A DNA stretch of 61,586 bases, the filler included. It is 11 parts of 11 records of this genome, joined end to end, with 100 filler letters (N's around TTAATTAATTAA, not from the genome) between each part and the next. Parts side by side here need not be neighbours in the genome. Positions count along the whole stretch, not along the records: positions 33,435 to 40,109 come from SRR15195285_4312; 10 more parts are not named here. One strand, written 5' to 3'. Each line of letters begins with the position of its first letter. Position 1 is the first letter of the stretch. Positions 1-61,586 of the stretch are shown here, piece by piece. The position numbers were made by a program, and so were the translations under genes. The notes beneath the pieces were generated by a model that did no database searches, was not told the DNA's origin, and saw only the letters and a program-made list of their open reading frames with translations.

Positions 1-3000
1 TGAGAAGGAGCGCGCTGCTGTGGAATCGGGTGAGACGGCTACCTTGCTCTGCTGCTCACGGAACGGCGTTTCCTCATGATCTTATTGCACTTTACCCAAC
101 TAACGGCGGGTTCCGTTTGCACAGGTTCGCGGAATGGTGGCTCTTCTCCGGGGAGGAACTTGCTAGAGCGGAAGACGGGTATCGACATCGACGGCGATGG
201 CGATGCTGGCGTGACCGGCGAACAGAAGCACATGCATGAAGAAGCTAAGCACGCTCGACTAGCGGCGGAGCAGGCAGAAAAGGAGCGCATTGCTGCTGAG
301 CAGGCGGAGCGTGAGCTCACTGCTGCTGAAGAGGCTGAGCAGGAGCGCATTGCCGCTCAGCAGGTGGAGCAGGAGAGTATTGCTGCTGAGCGGACTGAGC
401 AGACGTCGTCAGTCCTTGAGCAAAATGGCGAGTTCGTGAAACAGGTGAAACAGGTTGTGTCGCGCATCTTTGAACAATCAATCAGCGCTACCAAGTTTCC
501 TATGATAAAGGGCAGCAAATCCTGGGGCACATACGAATTGACCTCCCTGCAAGTTGACCGGATTGGCATCGGCAGCGGGAATTTGAGCATTAGCATATCT
601 GACACGGTAGATGTCACGATCACTGGCGCTTCTGCGCATATTGATGAATTTATGTATCACTACGAAAGAACTATTCCGAGAGTTGCGATCAGTGGAACTG
701 TTAATGGCAGTCAGCTAACCAATCTGAGTTCAAGGTTTTCCTTCGTGCTTGGTGTCGATGACGACGGCAATCTACAAATTGGTGACCATGCTGGAGTCAT
801 CAGGGCATCCTTAGATATCTCCTCTGTCGAGATTCAGAGGAGTGAAATGAACGTTGTGGATTCTCTGCGCAGCCCAGTCACTCCCACAGCCAGCCCCAGT
901 GGAAGAATGGCCGCTGCGGAGCAAGAATGGGTCGACAGTGTTCTACTGAAGGTCATGAAAGAGCGGATGAAAGAGGTGATGCAGAGGGAAATGCGCAAGA
1001 TGATCCAGCAGAATGCAGCGGCGCTGACTTCACAACTGCTAAGGGAACTTTCTCAGTTATCTGATGGAGCGAGTGCAGAAGTAAGAAGGGTTGCGGCGCT
1101 ACAAAGCTCGATATCCGTGATCAGACTGCCTGAGCCAGAACCGGAGCCAGAGTCTGAGCACGCGGAACTCACACAGCATGTTGACATTGTGGAGCCACCA
1201 ATATTGTTACAGCAAAAGATGAGCTCAATCCGACAGGCACTCCAGTCAGAGGTGACGAGAGCTGAGGCAGCACAGACCGCTCTCGCTGAAACTGATCCTT
1301 CCCTGTCAGCACAGATATTCGAGGCACATGGAGAGTATGTCTCGCGGATTCATGCACTAGAGGCACAGATAGTGGCCGCTGCGGCTGCACATAACCAAGC
1401 CAATATGTCGACAGACCCACAGTCGCTGTTGCTGCAGCTTGCAGGAATTGAGCAGGCCTTAGCTGCAGAGAAAACAAATCGGGCGGCAGCTGAAGCAGCT
1501 CTTTCGCTGCCACGAATCTTTGCTGAGACTTTACAAGCAGCTACATCTAAGCGCGTAGACACTTACATGCACAGGAAAACAGCAAAACTGACAGCAAACG
1601 CATTTGAGGGTTGGGCTGAAGTGGTCGCATTTGACATCATGCACCGTCGATCCACTGCTGAAGCTTTGGCGTCCGAGGTGATAGCAGCGGAGGAAGCCGC
1701 AAATGAAATGCATATCAAGATGTCGGCAGCTCATGGTACGAGAACGTCTGCACTAGAGCAGCAAGTAGAATCACTCGCACATCAGCTTGCGCTGGCCAAT
1801 CAGAAGCTGGGTGCAGCTGACGTTGCACAGTTGTCAGCTACACAAGAGAGGTTGGAAAGTGAGCTGCGCAAAGAGCAAGTCGCGTACGCGGAGTTCGTGG
1901 CGACCCAAGAAAAGCAAAATGCAATTTGGCGCGACGAGATTACAGAAGCTCACAGACAGCAGCTGGCAACCCTGCAGCAAGCCCTTGAAGCCGAGATGAT
2001 GGCCAAGGAATTGCTTGTCGAAAAAGCTCTCTCAGCAGATGCGGTAGAGCAAGAAGTTAAGGAACAAGCACAGGCAAAGCTTGACGCAGGCGAAGTGGCG
2101 ATGCAGCAACGGAACTGGCAAGCAGCCGTCGACACCTTCGAAGATGGAATTCGGCAGATTGAAGGCCATGACCAGGAGCTGAGTCAACGGCTCCGAGACT
2201 CCAAGGCAGCGGCTGCGAGCCATTTGGCTTCGCAAACGAATGCGCGCAAGGCAGCTCAAGACAAGCTTGAGTTGGGCAGGCGCACAGCAGAATCAAACAA
2301 TTTCAGCACTGCAGTTGCATTGTTTGAGCAGGGGTTGCAGATTATTGGTACCAACAGCGTGCAGTTGACCCAAACGTTAAGGATGGAGCTTGAAAATGCA
2401 CAGAAGAGACTTGAGGAACAAGAAGTGAAGATGGTTGTACCAACAGTCACACGGCACACCAGGAAGGTAGACGGCCAACAGTATGATTTTCTCGAGAGTG
2501 CTGATGTTGATTCCTATGATCTATTGGAAAGCTTGATGGCAGCGTGTGCGGACGATTCTAAGCCAGTGGATGAGCTCATTGCCAACATGGCAGAGTGCCT
2601 CACCGAATCGACATGTATGCTTGAGAATGATTGTAATGGAAGCACGCCGTTGCATGCTCTTGTGGCAAATCCAAAAGTCAACTCTCGATGGCTGAAGGCC
2701 GCTGTTGGTGCAATAGGTGCCAATGCGATGTTAACGCAAAGCAATGACCATCGCCAAACTACGCCAATGCACCTGCTGTGTGCCAATTCGGCTGCATTGT
2801 CACCTGAGCTTTTGGCGTCCAGTCTTGATACGATGAATCCTGTAGCTGTTATGACAGAGACGAAGGACAGCCAGTCGCAGACCCCACTCGACACTCTCGC
2901 AAAGATGCTTGCAGGCAAACAACTCCCAAGTGCAAGCCAACTTGACATTGGAAATACAGCCCGAGTATCGAGTTGGCAGCAGCGCATTAGCAGCAGCTTC

Positions 3001-6000
3001 ATTGACGCGGCTACAGTGTCGGCAATGGATATTGGTGACGCAAGATCTGCGGACTACGACTCTCAACAGCTAGCTGGCGTCAAGGATCCAGAACTCATGA
3101 TGTGGCTGTCTACCGGACTTCCCCAACTCCTTCAAGAGGCTTTGTTGAAAGCTGACGGGGAAACGACGCCACTGCACCAGTTGATGTACTACATGTGCCA
3201 AACCTCAACGCTTGGCGTGCCTGGAGTATGCGAGCAATGGCTCGACAAGGTTTTCGAGTCGTTGGACCCATGTGTGCTGCTCAAAATGCATAGCGACAAA
3301 GAATCGCCACTGCATACCATTTGTCGCCATGATGCTTTAGGGGTGGGCTGGCTGTTGACTGCAGCAAAAAAAGTGGATTCACAGGCGGCGTTGATGTCAA
3401 AAGAACCTGAAAACGGAAACACAGTGCTGCACTACCTTTGCGAGAAGACTGTTGGCTTGACTCAAGGATCGTTTGTAGCGTTGTTGGAGACGCTTCCTCC
3501 AAATGCGATGCTGATGAAAAACCTCGACATGACCACACCACTTCACAACCTCTGTGCCAATCCAGCTCTCACGCCAGAGTTCCTTTCTGCAGTATTGCAG
3601 CAGCTGCCTGGCAAAGAACGCGCCATCATTACACCAGGTAAACCGTCGGCGTATCGATGTCTACAAGAGGCAACAATCTACGAACAGATGGGCACGGGGC
3701 AGCGGGTGTCTTTCAAAAAAACTAGCAACTCCAGGTGTACTGTCGACAAGGATCAAGTGATCACTGTCGATGAGTATCACCATGGTACTGTTCTGTATGT
3801 GCATTTGGCCGATGCTGATGCTTGGGCAGCTGCAGCTGCGGCCAGCGGTAGGCCGTTGCTCGAAGCTCTAGATGGTACCCCGCTAGACGCTTTGCTAAAC
3901 AGGCTTTGTGGGTCACCAGCAAGCGTGGATGTGGACGGATGGAGACACAGATTGTCGAGTCTGTTCATTCAAACGACGCTGGCAAACTGTAAATTTGAGG
4001 TCAGCCCACATGATCAACCTGCGTACAAGGCTGCATGCATTGAGCAAATCATTGTGCTGGCAAAGCATACTGGCCAATTGATCCACTCGCACAAGTTTGT
4101 GGTCGAGCATGAACCCGAACCAGAAAGAGATGTTGGGCAGCTTCGGCAGGAGCTAGACGTGCTGACTTGTAGTGAGCTTGCAGAACGTTTGCAATCGGTG
4201 TGTACCCAACTACAGCTAGCGGAATGGCTAGTAGTTGCGCTGAAGCCTCTTCTTAGAGAAGCCATGCTAACCGAGAGTGTTGCACATTACATCTTGATGG
4301 CCGACACTGTTGCTGTACTGGCAAATCCACAATCGAACGAGGCCGAGACTTTGGAGCTCCGCAAGCTTCTGCGCACAAATTGCGAGAACGAAGACATTCT
4401 ACGCAAACACCTCATTGGTACAGAGCGCAAGCGCCGTGTTCGTGGTAGTACCTGGCTAAACCATCAACTTGGTTGGTCTGAGTTGGAAGACCCAGCCGGC
4501 ACTACTGTGTTCCAACGCACGACACCACTGCATGAGTTGTGCAAACATGAGCGACTGAACAGCGATTGGTTGGATGCTGTTTTGAAGCCACTACCTGCCA
4601 AAGCTATGCTTACGGAATGTCGTGGAAGCACGGAAACACCTCTTGATCATTTGTGTGCCAACACTGCCTTGACAGCTGATTGGCTTGCCTCATTGCTCCA
4701 AACGCTACCTAGCGGTGCCGCTGGCATGCAAGAAAGCATGGTTCAAGCTTTAATCGTAAAACAAGCCAAAGGTCTTACTGATGGGCCTCTGAAAAATATG
4801 TTAGCCGGAAAACATGTCAGCTCAGAGCGCAGCATTTGGAGTACCACGGCATCCAAAACTGCTGCACATACGATGCACATGACGCTTGCCTCGGCGTATG
4901 TGTTTGCTTTGTGCGATAGTCACGACCTACCGGCTTGGACAAAGCAATGTCCTCAGAAGATTGAAAAAGTCAGGTCAAGTGCCGAAACGCAATTCTTGAA
5001 CGGGGAATACGTGCACGCACGTGAGAGTTTTGATATGGCAATTGAGATGTTGGAGAATTCTCCAACAGAACTTCACGATACGGGCGTTGAGAAAGGCACA
5101 ATAGAATATATGGAGGCTGCGAGGGCGGCAGCCCATGCTATGGCAGAAAATCACAGAATAGAAAAGTGGCTGGTGCCGATGATCAAGCCACACTACCAGG
5201 CCAAACTGACAAAACGCCAGAACGAAGACACTGTTCTGCACAAGCTTTGCATGAGTAAGACACACTCGATTTCGGAGCTAGCAACTCGCTTGATGAGTGC
5301 GCTAGAGTTACTTCCGCGAGATGCTATGCTCACTCCTGGCAAAGGCAGACGAACGCCGTTGCAATGCCTTTGCGAGCGACCACGTGCGCAACCTCCCGTT
5401 AGTGTGCATGTTGGAGGCTTGAAACCACCATATATTTCGCCCCCCGAGCATTGGGAAGCGGTCTCTGAGGAAGATGACACTTTACGCGTGCAGGAGGCCT
5501 TTACATCATTCGGTCATGTCAAACACGTCCATCTCAGAAGGCGCAACAGGCAGAACGAAGACGGAACTCGGTTGCATTCGTGGGCTCAGGTTGATTTCGA
5601 GAGCTCGAAGAGCGTCAGCCGTGCAATTGAGGCTCAGGAACGACTGAACCTCGTGATCCGCGTGCTCGATGTAGATCTGTCCGAACGTAGCACAGGAGCC
5701 ATGAAACACGTGGCCAGTAAGGCAGGCATGATGGGTACTCGTTCCAGTGAGTTGACCCTTGAGCTGCTAGTAGCCGGCCTCAGACGGCTTCCGGCAAGTG
5801 CGAAGCAGATCATTCTCAGCCCCGAAAATCAGGCTTTGGCACAGTTGTTAGACAGCCATTTTAAGGCGTTTGACGTCACCATGAGCGCAACAGACAGTAT
5901 TCGGTGCTGGTGTGAGTGCTACGACCCGCTCGTGGACGCCTTGGCTGACGAGAGGCAACTTGCTCAGTCCCTTCACAAGTCCGGAGTGCGGCACTCAGAG

Positions 6001-9000
6001 CTTGGAACAGGAGGCTGGGCGCGCAAGCTGGTGCAGAATCTCCCGAAAGAATTGCCTTCTACACGCATTGTAAAGCAGATCATGGAAAGTGCAACTGAGC
6101 AGCGAAATGCAGAGGATCAGGGTGACGCTGACGCATATATGGATACTCTGCGGACTGAGCTTGGCAACCTGAGTATATTTGAGTTGAAGGATCGAGCGCT
6201 GAAGGCTGGTGTGAAAACAGACGTCGTAGGTCATCAGATGACGTTGCCACAGGTCCCCAATATGATTATGCACTTGGCTCAGCTATTTGACAGCGGCCTT
6301 GGTCCAACAGCAACGTCGCTACTTGCTGACCACGGCGTGGCAGATGCAACGTATTCACTGGTGGCTCCCAACTCGGATTGTGTTGACTATAGCCGTGTAT
6401 ACCTCGGTCGTCGCTGTGTTGCCACGGCAGGCGTTGAGGAGCTCTATCCATCTTATGGTGAACCACAGCGAGAGGGTGTAGATTGGTCACGTCACCTGGA
6501 CAAAGCGAATTTCGCCACCGACAATACTGATCGGGTTGAGGTTCGTCCAGTCGTAGTGACGATCCAAGGTGCTGGGCACGCGCAGGACAAGGGCCTTCTG
6601 CAACTGCTCACAAAGCCGAATGTGCCAAACTCGTTATTTGAGACAGACATTGTTCGCATAATTGTAGCACACAAGTGGGCAGCATTTGGACAGGACATAT
6701 TTTTTCAGGAAGTCTGCGTGTACACGCTGATGCTGGTCAGCTTTCAAGTTCTGGTTCTCATGGTAGCGACCTATGGTACTGACGTAGTCCCAGACCTCGA
6801 TGATAAGCAGGTATATGCCGTACTGCTGCTATCTTTGTCAGCTGGCACAGTTTTCAAGCCACTGCTAGAAAAATGGTTACCACTAGGTCCACAATCAAGG
6901 ATTTCACCGCGGAGCAGCTGGAAAGACAAAGTGCTGTGGCACACATACTCGGGCTTCATACAAGACTACCACAGCAAACAGGATAGGGGGTCAGAGTTGT
7001 GTGGCATAGTTGCGTGCGACTTTTCACCACTAGTGCCTATCGTTGGCTGGCTTTTCGAAAATCTACCGGGCATACTTGCGACTTCGCTGTGGCTACTGTT
7101 GCTGTCATTTTATTCGGTCTCGACAATTGTGATCCAACTTGCGCCAATCGCAGTGGCCTGTTATGTGCTTGATGTAAGCCCCGAGGGTCTGAGTTCGCTC
7201 AATGCACGTTCGGTGTCTGGAGTGGCTGTGGTCTGCGTTGTTGCTCTCACTGGGTACTATCTGCTGCAAGAGTTTCATGAATTGTCAGATGCAGACTTGC
7301 CCAGAAACAAGGTGGTCAATTATCGGAGTCGAAGTGGCCGTGGAAACTGTTGTGCTAAGCGGAAATACAACGACGATGGCGATGAAGTTTTTGACCCGAT
7401 GGCAGAACGCCCATGCTGTCACCCAGTCAAGTATGGTGTCTGTGGCTTTCATAGAGTGCTGGGCCTCTGCAGGGCCCTTTCCAATTACCTGCAGAGCATT
7501 TGGAACTTATTGGACCTTGGCTTCTTGAGCATCAACCTTGTGGTCGCTGTTCGTACACTGAACCAATCTGATGCGGCTGTGACGACTCAGATTGCAGTAT
7601 TCAACACGCTTATGCTATGGTTTCGCGCAATACAGAAACTCAGCGGTTTTGACGCCACCGCCAAGTACATATCAATGTTCTTCGCCGTCACCACTGATAT
7701 GGTGTCCTTTCTTGTGATGATTGGAATTTTCATCGTCAGCAACGGCTTTGCGCTGTCGCTACTATATCCGATGCATCTGCACCCGATGGGATCCAACACC
7801 AGTGCAACATCCGCTGGTCCCGTTATCTACGCGCACGAGGAGGTTGTCCCTGGTCAGTGGGAGAAGCATGCGTTTGCTAACGGTACAGAGTACTGGATCA
7901 ACACTTTGAACGGCCAGGTCATCAGTAATATGCCTACCGGCGCTGACGGTGGCTGGGCGTTCACGAAGTTCCAACAGGTTCCTGATGCGCAGGTAATTGG
8001 CGTCAACATACAACAAGTAGCCATTTAGTATATTGTACTTTCGTGATTGGTCTACTGAATACGACTCGCCCGTATGCAACATGGCTGAATAGGGTGCAAC
8101 AGACGCTGTGTGGCACATGGATGATCCAGTAGCCGTAGAAGAGACTGTCGGCACACTGCCGCGAGCGATGTATGCATCCTTCAACATGATGATGGGAAGC
8201 TTCGACGCGGTAATCGATTTTGCACGCGCTCGAGTCGTGGTTCTATAAGTTTACACGCATGACCCTTGAGTCTAAGCAGTGCTGCCGGAAATGTGCGCAC
8301 AGGTGCTGCTTGATGACTCTTACGCGCCAATTCTTGCTTATGGCGTCTACTTCATGTGCGTCATCCCCTCCCCCCCCCCCGCGCTCGCGCTTTCGTTGGC
8401 CGTGTGCCATTGAACGTCAGCTGATGTTGCCACGATGGATGAACTTGCAGGTACACCGTGCTGGTGAACATCGTGCTGCTCAATTTATTAATTGCTCTGA
8501 TGGGGGGAAGCTACGAAAAGGTCGCAGAGAAGTCGACGCGGGAGACGTTGAAGCACCGCGCGGAACTCATCGTCGGGTACGAGCAGACGATGTCAAATGC
8601 CGAGCTTGCAAATGAGCAGTGGCATCCAACGTTCATCCACGCCCTCATACCAGCAAATGATGATGAGGATGGTGAGTCACGGCGTTGAGTGCTTTGCTTG
8701 CCTGGTCTTGAAAGAAGTGCTCGTCCACGATTGCACATAGCGATCAATGCGTTTGGTGGTACTCGAAGTTTGTGACATGGCAATCGAATGTCTGCTAAAC
8801 AGGTGTGGGAGTGGAGGAAGCTGGAGTGGTTAATGGTGTGCGCCGGCTCATCGACGGGCTGGTGCGCAAGGACCTCGTACGACTCGAGGCTGCAGTAACG
8901 CGAGAGAGCGAAGCTAGGCAAGCGCTTGAGCGCACTATAAGCAACAACACGAAGGACATTGAGAAAATTGTCAGAGCGACGCTGGCTGCTGCCAGCTCGG

Positions 9001-9164
9001 TGCAGTCACAGACGCAAGAGCCGCAATGTCACGAGCCACACGAGCTTGCATCAGCAGCGACGCTGGCGGCAAATGCTGCTGCTGAGGCAGCCAAGGCAGC
9101 CACTCGTGCCGCCGCAGCCGCGCAGGCAGCATTGCGAGCAGTGGAAACAGAAGAGGGGAACTAG
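1..9164 (+). CDS. Giant TRP-like cation channel (5'-truncated): TULIP/BPI-like region, coiled coil/TPR-like helices, many TPLHxLC ankyrin-like repeats, RRM, TM domain, C-terminal coiled coil
   Basis: 2650-aa ORF plus exons that join in frame across GT-AG introns 30-124, 7993-8092, 8210-8302, 8356-8450 and 8672-8802. The spliced C-terminus gives a pore helix (AMYASFNMMMGSFD) and the TRP S6 signature IVLLNLLIALMGGSYEKV. Pre-S1 motif IVAHKWAAFG and S3 motif YLQSIWNLLD are present. Confidence 0.85.
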
Positions 9165-9177
9165 CCGCCATCATAGA

Positions 9178-9204
9178 GTGTGTGTGTGTGTGTGTGTGTG
9201 TGTG
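9178..9204. repeat. (GT)n microsatellite at contig end
   Basis: Pure GT dinucleotide run up to the N spacer. Confidence 0.95.
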
Positions 9205-9304
9205 NNNNNNNNNNNNNNNNNNNNNNNNNNNNNNNNNNNNNNNNNNNNTTAATTAATTAANNNNNNNNNNNNNNNNNNNNNNNNNNNNNNNNNNNNNNNN
9301 NNNN
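9205..9304. other. Artificial contig spacer (N44-TTAATTAATTAA-N44)
   Basis: The same 100-nt linker, with stops in all six frames, recurs at 16850-16949, 21164-21263, 29737-29836, 33335-33434, 40110-40209, 43266-43365, 48642-48741, 52061-52160 and 56554-56653. Confidence 0.99.
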
Positions 9305-9823
9305 CGCCCCGAAGGGCGCAGCCACGGGCTACCTTCTCACATTCGGAAAATTTCCGCTCATGCATCTGAGGCGGTGTGAGAAGTCACTGGGTAAAGGAAA
9401 ATGCATTTTTTGTACAGCTGTACGTGAACGAAAGCTCGAAAGGATCGACATACACGGTACAGTACTACCGCTCCCGGCTAGAGATCTACCCATGCCAGCC
9501 TGGGCCCTCATTCTGGATTCTCGCGACTGAATCGACTAAACGTGAGACGTGACGCTGCCCGCTGCACCCCGGTGGGACGCGGATGCGCCCTCCGCGTACC
9601 CCACGGGCCTGAAACCCCCTCAGCCGGGTGCCCCCCACCCCCGCACACAACCACCCCGGGTGGAAAGACACAGAAGGGGAGGGACCTTGACGACGATAGC
9701 GCTGCAGGCCGCACCTTCCGCACAGGTTGAGCCGCTCTGGGCCACGCAGCACGGCGGGCGGGCGGTGCGGCGCTCCTTGTGCGCGCGGCGCCGCCACCTG
9801 TCCAGCACGCAGGGAGGAGAGCG

Positions 9824-12800
9824 ATGGGCGCGGCGGAAGATTCGGCCCGCGAGGTGGAGCTGGCTGATCGTCAAGTGTTTGAAAACCCAGTCGTCGAGGA
9901 GAACGAGGATCTGGAGAACCCGCTGTCACCCACGAGGGGCACCGAAGTCACCTTCGAGACCGAGTCCGCACACGCGGTGGGTTCGCAGGAGAGGCGGTCT
10001 TCTCCCGACCAGTCGCTAGAGGGCATGGAGGAGGCGGTGATGCGATTCAAGCAGCTCGACGCTGATGGCCATGGATTTCTTGTCCGCGAAAATGTCAAGG
10101 TTGTGCTACAGATGATGCACAGACCAGACGACGATGACAGTGTGGATGATCTGCTCACCCAAATGTGGAAAGACGGAGGTGAGCAGGGCACACTGGGAGA
10201 AGTCTCGCTGAGCGATTTTGTAGCTTGGTGGAGCAAGACCGTCCAAGCTGAGACCAAGCGGCCACGTGGCCGCGGCATCTCGAAAGCGCTGTCCTCAGCT
10301 GGGACTAAAATGGCGAAGTCGAGCAAAGCGATCGGGGAGGCCGCCGGCTTCGAGGAGAGTAAGAAGGAAAAGGCGCGCAGCGTAGCTCCGGAGAGCATCT
10401 TCGTTATGGACCAGACCGGCAACGCCGAGGCTCGTGAGAAGCACGAATCTGCCATTTTGATCCAAGAGCAATTCGAGAGCGACTTCAAGCACCTTGAGGA
10501 CATCATGCTGAGCAGCCTTGGCACCGGTTGGACCGAGTTGTGGGAAGAGGCGATGGTCGCCTACTGGGAGCAGCACGGGAGGAACGCGGTCCTTGAGCAG
10601 CTTGATGAAAACTGGACCGAAGAATGCATTGATGGAGCCACCACTGGCATTACGTTGACCCAAGACTCAGTGCATGCCCTTCATCGTGGGTTCTTGCGGA
10701 GCCAGATCTCCGACCCAGACGCCAACACGGGAAGGTTTAGGATGAGGAGCTTTAAAAAAGACAAAAGGCTCACGCCCGCCGTAGCTCGTTCAAAAGCAAA
10801 GCAATTTGCAACGGAGCAGCTTGAGGATGGGGCACGCGAGTTGGACGAGCTCTTGGATGCGGAACTGTTGCCGTTGAGGGCCGCCGTGGAAGCTGTGTGC
10901 CGGGCAGTGCAGCTAGAAGTTGAGGAACGCGAGAACAAAGTCGAATTTCTTGTTGGAAAGCGTGACCGTATGGGAGCTGACACGCCACGCAAAGTGCATA
11001 TAGCAGGCCTTCGCGGCACTGCGGCCGAGGCTAACGGTATTTACGTCGCTGATGGACTAAAATCATTTTGGAATAGGCCACTGTATGTACAGATGCCCGA
11101 GCATCACGACGTCAGTAACTTGCACTATCTGTATTTCGACATGGCGTACACCGCGCAAGACGAGCAAGGCTCTGCTTGGAGCGACGCTACCTGGATAATT
11201 GGACCTACACTCAACTCCGACAGGTGCACTGCATACTTTGACGAACCTACTGGCACAGACATTTTGTACCCGATGCCTTCAAGCCGGCTAGAAAAGTCCC
11301 CATCAGCGTGGATGGTATTTGATGTTATTCACCACAACTGGGCAACAGCACCAGGTGGTCACTGCCCAGCCTTCCGCATCAGCCCTCTACTGGATGGCGA
11401 AGAGACCATGGCCAAATACATCGAGGCAGCAATAACAGATCAGCAAGAGATAATTGAACAGGTCAAGAAGAAGCTGGAAGGCAATGGCAGCGCTGGCGGT
11501 GATCATGAGACAGATCAGTCCGTCGAAGGTAGTCGCGCAGAGCACGCGAACACATCACCCTTAGCGAATGAATCTTTTGATCAAATGGTCGAGCGAAATT
11601 TCACTTTACTATCAAACGATGGTGGCTGCATTACTCGAAAGGATTTCCTCACGTGGAGAAATCAATTTTACCTGGATGAGCTACAAGGTGTAAAGCAGAG
11701 ACTGAGGACTAAGATCCTGGACAGATCTGCTGGCGTCAAATTTCCGTCAGGCAATGACAACAGCGACAATCAAGATTTTGTTGAAAATATCCTTGACGAG
11801 TTTGTGCTCGCATTTGATATGAAGCAGCAGATGCGACGAATTGCCAAACGCAAGTTCTTGGCATCTGTCAGCAAGCCAGTACTTTCCCGGGCCTTTTTCA
11901 GCTGGAAGTTTGCATGCCGAAGCAAAAACGACTCCAGCAACAACCAAATGGTTTCCTCTGGGATGTTTGCAGAGCCAGAATTGCCTTGGAATGTCCGCCA
12001 CCCAAGAAGCAAGTTCAATAATGTCTGGGAGTCGATGCAGTTTGTGCTGCTATTGTACATCTCGTACGCTGTTGTGTGGAGGTTGTCATTCAACGTACCA
12101 GCGGAAGGATTCTGGCTATATTTTGAGGTCAGTATCGATGTGTTCTTCGGCATCGATATACTCCTCAACTTGCATACCGCATTCTATAACGAGAGCGGTG
12201 ATTTGATTGGCATCAAGACATCCGGAAAAAACGCTGGCAAGGCTGACTTCAAGAAACTGTACTGGAACTACGCTACGGGATGGATGGCGATCGACGTTTT
12301 ATCGGTATTGCCTATTGAGCTGATTCTTCGAATACTCAATCCTACTGGCGAGCGAACAGGCGAGCAGCTGAAGGTACTGAAGGCAATCCGGCTGATTCGG
12401 CTGTTGAAGTTGTTGCGGGTTGCGCGAGGTTTGCAGATTTATAAAAGAAACGAAGATGCGCTAGGACCTGCGATGGGCGGAATCGTAACGATTGCTGTTG
12501 TTTTCTGGGTCCTGCACACTATTTGCTGTCTTTGGTACCTGGCTGGAACAGAGGAGCCCACTGCAAGAGGCGATGGCCCGATACTTGCGATCCATGACCA
12601 AAAAGGGTGGGTTGAGCAACAGTTCAGTGGCACCGAACGACATTGTTGGTGCTACAACACCCCGGGTGACGAAGCAGTTGTGCATTTTGACACGTTTGAC
12701 CGGGTTTGTATGAACATGTGAGTTGTCTGTATGGACTATCTGTATGAATCGTCCGTATGAACTGGTTATGTGAGTTGTGTATCATGCATTCGTGTTGCTA

Positions 12801-15598
12801 CAGAACCGACTTGATGCAGACCGTCAAGGAGCCTTGCGCTGAAAGTACTCACGCAATACCGTCGCCCACTGAATACTACTGGAAATCGTTGTTCAAAGCG
12901 ATGACTAGACCGTATTCTGAAACTTCACCTGTTTCAGAGGTTTTCGTTGCCGTCGCTGCGACGATCCTAATGGGCTATTTATGGGGAGCTATCGCAGGTG
13001 CCTGGTACGATTCTAGCCCCCCACTACGAACTCATTCGCAAACTAACTCATTAATTCAAGAATCTCTCAGATAATGCGCGCCCATATCAACAGGTCGACA
13101 ATCTTCGCTGCAAACCAAATGGCATCGCAAGCGTACAAGATGAAGATGCGCGAGGTTCGAGAGTTTTGCAAGGTGAAAAACCTAGATTGGGGTGCTCGTG
13201 CTAAATTGACCGCACATTATGAACATCTCTATCCCGAACAAGTGATCGTGAACGAGAAAGCGATTCTCGACGAGCTGCCCCCACAAATGCGCGACGAGCT
13301 CATCAAGGATTTGTACGGCCAAGTGGTCTCATCGGTCCCGCTATTTTTTGGGCTGGATCCATCCGCGCTCACGGAATTGTGTCTTGCACTTGTGTCGGTG
13401 CCTGCACTGAAAGGCCAAAGCGTTGTTCGCCAGGGTCACATTGGTTCTGAGCTGTACGTCATCAACACGGGAATCTGTCGGGTTACACAGAAGCAGTTCG
13501 GTAGCGACAATACAGAGCGCGTACGCCAGTGGCTCACAGAGGTCTACAACACATTTTCTCTTCACAGGGAGCCGCTCAAGCTGTATGAACCAAACGAGAA
13601 GGGCATTATGGAGGACCTTCTGAAAGCCATCAAAAAAGCGAAGAAACGAAAGCTCGCTCAGTTTGAGCGCACCGAGCGAGACAGAGCACTAAAACATCAT
13701 GCTTCGGCTGATACCATGATGGTAAGCACGGACAAAATGCAGTCACTGGATGAGTTACATAGGCAAAAGTCGACACGAATCACGTACAGAGACTTACTTG
13801 ACGATGAAATGATTGAGCGAGTGATGCAAACTCACAGTGCGGGCCTGGAATCGTTGTTGTACTCCGCTAGAAGTCAAGGCCTCGTAACGTTTGTCGGCAA
13901 CCTGACGCTCAAGCCTGCTGAGAAGAAGAAGTCCGCACACAGCTTCTTTTCGGGTGATGATGAAGACCAGTCCAATGATGATGGACCGGTGATATCCTTG
14001 TCGGAAGACAAGACGCAGGCCAAGGGCAAGTCGTCATCCTACAAGATGTGCGAAGCTCTCAGAGATGGTGTGGTCCTTTGTGAAGTGGTGAACTTTTTCG
14101 TACAGCCTAGGGAACGTATCGCTGTGTGGCGGCCAAGCATTGTTGACAAAACTATGGCGAGCTCGGTAGCGCTCACAGCTGACCTTGTCGACGGCACACT
14201 AGAGGCTGCAGCAGCTGGAGCGGCAATGGGCGAAGTCATGGCTCGGGAGGCTGCTGAACGTGCAGAGGCTGTAGCACGTGAGGCTGCAGCGAAGTCGGCA
14301 GAGTTGGCAGAACAAGCTGCCATTCAAGCGGCGGAGCAAGCCGCAAAAAAGGGCGGAGCCGCAGGTGCTGCAGCGGTCGAACAGCTTAAAGCTGCAAAGC
14401 AAGCTGCATCTAAAGCTGCTGCGGACGCCCAGGCCATGGCTGAGCAAGCCCGGGCACAGGCGATGGAAGCTACTGGCGACATGACAAAAAATATGAATGC
14501 TGGTGTGAGCAGCAGTATGAGCGGCGGTATGTCAATGGTCGATGGGCTAGCAGTCGCCAGTGCCGCAGATGTCGCAGGGGCAGCGACGGATGGTATCTAC
14601 GACGCTCTGGGTGGTGGTCCCAAGCAAAACCTGAAGGCGTTCCGTCAACTATGCTTGGACCCGGAGAATATATTCAATCTACCTGCTCAGGAAGTACTTC
14701 TCGTGGACGACCTACTCGATTTTAACAAAGGATCAGATGCTGAGCAGACCGAAAGGCAACTTCGGGTGGTTCAGTCTGTGCTCAACCTCGGTCTGCCTAC
14801 ACAACCTCGCTCGCTTTTGGATTGCATTCTAGCTACATATGTACTGTGCAATGTCGTAGGACTGCTTTGGTGACCCGTGCATGCATCTGTCTGTTCGTTG
14901 TCGCAATTTGTGCAGCCTACGCCATGGTCAGCATGGATGAGTACAATGGACCGCAATTGGTGCGTTCTTGGCATTGCATGCATAGGGTGGATACAACGCT
15001 GACATACAATGCGTGTCGCCTATTCGTCTGTTTGTCCATTCTCGAGATCAGGATGAGGTCAATCTCGGCACACTCTCGTCAGGTGAGTTTTTTGCGGAGT
15101 TAGCACTTCTCCCGCTGAAAGGTGGCTGGAGGCATCGACGCACAGTCACGGCAGTGACGAATACGCTACTCTATGCACTCAGCAAACAGAGTGTGGAGCT
15201 ACTCGGACAGCGTTTCCCAGGCCTCCAGCACAATTTGACAGACCACGCGGAGGTACATTCTTGACACACGCATGCACGAGGCCAAGCGCTGGCAGCCAGC
15301 TTAACGTGTGCCGTTGATCTATTTGTACGCCCAGGATTTCGAAAAGATCTCTGCCATGCGCAAAGTACAGTCCAGTGTTGCAGATGAGATGCGCGACTCA
15401 AAGGCGAACAAGGGAATTCATGGTCGAGTTGAGCATGGATCAACCGACTCGAATCCGATTAGCATGATACAAGAACACCTTCAACAACAAGACGGGAAGA
15501 TGGCGGAGCTTGATCTAAAACTTTCGCAGCAAGACTCCGAGATCAAGGCAGTGCAACGGCAGTTGCGGGAGCTAATCTCGTTGCTAAAGAAAGAATGA
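9824..15598 (+). CDS. Cyclic-nucleotide-binding-domain ion channel (HCN/EAG/CNG superfamily) with N-terminal EF-hands and an inserted calponin-homology domain
   Basis: EF-hand FKQLDADGHGFL. S1-S4 with DILLNLHTAFY, YATGWMAIDVLSVLP and S4 LKAIRLIRLLKLLRVAR. C-linker ILDELPPQMRDEL. CNBD halves VPLF...GSELYVINTGICRV and LSSGEFFAELALL...RRTVTAVT. Introns 12718-12803, 13005-13093, 14791-14915, 14960-15051 and 15253-15334 all keep the frame. Confidence 0.85.
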
Positions 15599-15949
15599 GT
15601 TTTTTTCTTTTGGCCCAACCGTATCTCGATACCGCGTACCGGTCGATCTATAGGGAGTGTTAGATTGCGTGGGTGTTGCTAGCACTTTTCAAACTGGGAT
15701 AATTGGAATCCATCGTAGAGCCCTCTGTCACGTACAAAATCCATTGTAGAACTCTCAAGCTGGCATCATTCCATTAGTGTCAAAATGGACTGCGATCAAT
15801 CCAGCGCTTGTCACTGTATGTGAATGATCGCTGTTGCAGAGTGGTTTGCTTGCCTCAAGTTTGATTACTTGTGCGCGTGCACATTTGCTTACAGCTTCGC
15901 GCTTGCGGCCGGTGCACAACGCACGGGCCGCCCGACTGGCTTTGGCAAG

Positions 15950-16849
15950 CTACAACTGCGGTTGCGGCCGAGCCTTTGCCCACCCACACCCCATCCCGTA
16001 CGCAGAAGCGTTACGAATCGTAAAGTCGCCTCCACTCCCTTCGTTGAACACATGAGTTGACGTCGCATCGAGGCGAAAGTTCTCGTCTGTCGAAGTGAAA
16101 GCAGCTCGACCACCCATCAAAAATAGCTCGACGATTGGCCGGTCTACGATCAGTCGGACCTCCAGCAGCTCGCCCTTCAACAGCAAAATGGTGGTGTTGG
16201 CCGGCTTCGATGTCCCGCTGACAAGTGGTGCTGTCTGAAGCGGCGTGAAGGATACAGTGACCATGCGCACGCCGGTTGCCGGGTCGGGCGTTGTGATACG
16301 CTGCAGCTGGAGCGTCAGGGCGGCACCCTGTGTGGTGCCCTGTGGTGCGCGATCCGCGATCCCAAGCCCTCCAGAAGTACCGTGTGGCACCTCAATTGAC
16401 AGCGATATGTCAACTGCGCCGCCGCGCCCAGGTGGAATTGGTAGCGTGATCCTGCCGCCGTTAGGAACGTCACCTAAAGCTGTAGGCTTGAGGAATGTAG
16501 TGTTGCGCAACAGCGCTGTCTCTTCCACCGGGAAAGAAGAGAGCTGTTTTGCTGGCGCGTCCCACCTTATCTCACGAGGTAGAGAGATTGCAGCGGTGCG
16601 GTAACCATCCCATCCAGACCAACCTTGCCACGAGAGCCATGCGACCGTGAGAAGCCGTCCAGTGTCAGTCATTGGATCGGGTCCGTTCCTGCCGGCAGCC
16701 GCCAACTGGTACGCGACGGAACTGTCAATGAAAGTTGTGCCCATCACCACCATCGTCTCATTCTGCTCGTCGTATCTGCCAAACTGAAATGCCGAGCCTG
16801 TGTTTGCATTGATCACATGCGTTGGGGCACCAGATAGAGGACTGCCCGG
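15950..16849 (-). CDS. Glycoside hydrolase family 32 (beta-fructosidase-like), C-terminal part, 5'-truncated
   Basis: GRLLTVAWL...AAISLPREIRWD...FPVEETALLR and the beta-sandwich motif LEVRLIVDRPIVELF are typical of GH32 C-termini. Confidence 0.8.
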   Translation of the reverse strand, partial: PGSPLSGAPTHVINANTGSAFQFGRYDEQNETMVVMGTTFIDSSVAYQLAAAGRNGPDPMTDTGRLLTVAWLSWQGWSGWDGYRTAAISLPREIRWDAPAKQLSSFPVEETALLRNTTFLKPTALGDVPNGGRITLPIPPGRGGAVDISLSIEVPHGTSGGLGIADRAPQGTTQGAALTLQLQRITTPDPATGVRMVTVSFTPLQTAPLVSGTSKPANTTILLLKGELLEVRLIVDRPIVELFLMGGRAAFTSTDENFRLDATSTHVFNEGSGGDFTIRNASAYGMGCGWAKARPQPQL

Positions 16850-17077
16850 NNNNNNNNNNNNNNNNNNNNNNNNNNNNNNNNNNNNNNNNNNNNTTAATTA
16901 ATTAANNNNNNNNNNNNNNNNNNNNNNNNNNNNNNNNNNNNNNNNNNNNGCGGAGTCTGCTGCATTCATCAGTGAGTTCTATGTACTCCACAAGAGCTCC
17001 AGCGGGGGTGGTCTTTTGGCGCTCCCCACGGAAGTGGCCCCCCCCATACAATTGACTGGGCCGAAAAGGCGGACTTT

Positions 17078-19006
17078 GTGTGGAATAATATACAGTACTG
17101 TATGCAGACCACCGGGCTCTCCGGCTGGAGCAGACCGGATGCGGGGTTCTACGCCGGGCGGGGGGGAAGCTCGGGGCAGCTCGGCCTGCCGCTCGTCTCC
17201 GGTGGCAGCGGGCGCACCGGCGATCGCATCGGGGCGGACCCGAAGATCCACAGCTACAAGCGGACGGGCGTGACGGGCGCGCGGTACCCGTCCGTGGATG
17301 GGCCGGCGTACCGGCCGCCCTCGGATCTGACGTCCCTGCCTGTGGTGCAGCAGCTCATGACGACAGACTACACGTCCATCCACGAGAAGCAGAGGTACTG
17401 GGCAAAGGACTCAACCGGGGCGTTCGCTATGCTCGAAGCGAGCGCTCCACGCCAGCCGCCTATCTCGGCGCGCATCGTCGATCAGTTTGCCAGTGCCCGC
17501 GAGCCAGGCAAGGCAGGGCGGAAGGCCCTCGGCCAGCTGTTGAAGGAGCCCCAGCGCGCAGCGTCGTGCGAGCCCGTGCTATCAAGCTGTGCTGACAGGC
17601 CGCAGACCTCCCCACAGAGGGAGTTGCAGCGGCGGCTTGGAGAGTGGGCTCGAAAGCCAGGACTTGACACCGAAGCGCACACGCCAAAGCAGCTCGACAT
17701 CCCAGCAGCCCCAACCAACGCGTCGCCCCGTCGCTGCGCCAGTCCTTACGGGCGGATCAGCACGCTCCGTCCAAAGCCGCGGAAGCAGCTGCCTAGCATG
17801 GACGAGGCCAAGGCAGACCGTGAAGCGCGGCGCCAATTCAACCAGGAAGTTGATGACCAACTCGCTGCGTTCACGCACACCTCGCCACGCAAGCAGCAGA
17901 CCTGGGAAAAACGTCGTGCCCAGGTCGAAGCTCAGATCACTGCACGAGCGGTGGAGCCGTTTTCAGCGCTGCCACAAGAAGAGCAGCAGACTCTCAGTAC
18001 TGCTGCGCGACTGTCGGAGCCAAGCGGAGCCCTGTTCAGCTTGGATGCAGAACGAGCGGTCGTGCTTGCCCGTGGTATCGGTGCACTGGATGTGCAGTAC
18101 GGATGTGGTGGCCAGCTACCACGTTGCGTGCGTCGTGTCTGGAGTGGCCATGGAACCAGCGCACTACAAGAACACCGATTTGCTGACCTGGATATCAACG
18201 CTGGTTGCCGCCGCCTGATTCGGCACCTGCTGACTGCGGTCGAACAGGTATACCCGGGCAGAGCATCAGGCGAGCATATGCCACTTGCTACGCCCAGTCC
18301 TGCCGCCAGACGCAGCCGGGCCTCTGTGGAGTCTCGCCGGTCGTCCCGCAAAGCTGCTGCGACCCGTGCAGCCGGTCGACGGCCGCAGACGCAGAGCAGC
18401 GTCCGGGCCCAAGAACGAGCGGTGCAACGCTACCCGCCCCTCGAGATACCGATGCAGCACTACCCACTTGCACCGCACCCGCGGCCACAACTTCAAGAAC
18501 GAGACATGGACGCAGACGAGGACGAGCAGGAGCTGCGTGAGCTGGTTGCAGTTGACCATCGTGATGAGCTCGGAGCGTCGAGGCCGCACTCGCGTTCGCC
18601 GTCGCCGACACATTTCGGTTTCGAGTCGCGCAGCAACTCTCCGATGCCTCAGCAGGAAGCAGGCACTGCTGGGATTGTTACGCCCAACGCTGCTGCAAGT
18701 AGGTACACCACCTCGCCAGTGTTTGAGACGCCGTCCGACGCCGGCGGCCGTCTGTCTCCCGACCGTGAGAACTTCATCGAGAACGGGACTCAAGGTGTCG
18801 ACCCAATCCTGATCGGTGGCGGCAAGTTTCCGGCCGCGAGACCAGATCTTGCCTCGATGCTCGTAGACGAGCGCGAGGCACGCCTGCGGACGGAGCAGCG
18901 CGCCAGGCAAAGCATTGAAGCTGCCCAACTGAAGATGAAGGCGATGGAAGACCAGGTGGAGGCGCTTAGGATCGAACTGAGTTCTCACAACCAGGAGGCA
19001 ATGTAG
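17078..19006 (+). CDS. Hypothetical low-complexity/coiled-coil protein (642 aa)
   Basis: Long uninterrupted ORF with a C-terminal coiled coil. No family recognised and the start is uncertain. Confidence 0.6.
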   Translation: MWNNIQYCMQTTGLSGWSRPDAGFYAGRGGSSGQLGLPLVSGGSGRTGDRIGADPKIHSYKRTGVTGARYPSVDGPAYRPPSDLTSLPVVQQLMTTDYTSIHEKQRYWAKDSTGAFAMLEASAPRQPPISARIVDQFASAREPGKAGRKALGQLLKEPQRAASCEPVLSSCADRPQTSPQRELQRRLGEWARKPGLDTEAHTPKQLDIPAAPTNASPRRCASPYGRISTLRPKPRKQLPSMDEAKADREARRQFNQEVDDQLAAFTHTSPRKQQTWEKRRAQVEAQITARAVEPFSALPQEEQQTLSTAARLSEPSGALFSLDAERAVVLARGIGALDVQYGCGGQLPRCVRRVWSGHGTSALQEHRFADLDINAGCRRLIRHLLTAVEQVYPGRASGEHMPLATPSPAARRSRASVESRRSSRKAAATRAAGRRPQTQSSVRAQERAVQRYPPLEIPMQHYPLAPHPRPQLQERDMDADEDEQELRELVAVDHRDELGASRPHSRSPSPTHFGFESRSNSPMPQQEAGTAGIVTPNAAASRYTTSPVFETPSDAGGRLSPDRENFIENGTQGVDPILIGGGKFPAARPDLASMLVDEREARLRTEQRARQSIEAAQLKMKAMEDQVEALRIELSSHNQEAM

Positions 19007-19129
19007 TGTGTTGGTTTATTGTTAGAGATGAAGAGCAGCGGCGGAGGACCTCCAAAGGAACCGCCGTGCTGGTGGTGACATGACAGTGAGGCACAAGCAC
19101 AAAACACTTTCAGATCCTACTAGCAGACG

Positions 19130-20767
19130 CTAGAGTCGTGGTTTTGGCAGCTCGCCACGCTTGCGTGCTGCACCAACATCGCCTAGAGTATCGTCCGGTT
19201 CAGCGTTCCGGGATCCCCAGGTTGTATCCAATGGACGCGAGCTATTGGTTGGCTTTTGCAGATGGTCGTCATTTGCCCACCTGTTGACGGAGCCGCCCAT
19301 ATCGAATTTCATCGCATCGGGCATGCGCGTGTGCGTGCGGATATCTTCCGATACCTCGTCTGTGTGGCTCCAGTACACCTATGTGCCGCAAACACACCAC
19401 CATCACCGAGATTTTCAGTGGAACTGGCCGGTTTCGACTGAATGGACGGTGGAGCACAGGCTTTGGTACATGGAGATTGTGTTTGCGAGACTGCATCTGC
19501 AAGGCTAAGTAATCTACTCACTGGGAGGCTGCTTGAAACCACATCGAAGCCTAACATCAAGTCCACGGCCTGGGTATCTAAACCTTCAGATAGGAAACCA
19601 TGTTTCAGCTCTTGTAGCTTCTTTGACCACGCGTCCATCCCCTGTGCTGCCTCGACCACTGCCCCCGCTATAGCTTCTCTGTGCGGACAGAAATTCATTC
19701 GTCAGAGCAAGCCTCGGTGCAGACACACTCGCGAGCGCACCGTGTGCTGCCTTCGACTGGAAGATCAACGTCCGCCGCCTGCACAAATTGGTAGGCAAAC
19801 GCAGCTGCAAGGTAGCGATCTGCAGCTGAAAACGTGGTGCTGGTGTCCACAGGCTCTCCCCCACATACAAGCAAGACCCGCGAGTTTAACTCTGGAATAA
19901 AATCTGCATCGGTCTCTGACACGTCCGACCACCACTGTAGCACTCGGCGACGAACGGCGCTGAAGTTCACGAATGTTCCAATCAGTACCTCCTTCGCGCC
20001 TCGACATGCTGTCACCACCTTGCGGGCATCTTCCGATGCGTACAGCAGGTGCTTTCCACGCAGCCCATCCACGTACTCGCCGGGTCGGACGCCGCGTTCA
20101 GGCGACGACGTTGCCTCGGCCGTTGGCTGCAAAACACCGAGCCCCGTAGATACAAACGAGCCATCAGCGAGTTGCCCATGTCTGGCCGCGTCTCCAGCTG
20201 ACTAGACAGCACTGTGATACGATCTATTGTGCTCCGTGCATGGCGATGGGCGAGCACAAAGCCCATGCCTGGCTCCTAGTCTGGGGGCACCGAAAGGGAT
20301 GAGCGTGGAATACGTACCTCAGCGCTTGGCCCATGCTCCCCTCCAATGATGCGCTGCATCGGATGGCGAAACGTTTCTGCCGCGTACTCAGATGCGCTGC
20401 CTAGGTTGTCAAAGACCTTCACGGCCTTCGCGCCGCCCATCGCGATTGCTGTCGTCAGCGTGGTCGGCAGGCCGGTTCCAAGCAGCACCACCATCGACGC
20501 CTGCAGGCCACTGGTGCTCTGCAGCTGCTCCGGCGACGACAGGATCTCCACCTGCGCCAGCCACGAAAGCAACGCCCCATTGATCAGCTCTGTCTCTCTC
20601 TCGCGCGCGCGGCTGCGTCATGGCTCGATTGAATGCCAGACGCGTGGCGGAACCAAAAGGGCACACAACTGTTCGTTGAGCTCCGGAGGAGGTACAGTGA
20701 GCGGCGAGCGATTGAAAACCGCCGTGAAATCCTCCTTCGTCGGGTCGTCGGACAGCGGGTACTGCAT
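19130..20767 (-). CDS. 2-phosphosulfolactate phosphatase (ComB)-like protein with degenerate active-site motifs, multi-exon
   Basis: Motifs occur in ComB order: PTTLTTAIAMGGAKAV, IIGGE, DMGNS, GKHLLY, VLIGTFVNFSAV, VLLVCGG, FSAAD. Introns 20552-20653 and 20198-20317 are in frame. Downstream exon junctions are less certain. Confidence 0.55.
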
Positions 20768-21808
20768 GGCCCGCCGTGCACACCGCCTAGCCCGACGGAC
20801 AGCCCGGTCAGCGGTCTTCCCTGCCGGTGACGGAGGCACTAACCCGCCAGGCGAACCACAGTCTCCGCCAGCGACCGTGTTCCCACCCGACGCCCATGCG
20901 CATTGCGTAATGCGTATGTTTGAGTAGGAAGGCAAGGGAATTCAATACTTGCAGCTCGATATGGCGGCGGGAACTTCATGGCAGGATTGCGCGCAGATAT
21001 TCACCAGTGAAAATGAGACACCCTCAAACATGCGCCATGCACCCCCGGTGCGTCAGTAGCAAACAAGCAAAGATTCACGCGCGGCATGCAGTCACAGGCT
21101 GGGTTGGACTCTTGTGGAGTCAATCGAACTCACGGGTTCAGCACCGGCACTCCCTGATGGACANNNNNNNNNNNNNNNNNNNNNNNNNNNNNNNNNNNNN
21201 NNNNNNNTTAATTAATTAANNNNNNNNNNNNNNNNNNNNNNNNNNNNNNNNNNNNNNNNNNNNGCCGGCCGGCGCGGTGAACGCGCGCGCGACGACGCGA
21301 CGCGACGACGACCGCGTGCGCGCGCGCGTCGCCCGCGGGCGGGCGGCGGGCTCGCTGCATGCATTTTTTACGGTACGTACGCGCGCCGCGGTAGCCAGGT
21401 ACGAGTCAAAGTCATGATCTCATCGATGCGGTGCCTGCTTGCATCAACTGAATACACCTAAAGCGTCGGAGTGCATTAGAAACACTAAAGCAAGAGTAAC
21501 ACACCAAGAAAGCGCACGGCCACGCGGGGATCCCAGCTGGGTCGGCCAACATCCTTGACGAGGCTAGTCAAGGTAGTATCAGTAGACCCGCTCCCTAAGC
21601 CATCGAGACGGTACCACGAGCTAACCTGAGTGGTAGCCATCGCACTCGCATAGCGGCTCGTGGCGCGCGCACGTAGCCTCGTACGCAAACGCAAACTACC
21701 ACAGGCCTGATTTTCGCTCTAACAAATTTTTCGCTGATGCGATCGAATTGTCGCCCTTCGCTGATGTGCCGTGTGTGTTGTTGTGGATGCGCGCCTGGCC
21801 GCAGGCCA

Positions 21809-21849
21809 CGCCGCCACTCTTTAGTGGCGGAAACTAAAGAGTGGCGGCG
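21809..21849. repeat. Perfect 17-bp inverted repeat with 7-nt loop and a nested alternative hairpin
   Basis: CGCCGCCACTCTTTAGT (21809-21825) / ACTAAAGAGTGGCGGCG (21833-21849). Nested CCGCCACT-CTTT-AGTGGCGG at 21811-21830. Confidence 0.9.
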
Positions 21850-22106
21850 GTGGGCCCCGGCTTTTCTGACTGAAGCGTGGAGGACGATCCATCTCGCTGC
21901 AATCAATCGAAATAGACGACCAGGATTTACATGAACAAGACAACCAAGTTGTCGGCCCCTCAGCACCTTCGAAGCAATGCCTCTCGGTTTAGGAAACCTT
22001 AAGCTTGGCTTATTGGGCACGCAATCTTGCAGGCTCTCGCTCGCACTCTCCTTCCGCTTCTCCTCCCATCGACCGAGGTTCTGCACTATCATTCTGCATG
22101 CACTTA

Positions 22107-25100
22107 TCACGTGGCAGCCCGCATTTCAAGTAGCTTGCGTCGCCTGGCCAATAAGTCGGGCGCGTCGAGGGGCGGTAAAGGTGGCGCAACCGAATTAGCG
22201 CCATCTTGGTCGCTGTTGTCAACAGCATGTACGACAGCTACACCTTCCTCCACGGTTGCTCCATCTCTTGGGACTGCTGCACGTAGCTCCAGGAGCCTCC
22301 GACGTTGTTCAGCAGAGCTAAGTCGAGGAGGCGTACCAGCTCGTGGTACCACAGTTGCGCCACCCTCGTCGCTGTTGCCACTAGCCTGCACAACAGCTAC
22401 ACCTGCCTCCTCTCTCGGTACTGCCGCACGTAGCTCCAGGAGCCGACGGCGTTGCTCGGCAGAGCTTGATCGCGGAGGCCTGCCCCGTGGCGGTGTGCCC
22501 GCCACTCGCGGGGTGACGGTGGGTACTCCCTCCTCAGTTGGCTCTGGCTCCCATTCGGGCACTACTGGGGCCCTATCTCGTACCTCTTCGTCGTCATTCG
22601 ATGGGTTACCACGGGTATTCTGCAGTACTGAGAGCGCAGCGCTAGCTGCAATGGACTTGGGAGTACTTGGAGCGCGTGTCCGATTGCTTAAAAGTGCAGG
22701 TGGCAAGGGTGCACTCGGACCGCTGACCAACTGGTAGCCGGACGAGCCATCTTCAGGAGCTTCAGAATCTGTTGGACCATTTTCGCTGTCAGTATCTGTA
22801 TCCAAATCGCTTTCGCTTTCGTCGCCAGCTCGAGATCGATCTGCTAACGCAGCGACCAACGCCTCCGGCATAATACATCCGCAGCACATGATGAGCCCAC
22901 CCACCAGGCCACCTTCGTCGTCACTACTGCCCTTCTTCTTTTCATTCTTCTTTTTCTTCTGATAAGCCTGCTTCTCCTTTCTCTTTGCCAGTTTCTGTGT
23001 GATGATTGTCGATGCACTGGCGCACGCTCCTGTGCCTATGATCAACGCCATAAGGATCAAGTCCTTCCAGCTGAGTGCTGATACTGCCACTTTGGCCGGA
23101 ATGTAAGTGCACGCTTGTGTGCTGTTGTACTTGGCCGAGCTGTTGTGGGCGCCGAAGTCCACTCGAAGCAGTTCCGTTGCATTCATTGTTGAATTTGTGC
23201 CATAGACTCCTGTAGACAGGACAGCCAGGCACGCGCTGCTATCGTCCAACAAAGTGACGGACTCACACGCCAATATGTCTTCAGGACTAGCTGCGTCATG
23301 GTTCGATACGCATGATGCTGCCTCCATATCAGGATCGTTCGCAGAGGCAGAGTTCACGACGCTGAGTGCGCAGGCCAACAGCAGGAATGCCACTTGTTCC
23401 ATAAAGTTGTCTGCGGGACTGACGTATGGCGCCACGCGGTGTGAAACCAACGCAGCCAGAATGAGTAGGATTTGAAGCCAAAGCCCCCACTCGAAGGTTG
23501 GGATGATCTGTCCGCAAATGAATATCATGTTGACAAATAGCTTCAACAGCATCGTAAAAGCAAACCAGCTTGCGGCTTCCTTCGTGGTGACTCTGTACAG
23601 CGCGTCGTAACAGCTCGGGTTGAGCGCTGGAATTTCTCCGAACACAAGTAAATTTTCTTCGGATGCCTTGCCGGATCGCTCTCTGTTAACAATCTGTTTT
23701 TCAATAGCCACAAGCTGAGTTGAACCATCGCGACTGAGCATGCACCACCCACTTACTTTATCTTTGGGCGACAGCCTCTTCTTCTTTTTCTTCTTCGACA
23801 CTTTTCCCTTTCCTCCAGACCCGTCATCGCCTTCACCATCTTCCCAGTCTGTCCAGTCCTCATCCCACTGTTTCTCGATGCGGACGCAAGTCTGACCATC
23901 ATCACGCTCCTTCACCTCGAGTGCACCGACGACTTGACCCGATTGAAGAATATTTGTGGTGCTTGACATCAGTGCCTCGTCGGCATGCACTTGTGTCGGG
24001 TTGATAACTCTGTAATGTGGTCTAATGTACTCTGCGATGCCTTCCTGTTCCCTCTTGATGTTGCTTTTCACTCTGACTGCCAAGAAACCCGGGAGACCGA
24101 TGACAAAGGCAATCGCTGTAATCATCGCGACGATCGTCACATCCCAGTGATGTCCCTCGAAACATGTTATGGACATATCCTCGATGAGGTACCACTTGTC
24201 TGTGAACGCGACATGACGACACATGAGCAGCGTAAAGCACCGACGTGTCAGGGGAGCAAAGGCGAACAAGGAGACGTTCACGAAAGCACGCTTTAGATGG
24301 TGCCGTTTCAATCGCAGCTTGGGAGCATATTTGAGCACGATCAAATACACCAGGATGATCGTAAAGGACGCCCCGACGGGCGAAAGCACTACAACTAAAA
24401 ATGTGTAGATCAGTGGCATGTCAGGGGCCAAACACTTTCCTAGAGATGCCTGCACATCAAAATTCAACAAATCTAGCACCTGCAGTGCGCCCCCGGATTG
24501 CTGCGAGATCAGGCCAAAGGTCTGGACGAAGAAAATTGATGTGCCCATACTAGCAGAAGGTTGACTGACATTGCACCACATCTGAAACTGTGCCAGGGTG
24601 ATCTGTACCTTCGCAGTACCATCTTCTTCCTTTTCCATCCCATCCTTGCCAACCATCTGTTTGATTGTTTTGTTAAGACGATAGTCCCACGACGCCAACG
24701 GATCTCCCATCTGGGTGAGCAGCGACTTCAACTCCTTGCGATCGACGTACTTCTCGCCCTCGTCATTTTCGTTGCGTGCCTTGGTGTTGAAGACAAGCTC
24801 CGCTTGGTCTGGAGGGCAGACGACCTTGGTTGACTTAAACAAGAGAAACAGCCCAGATCCGATAGACGACAACACAGTGGTCGCCAGCGTCACCCAATCT
24901 ACTTTGTCACAGAATACGCATTGACCGGCAACCTTGGTGTAGCTTTCTTCACACGACGCGCACAAAAAGCCTGTGTGGTAGGGCCCACACTGCGCCGTTG
25001 CCTGTGGACCAGAAGAACAGTTGGTGGTCGAGGGCTCACATTGGTAAGATCCCTCGCATGGAATCAGCATCAGAGTGTCTGGAGGAGAGTCGCCAGGTTC

Positions 25101-28100
25101 AATCCATATGCCGGACAATGGACAGATGACAGCTTTTGAGATCGGACCACCTGGACAGACTTTCGCGCTATCCCAGCTCACTGGCTCGCCGCGCGACACA
25201 CCATCAATGCAAGGCCCGGGTATCTCAGTATCGCCGCATCTTTGTGTGTCCAGTGACGTGCACGGATGGCACATGGTAAAGTCAGGAGTGCGACTAGACG
25301 ACAGGTTTTCCCAATTTCTGTTAATGCTAGTGTGGCCGTACTCGCACACGCAAGCTCCGCCTTTGCCCAGCATTCTTTGTGGACAATCATCACAGTTGGT
25401 GCGATCGTTGTTCGCTACTTTGCCGTCTAGACATTCTTCGCACGTGCCTAGTAGAGAGAACGTGTTGCCAGTGCACGTGACACACACGGAGCTGTTGCCG
25501 TTGGGCTCTTTTCCTGGCAAGCATTGCTCGCACATGTTCTCGTTGAGCTTCACCTTCCCACGCGGGCAAGTGGTACAGACGGCAGCTTCCTCTTCTCGGA
25601 TCATGAACCCAGGACAGGTGTAATCCCGCGGCAAGTGCTGATTTGGGGCTGGCGTCATAACGCCTGAACGCCGCAACAAACTATTGGAGTCGTCAAGCTG
25701 GTGTTGCAGGCGTACGAGGGAAACGGCAGGATCAGCAGATGCAATTGTGAAGTCCAGCGTCATCGTCAAGAGCGTACTGGCTTCGTCTTGCAATCTTCGC
25801 TGAGACCCTTCCGAGATTCCATTGACAACGATTTCAGAGACATTGATGCCCATCGCTGCAGCTAGCTCTCCGACCGCGGCAGAAACAAAAGCTTCTCTTG
25901 CCACTGAGTCATTCAGAGACACGTTGACGAGCACCAAACTTGAGGTCACTTGCATCGTTGCCATCTGACTCAGATCTGTACCTGCAGGTAGCTCTGGTAA
26001 CTTGCAGCCGTCACCGATATCAAGGTCTGACTCTCCCACGTAACCGGGAGGGCAAGGTGAGCAGGTTCGACGCATACCAGCGAGTGAATCGTCGCAGTCA
26101 GTAGTGACATCGCAGTTGCCATTGATTCCGTTGCCCGGTAAGGAAGCATCGCACTCGTCTAGATCAACACATGGGTCTCCACTGATGGCGCCGCTGCTGC
26201 TCTTGGGTGCCCTGCCGGGCTCGCACTGGGTGCATTCTGCACATGCCATTTCGCTGCAATACGTCAGACTCGGGCATTCTAGACATGTCACTCCGTGACC
26301 ATTGCCATCGTTTGAGTACGTTCCCGGCTTGCAGGCATCACAGTGTCCTACTGTGTCATCGTTGCGCACTTCGAAACCGGCGTCACACCAGCCGAATAAG
26401 CAGTCATTTCCATACTTGTTGGGGAACGTCCTTGGTGGTTCACATGGGCGGGAGTGTACATACACGGCAGACATGCTGGACGAAAACGAGCTTTCCGGTG
26501 CTGCCGGGCTCGGGTGCCACTCACAGCAAGAACTGCCGTTGCGCCAATCGCAACATTCCAAGGCTGCCAGAGGCTTGATTTCACGCTGGCCTGCGACAGT
26601 CATGACGCGCAGCAGAAACGTGCCGTTGTATGGCGCTATTGCTTCCGCCTTGACCTGCTGGCTGACGAAATCATACGCCATGTCGAATGTACGCACTACT
26701 GCATTGTCTCGCCAAGCTGTCTGCAAGTGCACCTGAATTCTTGCTAGTTCCTCACTTGGAGCTGCAGGCTCAAATATATAGTTACCCCAACGATCCACTG
26801 GCTGTAGGGTAATGGTAAAGGACCCACCGGGCATTAGCAGCTGATCTCCGTCTTCGCCTGCGTAAAATGAGACCTCATAAAACGATGTTGCAGCAGAGAA
26901 GTAAGCCGCATCAGTCACAACTTCCATCCTGGCAGTAACGTCCCACTGGGCATCTTTAGCAGGAACAAAAAGTTGCACCGTCTCCACATAAGTGTTCTCT
27001 GTCCAGACTTCTTCTACGGCAACATACTTAATTGACAGCTCTTGCTTTTCAGAAACCTGCAGTGTCGCAGCACACGGTCCCAGTCCTTCCCAGCTAGCAG
27101 AGCTCATCTCAATCCATGGTAAGTTCTCTATGGTACACACTCGGTCTCTTGACGACGGACACTCATCCAGCTGACCACGGCAATGGCAATTGCATCGGGC
27201 AACCTCCCAAGCCAACACTTCCGGCATCACATTCCACACCAAAATGTTGTGTGTGTGAGTAGCTTCGGGATTCAGAGTCGCAGAGAGTTGCTGGGGAATA
27301 GCTACAATGGCTAGATTTGGCGCAGAAACGTTATACTGCACTGGGACTTGGACAAGTGACATATTTCCTGGCGCATTACTCTGGATCTGCAAAGTAGCAT
27401 AATACGGCGATCCACTTTCTCCTCTTGTGGACCCTCCTTGAAACTGTATCCCCAGTGTACGTTGGCCACCAGGTAGAACAGGCACAGTGAAATCTGGTGG
27501 TGTACCAGGCACATCCTGGTACAAAGTCGCCCATGGCACTCTTGCTGCAGACCCGTCATCCAACATCTCGATTGTCGAGATAAATAGTGACGACGTACCC
27601 GGGTTCGAAACAATCAGTTCAGCTTCAGCCGCTGATGTTGTCAACGATGCAACTCGAACCACACTCGGAGTCACGACAATTTCCGTCCCTGCGTATAAGT
27701 TGGCGTCGCAGAGCTCGCCACTCCATCCCTGCTTGCACACACAGCTGAAAACCATCACGCCATCATCACAGCTCAATGTACCGGCAGCATAGCACGGGTT
27801 GCTGCTACACTCGTTGATGGCCTCGTCGCAAGTGGCGCCTCCCCATCCCGTCGAAGTACAATTGCAAAAGAAAGCTGCACAAACAGAAAACATATGTCAT
27901 TGCAAGTTTGCACCCAAATTCGTACGCGCAAGAGTCGACATGGGGCGACAGCAGCATGGAGTCACACACATGAGTATACCGAGGTGTGTACAGCGAGAGA
28001 CCTAGCATGCAACTACGGCGGCACAAACACCAGAGAGCTGGACAGGACGACGTACAGTCAATTCCATCCGTACAGGGAGCCCCGTTGGCGCATGGCGCAC

Positions 28101-29736
28101 TCGCGCACTCATCTACCCAAGTGCAAACTCTGCCTGAATCGATAGTCGCGTAACCTGCATCACACGTGCACTGCGGCTCGTTGTTCACCATTGCACACGT
28201 TGCATGGTCAGGATCACAATCATTTCGTGTCCCGCAACCTTCCATGACGTTCTCACACAAATCACCTGAATAGCTTCCAACACACATGCACGTAAATGAC
28301 GCAATGAAATCCAAGCAGAGCGCCCCATTCTGGCACGGGGCGCTGGAACATTCGTCGATATCGACGGTACATAGGTCACTTTCCCAACCAGGTGTGCAAA
28401 CACAGCCTGCCGTATCGTTGCGACACGCCCCGCCGTTCATACATGCACAGCTGTTGCAATTGTCACCAGCCCACCCAACTTCACACTCGCACGAGTACGA
28501 AGCACTCAACAAATCATCGCAACGGCCACGCTGACAAGGCTCACTAGCGCACTCGTCCGTGTTCACTTCGCACAGCGAACCTTCCCAGCCGGGCATACAT
28601 GTGCAGCCGCCGTCAGAACCGCCGCACACACCTCCGTTGTTGCACGCACAAGATGCACAGTTGTCCCCAACCCACGCAGCCTGTCACGGTCGCATAAGCA
28701 GCAGCAAGCACTCTGGTTGGATATCACGTGATGATGGACAGTCTAGAAGGGTAAAAACTCACCTCACAGTCGCAGGAGTATGCCGCAATCGAATCGGTGC
28801 AATCACCATGGATGCAAGGGGTGCTACTGCACTCGTCAATGTCCCTTTCGCACATGTTTCCTGCATACCCTGCAGCACACTCACACGTAAACGAGTCGAC
28901 AGGGACACTCACCCCAGCAGATGAGTTCGATTCGTAGCAAGCTCCACCGTTCCGACACGGTATGCTCATGCACTCATCTATATCTGCACCACAACGAAAG
29001 CCTGTCCAGCCGGCCGAGCACTCACACGCAACGGAATGAATCCAACCCCGTTCGATGCATGCTCCATGCACGCAAGGACAATCCACGCACTCCATAAAGT
29101 CTTCACTCACGACTGTAGGCAACTCGCAAACCTGACAGCAGACTTCTGGATCTCTACTGAACATCAAGCCTGCGCTTTGGATCAGCACAGAGTCGATCGG
29201 GCACAGCACATCTGAGTGTAGGTCTTCGTTAGTATTCGCTATACAGCGTCCTGCTACAATGCAATCGGCAATCGAAGTACTTCCAGCAGCAGCTGTGACT
29301 GTACCAACGGCGCACTGAATGCAACCAGATTCATCAGAGCTGCCAATTTCAGAAGAATATTTGCCGAATCCGCATCGTTCGCACACTCTAGTGCCCGCCT
29401 CGGCAGCAAACTGACCAGCGGCACAAACTGTGCACAACGTTGCGTTAGCTGAACCAGTGTCGTTCAAAAATTGTCCAGGTCTGCATGCGATGCACGCAGA
29501 AGCGCTGTCACTACCACCTACGTCCACATATCTTCCAACAGCACAACCGATGCAATCGCCATCGCTGTCGCTACCAAGTGCTTCACTGTACTTGCCTGGA
29601 TCGCAATCAAAACAGTCTGCAGAATCGTCGCTGCCATTGTATGGACCAAACTTTCCAGCAGCACAGTCAATGCAATCTGCGACACGATCGCTGCCTGTCA
29701 CCTCATTGTACTTCCCAGCGACGCAGTCAATGCAGT
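22107..29736 (-). CDS. Large cell-surface receptor-like protein (5'-truncated): Cys-rich GCC2/GCC3/TNFR-like repeats, Notch-type EGF repeats, Ig-like stalk, multipass TM region
   Basis: Repeats of CxxCxAGKY and CxxDIDECxSxPC in ORFs 28724-29701, 27805-28629 and 22107-27893, separated by GT-AG introns. CGPYHTGFLCASC precedes several hydrophobic helices. Confidence 0.85.
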
Positions 29737-29958
29737 NNNNNNNNNNNNNNNNNNNNNNNNNNNNNNNNNNNNNNNNNNNNTTAATTAATTAANNNNNNNN
29801 NNNNNNNNNNNNNNNNNNNNNNNNNNNNNNNNNNNNTCTGGCGCCTCACCTCGGGCGTAGCACTCAATTTTGCATCATGCTCCATGCAGCATCGCGCGCG
29901 TGCGTGCCCATGCTGGGCACAGCCTGAGGGCTGAGGTTGGGATCGTGGCGGCTGTGGT

Positions 29959-30996
29959 ATGAACAGTACTAGTATGCTCTCGCAGATAGTCACCCACCTT
30001 CTGCACTCCCAACACTCCAAGCCGCAGCGCCAGCACCAAGCAGTCAATTGCAGTTCTGCCCGGCGGCGGCAGCAGCAGTACCAGCCACTCGACAGCACTG
30101 CGATTGAGCTGCAGCGCTGCGCTGCTTCTACCGCTGGTGTGGACCCTGTCGTTGGCTTCAGCGACCCTCGACTTCGCTGGCTTAACCACCCTGCACAGTG
30201 GAACAATGAGCTGCCGCCTGATGCTGACGCGCAGACGGAAGGCTTCGGTGGCAGCGCCGAGATTGCAAGTGACGGTACCACCCTCACGCTCACACCACCT
30301 GCGAAGAAGGACTTCTGGCGCCGCACGTACTATGAGCCGACGATGATCAAGGGCGACGCGTCTGCGCTGCTGTGTGAGGTAGGGGCGGATGAGGAAGCCA
30401 CGCTGGAATTGACGTTCTCGTTCGTGGCTGTCGAGCAGTTCGATCAGTGTGGTGCCTTTGTCTACATCGACGAGACGCACTGGCTGAAAGCGGGTATCGA
30501 GTGGGCGGACGGGGTGCCTCGGTTGTCCTGCGTGTGTTGCAATGTGTTCTCCGACTGGAGCGTCATGCCTTGGGAGAACACAGCAGCGCGCATCCGGCTA
30601 CATAAAGTCAACCAGGGATCTTCTGTCGTAATGGAGGCGAACACCGTCGATGGTGATGATGACGACTGGCAGTTCGTCCGCATCTGCCACCTCTCCCCGC
30701 AGGTTGGTGACCGAAGCATTGGCGTGAACGATGAGCCCACCTCTGCAGGGTCCAGCGCATTGAAACCATGGTTTATGGGGCCTTTTGGTGAGCCTGAATG
30801 ACTATTCGTACCCCTTCAGCAGTTCAAGCGTTCACGTGAGTCACTGACCGCTAGGTGTTTGTGGATTGGTACACAACGTGCAGGCGCATGTGCGCTGGCT
30901 CAGAAAGGCAACGTTTGTACATTTAGCGACTTTCGCGTCGGTCCACTCATCCCTCTAGTTCATGAAGCAGAGGGGAACGATTTTGGGCAAGCGTAG
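29959..30996 (+). CDS. DUF1349 / Ree1-like concanavalin-fold protein
   Basis: KKDFWRRTYY, EQFDQCG, WLKAGIEWADG, FSDWS and WQFVRI motifs. Intron 30788-30883 adds GACALAQKGNVCTFSDF and a stop at 30996. Confidence 0.85.
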
Positions 30997-31152
30997 TTGT
31001 AGGGTTCAATATACTCAAGGTTGTTCCCCGTCGTGATGCTCTACTATCCTAATTGTAGTAGTGCGTCATCGCCAGCGTCGGCTCCCTCCTGTGACGCCGC
31101 CCGAACAAGCTAGTGACACAGGGCACAACGCTATGCTCAAAAGTATTTCCTA

Positions 31153-31383
31153 TTAATCGGACTGTGCGTCCATGATGACGTTCGACTCGCCACTGAGGTG
31201 AAATATACCCCAGGGACCAGCTGCCTGCTCCTTCTTCCACGCTGCTCGCATCGCCCGCAAGTCCTTAAAGCCTAGCCGCTTTGTCACGACTTGCGACCAC
31301 GCCCTCGCGAACGCATCCCGGTGCGCCTGCGAAAGCTTCGCCTTCCCTTCACCACTCTTCCCACCTGTTTTGCGGACCTTATC
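31153..31383 (-). pseudogene. Orphan sulfotransferase-like C-terminal fragment
   Basis: KVRKTGGKSGEGKAKLS...AW...LGF resembles the RKGxxG 3'-PAPS-binding C-terminus. No upstream PAPS motif is visible before the neighbouring gene. Confidence 0.35.
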
Positions 31384-31663
31384 TGTAAGCTCTCGCGGCC
31401 GTACTGCGATGCATTGGTGGGTGGAAAGCTGGTGGCATCCGCGGCCGCAATGAGCAAGCTCGTGGTAAACATGGAATGGTCGGCGAATCCGTCGACACGG
31501 TTTATACGCCGATACTAGTAGTGGCTGCTGAGGGAGCCAACGTGAATAGTAGCGAATGGGATAGTGTGGGATATAGAGAATATGAATCATTTCAGTGCAT
31601 ATTCGGTCGCGCGACATCGTGTGGTGCTCTGTGTCCAGTTGCAGCGCATCTTAAGCCCCAGGC

Positions 31664-33334
31664 TCAGGGCTCAGAATCAGGTGCAGGCAACTCTCCCACC
31701 GCCGCTGCTGCGTCTTTCGACTCCCCTGCTGTTTGACCTGGTGTACTAGATATCAACTCCGCAGGCCGTGTTTCCGCCTCCACTTTGTCGGTAGCTGATG
31801 TGGAAACTTCTTGTGAAGCTGATTTCGACCCATCTGGCTGCGGCTGAACAGCTGTTTTTGAGTCTCCGCTGGCCCCACCAAGCTGTTTAAGTTTGGTATT
31901 TCCTGGCAGCGCAGCAAGGAAGCCTGCGGCCTTCCACCTACCACGTGCTTGGGTACCCAGCTGAGCTTGTTTATCACGTTTTCTTGCACCTTCCCGCCGG
32001 GCAACCTCTGTCAGATGCTCGTCTCTATCTACATCACTTCTAGCCTTCCCAATTTCTGCGGTTGGGTTTGTCATGATCCGTTTGAGCTCGACCTGCCGAG
32101 CCTTTTCACTGACCAGGCGCTGTCTCTGCTTCATGTATTCGCTTAAAATGTTGATGTTGATCGCCTAACCGACCGACCACGCACAACAGCAAACATGTCA
32201 ACAATGCAACCGATGAAGACAACAAGACACCAATGTTATGGCTAGATCCGATGCAACAAGTCATCCGTAGCACTAGATACCAAACGCCCATCATCAAAAT
32301 TTGGCATTATTGCTTACAAATATTTCTAGGCCGATGAGGTCGAACAGGAATGAGAAAGCTACTGCCGATGAAGAATCGGGTACCATGTCACCAAGCCCGA
32401 CCGTTGATAAAGTGACGACACAGAAGTAAAACGAGTCACCGAAGCTCCAGCCTTCAACCGTCCTGCACATGCAGCATGACACAGCACAACACATCAAAGT
32501 TCGTACACAACGGCAGCAGTGTCCTCAGTTATGCACCGAGTATGGTAATCTTTGCATGTTCAGCACAAACCACGCATATTAGTACTTGTGGACGCACCAG
32601 TAAACGACCGAACCGATGACAAGCCATCCAAAGAGTAGCAAAAGAGCAACCAGTTCCCGGTTTTGTTCTTTTGTTGGTTGTGCAATAGGTAAGTGGAGTG
32701 TTTTCACAATGTGCTTAAAATCTTCCAGTGAATATTGCGGTTTAGTATCTGAGTCCCGATTGCCCTTGCCATCATTTGAAAACGCCGCCTGAAGAAAGTC
32801 GATGTCACACCAGGTTGCTAGGTAGTTCCCTGTAATAGCCACGCAGCCAGCACAGTTCGTGGTGAGGACGGTGACGGAGTTGTACAACTCGATGACGCAT
32901 GGGTGGTGGAACCTCACCGTTCGAGCCACGTGACAGCCCCAAAAGCTTATTGGACGCCTCAGCCACCTATCCCACCGACAAAACCTGTCAAACTTTTAAC
33001 GCTCTATCAAACAGACATCCTCGAACAATTTGGGACAACGTACCTCGCTCCGAGACAGCCAGTTGTTCTTGTTCTTGTCCGCCTGTTCAAATGCAACCTG
33101 TGCTTCATCCGCACCAAGCGCCCCTAGAGGAATACCGAGGAATCGCTCGTGATTGTCGAGCCAACTGAGAATGGCTTTGCTGAATGCAGACAGCGCCCAA
33201 GCAGTTGTTGGAATCCCCAGAAATACGCAAACAATCAGCCACGCTTTTCCATTGTCTGTTTCTGGCGCTACCTTGCCGTATCCGATCGTTGTGATAATCG
33301 CGAAGCTGGTATCGAAGTTCATTTGAATTGAAGT
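31664..33334 (-). CDS. Two-pore-domain K+ channel (K2P/TPK-like) with EF-hand, 5'-truncated, multi-exon
   Basis: Pore 1 ITTIGYGKVAPET, pore 2 WSFGDSFYFCVVTLSTVGLGDMVP, and EF-hand AFEQADKNKNNWLSRSE between them. Confidence 0.85.
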
Positions 33335-33604
33335 NNNNNNNNNNNNNNNNNNNNNNNNNNNNNNNNNNNNNNNNNNNNTTAATTAATTAANNNNNNNNNN
33401 NNNNNNNNNNNNNNNNNNNNNNNNNNNNNNNNNNTCCCGAACGTACTCTGAGATCTAGTACCGTACCGCCGGGGTACTAGATCTAGTAGCTATTTTGGGA
33501 CGAACTGCGCCAAAAATGTCATCGGAACCCAAATTCTGCAGTGGTGGAAATCGGCATGATGATGATGATGGCGGGGCTCTAGACATGATGATGGCGCTCC
33601 GGCT

Positions 33605-33755
33605 GCTGGGCCCGACCCTCTTCCGCTTCCGGTTCCTCTGTTGAGGCACGCCGTTAGGCTTGAGGCGGCCATCAGGCTGGGCCCGACCCTCTTCCGGTTC
33701 CTGTCTCTGTGTTCAGGCACGCCGTTAGCTCTAGGCTTGGGGGCAATCAGGCTGG
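33605..33755. repeat. Imperfect tandem duplication (2 copies of about 70-80 bp) upstream of a gene
   Basis: GCTGGGCCCGACCCTCTTCC...GGTTCCT...AGGCACGCCGTTAG...ATCAGGCTGG occurs twice. Confidence 0.75.
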
Positions 33756-33827
33756 CTGGTCTGGCTCGCTTTGCGAGGTCTTGCCCGCTGCCCAACCCGC
33801 GGCTGAGTGTTCGGGTGGGGAGGGAGG

Positions 33828-36800
33828 ATGAGCGCCATGGTGGTGAACGGTGGGGGGCTGGGTGCGAGCCGCGCAGAGATTGCGGAGCTGCGGGAGGTCT
33901 TCGCGAAGTTTCACCCGGTGCTGCATACGACGAAGGATAGGCAGGGGAACGAGGACACGGAGCTGGTCATCACCGCGAACGAGCTAGGGATGGTGATGCG
34001 GAAGCTCGGGCAGGATGTACTCCCGAACGAGCTGGCGGATATGATCGAGGACAACGACGGCAAGCTCACGGGCCACGGAACGCCCGACGGGGTGCTGGAC
34101 TTCCCGGAGTTCATCCATATGATGTCAAGAAAGCTGCACGACCAGGCACATAAGCAGGAGGTGCAGGAGGCATTCCAGGTGTTTGACACCGACAGGAGCG
34201 GGTATATCTCGGCGAAGGAGCTGTGCAACGTGATGAACAATTTGGGGATCGATCTACCCAACGAAGACGGCACGCCCATGAGCGAAGCCGAAGTCGCGGA
34301 CCTCATCTGCGACTGGGGCCCCGTGGGCAAGGATGGCCGGCGAGCGCGTAGGCCCGGCATGAGCTGGGAGCGATTCTGGTCAGAGATTCAAGGTGCGGAT
34401 GGAATAGGCAAGAAGAAAAAGAAGGGGCGCGCTAAACTGGCCCAGGAGACGGAAAGGCTCGTAAAGAAGGCGCAGATGGAGCTCAAGCAGGCCAGGGAGG
34501 CAGCGCAGGCGGTCGACGGCCGGTACGAAGCCGAGACCGAAGAAGCGTTCGAGAAGCGCCAACGGGAGGCGCAGGATGTCGTCACGGCGGCGGAGAAGAA
34601 GCTCGAAGACCTGAAGAGCCAGTCCACGGAGAACGTAGACGAGGTCACGGTTACCCGGCTGGACATCAAGCGGTTCGCTGCCCAAGACAACGAGAGCACG
34701 CATGAGGCCGTGAAAATGAACCTACCGCAGCAGATCGAGAGGACTGTGCGGACTCGCACTTTCTTAGGCACGCGCTTCCTTACGACAGACGCGGCACAGA
34801 TGGCGAGGCGCTTTTCGGTCCGCTTAGCCGGCATGGACAAAAGTGGCGCCATCGATCTTGGAGAGATCAAGGGTGCACTGCAGGAGTTTGATCGGTACGG
34901 CGACCAGTCGGTGTTTGTGCAAGAGCTGGGGATGGTATGTGAGGTACTAGCCCGGCGCCCGATGAAAAACACTCTCAACGCGCTGGTAGAGACGCTCCGG
35001 GACACGAAACATTATCCAAATGCTCCGTGGTGCTGCGTTGGGTCCCCTCCATGGCAGGCGTGGACGTGCGAACGTTGTATGTCCGTGGGGAACATCGACG
35101 AGCGATGCCGTATCCAGACGTGTCTGGCCGAGCGACCAAGCGGTGCTGCGGGTTGCCGCTGCCCACGACCTGTCAAGTCGGCGGGTATGGCTGTCGATCG
35201 CCTTGCGCCGTTCGTTAGCTGCGAGCATGATGCCGACAATTTCACTATCTCGGTCGGCCGCGACGGGATTGCTGCGAACAAAAGTGCAAAGCAAGAGAAG
35301 CATACTAGTAAATGTGTGCATGGGTCCGAGAGTTGGTCAGCGTTTTGCGCTCGACGAGCTAGCATCCACGGCTACGGCAGCATCTCAGACCCGCGGCGCC
35401 AGCGTTTGTCGTGGACGAGAGGGCACGTGCCCGGTGGTAGCTGTGCCTTTTGCTGCGTGAGCATCAAGGCCGGAGCGGTAACTCATGGTTGGGCGAAGAC
35501 GGCTGATGGCAACCGATGGATCGAGGTCGAAGTAGACGAGAGGACGAATGAAAAACACGATCCTCTGGAGGGTCTGTGGGCACATATCTTCCCAGGCGGC
35601 GCGGAGTGGCGTGCTGGAAGAGGCTTCCCGAAAATTATTGATGCCCCGTGCGAGGATTGTGAAGACAATCACGCTCGATTTTGCCTGGGGGCCCACGCGA
35701 AGCAACAGGAGAAACTTGAGCTCAAACACGCCTACGAAACCCTGCAAGATGAGGAGATGCGAAACCACGGCGATACAGACACCGCAGAGGAGCGCATCCA
35801 CAACGCTCGGACGACAAAAGTTTTGGCCGAAAAGCGAGTCAGCGCAACGGAGGCCGCAGAGCGTGATAGCCGAATGCGCTGGTGCGAGACCTGTGCGAAC
35901 ACGCAGCGCGTTAGATTCAACGAGGGGGCGAAGGACCAACGCTCTGTACAGAGTTTGGAAGATGTCGAGTCAAAAATCGAGAGAGACATGGCGAGCTTTA
36001 TGCGGCGCCGGAAACCACAGGAACTGCTGGCAGAGATTCGGCGGGTAGCAATGACCTTCCAAGCCAAGGCATACTACGGTGAGATACGGGACAAGTTGTT
36101 GCGGCGGCGAGTGCTTGAAGAAAACAAATCTGGCTTCACACCGATGCATTGCGCAGCACGTGATGGAAGGTTAGGATGCGTCCATGCACTGCTGGTCCAC
36201 GACTCCACGGCCTTGGAAGAGGACATGGTGCCAGTCGGGAAGAGCGTTGCCTACACGTGGGACCCTTACGGTGGCACTGCTTACAAACTAGACCCGCCGC
36301 AGGACGCCGATCGGAGGCCAGGTTTGCGGCATCCAGATTACGATGTTTGGCCTACGAGCACAAGCCTGCAGGCGAAGATGGTGTGGTGTGGCACTCAAGA
36401 GGGGCAAGGTCCGATACAGGGGCGTGGCATCACTGAACAAGAGATTCAAGAGATCAGGGACTCTACTGGAGCAGTGATTACAGTGCCGAGTGGCTTAAAC
36501 ACGGACAACGAAGCATGGAAACGAGCTGAAGAGGGGCCGGACGCAGGGTCTGGAACTGAGGCTGCGCCTGTCGTGATCGTGATTGAAGGAAGCTGCAACG
36601 CACAGCTGGACGGGTGCGAGTCACCGATTTTGGTGGCGAAGCGCAAGCTCAAAGCGTTGCGACTCCGGTACTTCCTCGGCCACTTGCGAGAGCTCTACGC
36701 CACAGGGGTGGCGACCGAAAAATCCCGTGCAAAAGCGCTCAATGTTGCGAAGGAGAACAAGCAGAAGATAACAGACGAATTGATGCACCTGGAGCGCACC

Positions 36801-37730
36801 ATGCAGACCAAGCAGACGCAAAAGCAAGAAGAACACCAGCAGCAGCTCAAGGCTGAGGAGAAGAAGAAGGATGCAGATCTAGTTGAGAAGCGGCTTGCGT
36901 GGAATACGTGCGTCGACAACCAAAGGATCCAAGCACATAGAATTGCCGAGGTCGAAGTGGATTATCAGATGATGCAGCCATCCGAATTTGACACAGTTAA
37001 ACGCACACAAAAGCTCCTTGCGACCGCTGACCTCATGGGCTTCACACCGCTACACTGGGCGTGCCGCAATGGCCACACCGCCGTTGCTTTAGCGCTGATC
37101 GCGGAGGGCGCCCACCCAACCGCACTAAGCAAGAAGGGCCGCACACCGCTGGAGGAGGCAGAGGCCTTTCTCAAATTCGATGCGGGCGAAGAAGGAGAGG
37201 AGCTTTCGAAGATCAATCAAAGCTCTCTCGGTGCAGAGTTAGTCGCACTCCGAGCAGCAGAGGAACGACGACGCAACTGCGTGGCTGAACTCAGAGCACA
37301 GTGTCCTCTGATGGGTGACGAGCCGCTCAATCGTGGCACTCAGATCATTGTAGCTGGGTATGGCCATGGCGAATACGTCAGGCGCAAGCAGAAGGCTAGT
37401 AGCGGATTATGTGGGCGCGGCACGCGGTGCGCAGTACATATAGTGCGGTTCACAGCAGGTGGTGAGGAACAGCACTTGCCGTTGAAGGAGATGAGCTGGC
37501 AACTGCATAAATTTAAAGCTGAACGACTCGCACGCTCCACCAAGGCTTTCACGAGTACCACGACGGGTAACTCAAGCGGAGATTCCTCGTTCGATGGATT
37601 AGAGCAATCTGCCGCCAAGCCGACGGCTGAGCCGGAGCCAGCACTACCGGGTGGTGTACCTTCCACACCGTCAAAATACGTCCAAGCTCACTCGGTCAGT
37701 GCAAGGACAGGAAAGAAACTCGAGCTGTAG
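33828..37730 (+). CDS. Mosaic protein: calmodulin-like EF-hands, coiled coils, Zn-finger-like Cys motifs, ankyrin repeats, KH-like domain
   Basis: Intronless ORF of about 1300 aa. Contains ELGMVMRKLGQ, LDFPEFIHMMSRK and EAFQVFDTDRSGYISAKEL (calmodulin-like), plus GFTPMHCAARDG and GFTPLHWACRNGH (ankyrin). Confidence 0.85.
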   Translation: MSAMVVNGGGLGASRAEIAELREVFAKFHPVLHTTKDRQGNEDTELVITANELGMVMRKLGQDVLPNELADMIEDNDGKLTGHGTPDGVLDFPEFIHMMSRKLHDQAHKQEVQEAFQVFDTDRSGYISAKELCNVMNNLGIDLPNEDGTPMSEAEVADLICDWGPVGKDGRRARRPGMSWERFWSEIQGADGIGKKKKKGRAKLAQETERLVKKAQMELKQAREAAQAVDGRYEAETEEAFEKRQREAQDVVTAAEKKLEDLKSQSTENVDEVTVTRLDIKRFAAQDNESTHEAVKMNLPQQIERTVRTRTFLGTRFLTTDAAQMARRFSVRLAGMDKSGAIDLGEIKGALQEFDRYGDQSVFVQELGMVCEVLARRPMKNTLNALVETLRDTKHYPNAPWCCVGSPPWQAWTCERCMSVGNIDERCRIQTCLAERPSGAAGCRCPRPVKSAGMAVDRLAPFVSCEHDADNFTISVGRDGIAANKSAKQEKHTSKCVHGSESWSAFCARRASIHGYGSISDPRRQRLSWTRGHVPGGSCAFCCVSIKAGAVTHGWAKTADGNRWIEVEVDERTNEKHDPLEGLWAHIFPGGAEWRAGRGFPKIIDAPCEDCEDNHARFCLGAHAKQQEKLELKHAYETLQDEEMRNHGDTDTAEERIHNARTTKVLAEKRVSATEAAERDSRMRWCETCANTQRVRFNEGAKDQRSVQSLEDVESKIERDMASFMRRRKPQELLAEIRRVAMTFQAKAYYGEIRDKLLRRRVLEENKSGFTPMHCAARDGRLGCVHALLVHDSTALEEDMVPVGKSVAYTWDPYGGTAYKLDPPQDADRRPGLRHPDYDVWPTSTSLQAKMVWCGTQEGQGPIQGRGITEQEIQEIRDSTGAVITVPSGLNTDNEAWKRAEEGPDAGSGTEAAPVVIVIEGSCNAQLDGCESPILVAKRKLKALRLRYFLGHLRELYATGVATEKSRAKALNVAKENKQKITDELMHLERTMQTKQTQKQEEHQQQLKAEEKKKDADLVEKRLAWNTCVDNQRIQAHRIAEVEVDYQMMQPSEFDTVKRTQKLLATADLMGFTPLHWACRNGHTAVALALIAEGAHPTALSKKGRTPLEEAEAFLKFDAGEEGEELSKINQSSLGAELVALRAAEERRRNCVAELRAQCPLMGDEPLNRGTQIIVAGYGHGEYVRRKQKASSGLCGRGTRCAVHIVRFTAGGEEQHLPLKEMSWQLHKFKAERLARSTKAFTSTTTGNSSGDSSFDGLEQSAAKPTAEPEPALPGGVPSTPSKYVQAHSVSARTGKKLEL

Positions 37731-37867
37731 TGTGCTATCAGCCGAAGGTGCTGACAGGTGTTTGATCTGAAAGAAATTTGCTGGTTGAACACACGTTGTG
37801 GCGTGCCACCAATGAAAGCGCTATCCGCCATCAGTTCCGTGGCACTAATGGCCTGACTAAGATCATC

Positions 37868-40109
37868 CTAGTTCCGTTCCACCGACGCAGCTTCAGCACG
37901 CAGCTCCTCGAGAAAACCTGCAAAGTATGTATCGCACTTGATCCGTCCCCACCGGCTACGCGCGTTGAACAACTTTCTTGGTTTACCCTCTTCACCTTCC
38001 TTTATCCTTCCCCGCGTTCGGATGCGCGGCTCTTCCTCTGGCATGGCCGCCACCTCCTCTTGCGCCTTCGCCACCAACAAGGCAGCCTCTTGCATGGGGT
38101 CGCTTCCTAACGCTGGACGTCCACAGACGTACGCCGACACTTGAGCCCATTAGTGCTCAGCTGTAGCACGTGCAGCTTCTAGTGCAAAGGTAAAGCGAGC
38201 AAAGCAAGTTTAAGTGCATCACGCTCACCAGGTTTGAAATCATACATGATGTACTCCTTCCCTGCACGGCCTTGTGGAACCCGCTGTCCCTTGTCCGCCT
38301 CACCGGTGAAGTTCACACCTCCGTCACCAGACACCCAATGCTCCGCAGGCCACCCGTCCCAATTCAGCGTGATTTTATCATGTCCACGAGCTGTGCGACA
38401 CCCAATGCCACATCAAGATTCACGGCGCGTAGGGCCAAACAATTCCACGGTGGTGGCAGCGACTGTTGTGGGGTGGGTGCCAGAACTCACCACCACCAGA
38501 GCCTGCCCACATCCCCGAGTATTGAATCGTCTGGCGTGCTCGACCCTTAGCATGCTTTGGCCTTGGATCCTCCTTCCAAAATTTTCCGTCTGGCCAGAAG
38601 TGGACCTTCCACGGATTGTCGCGTGATGAATCTCGCCACTGTGGATGGACTACCGACGCCACCACACGCGGCGGGGCGTCCGGTAGGCCTAGCCAAAATG
38701 CTTCGACCCTGTGCACACAGCAGCCAAATTGCTAATTAGAAAAGCCCGACAAGGAACTGTGACAACTGAAACTTCACAGCTACACTCACTCCTCGGGTGC
38801 TTCCGGCGCATTCGGATCTTCTTCACCGTCCCAGATGGGACCAGTGAAACCAAGAACTTCGCCTGCCTGTTGTTCACCTTCGGTCAACTCGTCCTATAGC
38901 TTTTCCGTGCAGAGTGGCATCGCCTCATGGTCCCAACGCTGTTGCGTGTTCCAACCGAGCGTTGTGGCCGCACTCTGCTCTTCTTCGGTCAAGTCAACCC
39001 ATGCTTTGTGATTCAAGCCCATGACAAGGATTGGCCTGGGTTTATTCTTCTCCGCTTCGTCTGCTGCCTTTTTTGCGTCTTCCTCTGCAATTTCAGCAAG
39101 CATTTCTTCCTCCGGCTGCGCAAGGTTTTTGAGGTACGCTTCTAGTACGTAGGGATCGCACAGCCCAAGCAGCCACTGCCAGTCATCGGGGCCCATCATC
39201 TGAACATCACAGCCTGGCTCAGTCATTAGTAGCATTAGGCCCTCTCGTGCTTTTTCAGCGCGGTCGCCGTAGTGGCTCTTCTCGTCTGAGGTCTTGTGGT
39301 ACCCATCGTCTTGCCAGTGTGCCCGGTAGATCTTGGGGAGATAGATGGTCAAAGTGATGCCAGCCGGCCGCAGCGTCGTGCGCAACCATTCGAGCAGGCG
39401 CATCGTGCACGATGTCGTGACAGCTTTCCCTATATTCTTGACGTGACCTCCTGAGAAGTGACACGGCTGATACGTCAAGTACACACTCACTCGACCACCT
39501 GCGCCCTCGGCTGGTTCCAAAAGTGCTGGCGAGGTTTTGATAGCAGCTTCGAGGTCGGCATCTTCGAGCATGAACTGCTCTGCGTGGTAGTTGTCCTTCT
39601 CCGAGCCACGGTAGCAATTCATGTAGCGTCCAACGTACGCAGTGCGCCAATCCGAGGTGTTCGAGTCGCGCAGCTCCAGCCGTCCAACTGCGACCACAGC
39701 ATGGCTCACAACACACTCCACCGGATCGATGCAGATCCCGTCATGCACGTCGGCTTCCCACACAGGGAACATGTGGTAGAAGACTGCACAGACTTGGCCG
39801 TGACTGCCTAGCAGTGATCGCCCCTCAGATTTAGCCTTGTGGAGCGACAGTGTGTGCTCGACCTCTTTGATCCACTGTTCCCCTCCTCGGGCAACCTCTG
39901 CCTCGTCCTCGGGCCGCGCATGTACATATACAGGCATGTGCTCTCCTCCGGGCTCGGTGTCACAGCCGCAACCGGGGCCATGGCCGCTGCCCGAAGCCCA
40001 CCCGGCCCCGGGACGCTGTCCGCGTCCGCCGCCGGAACCACCGCCACCGCCGCCACCTTCGGGGCACTCTCGAGAGATATGGCCGACCTCGCCGCAATTG
40101 AAGCAGGCC
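37868..40109 (-). CDS. AID/APOBEC-like zinc-dependent deaminase with an N-terminal CCHC zinc knuckle and Trp repeats; 5'-truncated; in-frame TAG at 38894-38896
   Basis: The frame is open from the contig end: CFNCGEVGHISREC (40064-40105), Gly linker, HAE (39578-39586), YLTYQPC-x17-C (39407-39466), then LTIYLPKIYRAHW and REGLMLL. Downstream exons join in frame across GT-AG introns (e.g. 38391-38490). Confidence 0.8.
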
Positions 40110-40381
40110 NNNNNNNNNNNNNNNNNNNNNNNNNNNNNNNNNNNNNNNNNNNNTTAATTAATTAANNNNNNNNNNNNNNNNNNNNNNNNNNNNNNNNNNN
40201 NNNNNNNNNCCCTCTGATCACCTCGAATCGCTGCTTTTTTCTCGCGGATTACTTCGTAAATTAGCCTTGTTTTGACTCCGACTGAGGACTGAATTCCGAC
40301 CCAGCCTGTGAGCACATCGTCGTGTGTACTGGGAGGCGCTTTCTTCTTCGCTGTGGAGGGCGATCTGTCGCTGCGAAGGGG

Positions 40382-41500
40382 ATGTCGATGGTAGACCAGG
40401 CGCTGCTGCTCAAGGGGTGCGCCCATGCGTGCAGGGATGTCGTCGGAGCGCTGTCCCTCTGTCTGTGGATGCGTCTGTGGCGTCTTTTCGCAGCGGGGCT
40501 CAGAGCGTTCGTGCTGTGGAATGTGATGGTGGTGTGGCAGATGGCGGATGTATCGATCGCTGCTGTTGGACACGTCGCCGATCTATCCCCTTGCCATACA
40601 CGTCGGCCACTCGCTGTTCTGTATCACGAGCTTCCGCGAGTGGCGCACGGGACAAACCAAAACCGAGCCTTCATGGATGCACAACCTCGTCTGCTCGTAT
40701 TTCTGCTTTGGCTTCGGTGCGCATACGACTCGTCCTGTACCCCTTTCCGCGCGCTACCTCTTCGGCTTCTCTATTGACATGCTGCACGCTCCGCATGGGC
40801 GTACAGGCGGCTCCTCTTCGGCTGACTACCTGATCAACGCAAATACGCCCGTACGGCTGCTCTCCGCCCGCAGCCCCCGCCGCGCCTGCGCTGCGCCGTA
40901 GCCCTCACTACGCTCGCCGCCAAACGCTGTGCGCAGATGAATCTCATGTCGTCAAAAGATATAGGGTTCTACTGGTTCCTTTGCTACCTCGCTGTGTACT
41001 GGTCTCCGTTCGACATTGTCTACAGAATCCTTTCGTGGCATCGAAACCCCATCCGCATTGTGATCCGCGCCCTGGAGTCAATCGATATCGTGACGACCTG
41101 CACAGCTCGCGTCGATAAGGCGATGGTGTACCACCCGATTTCACGGGCGGCGCCGTTCCTTGCAGGATTTATCACTTGGGTCACTGGAAGCCTCTTCCGC
41201 ACACTTGAGTACCGTGGCAGAGGCGAAGAGCAGATTGTGCCAGACAACCCGCCCCCGAAAATGTGGTTTGCAACACCGGGAGCGTATGGCGGTGTGAGCC
41301 GTGGCATCTGCATCACGGCTGCCTACTACTGGTTTGGCAAGCTGTGGCGCAAGGGACTGTATGAGGACTCGCTGCGTTTCTGGTGCACCACCGTGTTCGT
41401 CGTGATTGAGACCATCGATGAGCTGATTCCTTCGTTTGACCCGATGGCGGTTCCGACGGCGATTGTCAGGGGCTTGCTAAGCGGTGTAGGCAGAACGTGA
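40382..41500 (+). CDS. TRIC (TMEM38)-like trimeric intracellular cation channel
   Basis: Introns 40417-40540, 40717-40806 and 40851-40936 keep the frame. Motifs FGFGGS, CYLAVYWSPFDIVY and KAMVYHP. The 3' end may include another exon. Confidence 0.65.
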
Positions 41501-41986
41501 GTGCCTTGCTGCTCTGCCACATGCTGCTATGGCGCAGATTCGCAGTGGTGTGCTCGCAGCTGCCAGTCACTGCTTCGGAATCCTGAGTTGAAGTCTTCGG
41601 ACTATTGAATGTACTTGCAGACTCTGGGCGGGTCGCTTTTCACACCGGAAGAAGATTAAAGTGGACGCTGCAGGAACAGCGGAAGTCGGTAAAGACCATT
41701 AATGGTGCCAATGCCGCGTCGCTGCACCCACTCGCGGTGCGTGTTTGGTTGTGTGTGTTGAACCTAACGCCTCAACGGAGGTTCGATTCCACAAACTCAT
41801 TAGTAACCGGCTGCCCACAGTGCAAGAGCTGCGACCGCAGGCCGTTGCGAATATTTCACATGTTTTCGGCACCATGCCTCCCTCGCTTCATACATGGCCC
41901 TGTTCGCAATTTGGCAGTTGATCAACAGCAATGATATCGATTCAATCCATTCATATCCACAGCTTCGTTTTACATGAACTCGTCGA

Positions 41987-43260
41987 TCATAAGCTTGGCT
42001 GCACACCATCACCTATCAGCCACGTCAACGTCTCGGGCAGGTGGTGTGCACCGTGGATGCGACTGTGCCAGCCTTTCCCAAACACGAAACGGTGCTCGTA
42101 CTGCGCATATGCTAGTGCCCTGGCTAGCGTTTGATTCGCCAATGGCCAGCACCCGTGTGTGTTATCCAAGTCATTTTCTCCTGACTGCAAGAACACCCGC
42201 ATCCCTTGCTTGCGAGGCGAGTTTCGAACCAACCACGAGAGATTATTTCCACCGCGAATGTTGACGTAGCTCCTGTCACCCCACTCAGAGTCACAGGACG
42301 ATGATTGACAATGAGAGTATTTGTAGTATGGGGTGTCGAAGAAGCAGTAGTGGCTGGCTCAAAGAGTAGTTGCTCAGAGGGATATGTCTCACCCGCAATG
42401 AGATATTACACCGGCGAACTCGTTCGGGTGGAACCACGCTGCAGTAAATGCCGCAATGGCCCTAAACATACACAGTGGTGTGAGGCAGCGCCACAGCAGG
42501 TGGGGTGATCATGAGGGAGCAGCCTGCTGCTGATCCGCACGAGCTGCACAAAACAGTGCTGAGGCACGCACCCGGAGGACACGCCCATTAGCGCACGACG
42601 GCGTGGGTCATTGGTGATATTTGGTGCGAATTGTCGAATAAACGGAAGGATGTCTTCAAGCAGGAACTGACCATACCGCTCCGAAATAGTGTCCGACTCC
42701 AAGGAGCGCTGTGCGTCGTCGACGATGTCACCAGCACCGTCGGCGCCAACAGAGGGATCTCCCACTGGTGGGTGCAGCCGCCGTCCAGGCTCCAGAAATA
42801 CAGCAACAGTCGGAGGTAAAGCTCCCGATGCAATCATATTGTCTAAGATCGTCGCGGTGCGTACCAGGCCGTCCGCCTTTAGGTACGATTTGCCGTCCTG
42901 CACAACCAACAACGAACTGCTGCGGTCACTCTCGTCGCTGTAGCTGGCCGACACGTAGACCCAGAAATCGCGCTCGGTGTCCGGAAACACTGTGCTCTGT
43001 GCCCAGCGCATGTACTCTTTGATCTCACCCTTCGGCACACTTGGCTGCGCAGTGGCCTCCGGCGGTAGTGGGTACATGCGCTGCTCCTCGGCGTACTCGA
43101 CATTGCTCGGGCCGTTTCGCACTGCAGCGCGCTCTGGCGAGAGCTCGCTGCCGTCATTGATGTTGAGGAAGCCAGAGCCGGATGGGTTGCGTCCCTGCCC
43201 CCCCGTCTTGTCCTCAAAGGGCGTCGATAGCCCGAGGGCGTCATAAGTAGCACTGTCCAT
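41987..43260 (-). CDS. Fes/enterochelin-esterase-like alpha/beta hydrolase
   Basis: After splicing two introns: nucleophile GVSSGAIAAFTAAWFHPNEF, SHCGSYVNIRGG, VFLQSGENDLD and catalytic-His region FGKGWHS. Confidence 0.85.
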
Positions 43261-43551
43261 GTCGANNNNNNNNNNNNNNNNNNNNNNNNNNNNNNNNNNN
43301 NNNNNNNNNTTAATTAATTAANNNNNNNNNNNNNNNNNNNNNNNNNNNNNNNNNNNNNNNNNNNNTATAATATCAAGTTGTACACGGCACTTCATGTAGC
43401 GATCACTGACTACAGGGTGCGGGGTCGCGCTCCAGGTGCCGTGCGTGACGGAGCGCACGACGTAACGCTGCGATCGGAATGCAGAATCCGTGGGGTCCTT
43501 GAGCTTGACACGCTTCGCTCGCGCTGCGTCCCGGCGTGCGAACCGCGCAGC

Positions 43552-46500
43552 ATGGATCGTGGCAGGTCCAACGACGGTGTGGACGACGAGCTGGATAGCA
43601 AAACGTTCGAGATGCGGGAGTTCGGCCTGCCATCGCAGGAGGAAGCGCCGCGGGCCGCCTCCGAGCTGGCTGTGTTGGCAGCTCCATGGGCTTTCGAAAA
43701 TACAAGCGATGACGACTGGACGATAGCTAGCACCAGCGAGGTCAGCAGTGAGGGCTCGAGTACTTCGTCGCCGATTGCGCTGTTTGATGCGCGCCGACTG
43801 TTCTCAGAGAGTGACGCGCTCGAGACTGGGGTTGCTTCACCACCCGCGCCTCCGCAGCTCGCCCCACCAGCTTTAAAACGTCACCGCGGTGCAAAGGAAC
43901 TGATGTCCGGCAAGCCAGACGCTGGAGGCGCAAGTAGTGTTGTGAGCGCCGACTGTGGCCGTCTGTCGTTCGAGCAGGCCGAACAGCTGCTGCGAAGCGA
44001 TACAGTCAGTTGTGCTGGCGGGCGTCCTGACTACCTTGCTGTGGTGGGCTGGGCTTCGCTCGGGACTGTATACAAGGACGCAGTCGAGCGTCGACGAAAA
44101 GGCATCGATCGCTGGCAGTGCAAGTACGGAAAGGGCTCTACGACCGCGGCCACAGCCGACGGTCAGCATGTCGTCAGGCGCGCACATGGCAAGGTAAAGG
44201 TCGTGCGGCGAGTGGCGCGCGACGGTGATGGGGCCGCCGAGCGGCCACTCCCCCATGTCCTCAAATTCCACCAGTATACGCTTGAGGTGCCACCACCTTG
44301 TGTTGCCACCAGTGGTGGCAGCGGCGTGGGTGGTGGAGGGCAACACAGCCGCACACTTGTCACGACGCAAAAGCTATTCCACCTACTTGGCGCACAGGAG
44401 CAAGATGCGTACGATTCAATAGAGAAGGTTGCCACCACAACTCTTGGGGTATCGTCGAGCACAGACTCGAGCGTGCACAAGTGCGAGGGCACGTTGCAAA
44501 TGACCAGCCCGCAGGACCAGAAAGGCACTAGACGAGGGATACAAACCGGCGCAACATGGGTGTCCTTCCATCGAGGGGGGCAAAAAGGCGACCAAGAGCA
44601 GCGAGGTGCGATCATCGACGGGGAACATGGTGCACAGTTCGCGTCTGCATGCGGTGACTTCGCGGAATATCACCGCCGTTGCCTTGACGAGGACCCGTTT
44701 GTAGAGGGAGATGTAGTCGGACTGAACCCGTGCGCGCGCTTTCCACACCTTTATTCGCTAACTGACGTTTGTCACTCCTGCGGCGTATCTAGTACAAACG
44801 TGCCTCTGTTCATCTAACGCCAGAGCGTGTGTGATGCAGGGCTGGAATGCTAACGCGGCAGACGAGTGGCAATAAAGGGGTCTGGCAGCTAGGCGTCATC
44901 ACCAGGCGCGCTGCTGTGACTGGGAGTGAACCTCCGCAAACTGCAAATCGAAGCGAGTTCGACATGATTGCATACACTGGTCGGGTTGTCGTTCGGCTGC
45001 TTGGTGGCTGCAATGCTGGTGATTATATCGTCCCAAGCGGCCGCGAGGACGGCACTGCGCGTGGGGCTAGTGCTACGATCAGACCCACACGAACAGTTGG
45101 GCGGGCGCTGAACTGTTGTCATGCAAACCGAGATGGTATGTCTGAATCTCTCGTTGAGATCAGCGTGATCGGCCCTAGCGATAGTGTTGACACGCGATGT
45201 CAGCTTTGTGCTTTGTCAAGCGCGGAGCACCGCTGTGCTGTCGTTCTCCTCATTCTTCTGCTCAGCTGTGTTGTACTACCCATGGGCCTGACTTTTGCTC
45301 ATCTGCGCACTTCGGACGAGGAGACGACTCTTGAGGGTGCGCGATGCCAGGCCGTGACTGTGTCAGCTTTGGGACATGGACTATGCCGACACTGCAGCGG
45401 GCGCGATGCGACCGTGAAGTTTGCAGCAATGGAACCCGGCACGGCGCGATTACCATGCCCGGACACTCATACGGGCAACATGATAAGAATATGTGGTGGT
45501 AGTGGATATGGCCACTACGCAGTGAGCAGTACTGATGGTGATGTAGACGATGCTGGGTCTTTGCTATCAGATGGAAGCACAGTGACCGGCACGTGCACAC
45601 GCAAGGTGTGTCCGCGCCAGACCTTTCCGCTTCTTCCACCGGTTGCTCTCCAGCAATATCCGGAGCCACTGCGCATGAGGCTGGGCCAGATCCATCTGAA
45701 CGCAACGCCTGAGGGCACTGGTTCTGTGACTGTTCCGTGCCCAACAAATAGAGGGATCCCTTTTGGGCCAGGGAATTTCACACGGGTCTGTGACACTGCC
45801 ACAGACCAATGGCAGCGGCCAGCTGCGGGCACTGGCATGCGTGCCGCTGTAGCGGCTGTTGCTGCCGCCGACGAGAGTACCACTGGTGACTGCGAGTGGA
45901 GAACCTGCCCGAGTGGATGTTTATCGCTTACACGGTCCGCGATCGGCGCCCCTTTCGAAGCTGCGTTCCATCCTGGTGTCAGTGGGGAAGCCTGCCCCAC
46001 CCTGACGCGGGAGCTGCAAGTTTCCGTGCCCGTGCCGCAGTGGTCCATTGGCCAGCTTCGGACAGTGTATTGCTGCGAGGAGCTGACCGCGTCGGGTAGC
46101 TGTGCAGATCCGAGCGCCGGACTTGGCTCGGTCGAGGTCTCCTGTGGTCAGGATGCCGTCTGGAGATATGCCAGAGGTGGCTGCGAGCCACCATCATCGC
46201 TGCAGCTAGCGATGGGCGATCCATCGCTCTACTTAACTGCAAACGCCACGGCCCAGTCAGCGGCGCTGCACGACCATGAGATGCTATGGAATAAGTTCGC
46301 GCGTGGACTGGGTGGTCAGGCGAGCAAGGCCACGAGTGGTCGTTGGTTGATGCCGGCAACCGGCAGTCTGGGGCGGCTGTACATCTCATGGAGAGGTGGC
46401 GACTGGCAGCACTTGTCGACGCTGCAAAAGTTTCACTCGGGGATTTCGACCGCTATTGGCTTAGATGTGGGGTTTGATGGCAGCATCACTATAGTCCACG

Positions 46501-47205
46501 GGTGGGGAATCGCTGCATTAGCAAAGGTAGCATGCAGGCAGATTGGTCTAGGCCCTGCGTACTTTGCCACGGTGCGTCCAGCTGCCCCAGCTTTATGTTA
46601 TGTTGCTAAAGTCTCCTTTTGTCCAGCTCTTGGAGGATGCTCCCGCTGGTCTAGTGACACTGACCTGTTGGTCGTGTGGATGGATGACTTGTGCAAATCA
46701 GAACTGCAAGGGACTGCGCGGGCTCGTGGCAAGAAATGGAGGTTTCAACGCCACCGACCTCGAGGCCGTGTGCCCGTCATCCGCCACAAGTGCTTCGAGC
46801 CTCTGCCCGCAACTTCTCGGCGACACCGATGAGCACGGCCGCAACGGGAACGGTTTGTCCTCCGTGAACGGTTGGTACGATGAACCGTCGCTATGTACAG
46901 GCAACGAGACGAACATCTGTCAGTGCTTCCGGTACGAGCTTGCACAGAGGAACTTTCCACCATCAGCCAAGGTGACAGTCGGGTGCGACCACCAGATCGT
47001 GGTGGCGTGCAGCAGTGTGTCGCGGCAGACGGCGCCAGAACAACACGAGCGAGGGGTGTGGGTGGTCGGCGATGACACCAAGCACCACTCAGAGCATGCG
47101 TCTGAACCGTCTATTCTGACGGGGACAGGCTATCGAGAGGGCTGCGCACTGGGTGGCGTGCATAGTGCAGCTTGCTGGGGCGCCGAGCTGCCGCGAATCA
47201 CATAA
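43552..47205 (+). CDS. Single-pass membrane protein with CG-1-like N-terminal domain, peptidase-G2-type intramolecular-chaperone autocleavage domain, TM helix and Cys-rich/SRCR-like ectodomain
   Basis: Introns 44730-44839 and 46572-46701 are in frame. Motifs GDFAEYH, EGDVVGL, LGVI, IAYTGRVVVR and GDYIVPSGREDG. TM CAVVLLILLLSCVVLPMGL. SRCR-like AKVACRQIGLG and CTGNETNICQC. Confidence 0.7.
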
Positions 47206-47868
47206 GTCTCTCGATGAGCGCTACACTATTAGACTGGTCAACGCTACTTGTCACGAGCTAAAACACCGTGCGGCTGAGCTAGATTCGAAACGGCCTCCTG
47301 TCAATACTCCACATCGATATACGTACACTGCTACATGCGCACCTGGTGTAATGCAATGTGTTCTCGATCTCACTGGCCGTCGCTCTGTGTGTTCCCTACC
47401 CCTTTTTCCTCCGATTTGCGCAGTTGGAAGTTTCGTAGTGCTCACACAGGACATTGAGTAGGCTGGTTGCTGTGTACGCCATTGGCATGCAAGCTTTGTG
47501 GGGGCCGCATTCTGGGATCGATTGACTAAGGGATTTTTAGATCCACGACTCCCTCTGGGCCAGACCCCGCGAGCCTCGCTCAACTGGCCACGAATACTAA
47601 TGTACTGAATCGTGAATGACTGACTCCTGGACTTCCTCAATCAAATCTCAAATGGAACGCAGCAGGCGAAGGACCGGAACTTCCTATGCAAATGGAAATG
47701 CACTTGACAAGACTGACCGTACATGTAGATACCAGGTAGTACACGTGACCACACCATTCACGCTTTATGGTGCCTGTTTCCTCGGATCTCACCGCTCCGA
47801 TTGCGGAGCGTGAGCGCGCACAGTATGGCCTATCACGAACGTCTCGCGTCTCGCGTCCTACATCTCAC

Positions 47869-48641
47869 TCACAGCGCTGACGTGGGGTTGTCCCTGGCTT
47901 TGTCCGTGTAGATGTTCTCTGAATCGGTCTCGGTTGCAAGCTTCTTCAAGCACAGTTTTTGCACGCCGAGCGTAATTGCGACAGATAGTGCAGCTGTCAC
48001 AAGTACGATAGCAACGAGCGTACCCGTCGAACATCCATCGTCGTGTACTGGTGGTGGTGATGGTGGTGGCGGTGGCGGTGGCGGCGGTGGCTGCGAGAAA
48101 GTGCGCCAACGATTTAGTAGCGCGGTGCGATCACAGCGCAGACCAAACGTAAGCACAAAGTCAAATGTTCGACGACGCACCGGTGGCGTGACGTCGTTTG
48201 CCCCCGCGGCTGCGGCAGCGGAGAGCGCGGCGCGACCGCCCTGCTCATCGAATTGGCATATCGCGACGTCAGGCGTGCCCTGACTTTCCTGCCGTATGTA
48301 CTCCTGATTCGCCGAGCAAGCGTGACGAACGAGGCTCCCACAGAGTGTGGCTCGCGGTTCGTTAGTGTCTTCCGTAAGTGGGCACGGAGACGGTGGGTCG
48401 CTATCAGCGCACATGACGCATTGCAATACACCGAGCATGGCGGCAACTACCTCCGCTTTCACTTGGCATCCTGCAGGGACACACGAGAAACCACGCAGCC
48501 GGTTGGCGAGTGGTGCAGTTGAAATACGCCAGAAACGATGGGTGTAGGCACAGACGCACGACGTCCTTCGGGTTGGCTGCCGTCCCAAGCACAGTAATCC
48601 GCTGTCGTTTCTGGGCTGTGGGGAACATTTGTAACCACTGC
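47869..48641 (-). CDS. Partial type-I membrane protein with poly-Pro stalk (5'-truncated)
   Basis: Cys-containing segment, PPPPPPPPPPSPPP, hydrophobic helix LVAIVLVTAALSVAITLGV and a short tail. Confidence 0.55.
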
Positions 48642-49053
48642 NNNNNNNNNNNNNNNNNNNNNNNNNNNNNNNNNNNNNNNNNNNNTTAATTAATTAANNN
48701 NNNNNNNNNNNNNNNNNNNNNNNNNNNNNNNNNNNNNNNNNCTCCTCAGACCATGACACAGCCCATCATTCGAGTAATGCATCTGATTCTGATTCTCGGA
48801 TGTCTAAAAATGCATGCGCCGCCGCTCTGCCGATCCAGATGCGCCCTTCGCCGCCACACGCGCGACGCGGTGCGCAATTACCGTCGGCGCCTCGGAGCAG
48901 CCAGCTGCGCAGCGAGCACGTTCAGCTGCTGCGTGCTGAGCTGGGCGCCACGTGGCAGTCTCTGGGGGATGGTGAGCGACGAATGAGCGGCGCTTGAGCT
49001 GATACTGGCGGCAGGCGGCGAGCTGAGCTGAGCTGGGGAGGGGTGGAGGAGGG

Positions 49054-50199
49054 ATGCGTGTGTGTGTGTGCGGCGCCGGTGGGTTTATTGGCGGCCACCT
49101 GTGCCGGCGGCTGAAGGCGGACGGGCACACCGTCGTGGGGGCGGACTGGAAGCGGCACGAGTACTTTGATCAGGACGAGATCTGCGATGAGTTCCACGAC
49201 CTGGACCTGCGGAGCTTGGAGAACTGCCTGACGGCGACGGCGGGCTGCGAGTGGGTCTTCAACTTGGCGGCGGACATGGGCGGCATGGGCTTCATCCAGT
49301 CCAACAACAGCGTCATCATCTACAACAACACGATGATCAGCTTTAACGTGATGGAGGCCGTGCGCCGCAACGGCATCAAGCGGCTGCTCTACACATCATC
49401 AGCTTGCGTGTACCCGGAGCACATCCAGGAGCGTGTTGACAACCCCGGCCTGAAGGAGGCCGACGCCTGGCCAGCGGCGCCGCAGGACGCTTATGGGCTG
49501 GAGAAGCTCTATGCGGAAGAGATGGTGACGCAGTATGGGCGCGACTTTGGGATCGAGACGCGCATCGCACGGCTCCACAATATCTACGGCCCTTATGGCA
49601 CGTGGAAAGACGGGCGAGAGAAGGCGCCGGCGGCCTTCTGCCGCAAGGCGATCTGCGCCGTTGCCGAGATCTCGATGTGGGGCGACGGCGAGCAGACACG
49701 CTCCTTTTGCCTGGTCGACGACTGTGTGGAGGGCCTGGTGCTGCTTATGCAGTCTGAGTTCAGTGAGCCGCTGAACATAGGATCAGAGGAGATGGTCTCG
49801 ATGAACGAGCTGCAAAGTCTCGCATTGTCGTTCCGAGCCGATGACCGCGACATTGTCGTGAAGCATACCGAGGGACCTGAAGGAGTGCGAGGGCGCAATT
49901 CTGACAACGCGCGGGTACGAGAGACGCTTGGTTGGGAGCCCAAGACGCCACTGAAGGACGGGCTGAGAGTGACATATGATTGGATCGCCGAGCAGGTGGA
50001 TGCGGACCGCAAGGCAGGCATAGACATTTCGACGTACTGCGCGAGCAAGGTTGTGACACAGACGACTGAGTCGCTGGATAAACTCGCAGTGGGGGGAGCA
50101 GCAGCGCCAGCTGTCGCAGCGGTGGCGGTGGAGGAGGTTGCGGATCGTACCAAGCCGCTCGATGCGCCAGCCGCCGCAGCTGGCAGCGTAACTGACTAA
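49054..50199 (+). CDS. GME: GDP-D-mannose 3',5'-epimerase
   Basis: GAGGFIG, VFNLAADMGGMGFIQSN, YTSSACVYPE, PQDAYGLEKL, REKAPAAFCRK and GPEGVRGRNSDN are the characteristic GME motifs. Confidence 0.93.
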   Translation: MRVCVCGAGGFIGGHLCRRLKADGHTVVGADWKRHEYFDQDEICDEFHDLDLRSLENCLTATAGCEWVFNLAADMGGMGFIQSNNSVIIYNNTMISFNVMEAVRRNGIKRLLYTSSACVYPEHIQERVDNPGLKEADAWPAAPQDAYGLEKLYAEEMVTQYGRDFGIETRIARLHNIYGPYGTWKDGREKAPAAFCRKAICAVAEISMWGDGEQTRSFCLVDDCVEGLVLLMQSEFSEPLNIGSEEMVSMNELQSLALSFRADDRDIVVKHTEGPEGVRGRNSDNARVRETLGWEPKTPLKDGLRVTYDWIAEQVDADRKAGIDISTYCASKVVTQTTESLDKLAVGGAAAPAVAAVAVEEVADRTKPLDAPAAAAGSVTD

Positions 50200-50372
50200 C
50201 ATGCAGAGTCGCCGGCAGGCAGGCAGCCTTTCTAGCACCGACAACAGCATGTGCTGTCTGCAGCTTGCAACAGTTCGGAAGTCAATCATCAATGCAAATT
50301 AGTCAATTATCTAGAATATACCGGTTCTTTCTTCACTCGCTTGAGCGGGCAGTAGAGAGCGTAGCTACGCAG

Positions 50373-51655
50373 CTACTGCACCTTTTTCGGCTCCAGGTTG
50401 CCGACGCGTGTGCCTCTCCGCTTCTCTCTCGCCTGGGCCATCGCCTTGCCTCTCTCCTCATCATAGGTTGTGCCCATCCAGTCGTCTAAGTAGGTCAGAA
50501 ACGGCTGGTAGTTGTACCTGAAGTACTTGTGGTGGTCATCGTGGTGCTTGGCACCTCCGAGCTTGAGCGGCCCTAGGCAGCTCGGCAGCATCGATGCCAG
50601 CGAGACCGGGAACTGGTACCCAGCATGCGCGTCCACGGAGAGCTGGATCGACGCGCATAGCCAGATCCACATGGTCAACCTAAGTCGCAATAGCCGCAGC
50701 TCGTCAGCGATTATGGTAGCAACTACGGGGGGTGAGTGATAGAAATGCGACCAACGCACGGGTGGGCGTTGACGATGATGGGCGAGAGGATCGAAGCCAG
50801 GCCAGTAAAGCTCAGCTCGATCGGGTGCAAGTATTGCGTGCACCAAGCGAAGGGAGCACGCCACTCGTGATGTACCCCGTGGATGTGTTTGTAGAGTAGC
50901 AACCCATAGCGCCATGTCCGCTGGTGATGGTGCTTGTGGTAGAAAAAGTACAGTATGTCCATCAGCCACAGGCACAGGAAAAGGTGCAGCACGACCTCCA
51001 AGACAGACGGGGCCTTCTCCGGCAGCGTCATATGAGAGCACTGTGTCATGCACACGTGTGGACCAACATAATACGGCCATGGGCCCTGCGTCACAAGCTG
51101 GTGGGCCAATCCTGGGATCTGGAGGCCAACAGTCATGTACATCGTCGTCCGCAGGGTCTTCCAGATATGTTCCCATTCGACCGGCTTGTCCTTCTGCACC
51201 TTGTACTGCTTGAGGCTGCCGATGACTGGGACCGAGGCGGGCAGCATGTCAATCAACATGTACGGCAAGCACGACGAGAAGAAGTACGCGATCGACAGCA
51301 TGCCGGGGAAGGCTGGTGAAGTAGTTATGTTGCCGTAGTCTTTCGCAGCAAAGTCCCACACTGACTGTAATACCAGCGGCGTTTCTGCACGAGCGGCCTG
51401 AGTGACCGTATCGTTGGCGCCACCACGCGCTGGGGCGCCGATCGTGTCCACCGCGGTGAGCACAGCGTCTGACAGGCTGCGCAGGGGCCAGGCGAGCAGC
51501 GCGCCACAGCCCAGCAGCACGGCGCCCATGAGCATTGAGATGCAGCAGGCCGCGGCCCATTCGACTGTGAAGCTGCGCGCGTACTCCACCCAGGTCTGCC
51601 GAATGCCGGCACGAGTCGGGTCCGGCGGCTGGTACGCGGGGCCGCTATTCGCCAT
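50373..51655 (-). CDS. Fatty-acid hydroxylase/sterol desaturase family (ERG25 / cholesterol 25-hydroxylase-like)
   Basis: His boxes HKHHH, HGVHH and HHDDHH, plus QYLHPIE, DAHAGY and NYQPFLTYLD. Intron 50680-50759 is in frame. Confidence 0.88.
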
Positions 51656-52160
51656 CCCTGTAGCAACAGCCAGCTGCCCCCTGACCCCGGCACGCTCGTA
51701 CCGCGGCGCGAGGTTGCAACGACTGCAGCGTGACTTGCTGAAGACCACGTGTCTCCAGATTTTGTTGGTTTCGGAGCCTCCGGACCAACAAAATCTGGCG
51801 TACAGCTGTACCCAAGTACCCCTCTGGCCGCGTGAAGACCGCGCGATCGCCAACTCCTACCGTGTACTACTGGTACTGTCCCTGCCCATACGTCTTGTTA
51901 ACGTGCACGCCAGGGGCGCGGCAACACCAAAAGTTGCCAATCCTCGAACGATCGGGCCCCTGGGGGCCTCCCTGGGGCCGCGCGCGGTCCGGACGAGCTC
52001 AGCTGAGACTACTACGCTAGTACGATACAGTACTTCCGCCCGAGTCGCAGATTTAGGGCGNNNNNNNNNNNNNNNNNNNNNNNNNNNNNNNNNNNNNNNN
52101 NNNNTTAATTAATTAANNNNNNNNNNNNNNNNNNNNNNNNNNNNNNNNNNNNNNNNNNNN

Positions 52161-52480
52161 CCTCTCTATCGAGTGTAGCGAGCAATAGTAGTTAGTACCG
52201 GTAAGTAGTACCGGCAGTATACAGTAGAGTTACCGGTACCTGTACTACTACATGTATGAATAGTACAATACTGTACAGGCTGTGAGGAGTCACGACTCAG
52301 GACCTCAGGAGTACAGCTGGTCGTACGGTACTAGTAGGCTTCCTACCGGGTACTAGTAGGATCCTACTCAACAACTCAAGTACCGGTAGCATACTATACT
52401 GAGTATCCGCTAGTACGAACGGTACCGGTACTGGTACAGCACAGTACTTGTACTAAATGTACGGTATCTAGGATACTGGT
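52161..52480. repeat. Low-complexity mosaic of short palindromes (GTAC/CTAG/AGCT)
   Basis: Dense AGTACT, GGTACC, ACTAGT and ACCGGT words with no ORF. Confidence 0.7.
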
Positions 52481-52684
52481 ACAGCTGTAAGCTCACGGCT
52501 GGCGCCTGGCGGTTGGCGGACGCAGTCGAGCTGGAAACGAGGGACTGAGCGCGAGCCACTGAGGCGTCGAGACGCGAGCACAGCTCTCTCTAGAGAACGG
52601 TCTGCTTGCGCATTGGGGGACGGGGGGCTCGCGCCCCGCGATGGGCTGCGCGTCTTGGTGAAGTGCATCTAGGCCGACTGCCCA

Positions 52685-55374
52685 ATGGAGGGTGGGCTGA
52701 TGAACGGTGCATCACTCGGCGGCGCAAGCCCGGGCGCGTACGAGCCCCCGAGCTTCGGCCCTGCGCCTGAGCCGGCGCCCGAGGACTCTCCTGCGGGTCC
52801 GGTTTTTGGGCAAGCAAGCACACACAACCCTGTGCATGCTGGTGGTGCCAGCCCCGCCCCGAGTTACTCGGGTGTGAGTCTTGCACCTGCCGCCGCTGAG
52901 GCGCTAACAATCCAGGTTGACACAACGCTGGACCCGAACGGCTTCGACCTAAGTGATGGTGTGGCAAGCGGAGACGAACGTGAGAAGGCTACCCAGATGT
53001 TCCGAAAGCGCGAGAGGGCGAAGGCATACGAAGCAGATGCGACGGCCCAGAAGGCCAGCATTTGCAAGAATGTTGCCCTCGCCTTCATAGTCTTGGTCGT
53101 GATCGGCGCCTTGGCGGGTGTCTACACAGTATGCTGCAGCCCCAAGGACGACGGCGGCTCAGATTGCGCGGCCAATATGACTGTGACGAGGAACACCTGC
53201 AAAGCAAAGGATAGATTTCGTGAAGAAGATGTGATTGCGTGCGACGGCGTTCTTGCTTTGGAGGATTCGTCCGAGTGTACAGCGTTACATCGAGATCCAG
53301 CCTCTCCTGGTGGGCCCCCGGGGCCTGTTCTGTGCAGATGGGCGTCGCACACGGAATGCCGAGTGGCGGTCACACCGCGAGCGCCAGCACCCGCCCCGCC
53401 GCCAGACCTTTCGCCACCACCGCCGCCGGCATCGCAGCGGCCGACTATTGCGGCGGAATCATGGGATTTTGTTGGCGGAGCAACAAGTCCAGATTCCGAA
53501 GGCAGGTACGCAGCCGAAAATAGTATGGTAGCATGGCCAGGTGCTCGATCAGGCTCGGCCATATGGAGCAGCGGCGGTAGCATCTTCCTGCTTGGAGGTA
53601 TTGGGTGCGATGAGGTACCGGACGGCTTATGTGGAGATACAGGTTGGGCAGAAAATGGGCCGGAGCAAACTCATGGCTCTTTTGGGGCTACACCAGGTAA
53701 GTCGCCTTGACAGCTCCATAACATTATGTCTGGATTTGTCCCAGGCTCAAATGTGTTGGCATGGTCGGTCCGTAGATTACATGAACGATCTGTGGGAGTG
53801 GGACGGTAGCACTTGGACATTTAGAGGCGGTGACACGACTGCCGGCGGAGAGAGCGACGGAGGATACAGTGATCCCAATGGCCAACCGCCACAAACCACG
53901 GGACAAGGATGGCCAGGGAAGCGGTCTCTAGCAGCTATTTGGAGTAGCGATCTAGGCATCCTCATGTTTGGTGGCCAAACTTGCACTGCTTGCGGTGACA
54001 TCACCAACCGCGCAAAGGAGGTCCTGAGTGATTTGTGGCTCGCTTTTCCGGATGACTCATTTACAGAGTGGATATGGATCCGACCAGCGGTGGATGCGGA
54101 GCAGCAAGCATCTGTCGCCGGGATTGGTGGCAGAGGGATCTACATCGATGGTACGTCGAGTTCGTGGCCAGGGGCACGCTCGGGAGCAGCCGTGTGGCAT
54201 CATGCAGATCAAAGAGCCAATATTGGCTATATGTTTGGCGGTCTCGGATACGGAGCAAGCGCCTACCATCAAGAATCTCCAACCCAAGGTATGCAGCGAC
54301 TAGTACCAAGTCACCCACGCCAATACTTGTTTGTCACCACTCTTCACAAGTAGTGGGTGCACCTGTGGGTAGGATATTTGAGCGAATTGTGGAGTATATC
54401 TTTCGAAACACAAGTGTGGACACTCATTGGCACGTACAATTCGCGGAGGTGGAAGTACGACCATCTGCCGTGGACACAGGCGAGTGGCGAGTGGCCACGC
54501 CCCCGCAGCCAGCCGGTTGTATGGACTACAACTGACCGACATAAGACCTACATATTCGGTGGGCTGACGACCACATCTGGAGCCTGTGAGTACAGTTATA
54601 CTTGAGCCAAAATTCAACTGATATCAACTGCAACGCCTGCTGTGTGCACTTACGCTCAATTTGCTGCATGCAGCTTCCTTGGGAGACCTGTGGAGGTTTG
54701 ATGGCTTGCCAACCGACACGACAAATCCGTCTGGTGCCAATTACGGCGGCGTTCCATTTGTTTTTCTATCAGGGGATGCAGAGCCAGATAGTCCACCAAA
54801 CTACTGTACGCGTGCGCCGTGCAGTAGGGCGGACATCCACCCCGGTTCACGATACGGGGCCACTGGCTGGACTCAGCGAGACGGCAAGCTATGGCTGTTC
54901 GGTGGTCGAGGATTCGCCAATGCGGCGGAGTCAAATGCAGGTTGTTCCTCGGCATGCACGTATCTTGCAGACTACTGGTCCGTAAATGCCCGAGACGGCG
55001 TTTGGACCTGGGAAGGCGGCTCTGAGCGAGATGCAGCTGGAGCAACTTATCATGCTTCCGGCAACAACCACCAGCACCCTGGTTCACGTATGATGGCTGG
55101 TGGTTGGACAGACTCGCGCAACGACATTGCATACATGCTGGGTGGCCTTGGGCACGTGACTTCTTCATCAGGGGGACACATGAACGATCTGTGGGCGTTC
55201 AACATGTCGCTGGTAAGACTTTCTGCTTCTTCTGGCACCATCCTTGCATCTCTACGTGCCTGCCTGTCTCCATCCCAGGAACTTTCAGTCTCCAACCCAG
55301 GAATTCAGCTTAACTCGAGTGTGGTGCGTTGGCGAGCAGGCGTAGCCCAAGAGTTCTGGAACACAATAAAATGA
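52685..55374 (+). CDS. Type-II membrane protein with kelch/galactose-oxidase-like beta-propeller, multi-exon
   Basis: TM VALAFIVLVVIGALAGVY and Pro stalk, then repeated WPGARSG..W....LFGG.G and ND/SD/AD-LW blades across ORFs 52685-53710, 53541-54353, 54357-54605 and 54661-55374. The 3' end is uncertain. Confidence 0.8.
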
Positions 55375-55428
55375 AATCTATGAATCAAACTCTACCCACG
55401 CTCAGTTCCTCACTCACACTACCATCCA

Positions 55429-56330
55429 TCACAGTGTCGTTAGCTGCGCCTCTTCCGGTGGCCGCTCACGTTTGCACAGCGCAGACACAATCTTGAACTG
55501 TGGGTGGTCCTTGGAGCGTAAGAGTTCAAACATCGTGCTCTCCGCTGACGTAAGTTGACCACCAGCGGCTACCATCCTTTGAATGCCAATGGATCGGTCG
55601 AGAGGCCGTTGAGAAGAGATGGCGTCAGCAACTATGTGTACGGTATACTGCGAACAGTCCAAACAGGCACGATGAAAACGCGGTAGGGACACTAAAGGTC
55701 AGGCCTGCGCACCCCACGTTCGATGAGGTCGTAAGTTGACTGCAGGGCACAGACGTGTGCCTCGATTCCAACAATGATGGCGTCTTTCCGTGCTGGGTGA
55801 GCGCTCAGCGCTGCCTCCACTTCCTGCACACCGCATTTAAGACTTCGCCAGGTGGACGGAAACAGCAGGGATTGATCGACTGACAACTGCACGCGTGGGC
55901 AGCGCTGTCATCGAAAAAGCAACGTACCGGCGTGACCATGCTGAACATAGTCTTTTCCACGACGGTAGTGTTGTCCCGCTTGACGTCGATCTCTAGCACC
56001 GTATGTTTCAGCGCCTTCGGATACTGTTCAGTGACAATGACCGGGATGGACAACATCTCGCATGTGTCGTGCAGTTGTGCGGCGGAAAAAATCACGTGCT
56101 CCATTTTGTGGATGACCTCGCGGAACCTGCGCGCCATCGCAGCCGTTGAGCGCATGGCTGGCAGGGGCTGCAGCCAGCGCATGTGCACGACGGAGTTTGC
56201 AACACCACGCATATCGTTCTCGTGCACTCGCTCCCGCTCACCGCTCTTGGATATCGCACACGAAGAGGATGGCGCTCTCAGGCGTCAGCCGGGCCACGCC
56301 CACTCCGTCTGCGGGGCTCACTGGCTCCAT
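55429..56330 (-). CDS. Isochorismatase-domain protein (ISOC1/ISOC2-like), multi-exon
   Basis: LFVCDIQER|F, VTEQYPKALKHTV, EKTMFSM, GIEAHVCALQS, VADAISSQR and TSAESTMFELL. Confidence 0.9.
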
Positions 56331-56653
56331 TTCGCTGCGCTTACGCTTTGAGGACGCCGTGGCTGTCGATAGTAGCCCGTAGTGCTAGCGTCGTACGCGT
56401 ATACGCGTATCGCGAGCGCGCGCGTGCTGGGCGCGCCGCGCGCGCGCGCGCGACCGACGCCACGCACCGGCGCATGGGCCGCCACCACAATGTGATTCCG
56501 TGATCGGCGGACACTTTTGCGGGCACACCGGATCTTTACTATAGAAATAATGANNNNNNNNNNNNNNNNNNNNNNNNNNNNNNNNNNNNNNNNNNNNTTA
56601 ATTAATTAANNNNNNNNNNNNNNNNNNNNNNNNNNNNNNNNNNNNNNNNNNNN

Positions 56654-57130
56654 AGTACAAAATACGGCTGCATTTGTGTAAACTGCTGTCAGGATGACTA
56701 GAAAGTAGTACTGTACCGACCGGGCACTGGAGTACTAGCTAGCAGACCGCTCGAGTACTGTATTGTACATGTATACAAGGACATACATGTACAATACTGT
56801 ACACGTACTACTATAATAGTACATCTACTACTGGTACAATGCTGTCAACCTTATCCTAGTACTACCTAGCTACTAGCTAGTAGGTACAGCCTGTAGTAGT
56901 ACAGCTGTACCGCTACTAGTACCTTAGGTATAGTACCAGTAGTCATGTAGATGTACCGGCAACATATTCAACATGACATGACATCATGTACTATACGATG
57001 AATACTATAGTCTACTAGATAGCTATTGTACAGTACACAGTACACCTACTAGATCTAGCTAGTACGTACTAGTACGTGTACACGTACAGCTGAATAACTA
57101 GAATGACAATGTACAGTATAGTACAGTACC
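56654..57130. repeat. Low-complexity GTAC/CTAG palindrome-rich tract
   Basis: Same composition as 52161-52480, at a contig start. Confidence 0.7.
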
Positions 57131-57380
57131 TCGGCATTTGCGATCCGCTGATAAAATTCTCGCAGTCAAGACAGACAGAGATGAGAGAGGCAGACGGGGG
57201 AGAACGAAAAAAAGACTCATCAACCAGTGAGTGAACAGCTGAACACTGAACTGGCAGTCATTACAGTCCGTCAGTCTCGTTGCCGGTTCCTCGCGACGCG
57301 CGAGCGAGGCACGGAGGCACGCCGCGCGTCGAACCAACGACGCACAAGGGCAGCTTGCTCGCGCCTGTGCAGCCGTCGCC

Positions 57381-60187
57381 ATGCGCATGGTAAACGTAGC
57401 GCTTGCCTTGGTGCTGGTTATCGCAACAGTTGCCGATGCGAAGGACAACTTCAATCATCGCCCATGCGCGAAGGCGGGCAACACGAACATGGAGGCTTCA
57501 GGGAATGCAAATGTGAGCTCAGCGAGTCGGCCCAACAGCACTGTTTCCCACTAGTAGCTGTGTCGAGGATAGGTCGTTCGAGTCTAGCACATCAGTCCAC
57601 ACTTTAGGGGATGAGAAGTACACGGGGGTGCTCACCTGCACTCCGGCTTCAGCAAGTTGAATCTGCCGCTGAGCGTCAGGATGTGCTCGTTGCCACAACA
57701 GATTTGCCCAGAGCTCAACGAGGAACAGAGATGCTCGCAGGCTAACGTCACCAAAGAGGCCTGCGTGAGGCCTGCCAGACAAACAACCAAACCGGACGGC
57801 ACAGTGGTTTGTGAAGAGCGAACTTACTCTCTTGAAGAGCGAAAGGTTGTGACCATCGAGACGCCCAGAAGGGTGGTCAGCAGCGACATCAGCGAGTTTT
57901 ATCAGTTCGTTGGAGAAAACCTCGACCAATCAAAATACACGGAGTACTCATACTTCCAGGATGGACAGTGTCACAAATGGAACGAAGGAGAAAACATCGT
58001 TCAGGGCTGTGCTCCGTTCCCGTCTATGGCTGCGTGTAGTTTTGCCTGTCGCGAGTATGACGTCAACAAGATGGAAGAGATAACTGAAGAAATGGAGGAA
58101 GAAGCCCTCGAAATCGGGGCGTTCCTGTTCCATTTTTCTATCATGTTCTACATGTGTCTTGCGCTCGCCTTAGTCTGCGAGGACTTCTTTGTGGCGTCGC
58201 TTGAGATCATCATCGACAAACTCCAGTTGCCCCCGGATGTGGCCGGCGCGACGTTCATGGCTGCTGGCTCGTCGTCGCCAGAGCTATTTGTGGCGACCGT
58301 TGCTGTGTTTGCTGTTGGTGACGCTGGCCATCGCTGTTCACTGATCAACGAAGAAAACAGTCAGTACAGTCCCAGTGATGCTCAGTTTAAACCCGAATTT
58401 GCTCTGCCATGCGATACTCCAGAGGACAGTCTCGGCTGGCTAACCGACCCTGATGCGATGGGTAGCGACGGTGATGTGGCTAAAGATAACACCACTATTG
58501 CCGCGTGCTCATTGGTAGACGAGCATATGCTTGGTCAGAAGATCTATATCGATGAGGGCATCGGAGTAGGTGCTGTTGTTGGATCGACGATGTTCAACAC
58601 ACTCTGTATCATCGGTGGTTCTGCCGTCGTCTCTGGCAAAATCTCGAAGCTGGACTGGAGAATTATCCTGCGTGATGGCACGACTTACATGGTCGCAGTC
58701 TTTACGCTGGCGTGGGTCTTGAACATGCCAGACATGGAAGAGCACCCGGTCCTGGCGTTCTTCTCCCCAGAATCTGAGTCCTGCAGGCCAATCAAGCTCA
58801 CAAAAGATGTAATCGACAGTGTAACAGCTGATCATTGGGGTTCCGAAGCTGCAGACAACGCGCACAAGCTGAGTGCTGACGCCACCTACTGCGGTAAGCA
58901 CACAATCCACACAGCTGCTTGCTTGCGGTTCTTCTTTGCTGTACCGGCGACAGCCGCATGCATCAGATGCGCAAAACTCACTCTTGTCAACGTTTTTTTG
59001 CTACAGAGCCGAAGGTGTACGGTACCTATGATGATCCGCTTGCTCGCGTGACGAGTGGTGAGACCATCGTTCTGCTGGTGTTTTACGGGATGTATATCAT
59101 CCTGTGCGCTGTGTTTGGGCGAATCATGGACAAGCTTTGCCCGGCTTACGGCAGTTCGAACTCGATTGGCTTCGCGGAAATGGGCGCGGCAACAACGTCG
59201 TTTGACGCACAAGATAAAACGAACAGGCCATCCATTGATGGATTCGAAGCATACAAGAAGAATCGCCAGCTACAGAACCGCCGTACAGTTGTGGCTCGAC
59301 AACTAGTTGGCGCTGTTCTTCGTGGCGAAGCGACGTACGAGGAACTCACTGGGTCTGCACAGCAGACCACTGGCGACGGGTACAGTGCCGACGTTTCTGA
59401 GAGTCTGGCAACGGGCTCTGCTTCAGGTGCACACGCTAAGGGCTTGATGGACTCCAGCCTTTTCGACGAAGCTGTGACGAACATTGACGATGTCACGGGT
59501 GAAGCCCGAGGCTCTGTCTCGAGTGCAGACTCTGAAGGTGACGCTGAGCACGGTGACCATGGCGACGGCCATGAAGAGCACGTTCACAACATCTGGGCTG
59601 TTCCGACTGGCAAGGCCAAGGTATTCTGGGCCGTGTCGTTTCCATTGATGGTTGCGTTCACGTACACAATTCCTGATCCAAATCGTGGGTACCCTTGCGC
59701 TCCGAACAAGTTTAAGCACTGGTATCTCGTCACATTTTCCATGGCTATCGCATGGATGGGCGTGCTTGTGGAGGTGATGGTAGAGCACGCCATTGAAGCT
59801 TTTCACGAGGCTCTTGGTGTTGACATGGGGCCACTTGGTTTGACGTTCGTCGCAGCCGGCACTAGCTTTCCCGATTTCCTTGCTTCGATGCTTGTCGCCA
59901 AGAAGGGCCTGGCTGATATGGCCGTCTCAAACGCCTTCGGCTCGAACATTTTTGACGTCTTGCTTGGACTTGGATGGCCGTGGATGATGCAGACAACCTT
60001 GGTGGACCCAGGAGCAGTACTGTACGTCGGTTCCATGTCCTTCCTAAACGACTCCTTTTCGCTGCTGATCGGGAGCTACTTCATCTGGCTGTTTGTGCTT
60101 TCCTGCGTCAAATGGAACCTGGCCCCATTGATGGGTGTGGTGATGTGTGCGTGCTACGTGATGTGGGCGTCGTCGCTGTTCTTCTGA
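57381..60187 (+). CDS. K+-dependent Na+/Ca2+ exchanger (NCKX/SLC24-like) with signal peptide and Cys-rich extracellular segments
   Basis: Alpha-1 repeat [18 protein letters not shown]...[10 protein letters not shown] and alpha-2 repeat [13 protein letters not shown]...[12 protein letters not shown]. Intron 58894-59006 is in frame, and a probable intron 57513-57701 follows the signal-peptide exon. Confidence 0.9.
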
Positions 60188-60665
60188 TTGGGTATTGAGG
60201 CACAATTATATGAGGAAGCCGGTGAATCAAAGAAAAGCATTCCATTGACGTAGAATCATTATGCATAGGTAGTCAGCTGCCACGCACACCCATTATTTTC
60301 CCATGCAAGCACACACGCGCATGCAATGGTCGCGGATAGGAGCAAAGATACTAGTGCAACACACTAGCGGGGTTCACAGAATCTAGAGTACTCGGTGTAC
60401 CCAAAAATATGGGGCACTGGGTGTGAGGCGAAACACGTTGCATCTCTACCAGCCAGCGCTCATGCGGCCTCCCAGTATTTCCGCCGACGCGCTCAGCGAT
60501 GGCATCGCGTCATTCCCCGGTCCTGGCAACGACGCTGCAGCCGTGAACAGAATAGCCCTGGCCGCGACTCTCCTAGGCATGAGTTCAGGCGCTCCGTCAG
60601 ATCAAGTGATGGCAATAGAAATACAGCCAGGCAAACATGCGGGTAACGAAAACGCCACGACTGTC

Positions 60666-61586
60666 TCACGTTCTTGCGGCCCCGTGGCTACGAATTGCGG
60701 CGTCATCAGGCGCAGCTCCACGCTCCCAAGGTGGTCCTGGGTTTCGGCGTCGCTCGCGAATTACAAGTCGCTCCTTTTGCCCCTGCCGCCGCCTCTCCAT
60801 CTGATCTGCCGTCATCCCGACCGAGCTAGAGCCGACAGCGCGCAGCAATCGTGTAGTTCGCCCAACCATGCCGTCGGGTGTCGGGCAGCGGCCAGTCGTC
60901 TTGAGGTGTTTAGGAAGTCGCCTACCAGCCGTCGGATCTTTGGGGTGCTGCCGAATCTTGATTGGGTTATTCGTCTGTAGCTCGATTGAGTGTCTCTGGT
61001 TACGGCGGACGTCTCGGCCCATCGTCGAAAAGTTCGGAAACCTCGCAGCCTCCCAGTCCTCTCGCCGTTGCTGCAGCCCTTCCCGACCTAGCTTGCCTTT
61101 CCCCCAACCAGGGCCGAGGCTCCATGATTCTGCCCGTTTCTCAGCAGCGCGCTTGGGTGGGGTGAGGCGAGCAAGTACGCGCCGTCGTTTGGGGAACATT
61201 CGGCCCTGTGCCTCTCGCACGAGCTGGGTGCGATCCTCCTCGGCCACGGCAATGCAGTTGTTCAGCTCCTCGGCACGCTCGAGTCCCACGAGTGGTTGCA
61301 CTGCCCCGCCCCAGTCCTCCGTCATAAGGTGCGCCCGGTTCTGCAGCAGGTCGACCGTCGGCGTCCTGGGCGGATCCTGCAGCACATCACCTTGATGCCC
61401 TCCCCGTGTTACCTCTACACGCGGTCCTCTCGGCGCGTGCATCCACCGATACGCCACCAGCGGATCGACGGAGGGTAGCAGCCCCCGGCGTGTAGCAGCC
61501 CCGGCTGCCGCTGGCTCAGCCCCCACCTCCGCATCCGTCACAACCAGCTCCGTGCTATCTGGCTCCGGCTCCGGCTCCGGCTCCGG
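60666..61586 (-). CDS. Hypothetical protein, partial, with EPEPEP tract
   Basis: The ORF is open to the window end through (GAGCCG)n encoding PEPEPEP. No family recognised. Confidence 0.5.
   Translation of the reverse strand, partial: PEPEPEPEPDSTELVVTDAEVGAEPAAAGAATRRGLLPSVDPLVAYRWMHAPRGPRVEVTRGGHQGDVLQDPPRTPTVDLLQNRAHLMTEDWGGAVQPLVGLERAEELNNCIAVAEEDRTQLVREAQGRMFPKRRRVLARLTPPKRAAEKRAESWSLGPGWGKGKLGREGLQQRREDWEAARFPNFSTMGRDVRRNQRHSIELQTNNPIKIRQHPKDPTAGRRLPKHLKTTGRCPTPDGMVGRTTRLLRAVGSSSVGMTADQMERRRQGQKERLVIRERRRNPGPPWERGAAPDDAAIRSHGAART

Follow-up and report, generated by a model that had tools for sequence, protein, structure and literature searches.

The in-frame TAG at 38896..38894 (minus strand), which interrupts a gene for an AID/APOBEC-like deaminase, is very probably a private single-base difference of one assembly, with nothing programmed involved, the gene being intact in all other respects, conserved and expressed. 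The normal codon of the species at this position is most likely TGG (Trp), since the contigs of three public sequencing runs (X1, X2 and X3), a conspecific protein (P0024) and the relatives all read TGG or W, and RNA editing, readthrough, recoding or splicing would be neither required nor indicated. The TAG itself may stem from an error of amplification, damage, sequencing or assembly, or may represent a genuine rare nonsense allele in the sampled cell or cells, the two origins being about equally likely. The lesson of the case concerns the quality of data: when the fragmentary assembly of an uncultured protist shows a lone in-frame stop, comparison with other samples is needed before a biological reading is given to it.

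The window, that is, the whole stretch of DNA analysed (61,586 nucleotides), consists of 11 assembly pieces of 3.1-9.2 kb each, set end to end in an order that need not reflect genome neighbourhood. Between them stand 100-nt spacers, ten in all and each the same (44 N, TTAATTAATTAA, 44 N). The deaminase gene occupies part of the piece at 33435-40109, the end of which cuts off the 5' end of the gene. The features of the window are as follows:

9205-9304, 16850-16949, 21164-21263, 29737-29836, 33335-33434, 40110-40209, 43266-43365, 48642-48741, 52061-52160 and 56554-56653: the ten spacers.
38790..40108, minus strand: exon 1, 5'-truncated where the piece stops at 40109.
40058..40108, minus strand: CCHC zinc knuckle (ACFNCGEVGHISRECPE; Pfam PF00098 at 34.5 bits, cut-off 20.8).
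39173..39613, minus strand: AID/APOBEC-like cytidine deaminase domain (Pfam APOBEC_N, PF08210, at 27.5 bits, cut-off 25).
38930..39007, minus strand: repeat 1, translated as KAWVDLTEEEQSAATTLGWNTQQRWD.
38828..38902, minus strand: repeat 2, translated as KL*DELTEGEQQAGEVLGFTGPIWD, all relatives having W in place of the asterisk.
38896..38894, minus strand: in-frame TAG at the conserved Trp position of repeat 2 (plus-strand T at 38895 in the window).
38709..38789, minus strand: intron 1 (81 nt, GTGAGT..CAG), where the relatives L001 and P0027 read EEVEAFWLGL unbroken, with the junction between EE and VEAF.
38491..38708, minus strand: exon 2 (gene model and alignment of relatives).
38391..38490, minus strand: intron 2 (100 nt, GTGAGT..CAG), seen as a spliced joint 38390>38491 in an RNA contig of run X15, with ends CT..AC on the plus strand.
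38229..38390, minus strand: exon 3 (gene model and X15 record 11).
38113..38228, minus strand: intron 3 (116 nt, GTGAGC..CAG), across the junction of which L001 aligns (third tblastn segment).
37868..38112, minus strand: exon 4, with the gene's own stop, a TAG, at 37870..37868.
37942, 38196, 38278, 38441, 38449, 39527 and 39701: private differences of the window besides 38895, from the comparison of runs.

Exon 1 encodes one CCHC knuckle, the deaminase domain, a charged linker and two Trp-Asp repeats, and the translation of 38788-39850 (minus strand) runs through the deaminase region and on into ...HKAWVDLTEEEQSAATTLGWNTQQRWDHEAMPLCTEKL*DELTEGEQQAGEVLGFTGPIWDGEEDPNAPEAPEE. Once joined, the exons form a frame of 1944 nt in which the TAG at 38896..38894 is the sole internal stop and no frameshift occurs downstream, and the three introns all conform to GTGAG[TC]...CAG. 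The description given in the earlier note, of a TAG standing at the conserved Trp of repeat 2 and of a frame that continues past it through GT-AG introns as far as 37868, is thus accurate, and the match between the repeats is no chance alignment, given that W occupies the site in all database proteins that contain its motif (see below). A Pfam search assigned neither the two repeats nor the downstream exons to a family. Intron positions vary among relatives: L001, compared over L001:329-2423 against 37868-40108 of the window, reads through introns 1 and 2 of the window and changes frame after '...EPG' and '...DGG', and the P0025/P0027 relative has an apparent intron within the deaminase domain.

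The state of the codon outside the window was assessed in public sequencing runs. A search of a public-run index returned 19 rows with all or part of the stretch, and four runs (X1, X2, X3 and X15) were compared with the window over 37700-40100, X1 and X3 belonging to one study (P1) and X2 to another (P2). The stretch is present in runs X4-X14 as well, and the comparison covered the four runs named. All three runs that cover position 38895 have C on the plus strand, i.e. TGG in the coding sense, each with one Logan contig at the site, contigs being sequences from which rare variants are lost, so that the samples concerned may contain a TAG allele at low frequency. Depth at the position was 5.58 in X3, 3.71 in X1 and 4.68 in X2; a single contig of depth below 5 may err, according to a warning of the tool, yet the three runs agree all the same. 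The X1 contig (record 3, 38096-39168, 0 gaps) and the X2 contigs (records 17 and 18) span all three introns and contain them, which makes them DNA-like and the G at the codon genomic. The library of X3 is filed as metatranscriptomic RNA but retains intron sequence at 38222-38455 and 38583-38777 (records 26 and 27), as DNA or unspliced RNA would, and for this reason its G is not citable as an mRNA reading. The fourth run, X15, has zero cover at 38895, its record 12 stopping at 38896. An interpretation of this end beside the site as a bubble between two alleles was rejected, the record being exactly 151 letters long, like others in these runs; record 12 alone explains the depth of 0.47 in the bin 38834-38914, hence no branch contigs are present.

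Agreement with these runs comes from a full-length protein, P0024 (754 residues, from a 14.9-kb genome contig), which was found in the 90%-identity cluster of match P0002 and is named Picozoa sp. COSAG02 (EP01043) by its source. It is identical to the translation of exon 1 of the window over the 404 residues that precede the TAG and the 35 that follow, and has W at the TAG codon. This identity indicates that the organism is a picozoan and, as judged from the protein sequence, P0024 adds an independent conspecific genome with Trp at the site. The database proteins as a set behave in the same way, W being found in 19/19 of those containing the site motif (among 42 fetched), while a protein ending at TE[KN]L was found in 0/42 of those fetched. 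A scan of metagenome contigs yielded one close relative, L001, at 67-72% identity, the DNA of which reads TGG at the codon; identity of the 8 remaining loci is 28-38%, and the site was compared in L001 only. The earlier note had held that TGG in independent genomes would reduce the TAG to a private allele or an artefact, and this is the situation encountered in the X1, X2 and X3 contigs, in P0024 and in the relatives. What does not hold is the assumption that the organism as such has the TAG, which occurred nowhere but in this window.

In addition to 38895, there are 7 places within 37700-40100 (2.4 kb) where all covering runs disagree with the window. Three of these fall in introns, three at third codon positions without effect on the amino acid, and the last is an Ile/Val exchange, so that 6/7 are silent, whereas random single-base changes in the gene are expected to be silent in 33% of cases and nonsense in 4% (P=0.006 for 6/7 under random change). 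This excess of silent changes suggests that the window carries an ordinary, selection-filtered haplotype of which the TAG is the sole disruptive change. The portion of the gene that follows the TAG shows no decay in the window. Between the window and L001, pN/pS (used in place of dN/dS because dS is saturated, with pS of 0.78-0.85) was 0.31 upstream of the TAG and 0.24 downstream. In this lineage the exons beyond the TAG are functional, being constrained and having intron 2 spliced in the X15 RNA contig. The lack of downstream decay, together with the constraint, implies that the change to TAG is either very recent or not real.

The material for the published picozoan genomes was single cells sorted by FACS and amplified by MDA, with co-assembly in some cases (PMC8599508), and single-cell whole-genome amplification gives false single-base calls rich in C>T, derived from single-stranded DNA damage and polymerase error (PMC7923680). 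The TAG is likewise a lone C>T in one assembly, and false positives of this type are a candidate cause for it. The 7 other differences of the window, in turn, resemble real polymorphisms, which argues that the assembly is not error-ridden in general. Amplification or sequencing damage, the last of the explanations advanced in the earlier note, thus survives, side by side with a private allele.

Among the alternatives to a private difference without programmed function, the earlier note had listed a genomic TAG rescued by readthrough of a programmed kind or by A-to-I editing, which turns UAG into UIG, with production of short and long isoforms. In filamentous fungi, A-to-I editing repairs premature UAG stops, and the window resembles those cases in having an in-frame TAG at a Trp position followed by an open frame; the downstream exons are, moreover, conserved and spliced. 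However, fungal UAG editing acts on genomic TAG codons that are fixed and conserved and produces RNA that differs from DNA, whereas the codon of this species is TGG and the genomic stop is not conserved, the DNA-like contigs of X1 and X2, P0024 and all relatives having TGG or W. With TGG in the DNA of the species, no rescue is needed. Furthermore, the DNA-like X1 and the RNA library X3, both from P1, agree on G, leaving no DNA/RNA difference, and the 7 other differences (A>C, G>T and similar) are ordinary polymorphism with no editing pattern. An edited or read-through stop is therefore very unlikely. A fixed TAG, if true, would have been a sign that stop codons are edited or recoded in a protist lineage about which little is known, and the first such case tied to an APOBEC-like gene.

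Equally hard to credit is the proposal that the deaminase mutated its own gene. In its fullest form, this reading makes the TAG a true private allele, produced when the encoded enzyme deaminated a plus-strand C preceded by C (5'-CC, C>T) in its own transcribed gene. The allele would be tolerated since the truncated product retains its zinc knuckles and catalytic domain, or else through rescue by editing or readthrough. The footprint of APOBEC3G-type hypermutation is indeed TGG>TAG, usually with many clustered changes, and the window shares with it the C>T on the opposite strand (G>A coding) in a CC context, tcc[C>T]ata, in a gene that encodes an AID/APOBEC-like fold. It differs from APOBEC3G hypermutation in offering one change against many clustered ones. 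C>T or G>A accounts for 4 of the 8 private differences, in mixed contexts and without clustering, and the changed C is preceded by C in only two (38895 and 39527); the three besides the TAG are scattered, and the clustered, strand-coordinated pattern was not observed. A single event is at issue and, moreover, C>T is the most frequent change both among spontaneous mutations and among those due to damage. Self-mutation may be the cause of a real private allele, should there be one, on the strength of one C>T in a CC context, but as an explanation of the TAG it is not supported. If true, it would amount to natural self-inflicted deaminase mutagenesis in a protist.

The earlier note had also raised the possibility that a 105-nt intron at 38998..38894 (GTTGAC...TAG) removes repeat 1 along with the stop. 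The stretch has the length and the ends attributed to it, with GT and AG present and a length that is a multiple of three, and its removal would create a perfect hybrid repeat; such a product is automatic, however, when two in-frame repeats are joined at an aligned Trp. The joint was found in 0/4 runs, although the same comparison catches the real 100-nt intron in X15. The stretch is contained uninterrupted in record 29 of X3, record 3 of X1 and record 18 of X2, while 38896-39046 is covered by record 12 of X15. Both repeats are kept in every relative spanning the region, and the donor GTTGAC is atypical when set against the real donors of the gene (GTGAGT, GTGAGT and GTGAGC). Splicing of this stretch is consequently extremely improbable. 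Reassignment of TAG as a sense codon in the organism, for which the single in-frame TAG is the sole argument, can be dismissed almost outright, since predicted stop-to-stop ORFs of at least 250 codons end in TAG in 9 cases (one of them this site), in TGA in 12 and in TAA in 3, predicted ORFs of 2664, 1929 and 1307 codons are free of TAG, and conspecific copies use TGG at the site.

Aside from the question of the TAG, the private difference lies in a gene of some value in itself. Its product is a predicted multi-CCHC-knuckle AID/APOBEC-like cytidine deaminase of a picozoan, an assignment based on sequence comparison and structural modelling. The full-length conspecific P0024 has five CCHC knuckles with Gly-rich linkers between them, N-terminal to the APOBEC-like domain, and C-terminal to this domain come the two Trp-Asp repeats and a conserved extension. 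On the minus strand of the window the zinc motif is made up of HAE at 39586..39578, PC at 39466..39461 and a second zinc Cys at 39409..39407. In an alignment of 14 sequences (the window and 13 relatives) the motif takes the form HAE...TYQPCH.SGG-(insert)-TSC, in which P, both C and TYQPCH.SGG do not vary, while conservation of H, A and E is 90% or higher. The two zinc cysteines are separated by 17 residues in the window, and by a longer insert, of variable length, in the relatives. Scores of the Pfam NAD1, SNAD4 and APOBEC4 models on the window protein were under their cut-offs, and a sequence-profile search of the PDB gave 0 matches. The AlphaFold2 model of the domain (pLDDT 75.4, pTM 0.78) retrieved with Foldseek PDB matches that, among those listed, are all APOBEC3A/B/C/F/G or AID (best E 3.5e-7, probability 1.00; target TM about 0.5-0.57), with APOBEC3A/F/G/B and AID as the nearest. 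By analogy with enzymes of this fold, the protein would carry out C-to-U deamination of single-stranded nucleic acid bound via its knuckles.

AID/APOBEC-like deaminases have been described in algal lineages, including a 'cnidaria-algae-APOBEC4' clade (Krishnan et al. 2018, PMC5889660, in the portion of the article available). The window gene has in common with the non-vertebrate deaminases treated there an APOBEC_N match, the HAE...PC...C motif and a predicted fold of APOBEC type. It departs from the deaminases presented in that portion in its picozoan host, its several N-terminal CCHC knuckles and its C-terminal Trp-Asp repeats with the conserved extension. Its likeness to the cnidaria-algae-APOBEC4 clade is one of motif, Pfam match and fold rather than of position in a tree, and the window has an insert of 17 residues between the zinc cysteines where the criterion for the clade, as given in the same portion, is an insert in loop 5 together with a metal-binding insert in loop 1. 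The terms 'zinc knuckle', 'CCHC' and 'Zn-knuckle' are absent from the main text of PMC5889660. A literature search recovered no paper joining Picozoa with APOBEC, and none joining APOBEC, zinc knuckle and protist, and the combination of CCHC knuckles with an APOBEC-like domain in Picozoa may be undescribed, though within a kind of protein already known; as such, the fusion has some value independently of the stop codon.

Several features were noted in the vicinity of the gene and in the material compared with it. On the same piece, an open frame of 1307 codons with EF-hand and ankyrin repeats (33807-37730, plus strand) is convergent with the deaminase gene, the stop codons of both being 137 nt apart. 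At the other end of the gene, the Gly-rich (GGN) linker region at 39968-40100 attracts, in all four runs, contigs of depth 100-1500 from many other organisms; these have loose ends on both sides, and depth in this region is uninformative on the deaminase gene. Finally, one of the loci recovered, L003:2950-3648 (plus strand), encodes a stand-alone AID/APOBEC-like deaminase of 232 residues (Pfam SNAD4, 39.4 bits) that is 31% identical to the domain of the window. It is located on a 104-kb metagenome contig of 33% GC with densely packed, intron-free ORFs that lack a Pfam match, and this contig may belong to a giant virus or to another large mobile genome.
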